The notes under the pieces are model-generated. The model saw only the letters and a list, made by a program, of their open reading frames with translations. It was not told the DNA's origin and did not search any database. Positions 1 to 64,000 of a stretch of 64,000 nucleotides of DNA are shown one piece after another (within the stretch, counting starts at the first letter, position 1; each line of letters opens with the position of its first letter). The stretch lies in the sequence record PV231353.1. One strand, written 5' to 3'. The translations under genes were made by a program, and so were the position numbers.

Positions 1-144
1 TGGATGGTCCCGACCTATCACGACATGCCCAGCCTCGACCTGATGCTCAGGCACGTCACCTTCCGCTGCCTGGACGTCAAGTCGGCCGCCTACTACGTCG
101 CCGACCTGATGAAGGAGTTCTGGGCCGAGGGCTCGCCGCGATGA
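1..144 (+). CDS. 3' end of hypothetical protein (partial)
   Basis: Frame 1 open from base 1 (WMVPTYHDMP...EGSPR*), GC3-rich codons, TGA overlaps next ATG. Confidence 0.7.
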   Translation, partial: WMVPTYHDMPSLDLMLRHVTFRCLDVKSAAYYVADLMKEFWAEGSPR

Positions 145-443
145 GCGACCACGACGCCTGCCTGACCAACTGGGTCCTCTGCGACGCGCCCGGCGGCGGG
201 CTGGTGGTGATCGGCGAAATCATGGCCGACAAGCGCGGGCGCTGGCCGGACGGGCGGCTCATCCACACCTCGCTCCTCCAGGTCAAGGCCGAGGCGGTGG
301 CGCCGGGCGCGGTGGTCGCCACGCTCAACTCCCGCTACATCCTGGGGCGCAAGGCCGAGGAGATCACCGTCCGGCACTTCGTCGGGGCGATGCTCGCCCG
401 CGTCGCGATCAGACCGCTTGACAACACTCTCGCGCCAACATAG
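141..443 (+). CDS. hypothetical phage protein
   Basis: ATGA coupling; W..L...IIGEI..D.RGRWPDG..IHTS pattern. Confidence 0.75.
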   Translation: MSDHDACLTNWVLCDAPGGGLVVIGEIMADKRGRWPDGRLIHTSLLQVKAEAVAPGAVVATLNSRYILGRKAEEITVRHFVGAMLARVAIRPLDNTLAPT

Positions 444-462
444 AAGGGTCCTCGACGACAAC
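418..462 (+). promoter_or_regulatory. sigma70-type promoter with CCTCGACGACAAC start-site motif
   Basis: TTGACA(418)-N17-TAGAAG(441), then CCTCGACGACAAC. Confidence 0.7.
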
Positions 463-510
463 GGCTGTCCGAAATTTGTAGACAGATTTCGGACATAGAG
501 GAGCACCCCG

Positions 511-894
511 ATGGCCCAGCGCCTGAAGATCAAGGAAGTCGTGGTGGCGCAGCAGGACGCTGTCTACCACTGGCGTGGCGAGGAAGGCGACGAGTATCAG
601 GTCATGAGCCTCGTCCACGTCCAGACCCTGGACGGCCGCTGGTTCCTGATGCCGGCCATGCGCCCCTACACCCGCGCCGAGGAGGCCGCGTTCGACGAGG
701 CCTGCGGCGAAATCCTGTTCGGGATGAAGACCCGCTACTCGGACCCGCAGGCCTTCGCCGCCATCGTCCGCGCCGCCGGCTCGATCGATCCTGATCTGTG
801 GGTCGAATATCAGCCCGACACCCGCACCCTGGAAGAGAAGTTCCACGACGACTGGGTCGAGGAACAGTTCGACCGCCAACGCTTCGCCGCCTGA
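511..894 (+). CDS. hypothetical protein
   Basis: GAGGAG SD, phage-typical codon usage. Confidence 0.8.
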   Translation: MAQRLKIKEVVVAQQDAVYHWRGEEGDEYQVMSLVHVQTLDGRWFLMPAMRPYTRAEEAAFDEACGEILFGMKTRYSDPQAFAAIVRAAGSIDPDLWVEYQPDTRTLEEKFHDDWVEEQFDRQRFAA

Positions 895-904
895 GGAGGA
901 CCCG

Positions 905-1372
905 ATGAGCTACCAACAAGCCCTGATGGACGCCCAGGCCGCGTTCCACGCCCACGAGATGGACGTCAACGACCGCGCCTGGGAGCGCTTCGTCAAGAAG
1001 CTGGAGGACGTCCTGGGCTTCGACATCGACGCCGACAACTCCGAGGAGGCCAAGGCCTTCTACTGCGACATGGGCTACTCGCTCGACGAGACCTTCGAGA
1101 TGTTCGACAAGGGCATGAGCGTCGAGCAGGCCCGCGTCGCCATCCTGCGCAGCGCCTATGAGGCCGCCGCCCGCGCCGCCGGCGTGGGCCTGGACGCCCT
1201 GGTCGAGGCCGAGAAGCGCGCGATCGCCTGCCGTGACGCCCTGCCCGAAAAGCGCAAGGTGGACCGCGAGCAATACGCCCACTACGCCAACCTGCTGGGC
1301 AAGATGATCGCCCGCATCCGCGAGGTCGGCGACGACTCGGGCGCGGCGCTTGAGAAGGCGTTCGGCCAATGA
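905..1372 (+). CDS. hypothetical protein
   Basis: GAGGAGG SD, 155 aa. Confidence 0.8.
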   Translation: MSYQQALMDAQAAFHAHEMDVNDRAWERFVKKLEDVLGFDIDADNSEEAKAFYCDMGYSLDETFEMFDKGMSVEQARVAILRSAYEAAARAAGVGLDALVEAEKRAIACRDALPEKRKVDREQYAHYANLLGKMIARIREVGDDSGAALEKAFGQ

Positions 1373-1596
1373 GCGGCGGTCTCCACATGCGCCGGATCGA
1401 TCACCCGCCGGGCCACGAGCTTCACGGCGTCACCGAGCGCGAGTTCGAGTGGTTCGGCAAGTCCTATCACGTGCGCAAGGAGTCCGGCGCCGTGCGGGTC
1501 TGGGTCCGCAAGAAGCGCGGGAGCCACTACCGCTTCCTGTCGCGCGACAGCGTGATCGCCGCCTGCGTCCGCCAAGCCTCGGGGCTCTTCCAATGA
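1369..1596 (+). CDS. hypothetical protein
   Basis: ATGA overlaps at both ends. Confidence 0.75.
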   Translation: MSGGLHMRRIDHPPGHELHGVTEREFEWFGKSYHVRKESGAVRVWVRKKRGSHYRFLSRDSVIAACVRQASGLFQ

Positions 1597-1991
1597 GCCG
1601 CCCGTCGATCGCGGTGGTCGCCGCCACGCCGGCCCTGGCGCCCATGCAGTGGGACATCGTCGACCTCAAGGTCGTCGACGACAGCCTGGGCGTTCGCGGC
1701 GGCGGCGTGCGGATGTGCGCTCGTGACGCCGATCCGGTGATGCCGGTCCCGCCCTGGGTCGAGTTCAAGGTCGTGCTCGGATGCTTCGACACCTATGAGG
1801 ACGCCTCGGCGGCCCGCCAGAAGGCCCGCGATCTCTGGGACGAAGCCACCAAGGCCGTTGACGCGGCGGATGCCGCCTGCGCTGCCGCGCACAAGGCCTG
1901 GAACCAAGCCATCGCCGTCGTTGACGTCGTCTTCACTGAGCGCACCCGCGCCTGTCGCGCGCCGTTCCTCGGCACGCCCACCGACTACTAG
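1593..1991 (+). CDS. hypothetical protein
   Basis: Internal ATG 1593 of the 1350-1991 ORF, coupled to upstream stop. Confidence 0.7.
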   Translation: MSRPSIAVVAATPALAPMQWDIVDLKVVDDSLGVRGGGVRMCARDADPVMPVPPWVEFKVVLGCFDTYEDASAARQKARDLWDEATKAVDAADAACAAAHKAWNQAIAVVDVVFTERTRACRAPFLGTPTDY

Positions 1992-1999
1992 GAGGTCCC

Positions 2000-2375
2000 A
2001 TGCGCAAGCCCAAGAAGACCGAGCAGGCCTATATCGTGTCGGGGACGTGGCCGTTTCCGACCGACATGCTGCGCTACGACGACGCCCGCCCGGCGACGGA
2101 GGGCGACGCCAACCTGATCAAGGCTCTGGAGAGCGAGGACCCTCGCTTTCGGACCTGCGCAACCGCGTCCAGATCAAGCTGATCCGCCCGGCCAACGGCC
2201 TGCCCGCCGTCAAGCGCTGGGAGTCCTTCCTCTGGAAGGTCGTGGGCGGCGACGAGGAGATCGCGGCGGACGTGGCGTGGCGCGAGGCCCTGGATAACCG
2301 CGACGCCCTGCGCAAGTCCGGCCTCGCCAAGCTGACCCCGCCGAGCGCGCCGCGCTCAATCTCGACATCCGCTAG
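2000..2375 (+). CDS. hypothetical protein (two apparent sequence-error frameshifts)
   Basis: AGGAGG SD; coding frame shifts near 2150 and 2340 (FP.DMLRYD ... DLRNRVQIKL ... LNLDIR*). Confidence 0.65.
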
Positions 2376-2389
2376 GACAAGGAGGTCCC

Positions 2390-2875
2390 ATGCCCTGCAA
2401 TTCCGAATATCAACAGCCGAACGCGCGCGAAGCCGAGTCCAAGAAGGTCGCCGGCCTGCTGGTCTATGTCCACGATAAGCTGGGCCGCACCGATCTTTCG
2501 AGCAGCATCCGTACCATCGCCAACACCTACTACGGCGCGCCCGAACGCTGCGATGAACTGACCGAACGGCTCTGCTCGATGCTGCGCGACCTGACGGTCG
2601 ATGAGCAGAACGAGGTCATCTACGACGGCCGCAATCCCAAGGCGCGCGAACTGGCCGACTGGTGGGAGCGTCACCAGGAGCATGACCGCAAGCGCGCCGA
2701 GGCCGAAGCCCAGGCCGCCAAGCCCACGCTGAAGCAAGCCGTCTCGGCGGTGATCGCCCAACTCGACTATTCGTCCAACGGCAAGGTGTTCCCGACCGAA
2801 GGCGGCGAGGCCCTGCCGCCGAAGCTGGCCCAGGCGTTGAACGCCATGACCGACGCCTGGAACGACGGGCGCTGA
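2390..2875 (+). CDS. hypothetical protein
   Basis: AAGGAGG SD; MPC N-terminus, LCSMLR ... WW.RHQEHD.KR. Confidence 0.8.
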   Translation: MPCNSEYQQPNAREAESKKVAGLLVYVHDKLGRTDLSSSIRTIANTYYGAPERCDELTERLCSMLRDLTVDEQNEVIYDGRNPKARELADWWERHQEHDRKRAEAEAQAAKPTLKQAVSAVIAQLDYSSNGKVFPTEGGEALPPKLAQALNAMTDAWNDGR

Positions 2876-2892
2876 TCGTTGGCTCCGATGTG

Positions 2893-2938
2893 TTGACAAG
2901 AAGCGGCGGCCTCCTGTAGAAGCATCCTCGACGACAAC
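2893..2938 (+). promoter_or_regulatory. sigma70-type promoter with CCTCGACGACAAC motif
   Basis: TTGACA(2893)-N18-TAGAAG, then CCTCGACGACAAC and AGGAGG. Confidence 0.7.
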
Positions 2939-2951
2939 AGGAGGCCCCGCC

Positions 2952-3446
2952 TTGACCGACACCATCGCGCCCGGAACCGAGTTCGAAGACGCCGTCGCCC
3001 TCGGCGTCGAGATCATCCAGTCCAAGCCGCCGCACCTGACCGCCCGTGAGGCGGTCGAGAAGTTCCAGCACCAGCCGGACGAGTTCCGCCTGCTGGTCAC
3101 CCGCTTCAACAAGGCGACCGCCGCCTTGCCGGCGGTGGTCCATGGCCACCAGTTGCAGTCGACCTGCGCCCAGTGGGTGCTCGACGCGGCCCAGCGGCTG
3201 CTCGATCTTCCGTTCGAGACGATCGAGCAGCGCGTGGCGTTCTACGCCAAGCAGATGACGCTCCCGGCCTATGGCTACCTGATGGATCGCTACAAGGACC
3301 GGCTCGACGCCAAGATCGCCATCATCCGGGCCTGCCTGGAAGACCGCAACCACGTCGGCGCCAGCTACAACCTGGGCATCCTGGAAGAGGACTTCCAGGA
3401 GATGGTCGACCGTCACGACGATCTGGTCTCGGACGGCTACCCTTGA
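2952..3446 (+). CDS. hypothetical protein
   Basis: TTG start with AGGAGG SD. Confidence 0.75.
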   Translation: MTDTIAPGTEFEDAVALGVEIIQSKPPHLTAREAVEKFQHQPDEFRLLVTRFNKATAALPAVVHGHQLQSTCAQWVLDAAQRLLDLPFETIEQRVAFYAKQMTLPAYGYLMDRYKDRLDAKIAIIRACLEDRNHVGASYNLGILEEDFQEMVDRHDDLVSDGYP

Positions 3447-3517
3447 TGGGCGCTTGCAGCCGTCACAACTCCAGCCTAGCTTCCCGCGCCGCGCTGTTGC
3501 GGTCATGAGGATCCGAA

Positions 3518-3778
3518 ATGGACAGGCTGAAAGTCAAGCTCTTCGCCAAGGGGATTCATACCTCGGCCGAGGCCCTGGTCGATGCGATCGCGGCGCTCCC
3601 CGAGGGACCGGAGAAGGACGCGGTGGTCGCGGCCGAGAAGCAGTTGCACGCGCGGCTGAACTGGGGCGCGGCGAAGGCCGGCGAGTTCTTCGGGGACGAG
3701 TCGATCTCGCTCCTGGCCCAGCGGCGCACCGGCGGCGAGGACAAGCCGGACGCCCCCGAGGTTCCGCCCGGCGGCTGA
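3518..3778 (+). CDS. hypothetical protein
   Basis: 86 aa, GAGGA SD, GC3 bias. Confidence 0.7.
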   Translation: MDRLKVKLFAKGIHTSAEALVDAIAALPEGPEKDAVVAAEKQLHARLNWGAAKAGEFFGDESISLLAQRRTGGEDKPDAPEVPPGG

Positions 3779-3788
3779 CGGGTGCGTC

Positions 3789-4289
3789 ATGGGCCTGACG
3801 GGCTGCACCTTCGCAGTCCTGACGGCCGGCTCGGTCGCCTATGCGATCGACCGTGGCGGTAAGGCGCTGAAGCTCAGCGCCTTCCTGCTGCTGGCGTCCT
3901 GGGCGTTCTCGGTCACCCTGGGCCAGACCCTCGACGCGGGCATGAAGCCCTACGTCTACGCCTGGGTCGACGCCCTGTTCGCGGGCGCCATGGGGATATT
4001 GATCTCCGCCCGCCTCCAGCGCTGGCGTGTCGCCCTGTTCGTCCTGGCCCTCGTCCAGATGGCCCTTCACGTGATCATGATCGGAGCCTGGGACTTCTCG
4101 CTCCACGTCCGCCGGCTCCACGTCCTGGGGCTCAACCTGACCTATGGCCTGGAACTCCTGACCCTGACGCTCGGCGCGGTGGTCTACCGCGTCGAGATCG
4201 AGGACGACATGCCGGCGCTGATCGAGGCCGACGGTCCCGGACTCGGCTGGCTTGAATGTGTTGACAAAGCCAGAGAGCCCAGTCTATAA
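3789..4289 (+). CDS. multi-pass membrane protein
   Basis: Four to five hydrophobic segments in 166 aa. Confidence 0.7.
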   Translation: MGLTGCTFAVLTAGSVAYAIDRGGKALKLSAFLLLASWAFSVTLGQTLDAGMKPYVYAWVDALFAGAMGILISARLQRWRVALFVLALVQMALHVIMIGAWDFSLHVRRLHVLGLNLTYGLELLTLTLGAVVYRVEIEDDMPALIEADGPGLGWLECVDKAREPSL

Positions 4290-4305
4290 GCACCTCGACG
4301 ACAAC
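4261..4305 (+). promoter_or_regulatory. sigma70-type promoter with CCTCGACGACAAC motif
   Basis: TTGACA(4261)-N18-TATAAG, then CCTCGACGACAAC and GAGGAGG. Confidence 0.7.
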
Positions 4306-4318
4306 GAGGAGGCCCTTC

Positions 4319-4756
4319 ATGCGCCGCGCACCCAAGACCGCCACGATCTCCCGCGCCCTCGCCTATCTGGCGATCACCGGCGGGACCTCCTGCCTGACGA
4401 TCAATACGCGTCTGGCTCTCTACCCCTATCACGAGTTTGTCGAGCAGAAGTACAAGATCGGCGACACCGAACTGACGCGCCACGTCTACAAGCTCACCCC
4501 GGAGGGCGAGGCCCTGGCCCAGAAGAGCCGCCTGTGGCGAGGCCACCAGAAGCTCACCGAGATGGGCTTCCGCTTCGAGCCGAAGCGCCGGCGGCGCCAG
4601 TCCTCTAGCTTCCTCTCCTACAACCACGCCGAGCACATGTGCCGCAACGACCGTCGCGGCGCTTTCATCTCCGGCGACCACGTCTACGCCCAGCCGGCGC
4701 CGGGCCAGACGCCTGAAGGCAAGAAGGACTGGGACTATATCGAGGTGAGCCTGTGA
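4319..4756 (+). CDS. hypothetical protein, possible winged-helix
   Basis: YKLTPEG wing-like motif; strong SD. Confidence 0.7.
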   Translation: MRRAPKTATISRALAYLAITGGTSCLTINTRLALYPYHEFVEQKYKIGDTELTRHVYKLTPEGEALAQKSRLWRGHQKLTEMGFRFEPKRRRRQSSSFLSYNHAEHMCRNDRRGAFISGDHVYAQPAPGQTPEGKKDWDYIEVSL

Positions 4757-5112
4757 GCGAACGCACCTCGTCCGACATCCTGATCGCCGCCGCCGAACTC
4801 CTGGAGACGCAGGGCTGGGGCCAGGGCGCCGCCGTGGTCGACACCGCCGACGCCGGCGGAGCCCTGTGCGCCAATATCGCGCTGGGCCACGCCTCGGTGC
4901 GCATCGACCCCAAGGACTACGCCGCCTACACCGGCGCCCAGGTCGCCCTCCTGAAGCATCTGGGGATCGACCTGGGGCCGGCGCTGCTCCAGAAGACGAC
5001 CAAGGCCAGCCTGATCATCGACTGGAACGACGCACCCGAGCGCACCGCCCGCGAAGTGGTCGACGCCCTGCGCGGCGCGGCGGACGCCCTGCGCCGGGAG
5101 GTGCGGTCTTGA
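4753..5112 (+). CDS. conserved phage protein, WNDAPxRT family, paralogue 1
   Basis: LL..QGWGQG...C..WNDAPERTAREVVDALR. Confidence 0.8.
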   Translation: MSERTSSDILIAAAELLETQGWGQGAAVVDTADAGGALCANIALGHASVRIDPKDYAAYTGAQVALLKHLGIDLGPALLQKTTKASLIIDWNDAPERTAREVVDALRGAADALRREVRS

Positions 5113-5489
5113 TCACCCCCGTCCAGCAAATCCTCACCGACGCGGCCGTGCTGCTTGAAGAGCGCGGCTGGGGCCAGGGCAGCGACACGATCCGGACGGC
5201 CGATCTGGGCGGGGCGATGTGTCTCAACCTCGCCCTGGGCGCGGTCCACTCCGAAGAGATGGCGACCTTCCGCGCGGCCCAGTACGCCCTCATCAAACAT
5301 CTGGGCCTGGAGGTGGTCACCGAATATGACCGCTTCGCTGGCCTGACGCGTGAGATGCCGGGCGTGACCCTGGTCAACTGGAACGACGCGCCGGGCCGCA
5401 CCGCCCGCGAGGTGACCGACGCCCTGCGGGCGACCGCCCTGTCGGTGGTGGTCGACGCCCTGTCGGCGGCAGAAGAGGCCATGGCCTGA
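5109..5489 (+). CDS. conserved phage protein, WNDAPxRT family, paralogue 2
   Basis: TTG 5109; LLEERGWGQG...C..WNDAPGRTAREVTDALR. Confidence 0.8.
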   Translation: MITPVQQILTDAAVLLEERGWGQGSDTIRTADLGGAMCLNLALGAVHSEEMATFRAAQYALIKHLGLEVVTEYDRFAGLTREMPGVTLVNWNDAPGRTAREVTDALRATALSVVVDALSAAEEAMA

Positions 5490-5833
5490 TGCCCCGTCCC
5501 GCCCAACGCCGCCACGCCCTCTACCTGCTGGTCGTCAGTTGCGGCCCGCTGGTGATCATGAAGGGGCCGGAGGCCTTCACCCCCTGGTCGGTCCTGCGCA
5601 AGGCGATCCTCAAGACCATGCGCGAGGCGCATGGGCTGAAGGCCGCCGAGGTCTCGGCTATCGAGGGTCTGGCCGATCCGCGCGACGAGGACCCGCAGGA
5701 TCGCAACGCCGTCGAGAAGTTCGCCGCCGCCTTTGCGGGCTCGGACAACTTCCCGGCCTTCCACCTCTACGCCTGGACCGGCGAAGGTTTCGCCCTGGTC
5801 CGCGCGCCCATCGAACAGGAGACCGCCGCTTGA
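5489..5833 (+). CDS. hypothetical protein
   Basis: TGATG coupling. Confidence 0.7.
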   Translation: MPRPAQRRHALYLLVVSCGPLVIMKGPEAFTPWSVLRKAILKTMREAHGLKAAEVSAIEGLADPRDEDPQDRNAVEKFAAAFAGSDNFPAFHLYAWTGEGFALVRAPIEQETAA

Positions 5834-6369
5834 CTTCGCCTTCCATCCTCTTGAGCCGCGCGGCGCGCCGCCTGGAACAGCGAGGCGGCATGGACGCCTA
5901 CGACGCCCTCTGCGCGGTCACGGCCGGCGAGAGCGTCCGCGAAGCCCTGGTCGCCCTGATCCAGCACCTGGGGCTGGACTATGATCCCAACCGGCGCTTT
6001 CGCGAGCCGGTGCGGCGGTGGTGCTTCGCCGAGGGCCGCTCCCAGGCCGAGGTGATCGCCGCCCTGCGAGCCGCCGCCGCCCAGTCCCTTTCCCATCCCG
6101 CCACCGGAGGCGCCATGAACGACCCCTACGAGATCATCAACGGCTGGTGGTGGCTGAGTTTCTCCAGCGCCACCGGCTTCCTGGGCGTGGCGATCCTGCA
6201 CGCCGAGAGCTTCGACGCGGCCCTGCGCAAGAGCCACGCCGACGGGCTCAATCCGGGCGGCTCGGTCCAGGGGTTTCCGATCCCCGAGGAGTTCGTCCCG
6301 GCCGAGACCTACCGCAATCGCCTGCTGGGCGAAGCCGAAGCCCTTGCCGCCGGCGGGGTGCGCGCATGA
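5830..6369 (+). CDS. hypothetical; N-half a divergent WNDAP-family paralogue, probably a second gene from ATG 6115
   Basis: TTG 5830; W..AEGRSQAEVIAALR; internal GGAGG + ATG at 6115. Confidence 0.6.
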   Translation: MTSPSILLSRAARRLEQRGGMDAYDALCAVTAGESVREALVALIQHLGLDYDPNRRFREPVRRWCFAEGRSQAEVIAALRAAAAQSLSHPATGGAMNDPYEIINGWWWLSFSSATGFLGVAILHAESFDAALRKSHADGLNPGGSVQGFPIPEEFVPAETYRNRLLGEAEALAAGGVRA

Positions 6370-6845
6370 CCGAGGCCCGCATCTATAACGGCGCGGCCGG
6401 CGCCATCTTCATCCGCAATCCCAAGTACGGGGTGATCGAGACGGACTCGCTGGTGGTGATCGACCGCCCCGACGATCTCGAACATCACGGCCTGATCGGG
6501 CGGCTGCACATCCAGCCCGGCATGGACACGGTGATCGTCAAGGCCGGCGTCGTCCACGTCAACGTCTACCCCTGTCAGGTCCGGCCGCTGGCGCTGGGCG
6601 AGCGCATCGGCGATCCCGAGGCCAACGCCCACCTCCAGCAGATCGCCGAGATGGTCGGCGAGGGCGAGGACGTCGGCGCGGCCTGGGAGAGCGTCCAGGC
6701 GATCATCTTCGAGCGCGACAAGCTCCATACGGCGGCCGAGCGCGTGCGCGACTGCCTGCGGTCGGCGAACCTGACCGACTCGGTGCAGGACGTGCGCGGC
6801 GAGATCGAGACGGCGGCCAACTTCATCGCCGAGGCCCTGGCATGA
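6366..6845 (+). CDS. hypothetical protein
   Basis: ATGA coupling, GC3 bias. Confidence 0.75.
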   Translation: MTEARIYNGAAGAIFIRNPKYGVIETDSLVVIDRPDDLEHHGLIGRLHIQPGMDTVIVKAGVVHVNVYPCQVRPLALGERIGDPEANAHLQQIAEMVGEGEDVGAAWESVQAIIFERDKLHTAAERVRDCLRSANLTDSVQDVRGEIETAANFIAEALA

Positions 6846-7450
6846 GGGTCCCGCTAAGACAATGTCCGCCCGGTCCCTTCCTCCATGAGGGCGTCCTGGG
6901 CTTCAAGACCGAGTACGGGGCGATGGCCAGCCGCGAGTTGCCGAGCCCGCCACTGTCGGGGCGCCACCAGCGCGAGTGGTACGTCACCGACCACGCCGAC
7001 GCCTATTGCATGTCGTCCGGCGAGGCCTTCTGGGCGGGCGCCAAGTCGCGCGAGGAGCGAGACGCCCTCCTGGTCCAGCCGCTCCACGAGGGCTGGCTGA
7101 AGCTCAACCGCCCGAGCGACCGCGAGCAGCCCTCGGCGGCCGTGCTGCGCGAGGCGATCGATACGGCCCTGGTCCAGATCAGCGGTGGTCTCTGCTACTT
7201 CACGGCCGACGCCAAGCACGCCCAGTTGAGGGACGCCGAAAAGACCCTGGAGCGGGCGCTGAACGGCGGGCAGGTCCCGATCGAGAAGCGCGTCTACGCC
7301 GAGGAGCCGGGCGACGACTGGAGCCTGGAGCTTCACGTCTTCCACGCCGCCAACGACCCGAACCTGCCCCAGGCCACGCGGGAGCTTCTCAAGACCCTGT
7401 GGAAGGCCTACTGCGACATGGAACAACGCTGCGAAGGAGCCCAAACTTGA
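6842..7450 (+). CDS. hypothetical protein
   Basis: ATGA coupling; CPPG.FL...LGFKTEYG. Confidence 0.75.
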   Translation: MRVPLRQCPPGPFLHEGVLGFKTEYGAMASRELPSPPLSGRHQREWYVTDHADAYCMSSGEAFWAGAKSREERDALLVQPLHEGWLKLNRPSDREQPSAAVLREAIDTALVQISGGLCYFTADAKHAQLRDAEKTLERALNGGQVPIEKRVYAEEPGDDWSLELHVFHAANDPNLPQATRELLKTLWKAYCDMEQRCEGAQT

Positions 7451-7995
7451 ACATCCTGCAAGACCTCCTCGCCCACCCCGAGAACATGACGGACGCCTAT
7501 GCGTCCTGCATCTCCATGCGGATCGGCGACACCCTGGCCAGCCCTCGGCGCCAAGACCTCTTCGATCTGGCGACCACCCTGACCTCGATCTCGCACGCCC
7601 TGCTGGCCCAGGCCCCGCAGGAGGTGCGCAACGCCCTCATCCACGACAAGGCCGACGCCGGCGATCCGGTCATGTGCGCCTTCCGCCTCGGGCAGTTGTC
7701 GATGGCCGGCGAGATCATGGGCTACGAGGCCAGCCGCCGGGCCGATGACGACATCATCGAGGTGGTTCGCGCCCATCGCGGGTTCCTCGCCGACATCGCC
7801 GCCGGCCGCAACACCCAGCGCGAACTCGCCGCCCAGTTCGGGATGTCGGGTCGGGAGGTCCGCGTCACCCTGCGGCTCCTCGGGAGCAAGGGCCTCGTCA
7901 ACACCGTGCTTGGCAAGAAGGTCGGCGAGTTCGAGGCCCGGCCGACGCCGCTGGCCGAATCGGTGCTCGACCAGATCAGGAAGGCCGCCGCATGA
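7447..7995 (+). CDS. putative DNA-binding protein with C-terminal winged HTH
   Basis: TTG 7447; TQRELAAQFGMSGREVRVTLRLLGSKGLV. Confidence 0.7.
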   Translation: MNILQDLLAHPENMTDAYASCISMRIGDTLASPRRQDLFDLATTLTSISHALLAQAPQEVRNALIHDKADAGDPVMCAFRLGQLSMAGEIMGYEASRRADDDIIEVVRAHRGFLADIAAGRNTQRELAAQFGMSGREVRVTLRLLGSKGLVNTVLGKKVGEFEARPTPLAESVLDQIRKAAA

Positions 7996-8349
7996 GCGAG
8001 GGCGCCAAGCGCAAGCGGGCCGCCCGGCGCGCGCCGCAAAAGACGCTGATCGAAAAGCTCGACACGATCTCTCGACGAGAGCCTCGCCGGGATCGAGCAT
8101 CCCTCGCAGGTGGCGATCAATGTCTGCGTGCCCCGCGCGGACCTTCAGGAGGCCGTCAGGGGCCTGAAGCTGCGGGAGGTGTCCACCGGCCTGCCCGAGG
8201 ACTTCCTGGTCGCCTGGGACGATCTGCGGCGGGCGATCACCGCCGTCGAGACCGCCAGCCTCTACTCGATCGGCGAGGCCGTCCGCTGGCTGGAGGAAGA
8301 GCGCATGAAGTTCGACGCCAAGGTTCGCGACACGGCAAGGTACGCATGA
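7992..8349 (+). CDS. hypothetical protein (apparent frameshift near 8068)
   Basis: MSEGAKRK...KLDTI continues into LDESLAGIEHPSQVAINV in another frame. Confidence 0.6.
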
Positions 8350-8672
8350 CTCCCAAGACCTTCATCGACAAGCTGCGCGTCGGCGCCCAGAAGGCCTTGG
8401 CGCGCTCACGGGCCTGGACGCCCGAAGAGAACATCGTTCTCCAGACCCTGGTCTGGGCGCCAGCCAACATCCAGCAGCGCTCGGACCTCTATGTGGCGGG
8501 GGTGATGCGCGGCATGCTGGCCCTGATCTCGACGATGAGCGGCAAGGTCTCCGAGGAGATCAAGACGCTCCTGTGGATGGCCGGCGAGGCGACCGAGACC
8601 GAAGCGCCCGTGCCGGACGATCAGGTCCTGGCGGCCCTGGCGGCGCTCGACAGCCTGCACGCGAGGGGGTGA
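8346..8672 (+). CDS. hypothetical protein
   Basis: ATG 8346 coupled to upstream TGA. Confidence 0.7.
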   Translation: MTPKTFIDKLRVGAQKALARSRAWTPEENIVLQTLVWAPANIQQRSDLYVAGVMRGMLALISTMSGKVSEEIKTLLWMAGEATETEAPVPDDQVLAALAALDSLHARG

Positions 8673-9066
8673 TGGTCAGCGCCTATCAGCAATCGCTCAA
8701 CGCCCAGGCCCAAGGTCTGTCGACCCAGGTCGATCCGATCGCCCGAGGCTACTGGAAGAACGGCCAGTGGGTGCGCAACTCGCTGCATAACCGGCTGAAG
8801 GCCTATATCGCCAGGGTCCCGGATGTGGAATTCCATCGCTACTGGATCGCCCGGCCGGTTCGATCACCGTCCGGGGCATCTCGCCCAACGCCTATGTCCC
8901 GGTCACCAATCAGACAATCCCGGCCGCCCCGTTCGCCAAGGGCAAGTGGTGCTACACCACCCAGACCTTGCGCGCGCTGGTCGAGGCCGGCGTCCTGATG
9001 GTCGCCAGTCTCGACGTCCAGATGGACGGCAGCACCAAGGTGGCGATCTACAAGCCGGTGCGCTGA
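8672..9066 (+). CDS. hypothetical protein (apparent frameshifts near 8850-8880)
   Basis: Coding signal resumes as SPNAYVPVTNQ...YTTQTLRALVEAGVL...KPVR*. Confidence 0.55.
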
Positions 9067-9344
9067 TGCGACGGTTCATGCGGGCGCCCAGCCTGTCGAC
9101 CTATCCGATCCCCTACCAGCTTGAGCGCTACCTGCTCAACAACCGCGACGTGCGGCTGGTGCGCTGCCGTGACGGCTGGCGCCTCCAGGGCCGCACCGGC
9201 GTCTTCCACCGATCCCGTGTACCCGGCACCGGGCGCTACTCCTGGCGGTCGGTGGCGATCTGCCTGGACAGCCTCTGCGTGATCGAGAGCTATGACGAGA
9301 CCATGCGCCCCGACGTTGTCGGGCTCGCCAAGGACGTGGTGTGA
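9066..9344 (+). CDS. hypothetical protein
   Basis: TGATG coupling. Confidence 0.65.
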   Translation: MRRFMRAPSLSTYPIPYQLERYLLNNRDVRLVRCRDGWRLQGRTGVFHRSRVPGTGRYSWRSVAICLDSLCVIESYDETMRPDVVGLAKDVV

Positions 9345-9706
9345 TGGTCTGGTGGGACCCTCAGGCGCGGGTCAAGAGTCACTGGTCCTATGATCCGAAG
9401 GACGGCACGCGCCCCTATTACATGTTCGACGGCCGGCGCTACAAGAGCGCCATCGCCGCCGCCACCGCCGAGGTGCTGAGCAATCGCCTGTGGGCGTTGT
9501 TCGACGTCCTCCCGATCCTGCTGCGCTGCGCCGACGGCTCCTATGTCGTCGACTGCGAACCGATCGGGAGCGAGCCGCACCTGCCGGCCCCCGACATCCG
9601 GGTCTCCAAGCGCATCGCGCTTGGGCTGGTCGAGGCCGGGCTGCTGCTGATCACCGAGTACAACGAGCGCGGCGTCCCTGACCGCCTGGAGCTTGCCGCC
9701 ACATGA
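9341..9706 (+). CDS. hypothetical protein, wHTH-like C-terminus
   Basis: RVSKRIALGLVEAGLL. Confidence 0.7.
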   Translation: MMVWWDPQARVKSHWSYDPKDGTRPYYMFDGRRYKSAIAAATAEVLSNRLWALFDVLPILLRCADGSYVVDCEPIGSEPHLPAPDIRVSKRIALGLVEAGLLLITEYNERGVPDRLELAAT

Positions 9707-9969
9707 GAGGCCTTCCCAAGCCCGCCGAGGTCCAGCTTCGCCGGTACCTCCAGGGCGGTCACTTCAAGCACCTGATCCGGGCCTATCGCGGCTGGCGGCC
9801 CTACAATCCCGCCACCGGGACCATCCACGTCGACAAGCGGTTCTCGACCAAGACGGTCCAGCGGGCCGTCAGCGCCGGCACGCTCGACGTCTACGAGTTC
9901 GACGAGGAGGGGCAGGTCCAGGTCTACGCCCTCGGCGCCCAGTTCCTCGGCTGGAAGTCCTCGTCATGA
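9703..9969 (+). CDS. hypothetical protein, wHTH-like
   Basis: RFSTKTVQRAVSAGTL. Confidence 0.7.
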   Translation: MRGLPKPAEVQLRRYLQGGHFKHLIRAYRGWRPYNPATGTIHVDKRFSTKTVQRAVSAGTLDVYEFDEEGQVQVYALGAQFLGWKSSS

Positions 9970-10274
9970 CCCCGCACGAAAAGGCGATGACCAAGTCGGT
10001 GATGCGCATCTGCGACGATATCCGCATGGTCGGCGGCGGGACGGGCGAGGCGACCGCGCTCTGGAAGTTCGTCTATCGCCCGGCGATCGAGCCGGGGCGC
10101 GCCGGGCGCTACGCCTTCGTGACGGCCAAGCGCGACATGCCCTTGCCAATGCGGACCGCCAGGGGTTATCGTCGCTGCGAGATGGAGGCGGTGGTCGACG
10201 TCGGCTATGCGGGGCTGCGCCCCGTGGCCTGGGACGAAACTGGCCGTGTCCTGGAGTATCGGGGTCGGGCGTGA
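9966..10274 (+). CDS. hypothetical protein
   Basis: ATG 9966 coupled to upstream stop. Confidence 0.65.
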   Translation: MTPHEKAMTKSVMRICDDIRMVGGGTGEATALWKFVYRPAIEPGRAGRYAFVTAKRDMPLPMRTARGYRRCEMEAVVDVGYAGLRPVAWDETGRVLEYRGRA

Positions 10275-10891
10275 AGGCCGATTGGCGCGAGACATTGGCG
10301 GTCGCTTTTGACCGGCCTCTTCCGGCTGCGGACGAGGTCAAGGACCCCTACGCCTTCGATCCCACCGCGCCGGCCATCATCCTCGACTTCGCCACCCCGC
10401 CCGAGCCGCCGCCCGAGAACGAATATCGTTGGCTGGCCCTGGACGCGGCGGGCGAACCGCTGGGGGAGTTCTGGACCATCCCGCTGGCGGCCGAGGGGCT
10501 CGCCCATATCCTCTATCCAGGCCACGCCCAGATCGTGCGGGGCAACGCCACCAGCCGCCTGCGGGCCAAGCGCCTGTCGCGCCTCTGCGAAGCCCAGAAC
10601 TGGCGCTGCTGCTACTGCTACGGGGTGATGCGCCTGCCGGTCGAGTGCCTGCCCCAGGCGCCGGACATGGCGACCCTGGAGCACCTGCACCGCCAGACCG
10701 ACGGCGGCGGCGGGCGGCTGGACAATCTGGTCGCCGCCTGCGCGTCCTGCAACTCCCATCGGGGCGCCTTCACGCCGCTGAAGTGGTGGAAGGTCCGCCA
10801 GCGCCTGCTCCCCGTCTGGCCCGCCTGCACGACGATGACCGAAGCCGCTCGCTACAACCTGCGCGGCTATGGACCGCTACGGGCCGGCTAG
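10271..10891 (+). CDS. HNH endonuclease
   Basis: CCYC...TLEHLH...GG...DNLVAACASCNSHRG. Confidence 0.85.
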   Translation: MKADWRETLAVAFDRPLPAADEVKDPYAFDPTAPAIILDFATPPEPPPENEYRWLALDAAGEPLGEFWTIPLAAEGLAHILYPGHAQIVRGNATSRLRAKRLSRLCEAQNWRCCYCYGVMRLPVECLPQAPDMATLEHLHRQTDGGGGRLDNLVAACASCNSHRGAFTPLKWWKVRQRLLPVWPACTTMTEAARYNLRGYGPLRAG

Positions 10892-10896
10892 GTTGA

Positions 10897-10944
10897 ACAA
10901 CCGTTTTTGGTTGTATTTCCGGAATACAACCGTTTTTGGTTGTA
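10897..10944. promoter_or_regulatory. two tandem palindromic operator-like sites
   Basis: ACAACCGTTTTTGGTTGTA at 10897 and 10926. Confidence 0.65.
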
Positions 10945-10955
10945 GCGCGACTGTG

Positions 10956-10985
10956 TTGACAGAGTTTACAGAACCGGGCTAGACC
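10956..10985 (+). promoter_or_regulatory. sigma70-type promoter
   Basis: TTGACA(10956)-N16-GCTAGACC, fits Caulobacter GCTANAWC -10. Confidence 0.7.
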
Positions 10986-10992
10986 GGAGGCC

Positions 10993-11421
10993 ATGATGGC
11001 TTCCGCCCCATTCATCCCGATGCTCCTCAAGGTCGGCGCGACCCGCCGGCGCTTGGCCGCCGCGCCCCAGCGGGTGCGCGACAAGGTCAACGCCCAGGCG
11101 GAGTTCTACACCGACGCCAAGGAGAAGGCCCGCCGGCGCCGGGCGTTCGTCCTGACGGCCCTGCTCGACGAGTTCCTGCATGGCACGGTGGTGTTCGAGC
11201 GCAACGCCCACGGGACCTACGACGCCCATTTCATTGGCACCTCGGCGCAGTTCCAGGCCCTGGATCGGCCGAGCGCCCATCTCCTGTTGGACGCGCGGTG
11301 GTCGCTCAAGACCCTGCGCTATCCCCTGTCGGTCGGCGATCTGGTGGTCGACGCCATGGACGAGAACAGGACGCCGCTGCGGCTGATCCAGCCCCCGATC
11401 GTTCCGGAGGACGCGGCGTGA
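10993..11421 (+). CDS. hypothetical protein
   Basis: GGAGG SD. Confidence 0.75.
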   Translation: MMASAPFIPMLLKVGATRRRLAAAPQRVRDKVNAQAEFYTDAKEKARRRRAFVLTALLDEFLHGTVVFERNAHGTYDAHFIGTSAQFQALDRPSAHLLLDARWSLKTLRYPLSVGDLVVDAMDENRTPLRLIQPPIVPEDAA

Positions 11422-11774
11422 AGCGCCAGACCCTGATGGACCTCAACGGGATCACCCGCGCCGAGGCCGCCTGCGTCGCGGCCCTGATCCACGGCACGCG
11501 GCTGAAGTTCGTCGACCGCGCGCCCGACGGCTATTATCGGGTCGTGGCCATGGTGACGCGCGATCTGACGCACCAGAAGCCCGACGGGCGGGTGCGGCTG
11601 AAGTGCTACGAGCGCAAGTTCTCCCGCCCGACCATCGACAAGCTGGTGGCGCGCAGGGCGCTCCAGGTCGTCCAGATGGACGAGCAGGGCCGCGTCCAGA
11701 TCGCCGCCTCGGCCGAGATGGTTCACGCCTGCATGGCGCTGCACGGGATCAGGCTGAAGAGACCGGGCGGATGA
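11418..11774 (+). CDS. hypothetical protein, wHTH-like
   Basis: GTG 11418; KFSRPTIDKLVARRAL. Confidence 0.7.
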   Translation: MKRQTLMDLNGITRAEAACVAALIHGTRLKFVDRAPDGYYRVVAMVTRDLTHQKPDGRVRLKCYERKFSRPTIDKLVARRALQVVQMDEQGRVQIAASAEMVHACMALHGIRLKRPGG

Positions 11775-12100
11775 AGACGCGCCGCGTCACCCGGCGACAG
11801 GCCGAGGCCAGGGCCGCCTATCGCGTCGCCGACGCGGTCGGCTATCTGGGGCCGCACCGGCTCCTGGTCGAGAAGGTTCACGGCGGCTGGGTGCTGGTCG
11901 ACCGCCTGGAGGGCTCCTACGCCCGCCGCGAGCCGCAGGACTTCATGACCTGCACGACCGACGATCTTTCCGAGGCCACGCGCTGGGCCTGGAACTCGAT
12001 CACCGAGGCCTGCGCCCAGTGCCGCCTTTCGCTCCAGGCCATCGCCTGGGATCACCTGCTGCGCCCGGTCCAGTACACCCTCAACAAGGAGCCCCTGTGA
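11771..12100 (+). CDS. hypothetical protein
   Basis: ATG 11771 coupling. Confidence 0.7.
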   Translation: MKTRRVTRRQAEARAAYRVADAVGYLGPHRLLVEKVHGGWVLVDRLEGSYARREPQDFMTCTTDDLSEATRWAWNSITEACAQCRLSLQAIAWDHLLRPVQYTLNKEPL

Positions 12101-12429
12101 GCGCCGCCTTCCGCGTCAAGCGCATCCTCGACTACATCGAGGGCCTGCGCGCCACGGGCGATGGTCGCCCCGCGACGATCCACGTCGACCACATCCGGGG
12201 CGACGTCTACCGCCTGCGGGTGATCGAGGCCAACGGCGAGACGTCCTATGGCTTCTACTCGCCGCGCCACTATTCGGCCGACCTCATCCCCGCCGCGCGC
12301 GGCGTCTTCTCGCGCTTCCGCCTGGGCTCGATCCGCGACGGCGTCATGCTCTGGCGCGACGACGCGGACCTGGAGATGATCTCCTGCGACCACCGCCAGC
12401 GGCCGATCGACTTCGTCGTCCGGTCCTGA
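12097..12429 (+). CDS. hypothetical protein
   Basis: AAGGAG SD, GTG 12097. Confidence 0.7.
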   Translation: MSAAFRVKRILDYIEGLRATGDGRPATIHVDHIRGDVYRLRVIEANGETSYGFYSPRHYSADLIPAARGVFSRFRLGSIRDGVMLWRDDADLEMISCDHRQRPIDFVVRS

Positions 12430-12440
12430 GAGGCCCCAAG

Positions 12441-12782
12441 ATGCAGACCAACGCCAAGACCCGCGCGCTCCTGATGGACCTCTTCGCGACCACCGAGCAC
12501 GCCTGGAAGGCCATTCCCTCCTCGCACTCGGCCAAGCGCGCCTTCCACCTGCGGCTGCTCGACGACCACACCGCCTTCCTGTTCAAGAACCCCGACGGCC
12601 TGTGGTCGCTCCAGCGCCAGGGCCACGCCCCGCGCGCCCTGTTCCACGCCTTCGACATCGGGATGGCGATGCTCGAACACGCCGGCCGCGCCCAGGTGAT
12701 CGACCACCTCGCCACCTGGGGCGGAAGCCTCACCTTCATCCCGCACGGCTATGTCGCGAACCGTGACCGTCATGACGCTTGA
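12441..12782 (+). CDS. hypothetical protein
   Basis: GAGAGG SD. Confidence 0.75.
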   Translation: MQTNAKTRALLMDLFATTEHAWKAIPSSHSAKRAFHLRLLDDHTAFLFKNPDGLWSLQRQGHAPRALFHAFDIGMAMLEHAGRAQVIDHLATWGGSLTFIPHGYVANRDRHDA

Positions 12783-12959
12783 CACGCCCGCAGGGCCGCG
12801 CTAACCATTTTCCTTAACGCAACCCATACGAAAATCCTGGTCCAGGGCGCCGCTGAACAGGCTCCCCGGCCGCGCGAAGCCCCGGACCCCAAAAGGGTGT
12901 CGCCCGAGGGCGCCGTAGGCGGACGCCAAATTTTTTCGTAAGAATGAGGAAATACATCC

Positions 12960-14078
12960 ATGCCCCGTGGTCCGCTGGTCGAGAAGTACGTCAAGGGCAA
13001 GCTCTACAGCCAGCGCCAGTTCCGCCGGCTCATCATCGACACCCTGCGGGCCATCCTCGATCTGCCCGGCTATGAGAAGGGGGCGCGCGCCCGCGACATC
13101 GCCGACAAGTTCGGCGACCCCGCCTGGGTCGAGGCCGAGAACCTGCGGCTGATCGCCGTCACCCTGAACAACCTCAAGACCCAGGGGCTGGTCAAGCAGA
13201 TCGAGCGCGGGCTCTACAAGGTCAACGAGGCCAAGGTCGATCTGGGCCTGGACCAGATGGAGCAGACCGAGCAGACCATCGCCGAGGTCCTGCGGGCCGA
13301 AGGGGCTACGCCAAGCGCCGGGTGATCGACCGCGAGCACGACGCCGACAGCCAGTCGACCGACGCCAAGGCCGGCGACATCCAGCGCACCCTCACCCGCG
13401 TGCTGATGAACAGCCAACGAATCCAGAAGGCCTACGGGGGGATGGTCTACGCGTTCTACAACCTCCCCCAGGCCGAATTGTCCCTCCTGCCCCAGATGGG
13501 GAAGTGGCTCCACCTCCAGTCGGCCGCCGCCACCCGCATGCTGACCGGCCAACCCTCCCACGAGGTCTACGGCCTGATCGAGAAAGCCACCCGCCTCCAG
13601 TACCGCCACATCGGGGCGGTCTTCAAGTTCGTGATCGACCACATCGACGAGGACTTCGCCGACGCCGCGCGCGGCTTTGAGCCCCTGCACGAGGCGATGG
13701 CCGAATTCAACGACGCCTTCTCGACGTCAACGCCGGCGCCCGGAACAAGATCGAGGACCGGTTCGGCCCCGAAGGCGAAGACCACCGCCAGATGCGCGAG
13801 GCCGGCAAGACCTACACCGAGATCGACGACGCGCGCGAAGCGGCCTTGCGCGCCTACGACGCCGAAGCCCCGCTGCGGCTGATCGACCTCTTCTGCGAGG
13901 GGAACCCCCAGGCCCACGAGCGCGCGCCGCTCTCTTCTACGAGGCGTTCGCCGACTGGGCGATGCTCGACGCGGCCCAACTCAGCCGGGGCATCCTCGTC
14001 GCCGACTTCACCCGCGCCAAGCGGATCAAGAAGCTCGACGACCGGGAAGACGGCCCGCTGCCCGGCTATGAGGGCTGA
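12960..14078 (+). CDS. winged-helix protein, candidate replication/regulatory factor (three apparent frameshifts)
   Basis: N-terminal ARARDIAD...LNNLKTQGLVKQIERGLYKV; frames join near 13305, 13725 and 13930. Confidence 0.6.
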
Positions 14079-14092
14079 GCCTGGAAGGCCAG

Positions 14093-14119
14093 GGGCTCTT
14101 GGTTTGTCAACCAAAGCCC
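14093..14119 (+). terminator. terminator-like hairpin
   Basis: GGGCT(C)TTGGTT-TGTC-AACCAAAGCCC after the stop. Confidence 0.45.
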
Positions 14120-14124
14120 TACTC

Positions 14125-14620
14125 CTCTATGGTCCATAAAGGTACACATATTAAATACATTCTTAGTTTACTCTGTATATGTAAACCTCTCCCTATACTC
14201 TCTATACCCTCTAAAAGCTAACCTAATTAAATACATAGTTAGTAATATGTGTGTCTTTCTACCATTTTACTACCCAGTTATTTATTATAGTTAGTTTTTC
14301 TCCTATAGTGTAGGGTAGAGAAGAGAAGAAAGGATGAAAAGTGGACTATCTACTAAATGAATAGATAATAATCCCTGCCGGGCAGACCTCGAAATTGGCG
14401 TCGAGCAAATCCCGAGCAAATCCTGGTCGCCTCGCCGCCTCGTCGAGGGGATCGACACGGTATGCAGGACCCGGAGGGAGAGCGGAGCGTGTCCAGGCCG
14501 TGTCGGCGGTGGTCCTGGCGATCTCCCTGCCGGGAGACCCGTCGACCGTCCAACCCGTCGACCACCTGTCCCGTCCGACCCGTCGACCGTCCTGCCGAGA
14601 AACGACCCGTCATCTGACAC
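14125..14620. other. candidate replication origin: AT-rich tract plus iteron-like repeats
   Basis: ~250-bp AT-rich non-coding tract in a GC-rich genome, followed by CGAGCAAATCC x2 and ACCCGTCGACC-like x4. Confidence 0.5.
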
Positions 14621-14710
14621 GGCGTCCAGGTCCCGGAGGGCAAGAGCCCGATAGGGCGGGTTCGGGCCGTGTCGGCGGGGAGTTGACAGTCGTTGATCAC
14701 GACGCTAGAC

Positions 14711-14726
14711 GTCGTGAATCTTGACA
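14711..14726 (+). promoter_or_regulatory. late-type promoter motif
   Basis: GTCGTGAATCTTGACA upstream of the resolvase/terminase operon. Confidence 0.65.
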
Positions 14727-14792
14727 TACGCCCGTCTGCATGAGAGACGTGGTTAACGAGATGGGCTGCTCCAAGGCCCTCGGGAGCCACCC

Positions 14793-15497
14793 ATGCCGAC
14801 CACCCTCCGCTCGACCTCGCCATCCGATCCGCGCCCCACCGCCATCGACCCTGACGTCCTGGCCCTGGCGATCGGCAAGGTCCTGCCCGACATCCTGGGC
14901 TGGGCGCGTCTGCGCCAGCCGGGCTTTGGCGAGGCCGATGTCCGCCATGCGGTGGTCGAGGCGCTGCACATCGCCGGCCTGGACGCCTTCCGCCTCGGCG
15001 TGGTCCTGGCCTCGAAGTTCAACTGGTCGGTCGACTACAGCCTCGTGCGCCTGCTCGACAGCGTCATCGAGGCCCTGCCGACCGCCTACCGGGCGGTGAC
15101 CGGCCGCTGGGTCGCCCGCACCGGCATCCGCTTTCCGGCTAAGGAAGGCGACACCATCGAGTTCTTCGACGCGGCCGGTCGCCGCCGCGTCGGCAAGGTG
15201 GTCGGGGTCTCGGGCCTGACCGCCACGGCCTATGTCCAGCCCGCCGTCGGCACCGAGTTCACCGACCCGCCGATCGAGATCGCCGCCGAGGCGGTCGCCG
15301 CCAACGTCACCCAGAAGCGCTACCAGCCCGAGCACCCGATCCTGGGCGCACGCTACGATGACGCCCCGGCGCTGGGGGCTCTGGCCGAGGCCGAACGCGC
15401 CCGCCGCACTGACGCGGCGGCTTCGCCGAGAACGCCGGCGCCCCACCCGCACCTGACCGACTTCCGCCCGGACCCTGACGGGCCGGCCATCGCCTGA
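14793..15497 (+). CDS. hypothetical protein
   Basis: GGGAG SD, 234 aa. Confidence 0.75.
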   Translation: MPTTLRSTSPSDPRPTAIDPDVLALAIGKVLPDILGWARLRQPGFGEADVRHAVVEALHIAGLDAFRLGVVLASKFNWSVDYSLVRLLDSVIEALPTAYRAVTGRWVARTGIRFPAKEGDTIEFFDAAGRRRVGKVVGVSGLTATAYVQPAVGTEFTDPPIEIAAEAVAANVTQKRYQPEHPILGARYDDAPALGALAEAERARRTDAAASPRTPAPHPHLTDFRPDPDGPAIA

Positions 15498-15507
15498 GAC
15501 CCTCCCC

Positions 15508-15681
15508 ATGAGCCTTTCCTTCAACGACGATCCCGAGCAATGCGTGCGTGACGCGCTGGACCTCGACCTGGACGAGGTGGCGGTGGTCTGCCGCGACGCC
15601 TCGGGCGAGGTCTATGTCCTGGCCTCCACCAAGGGCCGGCGCCTGGAACGCCTGCTCGCCGACGGGGTCGACCTGACGTGA
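15508..15681 (+). CDS. small acidic hypothetical protein (57 aa)
   Basis: MSLSFNDDPEQCVRDALD...DLT*, stop overlaps next GTG. Confidence 0.6.
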   Translation: MSLSFNDDPEQCVRDALDLDLDEVAVVCRDASGEVYVLASTKGRRLERLLADGVDLT

Positions 15682-16192
15682 AGATCATCGGCGTCGATCC
15701 GGGCATCGCCGGCGGCGTCGTGCTGCTGGACACCAAGGCCTGCACCCTGGCGGTTCACGACATGCCGACCGAGCCCTCGACCAAGGGCCGGCGGCTGGCG
15801 TCCTCGGCCCTCTTGACCGTCTTCCTGCACGACGTCGCCCCCGATCACATCTTCCTCGAAGAGGTCGGGGTCCGCCCCGGCGAGGGCGCGGTCGGGGCCT
15901 TTTCGTTCGGGCGCGGCATGGGACGCCTGGAGGGCGTGGCGGCCGGCACCCGCACCCCGCTGACCATGGTCACGCCCCAGGAATGGAAGCGCGTCACCAA
16001 GACCCCGGCCGACAAGAAGCGCGCCATCGCCCGCGCCTACCAACTCTTCCCCCGCTGCGTGAAGCTCTTCCAGGGCCGCGCGGCGGTGAAAAGGACGGGC
16101 GCGCCGAAGCCGCCCTGATCGCCTTCTACGGGGCGATGAAGCTCGGCGCCGTCCCCTCCTCTCCCATCGACCCGGCGGAGTTTCCGGCTTGA
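15678..16192 (+). CDS. RuvC-like Holliday junction resolvase (apparent frameshift near 16075)
   Basis: MKIIGVDPG...FLEEV...AFSFG...KDGRAEAALIA catalytic pattern. Confidence 0.85.
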
Positions 16193-16823
16193 CCCAGCCC
16201 CAGTACCTGACGCGCCAAGCGCTTTCCGCCGCCGCCAGCGCGGCGACATTTGGCCCGTCCATGACGAGATGGACTACGCCGCCAGCGCCTCCACCGTCGT
16301 CGACGATCCGCGCGAGCCGAGCATCGTCCCGACCGGGGTGCTCGACGCGGCTGGCGAGATGCTGCTGAAGGTCCACATGCCGATCAAGGTCCCGCTGGGC
16401 TTCGCCATCCCGCCGGTCGACCGCGACGACGCCGACGAGGTGGTCTCCTACGTCCCCGAGAGCCAGTTGATCGTCTCCGACATCGGCCTGGGTCGCGGCT
16501 ATGTCACCCCCGAGGAAGCCGACGCCGGCGAGATCGACGGCCATGAGGCCCACGAGGAACACCCCGGTCAGGCCTCGATCCGCATCCCCGCCACCAAGGA
16601 GGTGATCGCCGCCCACGGGGCCATGGGCGAGGCGGCCGAACGGGTCGCCGATCAGGTCACCGCCCTGCATGTCGATCTCACCCCCGAGGGGATCATCATG
16701 CTGCGCGGCCTGATCGCCGCCCAGGGCGAGGCGCTAATCGCCTTCCTCCAGGCGGCCCACACCGCGCGAGCCGAGGGCGGCGAAGACGACGAGGACGAGG
16801 ACGATGGCCCCGAAGAAGCCTGA
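16189..16823 (+). CDS. acidic hypothetical protein (apparent frameshift near 16223)
   Basis: TTG 16189 coupling; main frame 16269-16823. Confidence 0.65.
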
Positions 16824-17109
16824 CCTCTCGACCCGGTCGGGCGCGGCCCGCCATAGCGCCGAGCGCGACAAGGCCCTCGACGCGGCGGTCGCCGCCTTCC
16901 ACGAGGCGGTGCGGATGTACACGGGCCTGACCGCCCAGGCCAACCTCAACAAGGTCCGCCCGGCCATCGTCGAGGAGTACCGCTTCGGGGCGATCGCCGC
17001 CTTCGAAGCCCTGCTCGATAACATGAAGACCGCCTCCGACGCCCTGGTGATCCTCAACGCCGTGCGCGGGGCCTCCCCGCCCGACAAGCCCAAACGCACC
17101 GAGCTTTAG
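16804..17109 (+). CDS. hypothetical protein
   Basis: GAGG SD, 101 aa. Confidence 0.7.
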   Translation: MAPKKPDLSTRSGAARHSAERDKALDAAVAAFHEAVRMYTGLTAQANLNKVRPAIVEEYRFGAIAAFEALLDNMKTASDALVILNAVRGASPPDKPKRTEL

Positions 17110-17112
17110 ATC

Positions 17113-18003
17113 ATGCCGCGCCTTTCCAACGATCGCCACGAGATGTACGCCCTGATGCGGGCCAAGGGCATGAAGCCGCAGGCCGCCGCCCAGGCCGCCG
17201 GCTTCGTGGCTGGCTCGTCGATCTACGCCGAACTGGAGAAGGACCCCGAGGTCCAGGCGCGCGCCCAGGAACTGCTCGACGAGAACAACCTCAAGCGCGA
17301 GCAGATGCGCACCGCCGCCACCGAGGCGGCCAAGGTCGTCGGTCAGGTCTCGGGCCTGTCCAAGGCCTGGGTGCTTCAGAAGCTGGCCGAGAACGCCCAG
17401 ATGGCGGCCCAGGACGGCGACTACAAGGAGAGCAACGCCGCCCTCAAGCTGATCGGCGACGAGTTCGGCATGTTCAGCGGCGCTTCCTCGGAAGGGACCG
17501 AGGGCCAGAACGGCGAGCGCGTCTACGATCTTGACGGGCTGAGCGCCCTCCTCGTCAAGGGGACCTCGGCGATCCCCGTGCCGCCGCCCAAGGTCGACCC
17601 GTCCGCCGCCTTCGACCTGATCGCCGGCAACGGGGCCGCCTCCCGCCGCGCCCGCGAGAGCCGGGCCTTCTCCGACGGCGAGGAAAGCGACGCGGTGTTC
17701 TCCGAGGACGCCGATGTCGACGCGGTCATGGACGGGGCCTGGAGCGGCCCCAGCCCCGACGACTACCTGGAGGCCGAAAATTCGCTCCAGGAGGCCCCTG
17801 AAGCCGCTGACCGACCCGAGCCCCCGGCCGACCCCGTTCCGGCCGCTGGCGACCCCGCGCAGGAGCCGGGAACCTGGGAGCAGATCGATCCCAAGACCTC
17901 CCCCGAAGCGATCATGGCGCGCATCCAGCCGCCGGCCAATCCCCGACTTCCAGCGATGACCGGCCCAAGCGCCGCTCCTCGCGCTGACCCTAGAACGCCG
18001 TGA
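17113..18003 (+). CDS. terS: terminase small subunit (probable); true stop may be 17987
   Basis: Directly upstream of TerL; N-terminal HE.YA..RAKG..PQAAA.AAGF TerS-like helix motif. Confidence 0.65.
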   Translation: MPRLSNDRHEMYALMRAKGMKPQAAAQAAGFVAGSSIYAELEKDPEVQARAQELLDENNLKREQMRTAATEAAKVVGQVSGLSKAWVLQKLAENAQMAAQDGDYKESNAALKLIGDEFGMFSGASSEGTEGQNGERVYDLDGLSALLVKGTSAIPVPPPKVDPSAAFDLIAGNGAASRRARESRAFSDGEESDAVFSEDADVDAVMDGAWSGPSPDDYLEAENSLQEAPEAADRPEPPADPVPAAGDPAQEPGTWEQIDPKTSPEAIMARIQPPANPRLPAMTGPSAAPRADPRTP

Positions 18004-20731
18004 GCTACTATCCGATCGAGGACCGCGCCAAGGCCCGGTCCGTCGTCAAGAACCTGCTGGACCTTCAGCGCGAGGCGGTCAAGGCCTCGCGCGGCGGCCT
18101 GATCCTGCCGCCCGACCAGAAGGCGATCATCACCCAGGTCACCGAGACCGAGGACCCGGCCCGCTGGGTCGACCTCCTGGGTCAGTTCGCCGATCGCGTC
18201 CAGACCGATCACCTCGCCCGGCTCAAGCCCCTGGCCAAGCACGACTTCAACGCCTTCTGCGAATACGTCAACCCCGAGGAGGCCCCGGCCTCCAAGTGGC
18301 ACGTCTACCTGACCTCGCTCCTCCAGGAGATCGAGAACAACCACGAGCTTGAGCGCTTCGTGCTCAACTGCCCGCCCGGTCACGCCAAGCCGCTCGACGT
18401 CGACACCGAGGTCCTGATGGCCGACGGGTCCTGGAAGCGCCTGGGCGACATCGAGGTCGGCGAATACGTGGTCGGCGAGAGCGGCGCGCGCTGCAAGGTC
18501 ACCGCCGTCCACGAGCAGGGCGAGCTTGCCACCCTGAAGATCACCACCGCCCACGGCCGCCAGATCATCGCCGCCCCCGATCACGCCTTCCGGGTCGGAA
18601 ACACCTGGAAGGAGGCGGGCAAGCTGCGGCCGGGCGATGCGCTGTCCGTGGTCGGCGCCGCCAACCTCAACTACGACGCCAGCGGCAAGACCATCGACCA
18701 CTTCGAGCTTGCCGCCTACCTCCAGGCCAAGGGCGGACGCTCCTACTTCCACCGCATCCACAAGAGCGGGCCGAAGACCTACCGCAACGTCTTCCTGTGG
18801 ACCTCCGACCACCGCGAGGCCAGCAAGATCAGCGCCTGCCTCAAGCGCCTGGGGATCGCCTTCAAGGGGCGCCTCGCCAAGCACGAGCAGGTCTGGAAGA
18901 TGCGGCTCGCCACCGAATGGGGCGACGCCCTGGCCGAGGAGTACGGCCTGGACGCGCGGATCGACGCGCGCCGGGTTCCGGCCTTTGTCACGAAAGGCGA
19001 CGAGGAGCAGATCGCCCGCTACCTGTCGACCTACACCTCTCTGGCCGGCGAGGCGCCCGACCGCTACACCATCCCGCGCATCATTCTCTACTTCAAGAAC
19101 CCGGCCTTCGCCCGCGACATCCAGCGCCTGTTCGCCGTGGTCGGCGTCAACGCCCGCATCGAGGGGCGCAAGACCGGCCGCACCCGGCTGATCCTGTCGG
19201 GGCCGGACCTGGAGGCCTACTTCGCCGCCGGCCTGACCTACACCGGCCCCAACGCCGACAAGCTCGACGACAAGCGCGCGGCCTTCCCGACCTCGCCCTC
19301 GCTCCTGGCCGACACCGTCACCTGGATCGAGCCGCACGGCGTGCGCCCCTGCCGCTGCCTGACCGTCGAGGACGAGCACACCTTCATCGCCGAAGGCGTG
19401 GTGGTCCACAACTCGACCTACGCCTCGCGCCTGTTCGTGGCGTGGCGCCTGGGGCGCGATCCGCGCCAGAAGATCATCGGCGGCGGCCACTCCCAGCGCT
19501 TCGTCGAGAACGAGTTCTCCGGCAAGATCTGCAACCTCGTGCGCACCCCGCAATATCGCGACGTCTTCCCCGACGTGGTCATCGACCACGCCACCTCGGC
19601 CAAGGACATGTGGGCGATCGCCGGGCACGGCGGGCAGTACGCCGCCAAGGGCGCCGGGCAGGCCATCCACGGTCTGCGCGCCCACTTCGTCTGCGTCGAC
19701 GACCCCTACCGGTCGATCGAAGTGGCCGAGTCCGCGATCGAGCGCGAGAAGATCAAGACGTGGTTCTTTGGTGACGTTGGCTCGCGTTTGTTGCCGCTCG
19801 CCAAAGTATTCCTCATCATGACGCGCTTCCACGAGGAAGATTTGACCGGGGAGATCATCAAACTCAACCAAGAAGTTCTCACCGGCGCCGACCGTTATCA
19901 CATCGTTGAAGCGCCCGCCCTGTGCTACGACCCCGAGAACGACGTCCTGGGCAGGGCTCTGGGCGAAGTTTTGTGGGACTACTATGACTTGCATTATTTC
20001 AAGCGCAAGCGGTCCGAGTGGAAGTACCAAAGATTTGCTTTGGTTTATCAACAACTTGCCGACGCGGCCTCGGACACCTCCATCGCGTCCAAGTTTCAGA
20101 CCTACGATCACCTCCCCCACCTGGAGCCGAAGGTGCTCAAGGCCCGGCTTGACGCGGGTCACGCCGACGAGCGCGGGCGGCCGATTCCGGACCGCAAGGA
20201 GCACTTCCGCCGGGTGGTGGTGAGCGTCGACTCGGCCAACAAGCCGGGGGCGCGGAACGACTACAGCGTGGCCCAGGTCTGGGGGAGACCCACGCTCGCA
20301 AGCACTACCTGATCTACCAGGAGCGCAAGAAGGTCGACATCACCGGCCTGACCGAGATGATCGAGCGGATCGCCAAGCGCTACGAGGTCGACGCCATCCT
20401 GGTCGAAGACAAGGGCAACGGCACCGCCTACATCCAGGCGCGGGGCCAGACCGACAGCCAGCGCCGGCTTGCCCCGGCCCCGATCGAGGCGATCCAGGTC
20501 CCGAGCACCTATTCCAAGGAGTTCCGCTTCAACGAGATCGTCCCGATGATCGAGGCCGGCGAGGTCTTCCTGCCGGGCAAGGCCCCGTGGCTCGACCTGC
20601 TGATCCGCGAAATCGGTCAGTTCCCCGAAGGCGCCCATGACGACCAAGTCGACGCCATGACGCAGTACCTCCGCTGGGCCAAGTCCAAGCGCACGCGGTT
20701 CGGCGCGCGCAAGGTCGGCTCGATGGGCTGA
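18000..20731 (+). CDS. terL: terminase large subunit with intein (apparent frameshift in G-run near 20285)
   Basis: Walker A PPGHAK|ST split by intein; IHGLRAHFVCVDDP Walker B; MTRFHEEDL; nuclease domain SVDSA...VEDKGNG...HDDQVDAMTQ. Confidence 0.95.
18390..19412 (+). mobile_element. 341-aa intein, class-3 type, with degenerate LAGLIDADG region
   Basis: PLDVDTEVLMADG...; block B DHAF; block F CRCLTV; ends VVVHN|S. Confidence 0.9.
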
Positions 20732-20802
20732 CGAGGCCCGTTAACCATGTTTGTTAACCTCCGCCGGGGCCTTAACCCTAACACGGCGAGGGTTAACAGG
20801 CC

Positions 20803-20959
20803 AGGGACCCTTCGAAATTAACCCTTCGGGGACCCTGGGAAATCGACAGACGGGGACCCTGGCCATTTTCCGGCTGGGGACCCTGCCAAATTCATCGCCG
20901 GGGACCCTCCGAAATTCATCTCTGGGGACCCTGGCGAATTCAGAGCCGGGGACCCTGGC
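20803..20959. repeat. 24-bp-period array of GGGGACCCT (7 copies)
   Basis: Cores at 20804, 20828, 20852, 20876, 20900, 20924, 20948. Confidence 0.9.
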
Positions 20960-20964
20960 GAATC

Positions 20965-21168
20965 ATGGAGCCGACGATGGCCGGATTTCTCAACCTGATC
21001 CCGAACCTCGCGCCGTTCGCGCTTTGGGGCGTCCTCCTCTGGATCGCCGCCGAGGTGGTCTGGAGCGTCTGCCTCTGGGTCTATGGCCTGCGGACCCTGT
21101 TCAAGCTGCACCGCGACGATCTGGCCGAGGCGATCAGCTTCGAGCGGGCGCTCAGCCCCTTCGACTAG
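20965..21168 (+). CDS. small membrane protein
   Basis: One long hydrophobic segment. Confidence 0.6.
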   Translation: MEPTMAGFLNLIPNLAPFALWGVLLWIAAEVVWSVCLWVYGLRTLFKLHRDDLAEAISFERALSPFD

Positions 21169-21184
21169 GCGCGGCCTGCCGACC

Positions 21185-21211
21185 TAAGTCACGGACTGTA
21201 GGTTTCGTGAC
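21185..21211. promoter_or_regulatory. AAGTCAY-N14-RTGAY palindromic site (copy 1 of 6)
   Basis: GTCAC-14-GTGAC; other copies at 21494, 30000, 51941, 52081, 58012. Confidence 0.7.
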
Positions 21212-21251
21212 AAGGTAGAATATTCCACAGCAAATTCAAAGGCTTATAGCC

Positions 21252-21488
21252 ATGCTGATCCACCGTCTCTTCCACGATCTGACCGTCCGTATCGTCGTTT
21301 TGGGGTGGATTTATGCCAAAAAGCCCCGAAAAACCGCTCCAAAAGGGCATAATTTTCAGCCGAATCCGCCGGCCCAGGCCGTCCAGTGGTACGGCGACGT
21401 GGTGCGCTCGTTCCTCGAATCGCTTGAGGCGCTCAAGCCGGCGCTCACGAAACGCGGCTGGCGTCAAGCCATCTCGACCACCGCCTGA
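21252..21488 (+). CDS. hypothetical protein
   Basis: 78 aa, weak SD. Confidence 0.5.
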   Translation: MLIHRLFHDLTVRIVVLGWIYAKKPRKTAPKGHNFQPNPPAQAVQWYGDVVRSFLESLEALKPALTKRGWRQAISTTA

Positions 21489-21561
21489 CCTAAGTCATAG
21501 ACCGTGGGCTTCGTGACAGGATCACGCTTTCGTTACCGCTCCAGCCCTTGTGAGGCCTCGG

Positions 21562-21666
21562 ATGTTCGCCTTTCTCCGCCGGCTCAGCCTCGCCGCCGTC
21601 CATGGCGCGCTCTGGGCGATCCTGCTGGCGATGGTCGCCGTGGGCGGGCCGCGCCGCGCGCCCTAA
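21562..21666 (+). CDS. 34-aa hydrophobic peptide
   Basis: GAGG SD; MFAFLRRLSLAAVHGALWAILLAMVAVGGPRRAP. Confidence 0.5.
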   Translation: MFAFLRRLSLAAVHGALWAILLAMVAVGGPRRAP

Positions 21667-21718
21667 AGCGCCATATCTGACGCATAAGGCCCTCTAAGGC
21701 CTCATCTGTGAGACATTC

Positions 21719-21754
21719 AACGCCCTCGTGTTCCTCTGAACGCGGGGGCGTTTT
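21719..21754 (+). terminator. intrinsic terminator
   Basis: AACGCCCTCGTGTTC-CTCT-GAACGCGGGGGCGTT then TT. Confidence 0.6.
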
Positions 21755-21862
21755 GACGTCGGCGCGTTTTCGACTTGACGCGCGAGCGTTTTGACGCGGG
21801 CGCATTTTTGATCTCGACGGGCGAGCGTTTTGACGTCCGCGCATTTTTCAACTTGACGTCGT
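21748..21862. repeat. three 38-39-bp tandem repeats rich in TTGACG
   Basis: GCGTTTTGACG units at 21748, 21786, 21825. Confidence 0.85.
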
Positions 21863-21881
21863 TTCATTTACCGGGAGCGCC

Positions 21882-22132
21882 TTAGGGTTAACGCCGGCCG
21901 CCGAGCCCTGGGGCGATTTACCACCGCCACGTTAACCTAACGCCTGTTAACCTATCGGTTGTTAAGGTTAACGCCCCGTTAGGGTTAACGCCCCTTAACC
22001 CTGCCCGCGTTAAGGTTAACACCCCGTTAAGGTTAACGCCGGGCGCGCCCAGGCCCTACCGGGCCATACCGGGTATGACCGGCCCTACCCGGCCCTACCG
22101 GTTAGGGTTAACGCCCCGTTAGGGTTAACGCC
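21882..22132. repeat. GTTAAC / CtrA-site cluster with 17-bp unit GTTA(A/G)GGTTAACGCCCC
   Basis: Nine GTTAAC; TTAA-N7-TTAA at 22016; TTAA-N7-TTAG at 21968 and 22108. Confidence 0.85.
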
Positions 22133-22137
22133 CGGCG

Positions 22138-22244
22138 AGCGCCCAGCCCCGCCGTAGCGCCCCTACGGTTCGAAGAGCCCAGCCCAGCCGGGTCCCGCCC
22201 GGCGACCCCTACACCCTAGAGGCTATTTCTTAACAAGAGGTAAA
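22138..22244 (-). ncRNA. candidate sRNA 1 from a leftward CtrA-type promoter
   Basis: Minus-strand TTTA-N7-TTAA-N11-TAGGGT; 54-nt core shared with 24102-24155. Confidence 0.45.
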
Positions 22245-22273
22245 CGCGAAAAAGATTCTGCGGCGGCGCGGCG

Positions 22274-22352
22274 TTTACTTTTTGTTAAGACTTTGCGCCC
22301 ATAGTCCCCCTTGTCCCCGCCGCATCCCGCGCCGGGCAAGGAGCTTCCCGCC
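22274..22352 (+). promoter_or_regulatory. CtrA-box early promoter and hairpin leader (first of 12 forward copies)
   Basis: TTTA-N7-TTAA-N11-CATAGT; other boxes at 22563, 23659, 24236, 24697, 25275, 25868, 27062, 28217, 30181, 30770, 31243. Confidence 0.8.
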
Positions 22353-22538
22353 ATGATCCCCGACTCGATCATGAACCCCCGCGACCATTTCCACCGTCTG
22401 CGCGAGGAAACCGCCCGCGCTCTGGTCGAGGCCTTCGCCGAAACCGACCCCGGCGAGGATTACCGCGCCGAAGAGAAGGCCGGCGCTTGGGTTGTCGCCT
22501 ATTACGACGCGGCGGGCGAATTCGTCGCCTATCTCTAA
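22353..22538 (+). CDS. early hypothetical protein
   Basis: AAGGAG SD behind CtrA promoter. Confidence 0.75.
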   Translation: MIPDSIMNPRDHFHRLREETARALVEAFAETDPGEDYRAEEKAGAWVVAYYDAAGEFVAYL

Positions 22539-22637
22539 CCGCCTTCGCCCCCTGGCGCCGCGTTAACGGTTTGTTAACATGTTGGCGCCAGGGTCGCCCT
22601 AGCCCGGCGCGTCGCCGCGCCTTCGGAGAAAAACGCC

Positions 22638-23441
22638 ATGCTCTACACCCCCGCCGCCCGCCGCCTTCGCGGCTATCGCGAAACCGCCGCGAAGAACGCC
22701 GAAATTCACGCCCGCCCGCACATGGCCGACAACGTCGCCGGCTACAACGAGTCGGTGTGGCCGACGACGGCGCTAGGCGTCGCCGCCAAGGCCGGCGCCT
22801 TCAAGCGCCCCGAAACCGCTGGCAACTGGTCGGAAGATCGCAAAGCCTATTACGCCCCCGCGTGGCCGGCCGGCTGGCGCGTGCTAGGCACGGCGCAAGA
22901 GGTTTGCCACAAGGAAGGATCGCGCCGGGTCGACCATTCCGGATGGTACACGACGCCCGACGACTACAGCGCCACGCTTTCGGGCTATGTGCTGCAAATC
23001 CCCGCCCGCGACGGCCGCCCGCAATACGTCGCCGGGACCGCCCATAGTGAATGGGACGGGGTGACCCTCTATCCCGCCGACCGCTACGACAACCCGCTTG
23101 ACGCGGCGAGCGCCGCCGACCGTCACGCCGAACGCGACGCCGAAGAGGAACGCGAATATCAAACCGCGTGGCAAGCGGGCGTGCGCTACGCCGAACTCGG
23201 AGCCGAAGCCAAGGAGGCCCGCAAGGAAGCGCTGGCGATCCTCGCCGAACGCCGCAAGGTCAAGGGGCTGGAAACCCCCGCCTTGTGCGGCGCGATCCGG
23301 GCGCAGGTCGAGGCCCTGCTAAGCCGGATCGAAGAGGCGCGCGCCTCGCGCGCCAAGCTCAAGGAAGGCGAGGACTCGCGCCTCATGTTCTACCCGTCCG
23401 CCGCCATGGTCGCGGCCTTCAATGACGGCGCGGCGTCGTGA
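22638..23441 (+). CDS. early hypothetical protein
   Basis: GWY...GYVLQIP...Y.AG...AAD..AE..AEEEREY. Confidence 0.8.
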   Translation: MLYTPAARRLRGYRETAAKNAEIHARPHMADNVAGYNESVWPTTALGVAAKAGAFKRPETAGNWSEDRKAYYAPAWPAGWRVLGTAQEVCHKEGSRRVDHSGWYTTPDDYSATLSGYVLQIPARDGRPQYVAGTAHSEWDGVTLYPADRYDNPLDAASAADRHAERDAEEEREYQTAWQAGVRYAELGAEAKEARKEALAILAERRKVKGLETPALCGAIRAQVEALLSRIEEARASRAKLKEGEDSRLMFYPSAAMVAAFNDGAAS

Positions 23442-23628
23442 AGGTCGCCCGCGATAGCTTCGCCGTGTTCTGGACCCTCCCGCAAGGCGGGGTCAATTTC
23501 ATGCAGACATGAAACGGGCGCTCTACCCGACCGCCCGCGACGCCGCCCGCGCCTTCCGCGCCATGTTCCCCCGTGACCGGGTCAAGAGCGTCCGCGACGC
23601 GTCCGGGCGGTTTCTCGCCTTCCGCTAG
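23438..23628 (+). CDS. small early protein (apparent frameshift near 23500)
   Basis: VKVARDSFAVFW...NF joins (H)ADMKRALYPTAR...FR*. Confidence 0.5.
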
Positions 23629-23737
23629 GCCAGAGCGCCCCGGACCTTTTCCGGGGCGTTTACTCTTTGTTAAGACTTTGAGCCCATAGTCCCCTTGTCG
23701 CCGGGCAATCCCGCCCGGCGCTTTGTAGGATCGCCCC

Positions 23738-24031
23738 ATGTCGCACGTCTACGACATAGAATATACCGACACTTTCGCGGGGGAGGCTAATTATTCATGG
23801 ATTCGCCGCGCGGCCGTGACCATGCCGGAATTGACCCATTATGGGTACGATGGCGGGTCTAACTACGCCAAGGCTAACCGCGTATTTAACCGCGAACTCA
23901 TGAGGCGCGCCAAGGCCGCCATGGGCTTGACGGGGGTGCGCGGCGTCTCCGCCGCGCATGGCGACAATCTCGAATTTCGCCCGCACCGGTCCGCGACAAT
24001 CCTTTTTGTGACCTACCGCGACGCGGACTAG
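23738..24031 (+). CDS. early conserved phage protein
   Basis: YTDTFAGEANYSWIRR...EFRP. Confidence 0.8.
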   Translation: MSHVYDIEYTDTFAGEANYSWIRRAAVTMPELTHYGYDGGSNYAKANRVFNRELMRRAKAAMGLTGVRGVSAAHGDNLEFRPHRSATILFVTYRDAD

Positions 24032-24101
24032 GCCAGAGCCCGGCGCCGTCCCTTGGCGCCGGGCGTCACGCTTGCCGGACGCGTTAACCATGTTTTTGAA
24101 A

Positions 24102-24206
24102 AGCGCCCAGCCCCGCCGTAGCGCCCCTACGGTTCGAAGAGCCCGGCCCAGCCGGCTCCGCCGGCTACGGGATCAATCTAGCGCCAAAGTCTTAACAAGA
24201 GGTAAA
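24102..24206 (-). ncRNA. candidate sRNA 2 from a leftward CtrA-type promoter
   Basis: Minus-strand TTTA-N7-TTAA-N11-TAGATT; shared 54-nt core. Confidence 0.45.
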
Positions 24207-24315
24207 CGCCAGCGCCCGGCGATATCTTTTTCACGTTTACGTTTTGTTAAGACTTTGGCGGATAGTGTTCCCTTGCCGCCGGGCAATCCCGCCCCGCCGC
24301 TTGGAGCTTGCCGAC

Positions 24316-24699
24316 ATGGGGAAAACCCTGTTCCGCGAAATGGCCAAGGTCGCCGCCCCGGTGATCACCGCCTATCATGCCGACCTAGAAATTCATGACC
24401 GCAAGGTCATTGAAGGCCTGAAGGCCGGTGACGTCATCCTTTGGGCGCCCGACAAGGCCGGGACGACTCTTATCGTCCTGGCCCGCCAAGGCCGCCCCAA
24501 TCACCGCGCCGCCGAACACTTCGAGGCCGCCCAATGTCGCCAGCCCCCGGCGTGGTATCTGGCCAGCGTGTCGCACAATGGCGAGGCCGGGCAATGGCAA
24601 TTTGGCCCCGCCCCGGACGCCCCCGCCATCGTCGCCCGCTGGGCGGAGCAAGCCGCCCGCGATACCGCCCCGGACCCGGTGCGCGAGCTTCACCTGTAA
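24316..24699 (+). CDS. early hypothetical protein
   Basis: GGAG SD behind CtrA promoter. Confidence 0.75.
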   Translation: MGKTLFREMAKVAAPVITAYHADLEIHDRKVIEGLKAGDVILWAPDKAGTTLIVLARQGRPNHRAAEHFEAAQCRQPPAWYLASVSHNGEAGQWQFGPAPDAPAIVARWAEQAARDTAPDPVRELHL

Positions 24700-24759
24700 A
24701 CCTTTTGTTAAGGCCTCGCCGCTACGGTGGCGAGGTCAAACAACCAAGGAGCGCCGACC

Positions 24760-24957
24760 ATGGCCCCGCGAGGCGATACAGGCGAAGCCATGACCAAGGT
24801 CATAAGCCTAGACCTAGACAAGGCCACGGCCGAAGCCGTGAGCGAAGCGCTCGCCCATGTCTGGCGTGAAATATACGATCGCGAGCGCCGGGGCCAGGGC
24901 GGCAAGCTTCGCGCCGTGCTGGACAAGCTCAACACCGTTACCGACGCCCGCCGCTAA
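24760..24957 (+). CDS. early hypothetical protein
   Basis: AAGGAG SD. Confidence 0.65.
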   Translation: MAPRGDTGEAMTKVISLDLDKATAEAVSEALAHVWREIYDRERRGQGGKLRAVLDKLNTVTDARR

Positions 24958-24970
24958 AGGAGTCCAAGCC

Positions 24971-25243
24971 ATGCGCTACAACGTCAACGGGACCGGTTTT
25001 AAGGGCGGCTCCGCCCCGGCCGTCCCCGCCCAAGGCCTGACCGGTCACGCCGACGCCGCCGGCCTTTGGGTTCCCTCGCGCGAGCATATCGCCGCCATGC
25101 TCCCGCAACGCTGGCGCCACGCCTTCGCCCGCGCTTCGTTTTGGTATGACGCCCGCGACAACAAAAAGCCGTGCCGCGCCGACCTCTACGACTCGCGCGG
25201 CCGGTACCTGACTCAGGTCTGGGCGCATCCGGTTTTCAGCTAG
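24971..25243 (+). CDS. early hypothetical protein
   Basis: AAGGAG SD; FWYD...PCRADLY. Confidence 0.75.
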   Translation: MRYNVNGTGFKGGSAPAVPAQGLTGHADAAGLWVPSREHIAAMLPQRWRHAFARASFWYDARDNKKPCRADLYDSRGRYLTQVWAHPVFS

Positions 25244-25355
25244 GCCAGGACGCCCCGGAAAATCTTCCGGGGCGTTTACCTTTTGTTAACCTCTGGCCTC
25301 TAGGGTGACTTTCGCCGCCGGGCAATCCCGCCCGCCGCTTCGGAGTTTCGGCCCC

Positions 25356-25871
25356 ATGCCGCAATTCGTTCTTGATACCTCCGGCCAAGTCGCCCCGCCC
25401 GCTTCGGCCAAGCTTTGGCCGCATCCGCTGCGCTGGAATCAACTGAGCCCCTTCGCCCAAGGCTATATCGAGGCCCTGTTTTTCACTGAAAGCGCGCCGG
25501 GCGTGACCTCGCGCCAGTTCATGACCAAGGCCTATCAAAAGCGCCTCGAAAGCGGCGAGGCGGACGGCGCCTTGCCGGGCGACGTCGGCTTTTCCGACCT
25601 CGCGCCCGACACTCTCAACGCGATCTTGAACGATTGCGGGCGCTTCCAACGCGACAACGCCGACGCCCTGGCCAAGGCCTATGACCACGGGGGCGACTCG
25701 GGCGACTACGACGAGGCCGCCGCCGGCCGGGATTATTGGTACACCCGCAACGGCCATGGCGTCGGGTTTTGGGATCGCGGACTCGGCGAGATTGGCGAGG
25801 CCCTGGCCAGCGCCGCCCGCTACAGCGAACGTTACGCGACGTTTTACAACGGTAAAGTTCACCTCGATTAA
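25356..25871 (+). CDS. early conserved phage protein
   Basis: GYIEALFFT...DC..F...AGRDYWYTRNGHGVGFWDR. Confidence 0.8.
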   Translation: MPQFVLDTSGQVAPPASAKLWPHPLRWNQLSPFAQGYIEALFFTESAPGVTSRQFMTKAYQKRLESGEADGALPGDVGFSDLAPDTLNAILNDCGRFQRDNADALAKAYDHGGDSGDYDEAAAGRDYWYTRNGHGVGFWDRGLGEIGEALASAARYSERYATFYNGKVHLD

Positions 25872-25954
25872 GCTTTTGTTAAGACTTGTCCTCTAGGTTT
25901 GACTTCGCCGCCGGGCAATCCCGCCCGGCGGTCCTCTTCTCAGGATCGCCCCTT

Positions 25955-27006
25955 ATGACCTCTCATTCCATGGTTGCGCACCGTTGGGCGCAGGACGACG
26001 AGAACGGCCGCACCGCGCGCGGCTTCAACATGTATTTCGAGCGCTACGGGCGCGGCGCCGACCGCGTCAACGTGATTTTTCCTACGGGACTCACTTCCCG
26101 GCCGCCGCCTTCGTGACCGACGCGCACGGCCGCCGCGTGGTTCTCTACACGACGCACCGCCGGAGCATTTCGACCGCGAAACACCTTTCCCACATCCGCC
26201 ACGCGATTCCGTCGGGCGTGCCGGTGTTTTCCGTGCCGAACGTGTCGCGGATGCACAAGCCGGGCGGCGCGGGCGACTTCCACGGGGACAACCTGCGCGC
26301 CTATATCGAGAGCGCCGCCGGCCTCGCCGAAAAGGCCAAGCGCGCCCGCGTCAACGGCCCTTGGCTGCTTAGCCAAGCCCGCGACCAACTCGCCGAAGCC
26401 GCCCGTTACGCCGACGCCTTCAAGGTCAAGGGCTTCAAGGTTCCGGCCTTGGAAGACGTCGCCGGCCAATGGGCGAAGATGACGGCCGCCAAGGCGCGGG
26501 CCGAAGCCAAGGCCCGCAAGGAAGCCGAAAAGGCCGCCCGCGAACGCCGCGAAGCCGAACGGATCGCCGACGCCGAAGCCTTCGCCGCATGGATGCGCGG
26601 CGAGCGCCAGAGCGCCCCGTTTAGCTACCGGGTGCGCGATGACGGGACCGTCTATCTTCGCCGTTTCCGGGGCGTGGTCCGCGACCTGCGCAGCCAAGCG
26701 CGCGACGGCTCGCGCGTCGATGAGCTGCAAACCTCGCAAGGCGCGGCCGTGCCGTGGGAACACGCGGTCAAGGCCTTCCGGTTCATTAAGCTTTGCCGCG
26801 AACGCGGCGAGAGCTTCCACCGCAACGGCCGGGTGATCCGCGTTGGTCACTTCCAAGTTGACGCGATCGGCGCCAACGGGGACATGACGGCCGGGTGCCA
26901 CCGGTTCGCGTGGGATGAAATTGAACGCCTCGCCAGGGCCGAAGGGGTTTTCGACCTCCCCGCCGACGCCGGCGCCGTCGAAACCCGGCAAGCCGAACCG
27001 GCCTAA
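25955..27006 (+). CDS. early hypothetical protein (apparent frameshift in T-run near 26078)
   Basis: MTSHSMVAH.WA...IF joins SYGTHF...; C-terminal TSQGA.VP...GHFQVD.I..NGD..AGCH. Confidence 0.75.
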
Positions 27007-27141
27007 GCCCGCCCGACCCTCCAGCGCCCCGGCTCCCCGCCGGGGCGCTTTCGTGTACGCGGTAACCTTTTGTTAACTTCTGGCCTCTAGGGTGACTTTC
27101 GCCGCCGGGCAATCCCGCCCGCCGGCCAAGGATCGCAGACC

Positions 27142-27440
27142 ATGAATCTTTTCGTTGTCGCCATTGACCCCGCCCTCATCCCTTCGGCCGCCGGCTTCGT
27201 GGTCGCCTCCCCTACGGGTGCGGCAAGTGGCGCGCGTGCGTCGGGAGCGAGGCGGACATGATCGCGCTTCGCGACAAGATGCGCCGCGCGCACCCGGCCC
27301 CGGAAGGCTACAGCGTCCAGCCCCTGGCGTCGTTCCTGGCCTATCTCGAAACGGTCGGGGATAGCCCCTATGACCAGTTTCGCGCCCGCGACGCCGCCGC
27401 CCGCATCCTTGACACCCTGACAACGCACCTCGCCGCCTAG
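27142..27440 (+). CDS. early hypothetical protein (apparent frameshift in C-run near 27210)
   Basis: AAGGA SD; MNLFVVAID... joins YGCGKW...MIALRD. Confidence 0.6.
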
Positions 27441-27494
27441 TCCCGCCGCCCCCGGCCGCGCGCCGGGGCGCTTTCCTCGAAAGGATCGCCGACC

Positions 27495-27797
27495 ATGACA
27501 ACCCGTCTTATCGCCGTGCGCGGCCCGACCGCCGCCGAACTCGCCGACCCGTCCAGCCGCGCGGGCGGCGCCGAAGTCGTTTTCGAGCGCCGCGACCGCG
27601 AAGGCCACACGCGCCTTGTGTTCGCCGCGACCTGCTACGGGTCATATCAGCAATGGGGCGAAACCCGCGACGTGCTCGCCGACAACGTCGAGGCGGTCAC
27701 GCTCTGGGCCGAAGGCATGGCGGCCGTTGCCGCCCTCATCGACGAGAGCGACGACGACGAGGGCGACGACGCCCCGGCCGACGACGGGGAGGCGTGA
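27495..27797 (+). CDS. early hypothetical protein, acidic tail
   Basis: AAGGA SD. Confidence 0.75.
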   Translation: MTTRLIAVRGPTAAELADPSSRAGGAEVVFERRDREGHTRLVFAATCYGSYQQWGETRDVLADNVEAVTLWAEGMAAVAALIDESDDDEGDDAPADDGEA

Positions 27798-27800
27798 GCC

Positions 27801-28220
27801 ATGCGCACAACCAAGGCTCAACGCTTCGCCGCCATCGCCTTTGACGCCCTGGCCAAGGCCCTAAGCGAGCCGCGCCAAGCCGTCGCCCGCATGACCAAAT
27901 GGGAGGGGGCGGGCCATAGCTTCGCCAACCTGCAACGCGATTATGAGCGGTACGGCCCCGGCGCCCGCTCATGGTTTGGCCGGGCTGAAATGCGCTTCTT
28001 TGGGACGCGCCTTGAGGCCGCGCCGCTGGACTTCCCGGCGCTGGGCTGCACCCTGTTTCTGACCTCCGAAACCCCGCCCGGCGCCGGCCGGGTCTGGACC
28101 CTTCGCGCCTATGTCTGGGCTTCGGCCGATATCACTACGCTAACCCATGGCGACGAAACCGACGCGGCGACCGCGCAAGCGGCCTTTGACCTCTTATGGC
28201 GGGTCCTTTCCGGGCGGTAA
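27801..28220 (+). CDS. early hypothetical protein
   Basis: WF...EMRFFG.RL. Confidence 0.75.
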   Translation: MRTTKAQRFAAIAFDALAKALSEPRQAVARMTKWEGAGHSFANLQRDYERYGPGARSWFGRAEMRFFGTRLEAAPLDFPALGCTLFLTSETPPGAGRVWTLRAYVWASADITTLTHGDETDAATAQAAFDLLWRVLSGR

Positions 28221-28296
28221 CCTTTTGTTAACTTCTGCCCGCTAGGGTCTTCTTGCGGCCGGGCAATCCCGCCCGGCCGCCCAAGGATTGGATCGC

Positions 28297-28569
28297 ATGA
28301 CCCGCGCTCAAGCCCTCGCCCAAATGAACGCCCTTCCCGGTATCATCGCCTCCTTTGAGCGCGAGACGGGCGAATATCGCGTGACCCTGCGCTTTGGCCC
28401 GCTCCCCATGGGGCGCGGCGCCCAAGAGTGGATGCGCGCGCGCCGCGAAGCCGTCGCCAGCTACAGCGACGACAAGGCCGACGCCCTGGCCACCGCCCGC
28501 GACATGTCCGCCCGTTGGGAGGCGATGAGCGCCGAACAACGCGCCCGCCTCTATCACAACCCCGCCTAA
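28297..28569 (+). CDS. early hypothetical protein
   Basis: Behind CtrA promoter 28217. Confidence 0.75.
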   Translation: MTRAQALAQMNALPGIIASFERETGEYRVTLRFGPLPMGRGAQEWMRARREAVASYSDDKADALATARDMSARWEAMSAEQRARLYHNPA

Positions 28570-28636
28570 AGCCCCGCGCGCCGCCCTGGCCTTCGCCGGG
28601 GCGGCTCCCTTAAACCCCTCGCAAGGATCGCACCCC

Positions 28637-28930
28637 ATGACCGCCAAGTCCGCCCGCAAGCCCCTGACCAAGGAACAAAAGACCCGCCGCCGCGAAACCC
28701 GCCGCGCCGCCCGCCTCAACTGGTCGGATGAGCGCCGCGCCCGCGAATTCGAGCGTCAAGCCCGCTTCTTCCTGATGATCGCCACCCGCGCCCAAGGCGC
28801 CGGCCAAGGCCAGGAAGCCGCCCGCCTCGCCACGGTCGCACAACGCAAGGTGACCAACTGGCGCATGGCGCAGGCCTGCGCCCGGATTAACGCCCTGGCC
28901 GCGCATCCGTTCGCGGCCGTGGTCGCCTAA
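28637..28930 (+). CDS. basic early hypothetical protein
   Basis: AAGGA SD, Arg-rich. Confidence 0.7.
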   Translation: MTAKSARKPLTKEQKTRRRETRRAARLNWSDERRAREFERQARFFLMIATRAQGAGQGQEAARLATVAQRKVTNWRMAQACARINALAAHPFAAVVA

Positions 28931-28943
28931 GGAGGCCCCGCCC

Positions 28944-29126
28944 ATGACGCACCCTCACGCCCTGGCGCTGATCGCCCTCGCTGAAAAGGTGTTGCCGCTT
29001 ACCCGGCTGCACCCGCTCGACCAACGCGCCGCCGCCGTCGATCTAATCGGCGACCTCTACCGCCTCGCCGACGATATCGACGCGGCCCCGCAAGCCCCCG
29101 CCCTGGCGCAACCGAAGGCCGCCTAA
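28944..29126 (+). CDS. early hypothetical protein
   Basis: AAGGAGG SD. Confidence 0.7.
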   Translation: MTHPHALALIALAEKVLPLTRLHPLDQRAAAVDLIGDLYRLADDIDAAPQAPALAQPKAA

Positions 29127-29127
29127 C

Positions 29128-29433
29128 GTGACCGCCCTCCAACGCGCCGGTTTCGCTGCGCACCGTCGCGGCGTCAAATGGTGGAACAACCCGCATCGGG
29201 CCGGTTCCCCCGCCGCCTATCAATGGGACCAAGGCCACACCCTCGCCCGCCGCGACGCCGAACAAGCCGCGCTCGACGCCTTGGAGGCCGCCGACTTGGC
29301 CCCCGAACCGGGCGAGGTGATCACCGAAGCCTTGCGCCCCTATCTGGGCGCCGCCCTGGCCGAAAACCACGCCGACGACGTGCTAGACGCCCTCACGCGC
29401 GCCGGCTTCCAAATCACCCGCAAGGAGGCCTAA
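29128..29433 (+). CDS. early hypothetical protein
   Basis: GTG directly after upstream stop. Confidence 0.65.
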   Translation: MTALQRAGFAAHRRGVKWWNNPHRAGSPAAYQWDQGHTLARRDAEQAALDALEAADLAPEPGEVITEALRPYLGAALAENHADDVLDALTRAGFQITRKEA

Positions 29434-29438
29434 AGCCC

Positions 29439-29999
29439 ATGACCGACTCCGCCAAGATCACCGGCGCGCTCGCGCTACTCGCCGTCGCGGCCGATAATCT
29501 CCGCCAAGGCCCGGCCATGTCCAAAGCCGCCGACAACGTCACCAACGTCTGTAACTACGCCCTGACGCGCGCCGTCATGCTCAAAGCCGCCGACCAAATC
29601 GGCGAGGCGCTGGGCGCCCTGCAAACGGGCGGCTATGTGATCGCCCGCCGTCGCGATGTCTTCACCGATGAGGGCGAGAAGCTGGGCGACCTGTTGGCGG
29701 CGCTTTATGACGCCGTCCCGAACTACGCCGTAAGATCGCAGCGGCTCGCCGACGCCCTGGCCCCGGCGCGAGATTACGTCTATCAGCCCCGGTTCCGGGT
29801 CAAGCTGGACGCCGCGCCCGGCGCGCTCTTGACCGACTGCGACACGGGCGCAACGGTCTATTTCCAGCCGGGCGACGACGCCGACGCCTTCCGGGCCGAA
29901 TTCGCCCCGTGGGTTCACGCCGCCAACGTGACGGCCGAAGGCGCGGCCCTGGCCTCGATGATGAACCCGACCGCCGAAGAGTATTTCAGCCCCGCCTAA
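29439..29999 (+). CDS. early hypothetical protein
   Basis: AAGGAGG SD. Confidence 0.75.
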   Translation: MTDSAKITGALALLAVAADNLRQGPAMSKAADNVTNVCNYALTRAVMLKAADQIGEALGALQTGGYVIARRRDVFTDEGEKLGDLLAALYDAVPNYAVRSQRLADALAPARDYVYQPRFRVKLDAAPGALLTDCDTGATVYFQPGDDADAFRAEFAPWVHAANVTAEGAALASMMNPTAEEYFSPA

Positions 30000-30109
30000 G
30001 TCATCATTCCTACCGTCTATGACTTGTCACCGGCCGAAGTCTTACCCGGTGACAGTCTGGGCAAGTAAAGCTCACTCTGGATTTTATGACTTAGCGCAAA
30101 GGATTGAAT

Positions 30110-30184
30110 TTGCTCGAAAAATTCCTAGAAGCTCACAAAGTCGTTTTCTGGCTGCTCTTGCTGGCCTGTTTGTGGCGCTTTTAA
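30110..30184 (+). CDS. 24-aa hydrophobic peptide (not in ORF track)
   Basis: AAGGA SD, TTG start; MLEKFLEAHKVVFWLLLLACLWRF. Confidence 0.45.
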   Translation: MLEKFLEAHKVVFWLLLLACLWRF

Positions 30185-30265
30185 CGGTTTGTTAACCCCT
30201 GGCCCTCTAGGGTCGAATTCCCGGCGCGGCAATCCCGCCGCCCGGCCTTCCTTCGGAGCTTCCTA

Positions 30266-30712
30266 ATGTTCGCTTCCGTGACCCTTCCCGCCCATGACGC
30301 CCAAGGCCTGAGCCTCGAAACCGTCCACATGGTTTTCGCCCGTGAACTGGCGCAACACTTCGAGCACGTAATTTCCGCCCCCGTGATCGAAAGCTGGACC
30401 GACGAGGAAACCGGCGCCGTGCAAGAGCAAGCCGCCGTTTGCTTCACCGTTTCGGCGACCCCGGCCGCGTGGGAAGCCAAGGGCGGCCGGCTCGCGCGCC
30501 GGCTGGAAAACCTCGCCGCGCGCTATGCCGCCGACTGCGACGCCCCGGCCCTGACTGTCACCCATTGCGACGGGCAAACGGTCTATGTCGGCGCTCTGGA
30601 AGCCCTGGCGCGCCCCGCCCCGGTGCAAGGCCCGACCCGCGCGGCGGACCCGGCTTTCCTCCCCCGCCAGCGTGAAGACAAGGCCGCCCGCTTCGATCGC
30701 CTGACCGCCTAG
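30266..30712 (+). CDS. early hypothetical protein
   Basis: Behind CtrA promoter 30181. Confidence 0.75.
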   Translation: MFASVTLPAHDAQGLSLETVHMVFARELAQHFEHVISAPVIESWTDEETGAVQEQAAVCFTVSATPAAWEAKGGRLARRLENLAARYAADCDAPALTVTHCDGQTVYVGALEALARPAPVQGPTRAADPAFLPRQREDKAARFDRLTA

Positions 30713-30730
30713 CCCCTGGCCTCCCCTAGC

Positions 30731-30759
30731 GCACCGCCCCTAGAAAGGCGGTGCGCTTT
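30731..30759 (+). terminator. intrinsic terminator
   Basis: GCACCGCC-loop-GGCGGTGC then GCTTTT. Confidence 0.65.
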
Positions 30760-30853
30760 TCTGTGTCTGTTTACTTGTTGTTAAGGAATAGCCTGCTAGT
30801 GTCTCCTTGTCGGCGGACGCATCCCGCGCCCGCCCCTTTCTGGATCGCTTCCC

Positions 30854-31246
30854 ATGGCTCGCCCCTCTGACCTGCTCAACGTCAACGCCGCCCGCGTCCT
30901 GGCTTGCCTTGAGCCTATCGCCGCCGCCGCTAAGACGGCCCCGGCCGCCGACCGCGCCGCCCTTTCCTACCTGCTCGACGCTGGCGAGTATGTCGCCGCG
31001 TGGCGCCGCAACCTCACGGAAACCGACCGCCGCAAGGCCTATGGCGCGGCCTGCGCCGCCGAAGCCCTGGCGCTCGCCAACGCCTATCAGCCCGCCACCC
31101 TGCAAGGCGGCGCCGTCCGCCGCGCTCTGGGCGCCTATGCCGCCGCCCTTAAGGTCCTGCTAGACGGGGAGCCGGTTAAGGCGGTCCGCGCCGCCGAAGG
31201 CGCGGCGCTTTCGGTCCGCGCTCGCTACGCCAACACCCGCCTTTAA
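30854..31246 (+). CDS. early hypothetical protein
   Basis: Behind CtrA promoter 30770. Confidence 0.75.
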   Translation: MARPSDLLNVNAARVLACLEPIAAAAKTAPAADRAALSYLLDAGEYVAAWRRNLTETDRRKAYGAACAAEALALANAYQPATLQGGAVRRALGAYAAALKVLLDGEPVKAVRAAEGAALSVRARYANTRL

Positions 31247-31300
31247 CCTCTTGTTAACACCTCCCGGCTATGGTCGGGAGGTCGCAAGGAGACACCCGAC

Positions 31301-31495
31301 ATGACCCGCCCCGGCCCCGCCTCGCTCTTGACCCCGCAAGCCCGTTTCTCGTCGCCGCGCGTCCTGATCCTTCCGGGCGCGGCTCCCATGCCGATTCGCC
31401 AGCCGCGCGGCCTTTGCGCCGTCGAGTGCGTCGCCCTTGGCGTGACGCTGGGCGCGGCGCTCTACCTCGCCGCCCGCGTGTTCGGTCTGGTCTGA
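31301..31495 (+). CDS. small membrane protein
   Basis: AAGGAG SD; C-terminal TM segment. Confidence 0.6.
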   Translation: MTRPGPASLLTPQARFSSPRVLILPGAAPMPIRQPRGLCAVECVALGVTLGAALYLAARVFGLV

Positions 31496-31877
31496 CCAGA
31501 CCCCCGCCCCGCCCCCGGTCGGACCGGTCGGGGGTGTGTCCCATAATGACACACCCCCGCCACCTAGTATCTTTTTTGATTCGGAGGGACCCAAAGGCCC
31601 CCTACGTTAACCATTTTGGCGGCGCCCCCGGCGCCTACGGATCATTTTGAAAAATCGCGTTGACAAAACCAGCGATCAACGTCAAGGATCGTGACGTCGA
31701 GCAGCCCCGCCCGACACGGGCGGCCCGCCCCCATTCGCCGCCCGACGGCCCCATCTCCGACGTCCACCGGGGGTGGGGCCTTTTCATTTTCCAGCCAGGG
31801 GACCCAAGGCCCCCTGGCTTTGTAAATCGGACCGCCAAAAGGTCCCTCCAAAAATTTTCAAAACCAGAAACGCCCGG

Positions 31878-31918
31878 TTGACACTTCCAGACTTGGCTTC
31901 TAAGTGTTGCGCGACGAC
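31878..31918 (+). promoter_or_regulatory. sigma70-type promoter with CGACGACA start-site motif
   Basis: TTGACA(31878)-N17-TAAGTG...GCGACGACAC. Confidence 0.6.
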
Positions 31919-31938
31919 ACGCAATCGAGGAGCCCGTC

Positions 31939-32685
31939 ATGACCGACGACATCACCAACGCCACCCCCTACCACAAGTTCACGCCCTACGACTGGCGCGG
32001 CTATATCGAGTTCCCGGCCACGGTCGATCTGGCCAAGCTGGTCCAGACCATCTACGCCCGCTCGACCCCCAGGGGCCTGGGCTTCCTCCACTTCACCCCC
32101 GGCGATCTGGACGAGGGCCGCGTCACCACCGCCATCTATGACGCCCAGGAACGTTTCACCGAGGCCGAAGCCCAGTCGGCGCTCGACTTCAACGGCGAGC
32201 CCCGCGACAGCCGTCACCGCTTCTTCGACTTCGACTATGTCGACGGCCGGGCGGTGAAGTTCAACCTCTACCGCGACCTCAACGATCGCCGCTTCTACTG
32301 CGAACTCGACTGGTTCGACCATTCCGAGTATGACGTCTTCGATCTGGTCGCCACCCTGCGCGACCTGTCCGACGACGCCACCAAGGCCTATCTCGACGCG
32401 GTCGCCGCCGCCAAGGCCCAGAAAAAGGCCGACGAGTTCGCCGCGACCGAAGCGCGCGCCCTCCTCCTGGTCCGCGCCCTGAAAAACGTCATGGGCGGCT
32501 CGGAGACCATCCCCCGCGAGGAGTTCTATCGCCGCTACGGCGGCAAGCCGAGCGTCATGTACGCCGCCGACGCCCAGGATCGCCCCTATTTCGACTACGC
32601 GTTCAACCGCGACCACACCATTGTCACCGTCCGGCCGGACGAGGGCGGCGAGGCCCTCTACGCCCGCGACGCCGTCCCGGCCTGA
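31939..32685 (+). CDS. hypothetical protein
   Basis: GAGGAG SD; PRGLGFLHF...FDYV.GR.VK. Confidence 0.8.
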   Translation: MTDDITNATPYHKFTPYDWRGYIEFPATVDLAKLVQTIYARSTPRGLGFLHFTPGDLDEGRVTTAIYDAQERFTEAEAQSALDFNGEPRDSRHRFFDFDYVDGRAVKFNLYRDLNDRRFYCELDWFDHSEYDVFDLVATLRDLSDDATKAYLDAVAAAKAQKKADEFAATEARALLLVRALKNVMGGSETIPREEFYRRYGGKPSVMYAADAQDRPYFDYAFNRDHTIVTVRPDEGGEALYARDAVPA

Positions 32686-32689
32686 TCCC

Positions 32690-32917
32690 ATGAGCGACGA
32701 ACGCGGCCCCGGCCACACCAAGTTCTACGCCTCCGAGGACGGCAAGCACGTCATGCGCTGCCTGAACAACGACCCGGCCTGGGTCAGTCCGGTCGTCCAT
32801 GACGAGGCCCCGTTGCCGGCCTGGAAGATCGCCTCGATGTTGCAGGACGCCTATAATCTCGGCCGGCGCGAGCAGCAGGAGATCATCCGCCGCGCCATTG
32901 GAGCCTCTTCGAAATGA
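32690..32917 (+). CDS. hypothetical protein
   Basis: ATG 32690, coupled stop. Confidence 0.65.
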   Translation: MSDERGPGHTKFYASEDGKHVMRCLNNDPAWVSPVVHDEAPLPAWKIASMLQDAYNLGRREQQEIIRRAIGASSK

Positions 32918-33588
32918 CCGACCTGACCCTTGGCGAGCGCTATGCGCGCGAGGCCCTGGCGGTCGCCCTGTTCAGTCTGCGGAGCATGCCCGCGACGATT
33001 GGCGGCGCCTCGACCGCGTTCTGGCACGAGATCACACCCCAGCAGCGCGGAAGCTGGCGCGAGCAGGCCGATCGCCTCGTCGCCGAGCAGGGCGGCGACG
33101 CCACGGCCGTCACCAAGGACCAGACTCGCATCCTGGAGCCCTGGGAGGCGGCGCTGAAGGCCCTGGCCGACGGCAAGGATCCGGACGACTACTATGGCGG
33201 CGACGACCACCGCGCCGATCGCCCCATTTCGACCTACTACCGCACCACGGTCACCTACGACTACGCCCTGACCGACGAGACCCTGCTGAAGGCCTGGGCC
33301 AGCGCCGAGCGCCAGGGTCTTTCCCTGCCGGCCTTCCCCGAGGACGCCTTCTCGGGCGCGGCGATCGACGAGACCAAGTTCCGCACCCTGACCGCCTGGG
33401 AGGCGGCCGTCATGGCGGTCACCCAGTACGACAAGGCCGAGCGCTTTGACGCCTACCGCTTCAAGGTTCCGTTCGAGTTCCGGTTCACCGCCCAGACCCT
33501 GGCGGAGTTCAACGACCTGCTGACCGCCGCTGATGAGCAAGCCCTGCCCAACCGCACGCCGGCCGACAACAAGAGGTACCCCGCCTGA
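32914..33588 (+). CDS. hypothetical protein
   Basis: 224 aa, GC3 bias. Confidence 0.75.
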   Translation: MTDLTLGERYAREALAVALFSLRSMPATIGGASTAFWHEITPQQRGSWREQADRLVAEQGGDATAVTKDQTRILEPWEAALKALADGKDPDDYYGGDDHRADRPISTYYRTTVTYDYALTDETLLKAWASAERQGLSLPAFPEDAFSGAAIDETKFRTLTAWEAAVMAVTQYDKAERFDAYRFKVPFEFRFTAQTLAEFNDLLTAADEQALPNRTPADNKRYPA

Positions 33589-33860
33589 TGCGCCGTCTCG
33601 CCATCCTGACCCTCGCCGCGATCACCCTGACCGCCTGCGCCGAGCAGACCAAGGTGGACGATCAGGTCTACGCCACGCTGGAGAACGGCTGCGTCGTCCA
33701 CAAGATCGTCCGCCAGGAGAAGGGCAGCATGTTCGTCGAGGAGGTCTTCACCACCGTCTGCCCCAACGGGGCGACCCGGACGGAGTGGGAGACGACCAAG
33801 ATGGTCGGCAAGACGGTGACCGTCGAACGGCACGCCACCGAAACCCCGGCGACGCGCTGA
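33588..33860 (+). CDS. putative lipoprotein
   Basis: MRRLAILTLAAITLTA-C lipobox. Confidence 0.75.
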   Translation: MRRLAILTLAAITLTACAEQTKVDDQVYATLENGCVVHKIVRQEKGSMFVEEVFTTVCPNGATRTEWETTKMVGKTVTVERHATETPATR

Positions 33861-33944
33861 TGACCGCCGCCCTGACCCTCTCGCGCCGCTTCACACCCGC
33901 CGCCCCGGCCGACGCCATCGAAGACTTCAACCCGTAGGCGTAGC

Positions 33945-34319
33945 ATGAGCGTCAACTACTATATCGAGCAAAAAGGTCGCTACCCGCAGATCGTCGATTG
34001 GGTCAAGGAAGATCACATCGGCCAGTGGGCGGACGGCCGGTTCCTGTTTTGTGGGACCAAGCACCGCACCACCCGCGAATGGCGTGATCGCCTGCGCAAG
34101 CTGTACGCCAACGAGCGCATCGTCAGCGAGAACGGCGTGGTCATGAGCCCGAGCGAGTTCTGGAACATGGTCGGTCAGACCCTGGCCAACGACACCACGC
34201 TCGACTACGCTTTGAACGTCGCCCAGGGCTTCGAGCAATACAGCCTCGCGCGCGGCTTCCTGGAGGGCCGCTTCTGGATGGACGGTCCCTTCGCCTTCAC
34301 CAGCAACGAGTTCCATTGA
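33945..34319 (+). CDS. hypothetical protein
   Basis: 124 aa. Confidence 0.7.
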   Translation: MSVNYYIEQKGRYPQIVDWVKEDHIGQWADGRFLFCGTKHRTTREWRDRLRKLYANERIVSENGVVMSPSEFWNMVGQTLANDTTLDYALNVAQGFEQYSLARGFLEGRFWMDGPFAFTSNEFH

Positions 34320-34744
34320 TGCCCGGATTTTTCGCCCGCCTGCTTTACCGGATCGCCGGCGTCGCCCCGATTAGCACGCCGAAGACCGCCGCCCTGGTCG
34401 CGGCGGTCTGGTGGACGACCCGGATGAATATCGAGGCGGCCGTCGACCCCGGCACGAGCGACGCCGAAAAGCTCCAACTGGCCGATGCCTTCCAGGACGA
34501 GCTTTGCCGGCTGATCGACGGGCGCCTGCGGCGGATCGGCAAGCGTTCCGAGGGGCTGTCGATCGACTTCGACTACACGCCCGACCCGCTTCTGGCCGAG
34601 GCCTTGCGCAAGGCCGGCGTCTCGCGCAGCGTCTGGAGCGACCTGTGGCTCAACAAGACCCGCATGGTCGTCCAGTCCCACCAGATCAGCGTCAAGCCCG
34701 GACTGGCCGGGCAGCGCTACACCATCCCCATCGGAGAGGTCTGA
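34319..34744 (+). CDS. hypothetical protein
   Basis: TGATG coupling; IDFDYTPDPLL.EA. Confidence 0.7.
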   Translation: MPGFFARLLYRIAGVAPISTPKTAALVAAVWWTTRMNIEAAVDPGTSDAEKLQLADAFQDELCRLIDGRLRRIGKRSEGLSIDFDYTPDPLLAEALRKAGVSRSVWSDLWLNKTRMVVQSHQISVKPGLAGQRYTIPIGEV

Positions 34745-35046
34745 TGCCCTACTACCGCAAGAAGCCCGTCGTGATCGAGGCCATCACCTTCGACGAACTC
34801 GTCGCCCACGGGATCGCCGAGTACAAGGCCGGGCGCGGGAACTACGTCAACGGCATGCCCTGGTCGTTCGACTACAAGGGCCAGCGGGTCACCCACGAGG
34901 ACGACGACACCTATCTGATCCCGACCCTGGAGGGGACCATGACCTTCAGCCGGGGCGCGATGCTGATCACCGGCGTCCAGGGCGAGGTCTACCCGTGCGC
35001 GATGGACATCTTCGAAGCAACCTACGAGCGCGTGGAGGCTCCGTGA
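34744..35046 (+). CDS. conserved phage protein (RKKPVVIEA...IPTLEG...GE.YPC..DIF..TYE family)
   Basis: Family-typical motif. Confidence 0.8.
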   Translation: MPYYRKKPVVIEAITFDELVAHGIAEYKAGRGNYVNGMPWSFDYKGQRVTHEDDDTYLIPTLEGTMTFSRGAMLITGVQGEVYPCAMDIFEATYERVEAP

Positions 35047-35312
35047 GCAAGTCCCAGCCGAGCAAGGCCGAACTGATGGCGGTCGGCGAGCGCAAGCACG
35101 AGACTTGCCGCTACGGCCGGCTGACCGAGATGTGGACCACCGACCTCGTCACCAACAAGGAGACGGCGGGCGTGGCGCCGCTCTGCACCTTCGACCCGCC
35201 CGGCGATCTCCCGCCGGCCCTCAAGCGGGTCTGGGGCGGCATCATCGATCTTGACCGCGACTGCGCCGTCTGCCTCGCCCACCGCGAGGTCCCGCTGGAG
35301 CCGCTGCCGTGA
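35043..35312 (+). CDS. hypothetical Cys-containing protein
   Basis: GTG coupling. Confidence 0.65.
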   Translation: MSKSQPSKAELMAVGERKHETCRYGRLTEMWTTDLVTNKETAGVAPLCTFDPPGDLPPALKRVWGGIIDLDRDCAVCLAHREVPLEPLP

Positions 35313-35599
35313 AAACCTGGGACCACCGCGTCTTCTGCCCCTGCGGCCACAACGACGAGCACTATGGCGGCGATCCGGCCCTGGCCGGGTACTGGTACAA
35401 GAACGACGTCTGTCCCCGCTGCGCCACGCGCGGCGATCGCTGGCGCGTCTTCACTGTCCGCTGGGTCTCGCTGGCCAAGCTCTGGGCGCCGTGGACCTGG
35501 GGCCGGGGCTATTGGGAGGCCGACACCGGCGAGGCGCGCCAGCCCCTGACCGAGGTCTGGCCGGTGCTTGCCGGCAAGGAGGTGGTCCATGCCGACTGA
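35309..35599 (+). CDS. putative zinc-ribbon protein
   Basis: CPCGH...CPRC. Confidence 0.65.
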   Translation: MKTWDHRVFCPCGHNDEHYGGDPALAGYWYKNDVCPRCATRGDRWRVFTVRWVSLAKLWAPWTWGRGYWEADTGEARQPLTEVWPVLAGKEVVHAD

Positions 35600-35957
35600 C
35601 GCCTTGGTCAAGGTCTGGACCTACGACAAGGCCCCGCGCTACCGCGCCAAGCGGGTCATGCGCATGGAGCACCACGCCGCCCCGAGGCCCGTCTGGGTCG
35701 TCGGCCGGCGCCTGCCGCTCCCCTGGCTCAATCTCTACTGGCCGCTGCGCTACTGGTATGTCGAGTTTGGCGAGAAGCCCGTCAAGCTCGCCGCCGAGTT
35801 CAGCACCGCCGAGGCCGCCGCCAAGTTCATCACCACCCAGCCGGACTTCTTCCCCCATCGCCCCGCCGTGCGCCTGGACGCCATCCACTACTTCACCGAG
35901 CGCGGCGAGCCGGCCATCCTCGGCGAGCCAAAGCCCCGCAAGGAGCGTGTCTTTTGA
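35589..35957 (+). CDS. hypothetical protein
   Basis: GGAGG SD. Confidence 0.7.
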   Translation: MPTDALVKVWTYDKAPRYRAKRVMRMEHHAAPRPVWVVGRRLPLPWLNLYWPLRYWYVEFGEKPVKLAAEFSTAEAAAKFITTQPDFFPHRPAVRLDAIHYFTERGEPAILGEPKPRKERVF

Positions 35958-36619
35958 GCATCCGGATTGGCGAGCGCCACCTCGAATACACCACCGACAA
36001 GGTCTACTGGCTCCCGCGCGGCTACTCCAAGCGGAGCGGCCGGTACGTCTATCCGCACCAAGGCTGGTCGTGGACCGAATGGCGCTCGGAGGTGACCGAC
36101 ACCTACGAGACCCTGGAGCGCGCCCAAAGCGCCATCTCCGGCGGCTATCTCAAGGACATGATCAAGTCCCAGGAGATCGTCGACATCGTCATCCTCCAGG
36201 TCCGCACGGTCCGGGAGATCGTCGAGGACCGCACCATCGTGGCCCATGATCTCGCCGGCAAGCCGCTCGACCGGGCCGAGCCGTCGGTGAGCGCCCAGGA
36301 CCATGTCCTGGAGCCGGGCGCCTATGTCTTCCTCAACTACGACGGCGACGCGGACCCGACCACCTACGCGGTCTATGGCAAGGTCCTGGCCATCCACGAC
36401 GACCGCGTCAGCCTCTGGGTGATCAACGGCGCCTGGACCATGGTCCTGACCGCCGCCGACGGGACCTTGCGGGTCGCCCCAGACAGCCACGGCCCCGCCG
36501 GGCGCGAGGTCTTCATCCTCTATGCCGGCGAGCCGCCCAATCCCTTGACCGGGTCGGACTTCTACACCGACCAGTTCAACGCCTATCTCAAGTTGCGCGG
36601 CCTGCAAGAAGCCGCCTGA
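35954..36619 (+). CDS. hypothetical protein
   Basis: AAGGAG SD, TTG start. Confidence 0.7.
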   Translation: MSIRIGERHLEYTTDKVYWLPRGYSKRSGRYVYPHQGWSWTEWRSEVTDTYETLERAQSAISGGYLKDMIKSQEIVDIVILQVRTVREIVEDRTIVAHDLAGKPLDRAEPSVSAQDHVLEPGAYVFLNYDGDADPTTYAVYGKVLAIHDDRVSLWVINGAWTMVLTAADGTLRVAPDSHGPAGREVFILYAGEPPNPLTGSDFYTDQFNAYLKLRGLQEAA

Positions 36620-36627
36620 AGGACAAC

Positions 36628-37239
36628 ATGACCGACTCGCCCCTTCACCCGACCGACCGCGCGATCCTCGACCTCCTCCAGGAGGAGGCCGCCGAGACCC
36701 TGCTGGAATTTGCCCCGGTGATCAGCCGGCTGATCAAGATCGCCTCCAAGGTCAAGCGCTTTGGCAACGGGACCAACCCGTTCGATCCGGGCGCCAAGCC
36801 CAATCTCGAACTACTGGAGGACGAGATCGGCGATCTGGAGGCCCTGGTCGACCTTCTGTCCGAGCAGGGCCTGATCTCGCGCGAGCGGATCAACGCCCGC
36901 AAGGTCTGGAAGCGTGGCATGCTCAAGACCCACGGGACGCTGCCCGAGGACGCCTTCTCAGTCGAGAACCTCCCGCCGCCCACCGTGCAGGGCCTTGACC
37001 TGGACCCGTCCAACCCCATTGTCGCTCTGGCGGCGCACGTCCGCAACGGCGGCTACACCGCCCTCTTTGGCGGTCACGCCCCGTCGGCCGAGCCGCCCGA
37101 GCCGGGCAAGCCGCTCTACATCCGCTACATCGACAGCCAGTCGATCCATTCCAACCGCTTCCTGGCCTGGGAAGAACTGAGCCGCACCGACCGCCAGCGG
37201 TGGAACGACGCGGCCAAGGCCGGCAAGATCGCCCCGTAA
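36628..37239 (+). CDS. MazG-like NTP pyrophosphohydrolase
   Basis: LQEEAAE...K..RFG...N.E.LEDEIGDL.A.VDLL acidic pattern. Confidence 0.75.
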   Translation: MTDSPLHPTDRAILDLLQEEAAETLLEFAPVISRLIKIASKVKRFGNGTNPFDPGAKPNLELLEDEIGDLEALVDLLSEQGLISRERINARKVWKRGMLKTHGTLPEDAFSVENLPPPTVQGLDLDPSNPIVALAAHVRNGGYTALFGGHAPSAEPPEPGKPLYIRYIDSQSIHSNRFLAWEELSRTDRQRWNDAAKAGKIAP

Positions 37240-37249
37240 CGAGGACCCC

Positions 37250-37819
37250 ATGACCCAGCTTCTCCCCGACACCCTCTATGTGACGTCCCAGGACCTGCCC
37301 GAGGGTCCCGTCTACAGCGCCACGACCCAAGAAGGCCTGTCCGGCGCCGTGCGCTACACGCGGTTCGATCACGACCAGCATATCAAGGCCGCTCAAATGC
37401 TTCTGGCCGGCGCCACGATCCACGAGGCCCACGGGCAGTACGGCATCGCCGCCGGCCTGAAGGCGGCCGTGACCGAGGCCGGCGTCAACATCGTCGGCGA
37501 GGCCTCCGACCTCCTCAAGGCCCAGGAACTGACGATCGCCCAGTTGCGCCGCCAGCGCAACGACCTCCTGGTCGCCAACAACCACTATCTGGCCGACGCC
37601 CGCGCGGCGCGAGCCGGCGAGCCGTCCCCGCCGGTGACCCCGGAGGTCGCCGACGCCATCCGGGCGATCGGGATCGACGCCCTTCAGCGCAAGGCCAAGG
37701 ACTACCTGGAGGACTACGAGTACCGGGGCGAGTTCGGGACCTTCCAGCCCGGCCCGCAGGAACGGATCGTGCTCGACGATCTCCTGCAAGGCTTCCTGGC
37801 CCTGATCACCGAGGCCTGA
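37250..37819 (+). CDS. hypothetical protein
   Basis: GAGGA SD. Confidence 0.75.
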   Translation: MTQLLPDTLYVTSQDLPEGPVYSATTQEGLSGAVRYTRFDHDQHIKAAQMLLAGATIHEAHGQYGIAAGLKAAVTEAGVNIVGEASDLLKAQELTIAQLRRQRNDLLVANNHYLADARAARAGEPSPPVTPEVADAIRAIGIDALQRKAKDYLEDYEYRGEFGTFQPGPQERIVLDDLLQGFLALITEA

Positions 37820-37820
37820 C

Positions 37821-38051
37821 ATGGACGAAGCGGCCATCCGAGAGGAGTTCGAGCGCCGGATGTTGACGCTGATGCGCAACGCCCCGCCCGGCTATGTCCA
37901 AGCCGCGCTGGAACGCCGCCCGGATGGACGCTACGTCCAGATGACCATCCAGCGCAACTACCGTCACTTCCGGATCGGCTTCGAGATGGGCTACATCGCC
38001 CGCGCCAAGGACGACGCCCTGAAGGGCATGAAGAAGGGCTCCAAGCGGTGA
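37821..38051 (+). CDS. hypothetical protein
   Basis: 76 aa. Confidence 0.7.
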   Translation: MDEAAIREEFERRMLTLMRNAPPGYVQAALERRPDGRYVQMTIQRNYRHFRIGFEMGYIARAKDDALKGMKKGSKR

Positions 38052-38266
38052 TCCCCTACGATCTGCGTCAGCAGCATGACGAGTGGGGCAACGCCGAGCA
38101 CCTCCTGTCCCCGCTCGACGCGGGCAAGCTGCGCGACAACGACTGGCGCCGCGTCTCGGGCGATTGCGTCTGCGCGGTCTGTGGCAAGCTCTACTACGAC
38201 CACCCGCCCGTCCTGGGCGCGCTCTGGCTCAACCGCATCTGCGATGGGAACTTGGTGAAGCTCTGA
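38048..38266 (+). CDS. small Cys-rich protein
   Basis: SGDCVCAVCGK.YYDHP...C. Confidence 0.7.
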   Translation: MIPYDLRQQHDEWGNAEHLLSPLDAGKLRDNDWRRVSGDCVCAVCGKLYYDHPPVLGALWLNRICDGNLVKL

Positions 38267-38433
38267 TGAAGGACGACAAGGGCATCAAGGCCGCCTTCAG
38301 CCTGATCGGGGCGATCGCCCTGATCATCATCCTGTCGACGATCTTCCTCGGAGTCGCGCGGCGCTATGGCTGGACCGAGCCGAAGCTGGACCTGAATCTG
38401 GACCCGCCCGAAACTGTGAGGCCCATTCGATGA
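38266..38433 (+). CDS. small membrane protein
   Basis: TGATG coupling; one TM segment. Confidence 0.65.
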   Translation: MKDDKGIKAAFSLIGAIALIIILSTIFLGVARRYGWTEPKLDLNLDPPETVRPIR

Positions 38434-38636
38434 ACAATCCCGACGGCGTTCTGATCAAGACCTGGGAGGTCCACTGCCGGGCCTGCCAGGAGCCCTATTT
38501 GGGCATCCGGGGCGACATGTCCCAGGCCCAGGCGGAGCTTCGCAAGATGGGCTGGCGCACGCGCGGCGGGCGCTGGGTCTGCGCGGTCTGCGAGCCGGGC
38601 GTGCCGATCGGCCACCGGTGGACAGATGAGCCCTGA
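38430..38636 (+). CDS. putative zinc-binding protein
   Basis: CRAC...GW...CAVC. Confidence 0.7.
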   Translation: MNNPDGVLIKTWEVHCRACQEPYLGIRGDMSQAQAELRKMGWRTRGGRWVCAVCEPGVPIGHRWTDEP

Positions 38637-38727
38637 ATGACTTACCTATCGTCCATATAGGGCCATTACGCCTTACCTGTAAGGCGCCCGGAAATGGGCT
38701 AGTCGCGGCCCCAAGCCCTCTGGAGGG

Positions 38728-38931
38728 CTACTTTTCCATGAATTTCCGCACCTGGAGGTAGCGCCCAAGCAAGTCGTGCAGCACCTCCGCCTCCCGGAGC
38801 GTGATGATCTGCTCGCCCAGCGAGGTCGGCCCCTCCAGGGCTACGAGGACCTGATCGTCGACCGCATCCTCGATCGTCACCACGATGGGATTGCCGAGTT
38901 CGTTGATGAACGCCTTCTGAAGCTGTCGCAC
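38728..38931 (-). CDS. hypothetical protein
   Basis: AAGGAG SD on minus strand. Confidence 0.7.
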   Translation of the reverse strand: MRQLQKAFINELGNPIVVTIEDAVDDQVLVALEGPTSLGEQIITLREAEVLHDLLGRYLQVRKFMEK

Positions 38932-38935
38932 GGTG

Positions 38936-39690
38936 CTACTCCTTGAGGTAGCCGGCGGCGATCGCCTCGGCCCTGGTGTCGGCTTTGCTCAGGACCGAAT
39001 AGCCCCGCGCCTGGATGAAACGGACGTCCTCGTAAAGCTGGACCTCCAGCTTGCCGTCGAGCGCGATGCGCCCCAGCCTGACGGGCGAGGCCACGAATGG
39101 CGCCGGCTCGCCGTCCTTCCAGACGTTGACCTCGACCTCGCCGCGATCGGCCGTCGCCACCACCAGCGAGGCGTGGCCCCCGATCCAGTTGGGGTTCCAG
39201 ATTTCCAGCCACATCGTGTCGCCGCCCGCGCCGGCGTCGGCCAAGCGGCGCGCCAGCGTCAGGGCGTAGTCCTCGCAGTCGCCGCAGAAGGCGTTCTCGG
39301 CCCAGAAATCGCCCTTCTGGTACATCGTGCGGTCAGAAGTGTACTGAAAAGTGCTTCTGAGCGCCTTGTCTTGCTCAAAAACCTCCGAAAATGTCAATTT
39401 TCGACCCTTTCTGACCTCGCAGAGGGGATTTTTGGCCCATTTTTCGCAGAAAATCCGCAGATCGGGGATCGCCACCGCCACTTCGCCGCCATAATCGGGC
39501 GTTTCGCCTCCCGAGCCGCTGGATTTGGGGTCGGCGGGGCATTGGTGGTCGACGGCGGCCGGCGCGGTGACGAACGGGAGGTCCTGGCCCGGCGCGGCGA
39601 GGAAAGAGCGTTCCAGGCGAACCAGCCCAGGCCGCCAAACAGGATCGTTGCGATCGCGACGACGACAAGCCAGAAACGCATGATCGACAC
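38936..39690 (-). CDS. membrane-anchored transglutaminase-like cysteine proteinase (BTLCP/LapG-like); apparent frameshift near 39600
   Basis: FQYTSD...DFW...GDCEDYAL...GHASLVV; N-terminal TM in ORF 39394-39690. Confidence 0.75.
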
Positions 39691-39745
39691 CCCTTAAGTG
39701 TCATTAACCATGACACAAGATGTCGTGAATCGCAACATTCGCGCA

Positions 39746-39918
39746 TAAGAAGAGCCCCGCCTGTCGTGATTCCAGGCGGGGCTCGTGCTGCTTAGGAGAA
39801 ACAGAAGAGAAGAGGTCGATCCCTGGGTGGCGGATCAACCTCTCGACAGTTTACTTGAGCATACGGGTCTCCTTCCTTGGTCTGGTCTGTCTGGCGGCCT
39901 TGAACGGCCCCTTGTGAA
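39746..39918 (-). ncRNA. candidate ~170-nt sRNA/leader with minigene
   Basis: Promoter TTGACG-N17-TAGCTT (39953-39925), SD + ATG CTC AAG TAA, 11-bp hairpin, 12-bp terminator. Confidence 0.55.
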
Positions 39919-39982
39919 GATTTGAAGCTAAACCGGCAACGAAACGGCGTCAAGACCTAAATGTGCTGATTCACGACTTAGA

Positions 39983-40016
39983 ATGTCGTGAATCTTGACA
40001 ACCGGGCGTTAACCAT
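39983..40016 (+). promoter_or_regulatory. late-type promoter motif with CtrA half-site
   Basis: ATGTCGTGAATCTTGACA, then TTAACCAT at 40009. Confidence 0.7.
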
Positions 40017-40108
40017 GCCATTTTCCCGCCTACCTGCCCCACCGGTAGGGCCTCCAACGTCAACTTGGGGAGGATGCGTGCGTCCTCCCCTCCTTCTCCG
40101 GGCGCCGC

Positions 40109-42010
40109 ATGGCCGGTCGAACGCCGAACTCCCTGAACATCTCGCGGGTCGCCCGCGCGACCTCGCAGGCCATCTATCTGGTCACCCATCCCGAGTACCA
40201 GCACTGGCGCTCGGAGTGGACCAAGCTGCGTGACGTCCTGGCGGGTCAGCGCGAGATCAAGCGCAAGGGCGAGGCCTACCTGCCGGCCATGAAGGGCGCC
40301 GACAAGGACGACTACAAAATCTACCTGGAGCGGGCGACCTTCTTCAACATGCTCGCCCAGACGCGCGATGGCATGACCGGCATGGTCTTCCGCCGCGATC
40401 CGTCGATCAAGAACCTGCCGCCCAAGTTCAAGGACGCCGTGCGGCGCTTCGCCAAGGACGGCTCCTCCCACGCCACCTTCGCCAAGGCGGTCCTGTCGGA
40501 CCAGTCGGGCATTGGCCGCTACGGCGTCTTGGTCGACGTCACCGATTCCCCGGTCCGCAACGCCCAACCGTCGAGCTTCGCGGTCGGCTACGCGGCCGAG
40601 AACATCCTCGACTGGGACGAGGTGGTCGACACCGCTGGCTTCTATGTCCCCAGCCGCGTCCTGCTGCGCGAATTCGTCCGCGACCTGCGCTGGAAGAGCG
40701 ACATCGAGCCCCTGACCACCGCCCAAGGCCCGCAAGGCGCGCGCCGAGGCCCTGGCCTCCGGCTCCTCGTCCAGCCCCTGGTGCGCCAGACCGCCCGCAC
40801 CCTGGGCGGCTACAGCTACATCACCGTCTACCGGGAACTGAAGCTCGAAGAGATCGAGTGGCCGTCCGGCGAGGTCAAGCCCGCCTACGTCCAGTACCTC
40901 TACGAAGAAGACCCCGAGTCGACGCCGATCGCCCGCCTCGTTCCCAATGTCCGGGGCGAGCCGCTCGACTTCATCCCCTTCAAGTTCTTCGGCGCCTCGG
41001 GCAACACCGCCGACGTCGAAAAGCCGCCGCTGCTCGACATCTGCGACCTCAACCTGTCGCACTACCGCACCTACGCCGAACTCGAATACGGCCGCCTGTT
41101 CACCGCCCTGCCGGTCTATTACGCGCCGGGCACCGACAGCGAGGGCACCGGCGAATACCACATCGGCCCGAACATGGTCTGGGAAGTCCCGCAAGGCTCC
41201 GAGCCGGGCATCCTGGAGTACACCGGCCAGGGCCTGAAGGCCCTCGAAACCGCCCTCAACGACAAGGAGCGGCAAATCGCCGCGATCGGCGGCCGGATGA
41301 TGCCCGGCGCCTCCAAGTCGGTGTCGGAGAGCAACAACCAGACGACTCTTCGCGAGGCCAACGAGCAATCGCTGCTCCTCAACATCATCCAGGCCTGTGA
41401 GGCGGGGATGACCGACGTCGTCCGCTGGTGGCTGATGTGGCGCGACGTCCCGCTGGCCGAGACCGAAAACCTGCGCTACGAGATCAACACCGACTTCCTG
41501 TCGACGCCGATCGGCGCGCGCGAGATGCGGGCGATCCAGCTTATGGCCAACGACGGCCTGCTGCCCGACCCGGTTTTCTACGATTACATGCGCAAGGCCG
41601 AGGTCATCTCCTCGGACATGACCTTCGAGGAGTTCCAGGAACTGCGCGCCGATCCGGATTCGTTCATCAACAACCCGGACGCCCAGGCCCGCCAGCGCGG
41701 CTTCACCAACCGCAGCCAGGAACTCGAACAGACCCGCATGGCGCGCGAGGCCGACTTCACCCAGCAGAAGATCGACATCCAGGAGCGCGCCGTCGCCGTC
41801 CAGGAAGGTCATGCCGAAGTCGCCCACGCCGTCGGTTCGACCTCGGTCTCGGCCTCGCGCAAGCTGGGCGATCCCGAGCAGGCCAAGCCGGCGCAGGCCG
41901 AGGCCGCCCAGATCGCCAACCAGCGCCGTCAGATCAACAACGCCGCCGCCCCGCCGGCGGCCCCTGGCGCGCCGCCCGCTCCCGCCCCGAACCCGAGGAC
42001 CGCCCGATGA
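40109..42010 (+). CDS. portal protein
   Basis: HPEY...W...RD..AG...YL.RA.F.NM...T..G..G..FR, DUF4055-like phage portal; compensating +1/-1 indels near 40726-40780. Confidence 0.85.
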   Translation: MAGRTPNSLNISRVARATSQAIYLVTHPEYQHWRSEWTKLRDVLAGQREIKRKGEAYLPAMKGADKDDYKIYLERATFFNMLAQTRDGMTGMVFRRDPSIKNLPPKFKDAVRRFAKDGSSHATFAKAVLSDQSGIGRYGVLVDVTDSPVRNAQPSSFAVGYAAENILDWDEVVDTAGFYVPSRVLLREFVRDLRWKSDIEPLTTAQGPQGARRGPGLRLLVQPLVRQTARTLGGYSYITVYRELKLEEIEWPSGEVKPAYVQYLYEEDPESTPIARLVPNVRGEPLDFIPFKFFGASGNTADVEKPPLLDICDLNLSHYRTYAELEYGRLFTALPVYYAPGTDSEGTGEYHIGPNMVWEVPQGSEPGILEYTGQGLKALETALNDKERQIAAIGGRMMPGASKSVSESNNQTTLREANEQSLLLNIIQACEAGMTDVVRWWLMWRDVPLAETENLRYEINTDFLSTPIGAREMRAIQLMANDGLLPDPVFYDYMRKAEVISSDMTFEEFQELRADPDSFINNPDAQARQRGFTNRSQELEQTRMAREADFTQQKIDIQERAVAVQEGHAEVAHAVGSTSVSASRKLGDPEQAKPAQAEAAQIANQRRQINNAAAPPAAPGAPPAPAPNPRTAR

Positions 42011-42333
42011 GCTACCTCCTTTCGTCCTACAAGGCTCCCGCGTCCGAGGCGGTCGCCGCCCACGCCAAGTCCCTCCTGGCCGAGCAGGGCTACGCCGCCC
42101 GCGAGGACCTGATCGGGCGCTGCCAGGAAGCCAGCGTTGATCTGGCCCGCACCGCCGGGCTGAACGCGGCCGAAGCCGCCGAGGTCGAGGCGGAGATCGC
42201 CAACTTGCAGCGGCTGGTCGCCGAACTGACCGCCACCCAAGCCAAGCTGGAGGCCGAGGGCCGCAGCGCCTACGAAGCCGCCGCCCTCAACGCCGCGACG
42301 GCCGTCTATCTGTCGCGCGGCCTGACGCCGTAA
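42007..42333 (+). CDS. hypothetical protein
   Basis: ATGA coupling to portal. Confidence 0.7.
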   Translation: MSYLLSSYKAPASEAVAAHAKSLLAEQGYAAREDLIGRCQEASVDLARTAGLNAAEAAEVEAEIANLQRLVAELTATQAKLEAEGRSAYEAAALNAATAVYLSRGLTP

Positions 42334-42352
42334 CCCTAGCTTGTAGAGTAAC

Positions 42353-42532
42353 ATGCCCTCGCGCTACGATTCCCTTGAAGACCTGATGCACGACCTCGAT
42401 CACGAGGGCATCGTGGACGATGGCTTTGGCGAACTGGACGAGGAGGACCTGTCTCTTCTCGCCCCGCCGGGCAAGAAGACCGCGCCCGCGCCGGCCGCCA
42501 AGAAGCGGGGCCGCCCCAAGAAGGCGACCTGA
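42353..42532 (+). CDS. 59-aa acidic protein with C-terminal AT-hook
   Basis: MPSRYDSLEDL...DEEDL...KKRGRPKKAT. Confidence 0.65.
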   Translation: MPSRYDSLEDLMHDLDHEGIVDDGFGELDEEDLSLLAPPGKKTAPAPAAKKRGRPKKAT

Positions 42533-42771
42533 TGCGCCACACCTCCGCTCGCTGGAACGTCCTGACCGTGCGGCTGGACGACGTCGCCCACTGGGTCGAC
42601 GAGGTCGACGTGGTCATCACCGATCTGGAGACGGGCGAGCACCCGCGCGGCGAGGACGGCGAGTTCCTCCCCATCCTGGCGGCGACCCCCGAAACCATCA
42701 CCCTCTACAACGGCCACGCCATCGCCGGCCGCTACGAGATCACCTCCAGCCTTGAGGCGCCCCGTGTCTGA
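42532..42771 (+). CDS. hypothetical protein
   Basis: TGATG coupling. Confidence 0.7.
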   Translation: MRHTSARWNVLTVRLDDVAHWVDEVDVVITDLETGEHPRGEDGEFLPILAATPETITLYNGHAIAGRYEITSSLEAPRV

Positions 42772-42952
42772 GACGACCCTGATCGGCGATCCGAACGCCG
42801 AGCGGACCATCGAGGTCCTGGCCATGCACCCTGACGAGGCCGCGACCTTCGTCCCCACGCCCGAGCAGGCCGCCAAGATCGCCTCGGGCGACATGATCAT
42901 CGGGATCATCCGCTACAGCCCGCCGCCCCAGGACGGTCTCGTCGGCGGCTGA
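42764..42952 (+). CDS. hypothetical protein
   Basis: GAGG SD, GTG start. Confidence 0.6.
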   Translation: MSETTLIGDPNAERTIEVLAMHPDEAATFVPTPEQAAKIASGDMIIGIIRYSPPPQDGLVGG

Positions 42953-42956
42953 TGTG

Positions 42957-42974
42957 ATGTCGTGAATCTTGACA
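42957..42974 (+). promoter_or_regulatory. late-type promoter motif
   Basis: ATGTCGTGAATCTTGACA. Confidence 0.7.
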
Positions 42975-43025
42975 CGCCATGTCAGGTGTGATGACGTAGC
43001 CCTCGTTAACCACGAGGGCTTTTCC

Positions 43026-43283
43026 ATGACCACCGCCGTCGACATCCAGGCCGCCGGGCACAACCTGATCGTCTACCTGACGGACACCTTCCTGATCGAC
43101 GGCGAAGTCCAAGAACGCGATTCCATCGAGTTCGTCCGCAAGGGCGCCAAGCGCACCTTCCACGTCCATCAGACCCGTGATCTCTACGTCACCGAGGTCC
43201 GGGACGCCGAAACCGATCTCAACGCGCTGATCGATGCTGGCGACGAGGCTACGGCCCGCCAGTACATCCTCGACGCGTCCTAG
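43026..43283 (+). CDS. hypothetical protein
   Basis: ATG 43026, GC3 bias. Confidence 0.7.
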   Translation: MTTAVDIQAAGHNLIVYLTDTFLIDGEVQERDSIEFVRKGAKRTFHVHQTRDLYVTEVRDAETDLNALIDAGDEATARQYILDAS

Positions 43284-43470
43284 TTTGTAGCGGCGCCGAT
43301 TGCCCAGCGGGCGCATGCCGGACACGCGCTGGGAACCAAATCGGCCGCGATGCGCGCGAGGGCTTTTTGATGCAGGCCTAGCGCGTCAACAGGTGGCGCC
43401 GGCCTCTGGCTTCCAGGGGTTCCTTTCAACCTGAATCGCGGCAAGTCCGGGCTCCTTTCCCGAGGGCTCC

Positions 43471-44055
43471 ATGAGCGACGATTTCGACAAGCGTTTCGAC
43501 GAGAAGAAGGCGGCCCTCGACGGCGCCGCGCGGGGCCAGCTTTCGCTCCCCTTCCCTGGATCGTCCTCGGCCTCGGCCGAGGAGTTGATCCGCCGCTTTT
43601 CGTCGCTCAACCCCACCCCGCTGCCGCCGTTCGTGCTGGGCGCGGCCGTCAAGCTGTCGGACACGCCCATCCAGCCCGCGCCGCGCGAGGGTCATGCCGA
43701 CGAGGTGTTCATCGACCTGCCGTTCGATCACAAGACGGTGTCCGACTGCAAGGCCAAGTTCGTCGACGACAAGAAGGCCTTCCAAAGCTTTCCGGGCGAG
43801 CCGGTCGAGGAAGCGGCGCCCAAGATCACGATCCAGGTCTATCTCAAGAACGGGCAGGTGCGCGAGTACGACGTCGACACCCAGGCCGCCGCCCGCGAGC
43901 ACGCCTTCGAGATCATCCAGACCGGCTATCGCGCCGTCGACGAGGCCGATGCCTGCACCCTGACCCACTGGCCGCCGCACGAGATCAAGAAGGTCAAGCT
44001 CAAGGCCGCCAAGCCGTGGACGACCCAGTATTTCGACCGCGTGCGGGGCACCTGA
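43471..44055 (+). CDS. hypothetical protein
   Basis: GAGGG SD; C-terminal domain ending in PPH.I.KVK. Confidence 0.75.
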   Translation: MSDDFDKRFDEKKAALDGAARGQLSLPFPGSSSASAEELIRRFSSLNPTPLPPFVLGAAVKLSDTPIQPAPREGHADEVFIDLPFDHKTVSDCKAKFVDDKKAFQSFPGEPVEEAAPKITIQVYLKNGQVREYDVDTQAAAREHAFEIIQTGYRAVDEADACTLTHWPPHEIKKVKLKAAKPWTTQYFDRVRGT

Positions 44056-44681
44056 TGACCCCGACCGAAGCCGTCCTCGCCCGGATCGAGTCCGGCGAGC
44101 CTTTCACCTATGCCGGCCTGAGCGCGGTCAACGACGCGGCGGGCGGGAACGAGGCGCGCGACCGACTGGCCGACCGCACCATCCAGAAGTATCGCCGCAA
44201 GGGCTGGATCACCTTCACCCGCGAGGGCCACTACGTGGTCTGGCGTCCGACGCCGGCCGGCGCCGCCAAGTTCAACCTCAAGCTTAGGAGCCCGTCCATG
44301 TGCGTTGCTTCCGCCGTGATGGACTACGGCCGCCGGCAATGGCCCGACCTGATGGGGCCGGGCAGTCCGACCATCGTGCCGGGCGTGGATCAGCCCTGGT
44401 TTGAGATCGTCTCGCCCGGCCTGCCGCCGGTCCCGGTCCATCCCCGGCCCAAGGTCCCGACCCGCGCCGAGATCGAGGCCTTCCGCCGGCTGGTCCAGGC
44501 CGCCAACGAGTTCGATGAGCAGACGGGTCAGCCGCACTGCGAGGACCCCGAGAAGATCAAGCTGCTCGACGCGATCAACAAACTGGCCGATCGCCTCGAC
44601 GCCATCGAAAAGCGTCTCGCCGCCCAGGACAGCGCCGACGCCGAGGACGCGGCGGCGATCACCGCCTCGGTCAAGACGTGA
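44055..44681 (+). CDS. hypothetical; probably two genes (second from ATG 44298)
   Basis: N-half wHTH-like (DRTIQKYRRKGWI); internal AGGAG + ATG. Confidence 0.6.
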   Translation: MTPTEAVLARIESGEPFTYAGLSAVNDAAGGNEARDRLADRTIQKYRRKGWITFTREGHYVVWRPTPAGAAKFNLKLRSPSMCVASAVMDYGRRQWPDLMGPGSPTIVPGVDQPWFEIVSPGLPPVPVHPRPKVPTRAEIEAFRRLVQAANEFDEQTGQPHCEDPEKIKLLDAINKLADRLDAIEKRLAAQDSADAEDAAAITASVKT

Positions 44682-44920
44682 GCATCTTCGATCTCCCGGC
44701 CGACGGCTTTGATCGCCGCAAGCCGCTCTACCGGGTCTTCAACATCGACGGCGAGAAGCAGTGGTGGACGGTGATCGCCGCCCTCAACGCGCCGGGCCGC
44801 CGCTGCACCAAGCAGGAGGCCATGGGCTGCGAGGACTATGTCGCCGCCCATGCCTGGGCCGAGCACTTCTGGAACTGTTACGCCGCCACCGGCAAGGCGA
44901 CCATCTACGAGAGCACGTGA
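44678..44920 (+). CDS. hypothetical protein
   Basis: GTGA coupling. Confidence 0.7.
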   Translation: MSIFDLPADGFDRRKPLYRVFNIDGEKQWWTVIAALNAPGRRCTKQEAMGCEDYVAAHAWAEHFWNCYAATGKATIYEST

Positions 44921-45203
44921 TGAAACTCACCGTCAGCGGTCAGGACATGAGCGGGACCGAGACCGTCTATCTGATGCTGGTCCCCCGCGTGGGCGTGCGC
45001 CTGGAGAGCGACAAGCCCGTCACCCTGACCTTCGATCCGCTGCCCGGCGCGGCCGGCGCCGTCAGGGTCGATCCCAAGACCCCCTGACCCTGGCCGAGAA
45101 CCCCAAGCCGAGCGAACTGCGGCTGCTGCCGGCCGGCGCCGAACAGGTCTTCTACCTCAACGCCAATGGCCGCTGGATGGTGACCTTCCGGGAGGAGCCG
45201 TGA
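44920..45203 (+). CDS. hypothetical protein (apparent C-run frameshift near 45083)
   Basis: KTP joins LTLAENPKP...WMVTFREEP*. Confidence 0.55.
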
Positions 45204-45439
45204 AACCGGCCCAGCCCATGCCCAATGGCATGCCGTTCGGGCGCGACGGCTTTCCGCGCGTCGAGAAGATCGACGCGGTGCGCAACATCGTCACCTTCCA
45301 CACCGGCGAGACGGCCCCGATCACCAGTTACCTCGCCGGCGGCGAGGAGGTCGGCAACCCGCTGCGCGCCCAGGTCATCGTCTGTGGCCCCTATCGCGGC
45401 AAGTGGCTGGTCATTCCGGTCGAGGAGGGCGACATTTGA
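45200..45439 (+). CDS. hypothetical protein
   Basis: GGAGGAG SD. Confidence 0.7.
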   Translation: MKPAQPMPNGMPFGRDGFPRVEKIDAVRNIVTFHTGETAPITSYLAGGEEVGNPLRAQVIVCGPYRGKWLVIPVEEGDI

Positions 45440-45675
45440 GCCGGCCCCGCAGCGTCACCGAAGTCCTCTGCGACGACTTCCGCGCCCTCCTGACCACGGG
45501 CTTCTACGTCACCGACGAGCATGGCGAGGTCCATGGGCCGGGCACCCCGCTAGGTGATGCGGCCCTGGCGGCGACCAAGGCGTGGCGCGGCGATCTCTGG
45601 AAGGCCTTCCGCCCGATCGACGACAGCATGTGCCCGGTCCGCGTACACGAGCGCGAAGCCGCCAAGCGTCCGTGA
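45436..45675 (+). CDS. hypothetical protein
   Basis: TTG coupling. Confidence 0.65.
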   Translation: MSRPRSVTEVLCDDFRALLTTGFYVTDEHGEVHGPGTPLGDAALAATKAWRGDLWKAFRPIDDSMCPVRVHEREAAKRP

Positions 45676-46042
45676 CCCACCGTCCCTCGGCTTATCTCCG
45701 GACCCCGCCGATGCGCTATCCCGGCCCTTCCGGCTTCGATGAACGGCTGCACCGGGCCGACGGCCGCGCCACGCGGCTTTGGTCGCGCCGCATCTGGCCT
45801 GGGCGCTCCACCAGCTACGGCGCTATGGTTCGCCGATCGACTGGCTCCTGCCGGTGACGCGCGAGGGCCTCGCCGCGCCGGGCGATCGTCCGTTCGGCCA
45901 GAAGACGGTGCGTCTCAAGCTCGGGCGCCGGAGGCTGACCCGCCTGGGCGGCTATCTCGAATACATGCAGTTCGCGAGCGATGCGGACCTTGCAACCTAC
46001 AGGCAATGGCTGAAGGAGACGCCAATTTTTCCGGTGTCATGA
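45672..46042 (+). CDS. hypothetical protein (apparent frameshift near 45775)
   Basis: GTG coupling; C-terminal RLGGY.E...LATYRQWL. Confidence 0.55.
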
Positions 46043-46089
46043 TTCTTGACACCCTATGTCGTCTGTGGTGACATCCGCTCGTTAACCAT
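46035..46089 (+). promoter_or_regulatory. late-type promoter variant with CtrA half-site
   Basis: TGTCATGATTCTTGACA; TTAACCAT at 46082. Confidence 0.6.
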
Positions 46090-46101
46090 GACGGGCTCCC
46101 G

Positions 46102-46448
46102 ATGATCCGCCTGACCAAGTCCCAGCACTACACCAACACGGCCAAGAACGACCGTAGCTGGTACCTGGACCCGACCTTGAAGTTCGAGGTCCATGCCCTT
46201 CCGATCGTGGCCGAGGGCAAAAGTGCGGCTATCCGTCGGCGGGCGCCCTGGTCTGTATGAATGGCGAGGCCCACTATGTCGACGAGGACGTCGACACCAT
46301 CCTGACCCTGATCAAGATCGCCCGCGCCCCGCACCTCTACCCCCTGCAAGACTCGAACGGTCGCCTGATCAATCGTGACGCCTTGATCTATCTGGGCTTC
46401 TCGAACGGCGCGTTCGACTACGGCCTGATGAGCGGGGTGGACGCGTGA
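46102..46448 (+). CDS. hypothetical protein (apparent frameshift near 46218)
   Basis: MIRLTK...AEG joins KCGYPSAGALVCMNGE. Confidence 0.55.
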
Positions 46449-47125
46449 TCGGCAACCTCATCGCGCTTCGTCAGAACGAAGCCCTGGCCCTGGCGCGCGG
46501 CGTGCTGTCGAGCCCCGATCCGGTCGGTCACATCACCCGCAAGCTGGCCCAGGCCCTGGTCGACGAAGCCGCGCTCTACGAGGACCGGCGCCTCGCCTTC
46601 ATGCACCCGTCGATCCTCTGCGCCAACGGCGAGTATTACGATTTCACCGATCCGGACGCCTTTTCCTGGGACATCGAGGTGATCGCCGCCGGCCTGCGCG
46701 CCCCGCGCTTCACCGCCCAGACCCGGAGTCTCGGGACCTATTCGATCCTCCAGCACTCGGTCCTGGCCAGCTACATCGTCCCCAAGGGCTTCGAACTGGA
46801 GGCCCTGCTGCACGACGCCCAGGAGAGTGTGCTCGGCGACAAGGCCACGCCGTTCAAAATCCTCCTGCCTGACTACAAGCACTACGAGGACGCGGCCGAG
46901 CGCGCCGTGCGGCGCAAGTACGGCCTGCCCGAGACGATGTCGCGCGAGGTCAAGCACGCCGACGTCGTCATGCTCGCCACCGAGAAGCGCGACATCATGC
47001 CCAACCCCGAGGACGAGTGGGAAATACTCAGGGATATCAAGCCCTTGGACTTCCCGATCGAGGTCTGGGACGTCGAGCACGCCCGCAAGGTCTTCCTCGA
47101 ACGCTTCGCCGATCTGACGGCCTGA
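46445..47125 (+). CDS. HD-domain phosphohydrolase (YfdR/5'-deoxynucleotidase-like)
   Basis: RF...YSILQHSVL...EALLHDA.E..LGD..TP.K...KHAD..ML.TEKRD. Confidence 0.85.
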   Translation: MIGNLIALRQNEALALARGVLSSPDPVGHITRKLAQALVDEAALYEDRRLAFMHPSILCANGEYYDFTDPDAFSWDIEVIAAGLRAPRFTAQTRSLGTYSILQHSVLASYIVPKGFELEALLHDAQESVLGDKATPFKILLPDYKHYEDAAERAVRRKYGLPETMSREVKHADVVMLATEKRDIMPNPEDEWEILRDIKPLDFPIEVWDVEHARKVFLERFADLTA

Positions 47126-47164
47126 CGTCCGCTCCTGACGTAGAACGATACGAGAACATCAGCT

Positions 47165-47689
47165 ATGCGCAATGTCACCCTCACCCTGGATGGTCCGATC
47201 GCTGTCGGCAAGTCGCGCCTGCTGCGCACCATCGCCTTCGCCCTGGAGAAGACCTATCCGGGCAAGTTCGCCTTCACGGGCGACGTGGTCGACTGCGCGC
47301 CCCTGGCGGTCAACACCATCGAGCCGATGACCATCACCGTGGTCGAGAAGACCGACGGCCGCGCCTATCCCGCGACCCAGGCCGCGCTCCTGAGCGCCGA
47401 GACGGCGCGCGAACTGACCGCCGGCCTGACCAGCGACGAACTCGTGGCCGAAATCTCCAAGGCCGTCGGCGCCGCCGCTCGCGCCGGCCTGAGCCGCGCG
47501 GTGATCGGCAAGGACATCGTGCGCGGGGTCTCCGACTGGAACGGCGACGCCAACGACACCGTGATCGGCCGGGCCGCCAAGCAGGCGCGCGCCGCCGGCT
47601 ACGCGGTCAAGAAGGGCATGGATGGCGACCTCGTCATCGAGTGGAAGACCAAGGTCGCCCCGCCCTTCGCCGGCTATCTGGATCGCTGA
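47165..47689 (+). CDS. hypothetical protein
   Basis: N-terminal G....GKS (degenerate P-loop-like). Confidence 0.7.
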   Translation: MRNVTLTLDGPIAVGKSRLLRTIAFALEKTYPGKFAFTGDVVDCAPLAVNTIEPMTITVVEKTDGRAYPATQAALLSAETARELTAGLTSDELVAEISKAVGAAARAGLSRAVIGKDIVRGVSDWNGDANDTVIGRAAKQARAAGYAVKKGMDGDLVIEWKTKVAPPFAGYLDR

Positions 47690-47693
47690 GCCG

Positions 47694-47897
47694 ATGTCGA
47701 CCCGCATCCAGCCGCATGACCTTCGCCTCCAGTCGGCGATCGCCGACTTTCACGAGCGCAACCTGATGTGCCCGGAGCCGGACTGCGACTGGGGCGTGAT
47801 CGAGACCGGGGAAGAGGACCCCGACACCTGCATCCCCATCACCAAGACCTGTCCGGTGTGCGCCGGCCAGGGCTTCCTGCCGAAGAAGGCCGCCTGA
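47694..47897 (+). CDS. small zinc-finger-like protein
   Basis: CPEPDC...CPVCAG.G. Confidence 0.65.
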   Translation: MSTRIQPHDLRLQSAIADFHERNLMCPEPDCDWGVIETGEEDPDTCIPITKTCPVCAGQGFLPKKAA

Positions 47898-48955
47898 TGA
47901 CCGACATCTACGCCCCCGATCTCTGCATCTACCACGGCAACTGCGCCGACGGGTTCACCGCCGCCTGGGCGGTCTACCGCCGCTTCGAGGGCGCGGTGCA
48001 GTTCCTCCCCGGCGTCTACGGCCGCCAGATCAGCGACGACGTCGTGCTGGGCCGCCACGTCCTGCTGGTCGACTTCTCCTTCAAGAAGGAGGAGTTGAAG
48101 CGCATCGCCCAGATAGCCGCCTCGGTGACCATCATCGACCACCACAAGTCGGCGGCCGAGGACCTCAAGGACTTCATCGTCTCCGAGGCGCTGATGGACC
48201 TGACCCCGGCCGAATACGCCGAACTCTGCCATTTCGCCGGGCGCCTGCCGATCCGCGCCCTGTTCGACATGGACCGCTCGGGCGCGGGCATGACCTGGGA
48301 CTTCTTCCACCGCGCCACCCCGCGCATGAAGATCATCGACTATGTCGAGGACCGCGACCTGTGGCGCTTCAACCAGGAAGGCTCGCGCGAGGTCTCGGCC
48401 TACATCTTCGCCCACGACTACCGCTTCGACAACTGGGACGCCCTGGCCGGCGAGATCGAGATCGACCTCCCGACGGTGATCGCCGCCGGGGCGGCGATCG
48501 AGAAGAAGCACCACAAGGACATCGGCGAGCTTCTGCGCCAGACCCAGCGCGAGATGATCATCGGCGGCTACCGCGTGCCGGTCGCCAACATGCCCTACAC
48601 CCTGGCCAGCGACGCGGCCAACAAGATGGCCTCCACCCCGCGCGCCGACGGGACCATGCCGGCCTTCGCCGCCTGCTACTTCGACAACAACGCCGGCAAG
48701 CGGGCCTTCTCGCTGCGGGCGATCGACGGCGGCGCCGACGTCTCGCAGATCGCCAGCCAGTACGGCGGCGGCGGCCACGCCAAGGCCGCCGGCTTCTCGG
48801 CCGACCAGGGCTGGGAGGGCGAGGGCGACGAGGCCTATGACGCATGGCTGAAGACCAGGATCGCCGCCAGCATCGCCGAACTGGAAGCCGGCAAGGGCAT
48901 CCCCGGCGAACTGGTCGAGGTCGAATTCGCCAAGCGCCGGGCGGGGACGGCGTGA
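47897..48955 (+). CDS. DHH/DHHA1-family phosphoesterase
   Basis: IYHGNCADG...VDFS...IDHH...RSGA...DRDLW...GGGHAKAAGF. Confidence 0.9.
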   Translation: MTDIYAPDLCIYHGNCADGFTAAWAVYRRFEGAVQFLPGVYGRQISDDVVLGRHVLLVDFSFKKEELKRIAQIAASVTIIDHHKSAAEDLKDFIVSEALMDLTPAEYAELCHFAGRLPIRALFDMDRSGAGMTWDFFHRATPRMKIIDYVEDRDLWRFNQEGSREVSAYIFAHDYRFDNWDALAGEIEIDLPTVIAAGAAIEKKHHKDIGELLRQTQREMIIGGYRVPVANMPYTLASDAANKMASTPRADGTMPAFAACYFDNNAGKRAFSLRAIDGGADVSQIASQYGGGGHAKAAGFSADQGWEGEGDEAYDAWLKTRIAASIAELEAGKGIPGELVEVEFAKRRAGTA

Positions 48956-49128
48956 CCGAGACCCGCACCCGGATCGCCAAGGCCGTCCACACCCTCGTCA
49001 AGGTGCTGACCGCGCCGGACGTCCCGGACGAACTGACCAAGAAGCTCGTCCTCGAAAACATCAAGCGCGCCCGCTGGGAACTCCAGGAGATCGAGCGCAT
49101 CTGTCAGCAGGAGATCGCCGGTGGCTGA
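48952..49128 (+). CDS. hypothetical protein
   Basis: GTGA coupling. Confidence 0.6.
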   Translation: MTETRTRIAKAVHTLVKVLTAPDVPDELTKKLVLENIKRARWELQEIERICQQEIAGG

Positions 49129-49585
49129 TCTTGACGCCCTGCCGGCTCCGCCCGAGCCGCCGGCCTACGATTTCCGGGACGATCGCAACCTCGTCCCCCG
49201 CGCCCGGATGATCGCCGACGGCCTCCTGGCCGGCCGCCACATCCTCCATGGCGACGAGCACACCCTGGCGCGCGCCGTGATCGTGCTGCTGGAGGAGCGG
49301 GAGAAGAAGGCCAATTCGCCCTGCACCTTGATCGTCGTCGAGGGCGTGGTCGAGCGCGATCGGCTGCAAAAGCTGCTCGATCCGACCACCAGGGCCTTCC
49401 ACGTCATCACCCCGATGCAGCGCGGCGACGCCATGGCGGGCCGGCGCTATGCGTCGATCTTCGTCCGCTATCCCTCGTCCGCGTGGTTCGACGCCAAGAA
49501 CGTCGAGACCCACCAGTTCCAGGCCTGGGAACGCGAGCACCTCTTTCCCCGCCTCCTCAAGGGCGGTCACTTCCAGCACATCTAG
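49121..49585 (+). CDS. hypothetical protein
   Basis: AGGAG SD. Confidence 0.7.
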   Translation: MADLDALPAPPEPPAYDFRDDRNLVPRARMIADGLLAGRHILHGDEHTLARAVIVLLEEREKKANSPCTLIVVEGVVERDRLQKLLDPTTRAFHVITPMQRGDAMAGRRYASIFVRYPSSAWFDAKNVETHQFQAWEREHLFPRLLKGGHFQHI

Positions 49586-49591
49586 GACCCC

Positions 49592-49756
49592 ATGCAACAG
49601 CCTGAAACCATCACCGTCGACGTCCAGCCGGCCGAAGTCCCCGCCCCCAAGCCGCGCCCGCGCGCCAAGGTCCATGAGCCCCAGCGGTTCAACACCTTCA
49701 AGGCCGCCCTGTTCGGCACCACGTCCCTGATCCAGATCACCCGCTACGCCGGATGA
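49592..49756 (+). CDS. small hypothetical protein (54 aa)
   Basis: AGGA SD, coupled stop. Confidence 0.55.
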   Translation: MQQPETITVDVQPAEVPAPKPRPRAKVHEPQRFNTFKAALFGTTSLIQITRYAG

Positions 49757-50022
49757 ACCCCTCCCGCCGCCGCGCGATGCTGGCCCAGATTGAGACCTGC
49801 AAGCAGTCGAGCTTGGTCGTCGAGGAGGCGACCAAGCACTGGCGGCGCGATTACGAGGCCTATCACCACGTGATGGTCTCCGGGCAGGTGGGGCGCTATT
49901 CCGAGGAGGCCCTGAAGGCGCTTACCCTTCAAGCCTCCGCCACCTACGAGGCGCTCTTGGACGCGCTCCGTGTACACGCCAATAACCTCGAACGCCTGCG
50001 TTCGCTGCGAGACCATTTCTGA
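49753..50022 (+). CDS. hypothetical helical protein
   Basis: ATGA coupling. Confidence 0.65.
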   Translation: MNPSRRRAMLAQIETCKQSSLVVEEATKHWRRDYEAYHHVMVSGQVGRYSEEALKALTLQASATYEALLDALRVHANNLERLRSLRDHF

Positions 50023-50462
50023 TGCGCTACTACCTCGACACCGAGTTCAACGGCTTTGGCGGGGAACTGATCTCCCTGGCCCTGGTCCGCGAGGACGGCA
50101 ACTGGCTCTATCTGATCTACGAGACGACCCAGCCGATCGATTCCTGGGTCGCCGAGAACGTCATGCCGATCCTGCACCTGCCGGGCCTGCTGCCGATCCA
50201 CGTCAACCAGGAGGCCGGGGCCGAGTTCATCGCCCACTTCCTGGCCGGCGACGACGCCGTCGAGATCATCACCGACTGGCCCGACGACATCCGCTATTTC
50301 TGCCAGTCGATCATCTCCGGACCGGGCATGATGTCGCGCCTCGTCCCGAGCCTGAAGTTCTCGATGATCCGCGCCGACGCCTACCCGACCACCTTGCCGG
50401 GCGCGGTGCAGCACAATGCCGTCTGGGATGCGCGCGCCCTGCGCCACCTCATGCTGTCGTGA
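50022..50462 (+). CDS. DEDDh 3'-5' exonuclease (DnaQ/RNase T-like)
   Basis: YLDTEF...DW.DD..YF...HNA.WDARAL. Confidence 0.85.
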   Translation: MRYYLDTEFNGFGGELISLALVREDGNWLYLIYETTQPIDSWVAENVMPILHLPGLLPIHVNQEAGAEFIAHFLAGDDAVEIITDWPDDIRYFCQSIISGPGMMSRLVPSLKFSMIRADAYPTTLPGAVQHNAVWDARALRHLMLS

Positions 50463-50508
50463 GGCCCACGGCTCGGCGCCGGCGTAGAAGCCGGCGCGCA
50501 ACTTCCGG

Positions 50509-50990
50509 ATGATGGCGGCGACCTCGACCACGAGCGTCGCCACACACCGCACCTATCCCGGCAAGCTGATCTCGCCCGCCCCCGGCCACTGCCGCTGGTG
50601 TACTGGCCCCATCCTCAAGCCGGACGGCTCGATCAACCGCCGCAAGACCTTCTGCTCGCAGGTCTGCGTCTCCCACTACCTGCTGCGCGCCGATCCCGCC
50701 GAGATGCGCCGCCACGTCTTCTTCCGCGACCAGGGCGTCTGCGCTGCGTGTAAAAGAGATGGCTCTACCTTGACGATAGTGGATGGCAGGCCGACCACAT
50801 CGAGCCTCTCTTCCTGGCGTTCGGCGACCTCTCCTACTGGGAGCCGGAGAACGTCCAGGTCCTCTGCACCGACCCGTGCCACAAGCAAAAATCGGCCGAC
50901 GACATGCGCAAGTACGGCTTCGTGCTCAAGCTGACCCGCGAGCGCAAGCAGCCCGAAAAGCGGCGGCGGTTAGCCGAAAGACTATCTTGA
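50509..50990 (+). CDS. zinc-binding HNH endonuclease (apparent A-run frameshift near 50752)
   Basis: CRWC...CSQVC...CAAC...WQADHIEPL...N.Q.LC..CHKQKS. Confidence 0.75.
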
Positions 50991-51003
50991 GTCAAGCGCG
51001 ATC

Positions 51004-51043
51004 TGTCGTGAATCTTGACATTCGGCGAATTTTTTGCTAGGTT
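51004..51043 (+). promoter_or_regulatory. late-type promoter
   Basis: TGTCGTGAATCTTGACA-N17-TAGGTT. Confidence 0.7.
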
Positions 51044-51148
51044 CCCCAGCATCCCGATAGAGGTTGGCATATCCCGACGCCGCCAGCCGTCTCGCAACGC
51101 GACGGGTCGTCGCCCATACCACGGGGTCCGTGGGAAGAGAGAAACTGT

Positions 51149-51940
51149 ATGCCTGTTCTGTCCTACGATACGCTCGACATGGTCCCCGAGGGCCTGCGCG
51201 AGTTCGCAAAGCAAGTCGACGGCAGCGAGAAGTTCCAAGTGAACGTCGTCAGCGCCGCGAAGATCGACGAGTTTCGCGACAACAACATCAAGATTTCGAA
51301 GGAGCGCGACGCGCTCCTGGAGAAGGTGGCCCGGCTGGAGCCGATCGTCGGCGAAGACCCGGACGCCTTCAGCGCCAAGCTGACGGAACTGCAAGCGATC
51401 GCCCAGCGCGTCGCCGACGGTGACCTGAAGGAAGGCCGCGCCCTCGAAGAAGCGCTCCAGAAGCGCACCGAGGAGATGCGGAAGCAGTACGACGACCGTC
51501 TTCAGCAGACGGGCAAGGAACGGGCCGCGTGGCAGGCCAAGCACGATGAACTGGAGCGCCGGTTCAAGCAGTCGCTGGTCAGCAACGCGATCACCGCCGC
51601 CGCGATGGCGCAGGGCTCGGGCATCGACCCGACCGCGATCACCGAGGTGGTTCGCTCGGGCCTGGACGTGTTCAAGGCCGACGATCAGGGCCGTCTGACC
51701 CCCTATGTGGGCGACGCTCCGCTCTACGGCGCCGACGGTGTCACGCCGATGACGCCGAAGGAATGGCTGCAAAAGCTGAAGGAGGAGAAGCCGTTCTTCT
51801 TCCTCAACAGCAGCGGCGGCGGCGCCGGCGGCGACAAGACCAAGACGGTTCACGGCGTCACGCCGGAGCGTCTGAAGGGCATGTCGGCGGCCGAGCGTCT
51901 GGCCATCGCCAATGGCGAGAAGTCGGCGCGGCTGCGCTAA
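51149..51940 (+). CDS. capsid scaffolding protein
   Basis: Coiled-coil, W...L...KP.FF...SGGGAGG, directly upstream of MCP. Confidence 0.8.
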   Translation: MPVLSYDTLDMVPEGLREFAKQVDGSEKFQVNVVSAAKIDEFRDNNIKISKERDALLEKVARLEPIVGEDPDAFSAKLTELQAIAQRVADGDLKEGRALEEALQKRTEEMRKQYDDRLQQTGKERAAWQAKHDELERRFKQSLVSNAITAAAMAQGSGIDPTAITEVVRSGLDVFKADDQGRLTPYVGDAPLYGADGVTPMTPKEWLQKLKEEKPFFFLNSSGGGAGGDKTKTVHGVTPERLKGMSAAERLAIANGEKSARLR

Positions 51941-52204
51941 GTCACGAAACCCTGGTTTCGTGATCTGATCTAGGCCCCTCGGGGCGGAGTTGCCGGGCTC
52001 TCTTGCAAAAGCCCGGACCGATTTCGCCCGCACGGGCCAGAGCTTGAGCGCCGATCCTGGCGATCGCTCGAACAAGTCAAGTCATGAAACCCTGGTTTCG
52101 TGACAAGAGAATTCCCTCGGTGACGGCCGGTCGACCGAGGGGCAGACCGAGACGGGGTCCGTCTCTCAACCAGACCGGTGCGAACACCAAAGAGGAGCAA
52201 GCCA

Positions 52205-53140
52205 ATGGCTGCTGTGACCCTGCTGCAAGCGTCCGAAATGGCGCTCGGCAACGACGAAGTCAAGCGCGCCGCGATCATCGAGCTTTTCGCGACGCCCGAC
52301 ATCCTGCGCGTGATCCCGTTCCTGGACATCCAGGGCGGCGCGTACACCTACCTGCAAGAAGGCCAGCTCTCGGGCGTCGCCTTCCGGGGTATCAACGAGT
52401 CCTACGACACGTCGACCGGCGTGATCAACCCGCAAGTCGAGCGCCTGCGCATCGTCGGCGGCGACCTGGACGTCGACAAGTCCCTGCTGAAGACCCACGG
52501 CGCCAACGTGCGTTCGCAGCAGGAGCGCATGAAGGTCAAGGCCCTGAGCCTGTACCTCGCCGGCAAGATCATCAACGGCGACTCGGAAGCCGACCCCCGC
52601 GAGTTCGACGGTCTGCGCAAGCGCATCACCGGTTCGCAACTGTTCCCGGCCGGCGCGACCGCTGGCGGTGACGCCCTGTCGCTGGCCGTCCTGGACGAAG
52701 CCATCGACGCGGTCGACGGTGCGACCCACCTGATCATGTCGAAGCGCATGCGTAACCTGCTCGCGCAGTCGGCCAACAACCCCAACGTCACCGGCTACGT
52801 GTCGTGGGAAAAGGACGAGTTCGGCATGCGCGTGATGCGCTACGCTGACCTGCCGATCCTGGTCACCGACTACGACGACAAGAACCAGCAGGTCATCGAC
52901 TTCAACGAAGCCTGCCCTGGCGGCGGCTCGGCGGTCGGCACCTCGATCTACGTCGTCAACATCGGCGACGAAGGCGTGGTCGGCCTCCAGAACGGCGTCA
53001 TGGAGATCGAAGACCTCGGCGAGATCGACGCCAAGCCGGTTCTGCGCACCCGCGTCGAATGGCTGGTCTCGCTGGCCGTCCTGAGCGGTCGCTCCGCCGC
53101 TCGCGTCTGGGGCATCAAGAAGGCCGCCGTCACCCGCTAA
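52205..53140 (+). CDS. major capsid protein
   Basis: HK97-like pattern: IPF..I.G..Y.Y..E..L.GVAFR..NE...GGD..VD...FDGL; AGAGGAG SD. Confidence 0.9.
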   Translation: MAAVTLLQASEMALGNDEVKRAAIIELFATPDILRVIPFLDIQGGAYTYLQEGQLSGVAFRGINESYDTSTGVINPQVERLRIVGGDLDVDKSLLKTHGANVRSQQERMKVKALSLYLAGKIINGDSEADPREFDGLRKRITGSQLFPAGATAGGDALSLAVLDEAIDAVDGATHLIMSKRMRNLLAQSANNPNVTGYVSWEKDEFGMRVMRYADLPILVTDYDDKNQQVIDFNEACPGGGSAVGTSIYVVNIGDEGVVGLQNGVMEIEDLGEIDAKPVLRTRVEWLVSLAVLSGRSAARVWGIKKAAVTR

Positions 53141-53215
53141 GGGTGATGGCTCAGGGGCTCCGGCCCCCTGACCTTCCTGGTCCTCTCCACCCCCATCTAA
53201 GCAGGAAATCCCCAG

Positions 53216-53662
53216 ATGGAATCCAAGATTCGTCACCAGTACGACGCGCTCCTGGCGCTTCAGCCGGTCGGCACCGCTGCGGTGACCGCCGACGGCTCGT
53301 CCGTCAACGCGGTGGACATCTACCGCATCGCCAACGGTCGCGGCGACGTCGCCGGCCGCTACGGCATCGGTTCGTTCGACATCGTGTTCTACTTCAAGTC
53401 GGCCGTCACCGGCGGCGCGACCCCGGAGACCTACACGATCAACGTCGTGACCACCGACGCCGACGGCGCCAACCCCGTGGTGCAGGAGACCTTCACGGTC
53501 GAAAGCACCATGATCGGCGACCCCTACGTCCTGGCCTTCCACCCGGCCACGCTGAAGCTGAAGGACGCCGACGCCGCCAAGGTGAAGCTGACCATCGACG
53601 TGGCCGGCACCGCGCCGTCGCTCGACTTCTACGCCTTCGTGGCCCCGCACTCGCACCAGTAA
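53216..53662 (+). CDS. minor capsid / decoration protein (probable)
   Basis: Beta-rich 148 aa directly after MCP, followed by a terminator. Confidence 0.65.
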   Translation: MESKIRHQYDALLALQPVGTAAVTADGSSVNAVDIYRIANGRGDVAGRYGIGSFDIVFYFKSAVTGGATPETYTINVVTTDADGANPVVQETFTVESTMIGDPYVLAFHPATLKLKDADAAKVKLTIDVAGTAPSLDFYAFVAPHSHQ

Positions 53663-53700
53663 TGGGCGAGCCGGGTTCCCGGCGTTCGGTCAAAGTCAAC

Positions 53701-53727
53701 CCCCGGACCCTGGTCCGGGGTTTTCTT
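53701..53727 (+). terminator. intrinsic terminator
   Basis: CCCCGGAC-CCTG-GTCCGGGG-TTTTCTT. Confidence 0.8.
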
Positions 53728-53746
53728 TGGGTGCTGCGGCCCAGAA

Positions 53747-53764
53747 ATGTCGTGAATCTTGACA
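53747..53764 (+). promoter_or_regulatory. late-type promoter motif
   Basis: ATGTCGTGAATCTTGACA. Confidence 0.7.
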
Positions 53765-53851
53765 CAAGGGCCGTTTCATGCCAGAAGTCAAGTCTCTTTT
53801 GAGCGCGGCGTTGAAGGGCCGTGCCGGTCTCCCCGAAACGGAAAATCCCCC

Positions 53852-54235
53852 ATGAGCAACAAGAACCTCGTGCCCGTCTACTCGCCGGAAGGCAAGAAGG
53901 AACTGCACACCCGCCTGAACGCCTACGACCTCGTCAATGGCGCGGGCTGGACCTGGAAGCCGGGTGTCGAGACCACGCCGGCCGCGATCCCGCCCTACCG
54001 CGCTCCGCCCGTCGGCGCTGAGCCGGCCCAAGCCGTGCTGGACCGCGCCGGTCACCGCAACGACCGCACCCTGACCGAGGTGGTTGGCGCCGATGACGCC
54101 GACGCTGATCTGGACGCCGCCGAGGACGAAGTCGTCGAGGACGCCGCCGACGAGGCTCCGGTCGCCGAAGAAGCCCCCGCCGCTCCTGCCGCCCCGGCGG
54201 CGCGCGGTCGCGGCCGCAAGCCCACGGCGGCCTAA
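53852..54235 (+). CDS. virion-region hypothetical protein
   Basis: ATG 53852; acidic/Ala-rich tail ending RGRGRKP. Confidence 0.75.
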   Translation: MSNKNLVPVYSPEGKKELHTRLNAYDLVNGAGWTWKPGVETTPAAIPPYRAPPVGAEPAQAVLDRAGHRNDRTLTEVVGADDADADLDAAEDEVVEDAADEAPVAEEAPAAPAAPAARGRGRKPTAA

Positions 54236-54238
54236 GCC

Positions 54239-54520
54239 ATGGTGGAACTCGGCTACTTCAGCAAGACCTGGGTGGTGGACGTCACTGCTGCCTCCGACGT
54301 CTTCGCCAATCCCGGCAACGGGCAGACCTTCATGCTGCGCGCCGACCGCAAGATTCACATCGCGCGGTCGGTGGACAACAACGCCGAGGCCACCACGGGC
54401 GACTGCCTCCTCCTGGCCGACGAGCCCGCCAGCTTCGCTATGGAAGTCGGCGGCTCGATTGCCTTCATCCTGGCCGACGGCGAGACCGACGGCAAAATCT
54501 TCATCACCCAGGTGAACTAA
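54239..54520 (+). CDS. virion-region hypothetical protein
   Basis: Beta-rich 93 aa. Confidence 0.75.
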   Translation: MVELGYFSKTWVVDVTAASDVFANPGNGQTFMLRADRKIHIARSVDNNAEATTGDCLLLADEPASFAMEVGGSIAFILADGETDGKIFITQVN

Positions 54521-54523
54521 GCC

Positions 54524-54916
54524 GTGGCGAACCAGTCCTACAAGCTGCACGACGTGATCATCGCCTACGTCAAGGCCAGCAACCCGGAACTCGGGCTGCT
54601 GACCGCCGCGCCGAACCCGGACGGCACTGGCGTGGTCGAGCCCAACAGCGTCTACGGCTACGGACGTCAGCCCATCACGTTCGGCACGACCGTGCGCATG
54701 ACCGGCGTCGACGCCGGCAAGTCCTCGATCTCCAACACCGTGCCGATCGTCTTCGGCCCGACCGTCACCGACGGCTGGCCGACGGTCACCCACTGGGGCG
54801 TGTTCGACGAGAACGGCGACCTGCTCGATTATGGCCCGCTGCCGGCGACCCGCACCCTGCCGGTCGGCGACTCGATCTCGTTCGGCGTGGGGGCGGTGCA
54901 ACTCCGCTACGCCTAA
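54524..54916 (+). CDS. tail/fibre-associated protein
   Basis: Y.RQ.ITF...SNT..I.F...W.TVTH..VFD..G.LL..G.L...GD...F. Confidence 0.75.
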   Translation: MANQSYKLHDVIIAYVKASNPELGLLTAAPNPDGTGVVEPNSVYGYGRQPITFGTTVRMTGVDAGKSSISNTVPIVFGPTVTDGWPTVTHWGVFDENGDLLDYGPLPATRTLPVGDSISFGVGAVQLRYA

Positions 54917-54919
54917 GCC

Positions 54920-56860
54920 ATGGCCCGCGTCTGGACCGCACGCGCTGGCGCCCTGGTCCGCTCCGAAGCGGTCCTGGTCTCCAATCTCCAGCAGGCGACC
55001 GAGTTCGTCGGCGAGATCGCGTTCGACGCCACCCTCAAGCCCTATTCGGGGCAGTCCTCCACCATCGTCGCCGAGTTCGGCCTCGATGGCGACTCGGTCT
55101 GGTGGCCGGGCTATCCGGTCGCGTTCGATCCGCCGTTCCTGATCATCGGCGAGTTCGGGCTGAGCCTGTCGAAGGGCGCCTCGTCGATCTTCCCGTTCGA
55201 GTTCGACCGGGGCATCGACGACAAGACCTCCCTGGTCCAGGCCCTGAACGACGCCGGCTACACGGGCGGCGGGGCGGCACGCCCTTCGATGACAGCTTCG
55301 ACATCGTCCTGAGCGACGGCGACGAGGATGTCTCGCAAGGCGCACTGGACCTCACCGGCCTGTCGGTCGGCGAGTCGATCGTCAATCTCGACGTCCTGCT
55401 CGGCAAGCTGATCCCGCCGATGCCGCCGGCCTTCCCGAACGGCACCCTGTCGATCAGCAACACCGCCGGCAACGACCCGCGACTGGCGAGCGGCTTCACC
55501 GACAACATCGGCTCGGGCCTGACGGCGGGGACCTCGGTAACCCGCATCACCGCCGCCGGCGTCTCGACCTTCGCCTTCAACGACGTCGGTCCGGGCAATG
55601 ACGGCGTCCTCCAGGCCCTGCTCAATGGCGCGGTCGCCGCCACCCGCACCCTGACCGGCGCCGACGAGGGCAACTATTCGGGTCTGGTGATCGCCGACCA
55701 GAAGGACTACCCGACCGACCGGCCGGGCTTCTGGAAGTCGATGGACGTCAGCCTCAACCTCCTGGCGGTCCCGGTCGGGGTCGACAAGATCAGGCTGAAC
55801 CATACGGCGGCGGGCCAGACCAACGAGGTAGTGTTCATCCGCGACACCCTGACGGCGGTCCCTACGGTGAGCGCCGGCAGCGTCGTCCAGGAAAACGCCG
55901 GCACCCTGGCCTATTCGTCGGGTGTGCCGCACTACGGCACCGGCGCGACCCTGACGGTGGGCCTGTCGTTCAACAACCTCGCGGGGAGACCTATTACGGC
56001 GGCACGGACCCGGTGACGATCTCCGGCTCCAACTCGATCATGTCGAACAAGACGCTGAGCTACGGCGCGATCGGGTTCACCACGCCGTTTGCGCGCAACA
56101 CCACCGCCGCCCAGGCGATCACCCCCAGTCGGTCGCCATCGACGGCACCAACGTCCACACCTCGGGCGTGATCCAGGGCACGGCGCGCAACGTCAACGGG
56201 GCCTCGGCCACGGCGACCCTGTCGTCGACGGTGATCCTGGTCAAGCGAGGCACGGCGACCGGCAAGCTCGACGAGCTTTCGATCCCGGTCACGGGCATGG
56301 GCTCCACCCCCAACGGCCTCAACGCCATCCGGGTGGGCCTGGGCGCGGGCGACACCCCGGCCGGCACGCCTCAGTCCTGGGATCAGACGGCGGCGCTCGC
56401 CTCGCATGAAGCGGCGGTCGTCGCCGGCATCATGGGGCACAACCAGAACAACTACGCCACCGGCTACCTCCCGGTGGGTCCCAACCTCTCGGTGGGCCGC
56501 ACCGGGGCGCAGTACGTCACCCTGTCGTTCAAGCGCGCCTCGCGTTCGACGTTCCGGATCGCCATCACCGGGTCCTACGCGGGCTGCTGGATCAAGCTGC
56601 CGGGCGTCTCGGACGTCCAGCCCAACGCCCCGAACGGCTGGTGGAACGGCTTCCAGGCCTATGACGGCGCCGGCATCCCCGGCGAGGCCGGCGACCCGAA
56701 CGCCGGCTGCGCGCTCGGCGCGGTCATGACCGGAGCCTCCGGGACGTTTCAGATGACCTTCGGTACGGAGTCCTCGACCAACGCGACCAACAACGAAATC
56801 CTGGTCCGCTTGAAGTTCAACGCGGGCCAGAGCCTCACGGCTCTGTCGTTCACGAGCTAA
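54920..56860 (+). CDS. virion structural protein (three apparent frameshifts near 55270, 55985, 56125)
   Basis: ORFs 54920-55312, 55102-56016 and 56168-56860 join into one beta-rich protein. Confidence 0.7.
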
Positions 56861-56869
56861 GGGGCGGCC

Positions 56870-57568
56870 ATGGCGATCAACAGCACTGAACTCGTCGACC
56901 GGCTGATCAAGCTGGTCGCCTTCGAGGTCACCAAGACCGGCAAGGCCTCCGACAAGACCGGCTCCAACGAGTCGATCCCCTCGCCGACCGTGGTGTTCCC
57001 CGAGAACATCTGGAACGAGAAGGCGCTGCTGCCGGCGACGCCGCCGACGGCCGACACCGCCCAGGTCAAGGTCTATTCAGGCGCCACCCGCATCCGGGCG
57101 ACCGCCGATCCGACCGCCCAGCCCAACGAAACGTGGCTGGCGACTTCGACCTACGGGACGCCGTCGACGCGGCTGACCAACTTCATCGCTCCCTCGGTGG
57201 GCGGCTCGGGCTACGCGGCCCGCGTCTTCATCGGGGACCCCAACACTGGCCCGGCGGCCCGTATCTTCCCCGACACCACGGGCGAGGAATGGACCTTCGA
57301 CTATATCGCCGGCGTCCTCAACTTCCCGACCGCCGTGCCGGGCTCCAAGACCGCCACGATCGGCACGGGGTCCGTCAGCATCGCGGCCAACGGCATCTAT
57401 CTCGAACTCTACCGCTACATCGGGGCCACCGGCGGCGGCGGAGGCGGGGTCGACCCCGGCAGTCTCGGCACCATGGCCTACCAGGACGCCGACGCAGTCG
57501 ACATCACCGGAGGCGACATCAGCAACGTCGTCTTCACCAACGTCACCATCGACGGTGGAACCTTCTAA
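56870..57568 (+). CDS. virion structural protein
   Basis: W.FDY.AGVL.F...YRY.G; C-terminal LGTMA.Q.A..V.ITGG.I fibre-type motif. Confidence 0.75.
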   Translation: MAINSTELVDRLIKLVAFEVTKTGKASDKTGSNESIPSPTVVFPENIWNEKALLPATPPTADTAQVKVYSGATRIRATADPTAQPNETWLATSTYGTPSTRLTNFIAPSVGGSGYAARVFIGDPNTGPAARIFPDTTGEEWTFDYIAGVLNFPTAVPGSKTATIGTGSVSIAANGIYLELYRYIGATGGGGGGVDPGSLGTMAYQDADAVDITGGDISNVVFTNVTIDGGTF

Positions 57569-57587
57569 CCCCCAGGAGCCCTGAACC

Positions 57588-58004
57588 ATGGCCTCTCTCG
57601 TCTATAACTCCATGCTGCACGATCTGGTCAACGGCGACATCGCCTTTGACACCGACACCTTCAAGGTGATGCTGGTGACCTCGGCCTACACGCCGAACAA
57701 GGACACCCACACCCGCAAGAACCAAGTCACCAACGAGGTGACGGGCGCGGGCTACACCGCTGGCGGACAGAACTCGGCCGTGACCATCACGCCCGACACC
57801 GCCAACGACCGCGAGGACCTGTCCTTCGCCACGGTCACCTGGACCAGCGCCACCATCACCGCCCGCGCGGCCGTGATCTACAAGGACACCGGCACGGCCG
57901 CGACCTCGCCGCTGATCGCCTATGTCGACTTCGGCACGGACGTGTCGTCGACCAACGCGAACTTCGCCGTGTCGTTCTCGTCGCCGCTGCGCTTCCAGAA
58001 CTAA
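57588..58004 (+). CDS. tail-associated structural protein
   Basis: DTDTFKVML...Y...GY..GG...TWT..TITAR.AVIY...LIAY.DFG. Confidence 0.8.
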   Translation: MASLVYNSMLHDLVNGDIAFDTDTFKVMLVTSAYTPNKDTHTRKNQVTNEVTGAGYTAGGQNSAVTITPDTANDREDLSFATVTWTSATITARAAVIYKDTGTAATSPLIAYVDFGTDVSSTNANFAVSFSSPLRFQN

Positions 58005-58077
58005 GCCCTAAGTCACGATCCTCTGAGATCGTGACTTAGTCCGCCTCCTCGTCTCCGCCGCCTCAAGGGTCTTCGCG

Positions 58078-61000
58078 TTGGTCGATATCGTCGCCGGCAC
58101 GCCTGTGTCCGTCTCCTATTCGGGGGCGTCGACGACCTATGTCGCGGCGGAAACGGGCCAGATGACCGTCCACCTGTGGGGCGGCGCGGGCGCGGGCGGC
58201 TACTATTCCAACGGCGCGGGCGCCGCCAACAAGTACGGCGGCGCGGGCGGCTACGCCACGCTCTCCTTCCTGGTCAAGCAAGGCGATGTCCTGACGATCG
58301 AGGTCGGCCAGGGCGGGCAGGTCGCCACGGGCTCGGGCACCACGGCGACGGCGGGCGGCGCGGGCGGCTGGCCCGATGGTGGCTATGGCGGCAAGTCGAC
58401 CAACGCCTATATCGGCTTTGGCGGCGGCGGCGGCTCGACCCGCCTCTACCGCAACGGCGAACTGATCGGAGTCGCGGGCGGCGGCGGCGGCGCGACCGGT
58501 CTCTATAACGGCGGCAATGGCGGCGGTGTTGCCGGCTTGGCCTCGGCCGACGCCAACTCCGGCGCGGGCGGCACCCAGAGCGCGGGGGGCACGGCGGGTA
58601 CGGGCACCCTGGCGATCCAGACCGGCCTTGGGTTCCAAGGCGGTCGCGGCGGCACGACCGCCTCGACCGCCCATGCCTATGCTGGCGGCGGCGGCGGCGG
58701 CGGCCTTTACGGCGGGGCCTCCAACGGCGGCGGCTCGCTGGGCGGCGGCTCGGGCGGCGGCGGCTCGGGCTACATCAACCAGAACCTCCTCTACACCGGA
58801 CGCCTCCAGGCGGCGCGGGCTGATACGAACGGCGTGCCGTTCGATGTCGCCGGCATCCGTCCTGCCGGGGTCGCCGAGGGCGGCACGGGACCGACGGTCG
58901 CGAGCACCGGCTGGGGCTCGATCACGCCGGGCGGTGACGGTTTCGCCTATCTGTCCCTGACCTCCGTGGCTTCGGCGACGGCCTTCCCGACCTCGGGCAC
59001 GACCACGCTCGCCTATAGCGGCGCGCGGCAGGTCTACACCGTCACCCAGCTTTCCACGGTCGACATCGAGATGTGGGGCGCGGGTGGTGGCGGCGGCTTC
59101 TACACCACCGGCGGCGCTTCGCCGCGCTACGGCGGCGCGGGCGGCTATACCAAGTTCACCAAGGTCTTGTTCCCCGGTGATCTCGTCGAGATCGAGGTGG
59201 GTCAGGGCGGGCAGGCCCCGGACGGGGTTGGCGGCAATATCGGCGGCGCGGGCGGCTGGCCCAATGGCGGGGACGCGGGACGTCCGTCCGCTAACGTCAA
59301 TGCCTATATGGGCGGCGGCGGCGGCTCGACCAACATCTACGTCAACGGGCGGCTGCTGGGCGTGGCCTCGGGCGGCGGCGGCGGGACCGGCTTCCTGAAC
59401 GGCGGCAACGGCGGTGGCAAGTGGGGCCTCGCCGACGCCAATGGCGCGTCCGGCACGGCCGCCACCTGGGCGCGGGACAACAGCACCAGCACGGGTCTGG
59501 CGCGTGGCTTCCTGCTGCGCGGCGGCCACGGCTCGCCGAACGAAACCCGTGACATCGCCCACGCCAATGCGGGCGCGGGCGGCGGCGGCGGTTACTGGGG
59601 CGGCGGCGGCGCGCGGGGCAGTGTCGGCGGCGGCGGCGGCGGCTGCGGCTACATCAACGGCGACCTGACCTGGAATCGCGATTATCAGTGGGGCACCCAA
59701 GGCACCGGCCAGCCTTACACCGGCGGCGCCTATGCGTCTGGCGTGGGCGTGGGGGGCACGTGCGGCACCAGCGCCGGCACCACGACCAATGGCGGCGACG
59801 GCCAGATCGTCTTCACCGTCACGGCCGCCAGCACCACGACCCTGCCGTCCGACAAGAACGCCCTTACCTATAGTGGCGTGGTCCAGCACTATGTCGTCCC
59901 GGCCGCTGGCGTCATCGATCTGAAGATGTGGGGCTCGGGCGGCGGCTCGGCGGTGCGTTCCACTGGCACGCCAGCGCGGGGCGGCGGTGGCGGCTGCACG
60001 CAGGTCCCCTTCATCCCGATCAAGCCGGGCGATATCGTCACGTTCGCCGTGGGGCAAGGCGGCCGAGGCGCGGTCGACGCCAACTCCATCTCGCCCGGCG
60101 GCTGGCCCAACGGGGGCTATTCGGGTCCGTCGGCCTCGGCCGGCGGCGGCGGCGCCAGCCTGTGCTACCTCAATGGCGAACTGGTCGCGGTCGCCGGCTC
60201 GGGCGCGGGCGCGGGCATCTCCAACGGCGGGTTCGCCGGCGGCGCGGCCTCGTGCGATCCCGGCTACGCCAACTTCACCTCCCACGGGGGCACCCAGACC
60301 ACGGCGGGCTGGTGCCCCACGCGCGTCCTCGAAGGCACCACCTACGGCACCTACATGCTGGGCGGCGATGGCCAGATCGACGGCGTCGCTCCCGACAACG
60401 TCAACGTCAATACCGGCGGCGGCGGCGGCGGCGGCTACTATGGCGGCGGCGGCAACGCCACCAACTCCAGCCGCTATTGGGGCGGCGGTGGCGGCTCGGG
60501 CTACATCAACCCGAAGTTCGCCGGCGCCATCACCGGCTCGACCAGCGTCAACGCCGCCAACAACACCGATCCCGACTATGTCGCGGGCGTCGGCGTCGCG
60601 GGCGTCGGCTCGACGACCTATAACAACCCCGTCACCAATGGCGGCGATGGCCGGATCGTCTTCACCTATGATATCCCGCCCAATCTGGTCGAAAGCCTGA
60701 CCACGGCGGTGCCGGTCGACGGTACGGTCAAGACCTATATCGTTGGCGCCGACGGCGATCTTGTCCTCGATCTGTGGGGCGGCGGCGGCGGCGCCGCCAC
60801 CATGTTGGCCGGCGGTGGCAGCGAACGTGGTGGTGGCGGCGGCTATGTCGGCGGTACCTACCCGGTCACCGCCGGGCAGGTCATCCGGTTCTATAATGGT
60901 CGCGGCGGCGGCGGTGGGGTCTATACCAGCGGCACGGCCACGACCCTGGTCGGGACGGGTGGTCCTGGCGGCTGGCCCGACGGTGGTCCTGGCGGTTATT

Positions 61001-64000
61001 ACGCTGGTGCGGTGAGCCCGGCTCAGAACGGCATCCTGGCGGGCGCTGGCGGTGGCTCGTCGCGGGTCTATGTCGACGATCAACTGATCCTGGTGGCTGG
61101 TGGTGGAGGCGGCGGCGGTGACGGGGGGACTACCCGCACGCCGGGCGGCGGCGGCGGCCTGACGGGTGGAGATTCCGATGCGCCGTCGGGGCGTAACTTT
61201 GGCGCCACGCAAATTAGAGGGGGCTATAATAGTAACCGACCGACTGATCAAACGTCGTCTGGTGGGCTGCTGCGTGGCGGCTCGGGCTTTGCTACTGGTG
61301 CTTCGAATAGCACCAGCAGCGCCTCGGCAGGCGGTGGCGGCGGCGGCGGCCTGTTTGGTGGCGCTGGTTCTGGTAACTCGGTCATCTTCATTGGCGGCTC
61401 TGGCGGCTCGGCCTTCATCTACGACGGTCTGACGGTCGCGAAGAGCGATCCTTTCCGCGCCGAGGTCATCGCCCAGATGACCTTTGAAAGCGGCGGGGTC
61501 ATTGACGATGGCCGGCTCCGTGAAATCTTGCCGGTCGATACTGCACCGACGGCTGTCACCACTTCGCCCAAGTACGGTACCTATTGTGGCAACTACCCCG
61601 GTAGCGGCCATACTACCATGTTCGTGCCGGCCTTCGGCTTGCAGAATTTCACGATCGAAGCTTGGTTCAACCCACCCTCGCTGAGCAATGGCGTGCTGTT
61701 CGCCTACGGCAACGGTGGTGTCGGCGGGTTTACGCTGCACTATGCGGGCACGACGCTCTACCTGCGTCACAATGGTGACGCGGCGACCGATGTGACCTGG
61801 GCCGACACGGGGCGCACCGCCAACGTCTGGGCGCACTATGCTGTCGTGCGCGACATGGCGGGCACCCGCGTCTACAAGGATGGCCGGCTGGTCATTACCT
61901 ATGTCAACTCGATCGGCACGAGCTTCACCGCCACCCAACTGACCCTGGCCAACTACACCGGGGCTGCGGGCGCCAGCACGCGCTTCACCGGTCGGATCGA
62001 CGAGTTCCGCGCCACCCTCGGCGCGGCGCGTTATGTCAAGCCGTTCACCCCGGCGTCGTTCGCGGCGACGTCCCCGGCGGTTCCGACGTTGACGTCCACC
62101 GTCCAGGCCCCGCAGGGCTCGTCGGGTAACGCAGCCAACAACACCGCTACGAATTATATCGCCGGACGCGGCGTCGGCGCCCAGACGCGTCTCACGGCGG
62201 GCACCGCTCCGTCGGGCGGCGACGGTCAGATCAGTTATTTCATCGCCACCTCCACGGTCTCGGCGTCCGGGCCGATCGGCACGGTCACGGTCTCGGGCCT
62301 GACCGACGCCGCCGCCGGCGCCTTCTACCCCCTCCCGCCCGTGGGCTCGGTCGTCGTCGAGCCCTATACGGGCGCGCGCGTCAACTACGAGGTCACCGAG
62401 CCCGGCGGCGCGCGGATCAAGGTCGAGATGTGGGGCGGCGGCGGCGGCGGCAGTTCGGCCAATAACACCCTGACCACCAACGGCGGCGGCGGCGGCGGGT
62501 ACACCGTCATCGAACTCGATCTCGTCCAGGGCGACCGGATCACCGTCCAGACGCCGTCGGGCGGCGCGGGCGGCGTCAACGCCGGCAGTGGTTCGGCGAT
62601 CAACCTCGGCGGCTACCCCGACGGCGGCGATGGTTATCGTCCGGCCCTCACGGCGCTCAACTGCGGCGGCGGCGGCTCGGCGCGCCTGTGGGCGCAAGGC
62701 AATCTGGCGGCGGTCGCCGGCGGCGGCGGCGGCGCGGCCTATGGCGGCGGCGGCTATGACTTCCCTGGCGGCGCGGGCGGCGGCAACCTCGGCGGCCCTG
62801 GCGCCTATGACGGCGTCAACGCCACCTTCCCCAATGGCGGCGGCACCCAGATCGCCGGCGGCGTCGGCACGGCCAATGGCTTCAACGGTGCCTCGCTGCA
62901 AGGCGGGCATGGCGGTGTCGTTTCGGGCGTCGCCAACAACGGCTGCGGCGGCGGCGGAGGTTATTACGGCGGCGGCGGCGGCGGCGCCTACAAATCTGGC
63001 GGCGGCGGCTCGGGCTACGTCAACACCGGCCTGCCGGGCTACCGCACGGGCTCGACCACGGGTGGCTCTGGCAACCTGCCGGCCGGCATGTCCTCGCCCA
63101 ACTATGTCTCGGGCATCGGCGTCGGCTCGAACGGCAAGGGCGGGGCGTTCACCAACGGCGGCAACGGCCGTATCGTCATCTCGGTCATCACCCCGACCCC
63201 CGGCAATGCCTCAGGTACGATCGGCACTGTTGACGTCTCGGGCCTGGACAACTTCGGCCTGCTGATTGGTGTCCCGACGGGTGACATCGGGACGATCGAT
63301 GTCGTCGTTCCGGTGGGGCAGTCGGGCCAGCCGGGCTTTGCCGAAGGTCCGCTGACCACCATTGGCGTGGGTCCGCCGGAAACGATTCCCCAGGCCCAGG
63401 CCGTCGTCATCGTTCCGATCAACGATCAGACCTCGATCCTGATCGAGCCGCCGATCAACGCGCCGCTGGAGGTTCCTGGCGAGGGCATTGGCGAGCTTCC
63501 GACGATCGTCGTCACGGGATTTGAGTCCAGCCTCGAAGCGGGCGCGACTTTCGACGCCACCGATCTCGGGACGATCCTCCTCGTCGCTCCTGAGGCCGAT
63601 GCGGTCGAGATTCCGCCGGTCGAAACCAGCGGCGCCATCGGCACGGTCATCGTCACCGCGCCCGAGGCGTCGACCCAGGTCATTCCGCCGGTGGAGACCA
63701 GCGGCGACATCGGCACCATCACCGTTGTGACGGTGACGGGCGCGGCGTCGTGGAACAACGATGTCTCGACCAGCGGCGACATCGGCACGATCGTCGTCAC
63801 CTCGCCGGAGGCCGATGCCGTTGGCGACGATCTGGCCACGGGGGACCTCGGCACGATCATCGTGACCGCGCCCGAAGGCGTCGCACATCAGGACGCCAAT
63901 GTTTCGAGTGACATCGGCACCATCTCGGTCTATCCGATCGAGGGTGGCCAGCCTGCCGACGTGGTCGGTGATGTTCCTTATATTCAGGTCGTCACGCCGG
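58078..64000 (+). CDS. giant glycine-rich fibre/adhesin protein (partial, >1,970 aa)
   Basis: TTG 58078; five (L/M)WG.GGGG Gly-rich domains, a LamG/ConA-like domain (about 61500-62040), C-terminal GDIGTIxVxxPE repeats; absent from the track because it runs off the window. Confidence 0.85.
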   Translation, partial: MVDIVAGTPVSVSYSGASTTYVAAETGQMTVHLWGGAGAGGYYSNGAGAANKYGGAGGYATLSFLVKQGDVLTIEVGQGGQVATGSGTTATAGGAGGWPDGGYGGKSTNAYIGFGGGGGSTRLYRNGELIGVAGGGGGATGLYNGGNGGGVAGLASADANSGAGGTQSAGGTAGTGTLAIQTGLGFQGGRGGTTASTAHAYAGGGGGGGLYGGASNGGGSLGGGSGGGGSGYINQNLLYTGRLQAARADTNGVPFDVAGIRPAGVAEGGTGPTVASTGWGSITPGGDGFAYLSLTSVASATAFPTSGTTTLAYSGARQVYTVTQLSTVDIEMWGAGGGGGFYTTGGASPRYGGAGGYTKFTKVLFPGDLVEIEVGQGGQAPDGVGGNIGGAGGWPNGGDAGRPSANVNAYMGGGGGSTNIYVNGRLLGVASGGGGGTGFLNGGNGGGKWGLADANGASGTAATWARDNSTSTGLARGFLLRGGHGSPNETRDIAHANAGAGGGGGYWGGGGARGSVGGGGGGCGYINGDLTWNRDYQWGTQGTGQPYTGGAYASGVGVGGTCGTSAGTTTNGGDGQIVFTVTAASTTTLPSDKNALTYSGVVQHYVVPAAGVIDLKMWGSGGGSAVRSTGTPARGGGGGCTQVPFIPIKPGDIVTFAVGQGGRGAVDANSISPGGWPNGGYSGPSASAGGGGASLCYLNGELVAVAGSGAGAGISNGGFAGGAASCDPGYANFTSHGGTQTTAGWCPTRVLEGTTYGTYMLGGDGQIDGVAPDNVNVNTGGGGGGGYYGGGGNATNSSRYWGGGGGSGYINPKFAGAITGSTSVNAANNTDPDYVAGVGVAGVGSTTYNNPVTNGGDGRIVFTYDIPPNLVESLTTAVPVDGTVKTYIVGADGDLVLDLWGGGGGAATMLAGGGSERGGGGGYVGGTYPVTAGQVIRFYNGRGGGGGVYTSGTATTLVGTGGPGGWPDGGPGGYYAGAVSPAQNGILAGAGGGSSRVYVDDQLILVAGGGGGGGDGGTTRTPGGGGGLTGGDSDAPSGRNFGATQIRGGYNSNRPTDQTSSGGLLRGGSGFATGASNSTSSASAGGGGGGGLFGGAGSGNSVIFIGGSGGSAFIYDGLTVAKSDPFRAEVIAQMTFESGGVIDDGRLREILPVDTAPTAVTTSPKYGTYCGNYPGSGHTTMFVPAFGLQNFTIEAWFNPPSLSNGVLFAYGNGGVGGFTLHYAGTTLYLRHNGDAATDVTWADTGRTANVWAHYAVVRDMAGTRVYKDGRLVITYVNSIGTSFTATQLTLANYTGAAGASTRFTGRIDEFRATLGAARYVKPFTPASFAATSPAVPTLTSTVQAPQGSSGNAANNTATNYIAGRGVGAQTRLTAGTAPSGGDGQISYFIATSTVSASGPIGTVTVSGLTDAAAGAFYPLPPVGSVVVEPYTGARVNYEVTEPGGARIKVEMWGGGGGGSSANNTLTTNGGGGGGYTVIELDLVQGDRITVQTPSGGAGGVNAGSGSAINLGGYPDGGDGYRPALTALNCGGGGSARLWAQGNLAAVAGGGGGAAYGGGGYDFPGGAGGGNLGGPGAYDGVNATFPNGGGTQIAGGVGTANGFNGASLQGGHGGVVSGVANNGCGGGGGYYGGGGGGAYKSGGGGSGYVNTGLPGYRTGSTTGGSGNLPAGMSSPNYVSGIGVGSNGKGGAFTNGGNGRIVISVITPTPGNASGTIGTVDVSGLDNFGLLIGVPTGDIGTIDVVVPVGQSGQPGFAEGPLTTIGVGPPETIPQAQAVVIVPINDQTSILIEPPINAPLEVPGEGIGELPTIVVTGFESSLEAGATFDATDLGTILLVAPEADAVEIPPVETSGAIGTVIVTAPEASTQVIPPVETSGDIGTITVVTVTGAASWNNDVSTSGDIGTIVVTSPEADAVGDDLATGDLGTIIVTAPEGVAHQDANVSSDIGTISVYPIEGGQPADVVGDVPYIQVVTP

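Follow-up and report, generated by a model that had tools for sequence, protein, structure and literature searches.

A predicted small RNA with a conserved, very short open reading frame diverges from the portal operon of phiCbK-like phages

The spacer upstream of the portal gene of Caulobacter phage RBC57 contained a candidate stand-alone small-RNA gene of the phiCbK-like phages, in which a Shine-Dalgarno (SD) sequence, an AUG and a very short open reading frame (ORF) are, by sequence comparison, the most conserved features of the locus. The function under selection may be the engagement of ribosomes on an ORF without product, rather than a peptide or the control of a protease, a reading that is held tentatively and with slightly less than even confidence. 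A preliminary description of this DNA had proposed a minus-strand RNA carrying a minigene, and the locus is best read as a discrete small-RNA gene of this kind, with a genuine minigene. The RNA is presumably both made and translated.

The analyzed window (64,000 nt; PV231353.1) belonged to RBC57, which is a member of the Dolichocephalovirinae and phiCbK-like. Across 3 kb surrounding the site, the sequence was 100% identical to the deposited RBC57 record, 97-98% identical to phiCbK, Karma, Magneto, Swift and Ccr phages, 86% identical to BL57 and ~80% identical to the Rogue/BL10 group. [quoted passage not shown] In these phages, Rfam had given no RNA elements except tRNAs (Gill et al. 2012). Rfam at gathering thresholds returned no match across the whole window, ARAGORN detected neither tRNA nor tmRNA within it, and literature searches found no description of this small RNA. 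The features of the locus, in window coordinates, were the following:

39948-39953, minus strand: -35 hexamer TTGACG, read directly
39925-39930, minus strand: predicted -10 hexamer TAGCTT, with a 17-nt spacer
39745-39918, minus strand: predicted RNA of ~174 nt, its 5' end placed from the promoter, about 7 nt after TAGCTT, and its 3' end from the T-tract of the terminator, equivalent to ~19213-19386 of phiCbK NC_019405
39893-39911, minus strand: 5' stem-loop with a GGCC/GGCC core and the conserved UUCACA 5' end before the stem, based on the fold and on relatives
39869-39878, minus strand: SD sequence AAGGAAGGAG, 6 nt before the ATG
39851-39862, minus strand: minigene ATG CTC AAG TAA (Met-Leu-Lys-stop), read directly
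39810-39844, minus strand: middle hairpin of 13 bp in the minimum-free-energy fold, with a 9-nt loop containing ACCCAG at 39828-39823
39794-39799, minus strand: anti-SD-like pyrimidine tract UCUCCU, able to pair with the AGGAGA of the SD (-8.9 kcal/mol)
39745-39784, minus strand: predicted intrinsic terminator with perfect 12-bp GC-rich arms (39784-39773 and 39763-39752), a 9-nt loop and a T-rich tail (39751-39745)
39968-40000, plus strand: inverted repeat GATTCACGAC-N7-GTCGTGAATC, abutting the TTGACA of the portal-operon promoter
40067-40111, plus strand: portal leader hairpin (40067-40090), pyrimidine tract, and portal ATG (40109) without SD

The promoter, SD, minigene and terminator of the preliminary description were all found by direct reading at these minus-strand positions. 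The putative promoter, TTGACG-N17-TAGCTT, fit the sigma-70-type consensus at 8/12 positions, under the threshold of a generic promoter/terminator scanner, which called neither this site nor the terminator with its 9-nt loop. Among the homologs, TTGAC(A/G) occurred at an equal distance in 17/17, followed in most lineages by TAnnnT after a spacer of 16-17 nt. The predicted terminator combined a GC-rich hairpin and a U-tract with conserved pairing, as 9 of its 11 consensus pairs showed compensatory changes across 16 homologs. The tail after the stem was TCTTCTTAT, a U-tract broken by a C, and the wobble pairs together with the T-tract suited the minus strand only. A late-motif half-site had been reported in the terminator loop; the loop did contain GAATCACGAC, with one mismatch to the repeated GATTCACGAC motif, but a motif of this kind was kept in the closest relatives only. 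Homologous RNAs had predicted lengths of 153-194 nt, with one uncertain homolog of 120 nt. Four RNA-seq runs from 2023 with a phiCbK-like phage consisted of assembled contigs of 20-28 kb, with a flat depth from which no ends were readable.

The region upstream of the portal gene was compared with that of each other lineage with a related portal, comprising Shapirovirus, BL57, Poindextervirus, Bajun, Colossusvirus, Bertelyvirus, three Brevundimonas jumbo phages and two metagenome contigs. In all the cultured lineages compared, as well as in both metagenome contigs, the strand divergent from the portal gene carried an SD followed by a tiny ORF, as follows:

RBC57, phiCbK and BL10: ATG CTC AAG TAA (MLK)
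BL57 and Rogue: ATG AAG TAG (MK)
Bajun: ATG TTG CGT TGA (MLR)
Colossus and CcrPW: ATG CGC GCT TAG (MRA)
Bertelyvirus C2, CcrSC and BL9: ATG AAG TAA or TGA (MK)
Kabachok and Kikimora: ATG AAG TGA (MK)
Bambus: ATG TGA (bare start-stop)
Metagenome contig L026: ATG AAG TAG (MK)
Metagenome contig L025: ATG CAC ACC TAA (MHT)

MK was the peptide in most lineages. Literal start-stops were found in Bambus and possibly in an IMG/VR contig (locus L011, GTG TAG); the RBC57 minigene has two sense codons after the AUG and is thus not one of them. A GGAG or GAGG core preceded every tiny ORF, and the ORF was ≤4 codons throughout, with variable stop codon, peptide and flanks. Differences in ORF length were whole-codon, with CTC present or missing and Bambus 3 nt shorter than Kabachok. 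In the alignment of close relatives (A1), GGAAGGAGACC and the ATG were invariant and the ORF content varied; across 12 aligned leaders, the GGAG core was shared, with two columns invariant and two nearly so.

The homologs had a common architecture: a promoter of the form TTGAC(A/G)-N16-17-TAnnnT (usually), a 35-64-nt leader with a UUCACA-like start and a small hairpin, a GGAG-core SD 5-8 nt upstream of the start codon, one or two middle hairpins, and a GC-rich terminator with a T-tract. Promoter spacing, leader length and RNA length varied little among them. This module persisted down to ~47% portal-protein identity, across host genera and changed gene neighbours. A strict search for the whole module (promoter, SD, ORF ≤4 codons and terminator) in ~1.03 Mb, representing both strands of all loci compared and including distant portal loci, gave matches at this position only; neither the distant portal loci nor the remaining parts of the compared loci had any. 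A covariance model of the 5' half recovered the known members (CcrSC weakly) but no further copy in the window, and more distant portal loci gave no match. Among metagenomic portal relatives, a clear minigene was lacking in L027 (SD without start codon) and in L028 and L060 (no module), and L029 had a GTG just 3 nt after the GGAG. The 20-nt ribosome-binding pattern was also searched in 185,579 bacterial genomes and viral contigs. Outside these phages it preceded ordinary ORFs, of 61-394 codons in 13/14 cases, which, like the persistent shortness of the phage ORF and its whole-codon length changes, suggests that translation is under selection. The bacterial matches all belonged to unrelated organisms, none of them Caulobacter or Brevundimonas, and a host origin was discarded.

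It is very improbable that an SD-like run, an ATG and a stop merely coincide here in an intergenic region rich in promoters, or that the element begins a longer protein gene missed so far. Taken as a single sequence, the RBC57 minigene is not above chance, because SD sequences followed by an ORF of ≤3 codons occurred three times in the window compared to 1.75 ± 1.4 expected from Markov-1 simulated sequences. The observation is nevertheless far above chance because the whole module was conserved across ~8 lineages with unalignable flanks; a per-codon stop probability of 0.031 gives ~5e-9 as the likelihood that all eight would by chance have a stop at codon 2, 3 or 4. As to a longer gene, ORFs have been annotated in the spacer of Rogue (gp045), BL57 (BL57_044c) and CcrBL9 (gp081), but they lie in different frames and places and overlap the promoter, and no ORF of at least 25 codons ran across the minigene in BL57 or C2. 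A longer ORF, or one joined by a frameshift, was rejected, as no ORF of at least 25 codons was shared and the frames differed among phages. Between Kabachok and Bambus, in the frame overlapping the stop codon, all six differences (6/6) altered the amino acid or created a stop. Neither a conserved ORF nor a coding substitution pattern indicative of a protein-coding gene was thus apparent in the sequences. The proposal that the minigene is not part of a longer ORF withstood this check, with no conserved longer ORF in relatives and only whole-codon indels.

The gene downstream of the terminator differed between genera. In phiCbK and Colossus it encoded a BTLCP peptidase (Pfam Peptidase_C93), in Rogue, BL10 and Bajun it was annotated as a BTLCP-type peptidase, and in Bertelyvirus it encoded a YqeY-like protein. 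In the Brevundimonas phages Kabachok, Bambus and Kikimora, the neighbour was a convergent gene for a trypsin-like peptidase, and 4-20 nt separated its end from that of the RNA. Folds were also computed by thermodynamic modelling under a ribosome-footprint constraint, in which the segment from 15 nt upstream of the AUG to ~10 nt past the stop was held single-stranded. The terminator stem was kept in 17/17 homologs (all pairs in 13 and at least 11 in each), and no alternative antiterminator was found in these 17 homologs.

These results bear on the suggestion of an attenuator gating the protease, in other words a cis-acting leader in which occupancy of the tiny ORF would set terminator read-through into the gene that follows on the minus strand, which in phiCbK-like phages encodes the BTLCP peptidase. 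Very short upstream ORFs are known to control antibiotic-sensing leaders. A co-oriented gene did follow the terminator in Shapiro-, Poindexter-, Colossus- and Bertelyvirus and in Bajun, after a short run of further terminated units in Colossus and Bajun, and in C2 and CcrSC only ~45-50 nt separated the terminator from the next start codon, without an obvious promoter. However, the downstream genes are unrelated (Peptidase_C93 versus YqeY-like), the phiCbK-like phages have a separate promoter-type motif between the terminator and the peptidase start, and in the modelled folds nothing competed with the terminator under the ribosome footprint in any of the 17 homologs. Moreover, the RNA of Kabachok, Bambus and Kikimora retained the SD and the tiny ORF despite the convergent neighbour, so that the small RNA was retained where nothing lies downstream to regulate. 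Of the two features expected of an attenuator, an antiterminator was not found in the modelled folds and a conserved co-oriented gene was not found downstream. The RNA is probably not a leader, because the downstream gene is unconserved or convergent and the terminator persists under the footprint, and this role is considered improbable. For the same reasons, the invariant neighbour is the portal-operon promoter and not the protease.

If the RNA instead serves to engage ribosomes on a product-less ORF, host RNA polymerase would start it at the predicted sigma-70-type promoter, back to back with the portal-operon promoter, and the predicted intrinsic terminator would end it after about 155-195 nt. 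The core functional element would be the strong SD, the AUG, 0-3 sense codons (AUG-AAG-stop in most lineages) and the stop. A 70S ribosome would be recruited, make at most fMet-Leu-Lys and depart 3-12 nt past the start, so that, owing to the short ORF and early exit, the structured 3' half and the terminator would never be unwound. Repeated futile cycles of initiation and of termination or drop-off would follow, as on lambda bar minigenes and at bacterial start-stop sites. Such engagement may provide a ribosome or peptidyl-tRNA sink, a ribosome-gated RNA conformation, or drag beside the portal promoter. A more specific version, in which the RNA is dedicated to capturing ribosomes on its ORF of 1-4 codons and its occupancy, or the flux of fMet-Lys-tRNA, serves to absorb or to sense the translational capacity of the host, is rather doubtful. 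It would make the element a minigene kept by natural selection, whereas lambda bar may be incidental, and could include a link to the switch-on of the portal operon, for example through ribosome-gated exposure of the ACCCAG loop or anti-SD tract.

A tax on tRNA-Lys, as first suggested for the minigene, lost weight. AAG was the major Lys codon of the phage (97 AAG and 10 AAA in six large ORFs), and the last sense codon encoded Lys, Arg, Ala or Thr or was missing, depending on the lineage, with four lineages lacking a final Lys. Since AAG is common and not all variants end in Lys, such a tax is unlikely. Lys as the second codon, found in 8/12 lineages, may favour initiation.

The RNA was predicted to be structured on both sides of the minigene. 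For the 5' hairpin, two-sided changes were observed at 4/5 consensus pairs, in an imperfect alignment, and relatives had a hairpin at the equivalent place. The middle hairpin is complete only on the minus strand, because its U-G and G-U wobbles become mismatches on the plus strand; the strand-specific pairing noted in the preliminary description was therefore right, but the stem measured 13 bp in the minimum-free-energy fold rather than 11. Close relatives also had a hairpin at this middle position, with a different stem sequence. The motif ACCCAG was present and predicted unpaired in 13/17 homologs, compared to an expectation of ~0.08 occurrences per RNA. Its position varied: RBC57 has it in the middle hairpin, Colossus, L025 and L026 have it in the loop of the terminator, and Bajun and C2 have it just upstream of the SD. 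Its conservation is not accounted for by ribosome loading alone and suggests that the ACCCAG loop is recognised by something.

A pyrimidine tract equivalent to that of RBC57 paired with the SD at -11 to -19 kcal/mol in Rogue, BL10, Colossus and CcrPW. In Kabachok and Bambus the SD-pairing tract was located upstream, and in the remaining lineages an anti-SD-like tract was absent or elsewhere. In predicted folds, the SD is not especially open because this tract can pair with it: its unpaired probability was 0.21-0.66 versus ~0.40 for the remaining RNA, and it was paired in the best fold of Bajun, Colossus and Kabachok. An open SD was accordingly dropped as supporting evidence, accessibility not being consistently above that of the rest of the RNA. 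The modelled folds suggest that the RNA can be either closed, its SD being paired, or bound by a ribosome.

The exposed ACCCAG loop and the anti-SD tract, separately or together, would also suit a trans-acting regulatory small RNA working by base pairing or protein binding, an alternative that is possible though on balance unlikely. The SD, AUG and stop would then be auxiliary, serving to gate conformation, to stabilise the RNA, or to halt ribosomes on an unavoidable SD-like sequence. Beyond the frequency of unpaired ACCCAG, this alternative draws on the SD/anti-SD pairing predicted for several lineages (-9 to -19 kcal/mol), along with a CUCC(C)UGUAGCAGCA tract that is conserved in part, and on a weak resemblance of the 3' half to the anti-SD-type sRNA NmsRb, the best Rfam match below the gathering threshold (26.9 bits versus 52). 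It is also in line with the suggestion that an immediate stop may neutralise an unwanted start site (Meydan et al., 10.1101/520783). An unwanted start would, however, be most easily lost by mutation of the AUG, yet the AUG was found at optimal spacing in nearly all lineages, and indels were in frame. Furthermore, neither the pyrimidine tract nor ACCCAG was universal, as BL57 and CcrSC/BL9 lacked one or both. Trans pairing with the portal leader was not retained, as duplex energies between the small RNA and portal leaders showed no preference for the cognate (-72.9 versus -70.9 kcal/mol), which, given the crude whole-molecule method, is weak negative evidence.

On the other side of the locus, the portal-operon promoter stood back to back with that of the small RNA. 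The 16-mer GTCGTGAATCTTGACA occurred in six copies in the window, all on the plus strand, compared to 0.02 expected. The portal start was assigned to the ATG at 40109 because the N-terminus MAG..N..N.I.R was invariant in eight distant portals, and nearly all lineages had a GC hairpin and a T-rich tract 8-30 nt upstream of the portal start. CcrPW has four inserted genes that separate the RNA from the portal gene, and there too the RNA faced away from the operon start. The divergence from the portal promoter, already pointed out in the preliminary description, was thus confirmed and is the sole invariant neighbourhood.

This arrangement is what would be expected if the element acted at the level of DNA or transcription on the adjacent late operon, through a strong divergent promoter and early ribosome loading, with the RNA as a by-product; drag together with upstream negative supercoiling, or insulation of the portal operon from read-through, would be the possible forms of such action. 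In addition to the back-to-back placement, kept even in CcrPW, the element was the lone minus-strand one among plus-strand genes in the Brevundimonas phages, and Gill et al. (PMC3556154) had termed the place a divergent transcription site. The conserved RNA hairpins, the ACCCAG loop motif and the strict limit on ORF length would nevertheless be left unexplained, and this alternative is judged quite improbable, slightly more so than the leader.

Ribosome engagement on a product-less ORF, the preferred reading, has counterparts among known systems. The lambda barI and barII minigenes are AUG-AUA-stop, with a rare codon read by a scarce tRNA, and are toxic only with limiting peptidyl-tRNA hydrolase (Pth). 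The layout of the RBC57 minigene is of the same type, being phage-encoded with an SD-like sequence, an AUG, one or two sense codons (0-3 in relatives) and a stop, with no functional protein possible, and by analogy a short peptidyl-tRNA and slow termination would be expected. In contrast to the rare bar codon, the RBC57-type RNAs use the common AAG, another codon or none, and judging from codon usage the RBC57 minigene probably does not end in a scarce-tRNA codon. They also differ from bar in forming their own promoter-to-terminator unit, with conserved structure and apparent purifying selection throughout the subfamily. The mechanism of minigenes is treated in PMC2490762.

Start-stop sites that bind ribosomes without product have been described in Escherichia coli yecJ and hslR (Meydan et al., 10.1101/520783). 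They resemble the phage element as minimal SD-bearing ORFs, and the Bambus homolog is a literal ATG-TGA; unlike it, the E. coli sites are intragenic and adjust the ORF that contains them by ~16%, whereas the phage element is carried on a dedicated small RNA and mostly has one to three sense codons. In Sinorhizobium meliloti leaders, 'sitting turtle' ribosomes occupy upstream ribosome-binding sites with little or no product (PMC13285730). The host is likewise alphaproteobacterial and, by analogy, an SD and start codon would hold a 70S ribosome and act by occupancy. The S. meliloti sites, however, occlude a main ribosome-binding site 3-25 nt away, whereas the phage RNA has no main ORF within reach, because of the intervening terminator and of a downstream gene that varies or is missing.

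Antibiotic-sensing leader attenuators, known from Term-seq, likewise join a strong SD, a tiny ORF and a downstream intrinsic terminator in one transcript, but the phage RNAs showed no antiterminator and no conserved regulated gene, and three phages were without a co-oriented gene. A natural minigene has been proposed as a regulatory element of the axe-txe toxin-antitoxin operon; it reportedly affects translation (PMC8708949) of the adjacent toxin cistron inside the operon and is not a free-standing small RNA. The lambda 6S and oop RNAs and anti-SD small RNAs are also small transcripts running from a promoter to an intrinsic terminator, but are not known to carry a conserved SD-AUG-stop minigene. 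The 3' half of the phage RNA bears a pyrimidine-rich tract.

To our knowledge, whether minigenes are selected for their own sake has been open since lambda bar, the known cases being incidental or intragenic fine-tuners. Minigenes and start-stop sites themselves are already known. An ORF of two to four codons kept as its surroundings diverged is about the clearest possible comparative signature of selected product-less translation. phiCbK and Caulobacter are genetically tractable, and RNA-seq time courses as well as methods of ribosome profiling are already available for them. Should the RNA function by engaging ribosomes, it would represent a new phage route to the host translation apparatus; if it is a ribosome-gated riboregulator, it would represent a new small-RNA design. 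Either way, the phage group would gain a non-coding gene family, where Gill et al. (2012) had reported tRNAs only.

In Colossus, two more small promoter-to-terminator units lay directly after the minigene RNA (the predicted minus-strand small RNA with a Shine-Dalgarno (SD) site and Met-Leu-Lys-stop), between it and the BTLCP peptidase gene, and consisted of TTGACA/TTGACG-N17-TAnnnN, about 80 nt and a terminator. CcrPW possessed the same extra units at least in part, its locus ending there, and Bajun at least one further terminated unit:

L007 (Colossus locus) ~2130-2290, minus strand: extra terminated units
L017 (CcrPW locus) ~81-190, minus strand: extra terminated units
L006 (Bajun locus) ~2150-2280, minus strand: extra terminated unit(s)

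The SD-minigene was present in none of the extra units of Colossus, CcrPW or Bajun. Given these additional units, predicted from sequence, the region around the minigene RNA would be a small-RNA island.

Two other SD and tiny-ORF matches were found in the window, both inside a 1615-aa minus-strand ORF (58063..62910), a number that agrees with chance:

58775, minus strand: SD with ATG TAG
62243, minus strand: SD with ATG AAA TAA

In Bertelyvirus, the gene coming after the minigene RNA encoded a YqeY-like protein with a GatB/YqeY domain, which is linked to tRNA-dependent enzymes; its location beside a translation-related RNA may be a coincidence.

L018 1329-2084, minus strand: YqeY-like gene
L019 1273-2058, minus strand: YqeY-like gene

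Upstream of the peptidase gene, the motif GTCGTGA(A/T)TC occurred twice in the same orientation, 41 nt apart, with one copy within the terminator loop of the minigene RNA. The pair was restricted to the closest relatives (RBC57, phiCbK, BL57 and partly BL10), and was absent from Rogue and other genera.

39722-39731, plus-strand coordinates: GTCGTGA(A/T)TC
39763-39772, plus-strand coordinates: GTCGTGA(A/T)TC

The RBC57 peptidase gene itself (Pfam Peptidase_C93; homolog of phiCbK gp041) was frameshifted at ~39600, and the record annotates only the 3' piece:

39394..39681, minus strand: peptidase ORF piece
38936..39481, minus strand: peptidase ORF piece

Directly after codon 27, a C-run was one base short (CTTTCCTC in RBC57 vs CTTTCCCTC in phiCbK), and the extra base was present in RNA-seq contigs of a phiCbK-like phage. 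The frameshift means that the gene is truly a pseudogene or that the assembly contains a homopolymer error.

On the plus strand, the 16-mer GTCGTGAATCTTGACA was repeated six times in the window (0.02 expected; one copy with two mismatches), every copy lying upstream of a plus-strand gene, the portal gene among them:

14711, 39985, 42959, 46036, 51005, 53749, all plus strand: GTCGTGAATCTTGACA

These sites look like a phage-specific promoter class. A GANTC (CcrM methylation) site within the 16-mer adjoined the -35. GcrA-like proteins occur in phiCbK-like phages and not in Colossus (Gill et al., PMC3556154); the GTCGTGAATC part of the motif was absent from the Colossus portal promoter region. A second repeat, GTTAACCA, had seven copies in the window (0.35 expected), four of them 7-30 nt downstream of TTGACA in the repeated promoter motif; upstream of the peptidase gene there is a near-copy (CATGGTTAAT):

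14750 (minus), 20740, 24083, 31606, 40008, 43005, 46081, minus where marked: GTTAACCA

This repeat includes TTAACCAT, a half-site of the CtrA box, and late genes might accordingly use the host cell-cycle regulator.

Finally, the portal start codon lacked an SD site, both in the window (40067-40108, plus strand) and at the equivalent place in the relatives' loci. In nearly every lineage, a GC-rich hairpin with a T- or pyrimidine-rich tract behind it lay 8-30 nt upstream of the start; the hairpin was absent from metagenome contig L025.

40067-40108, plus strand: portal leader hairpin and tract
Equivalent place in portal loci L003-L007, L011, L014-L016, L018, L019 and L026: the same

This arrangement has the form of an intrinsic terminator within the portal leader, and it points to antitermination or attenuation as a possible control of the structural operon.
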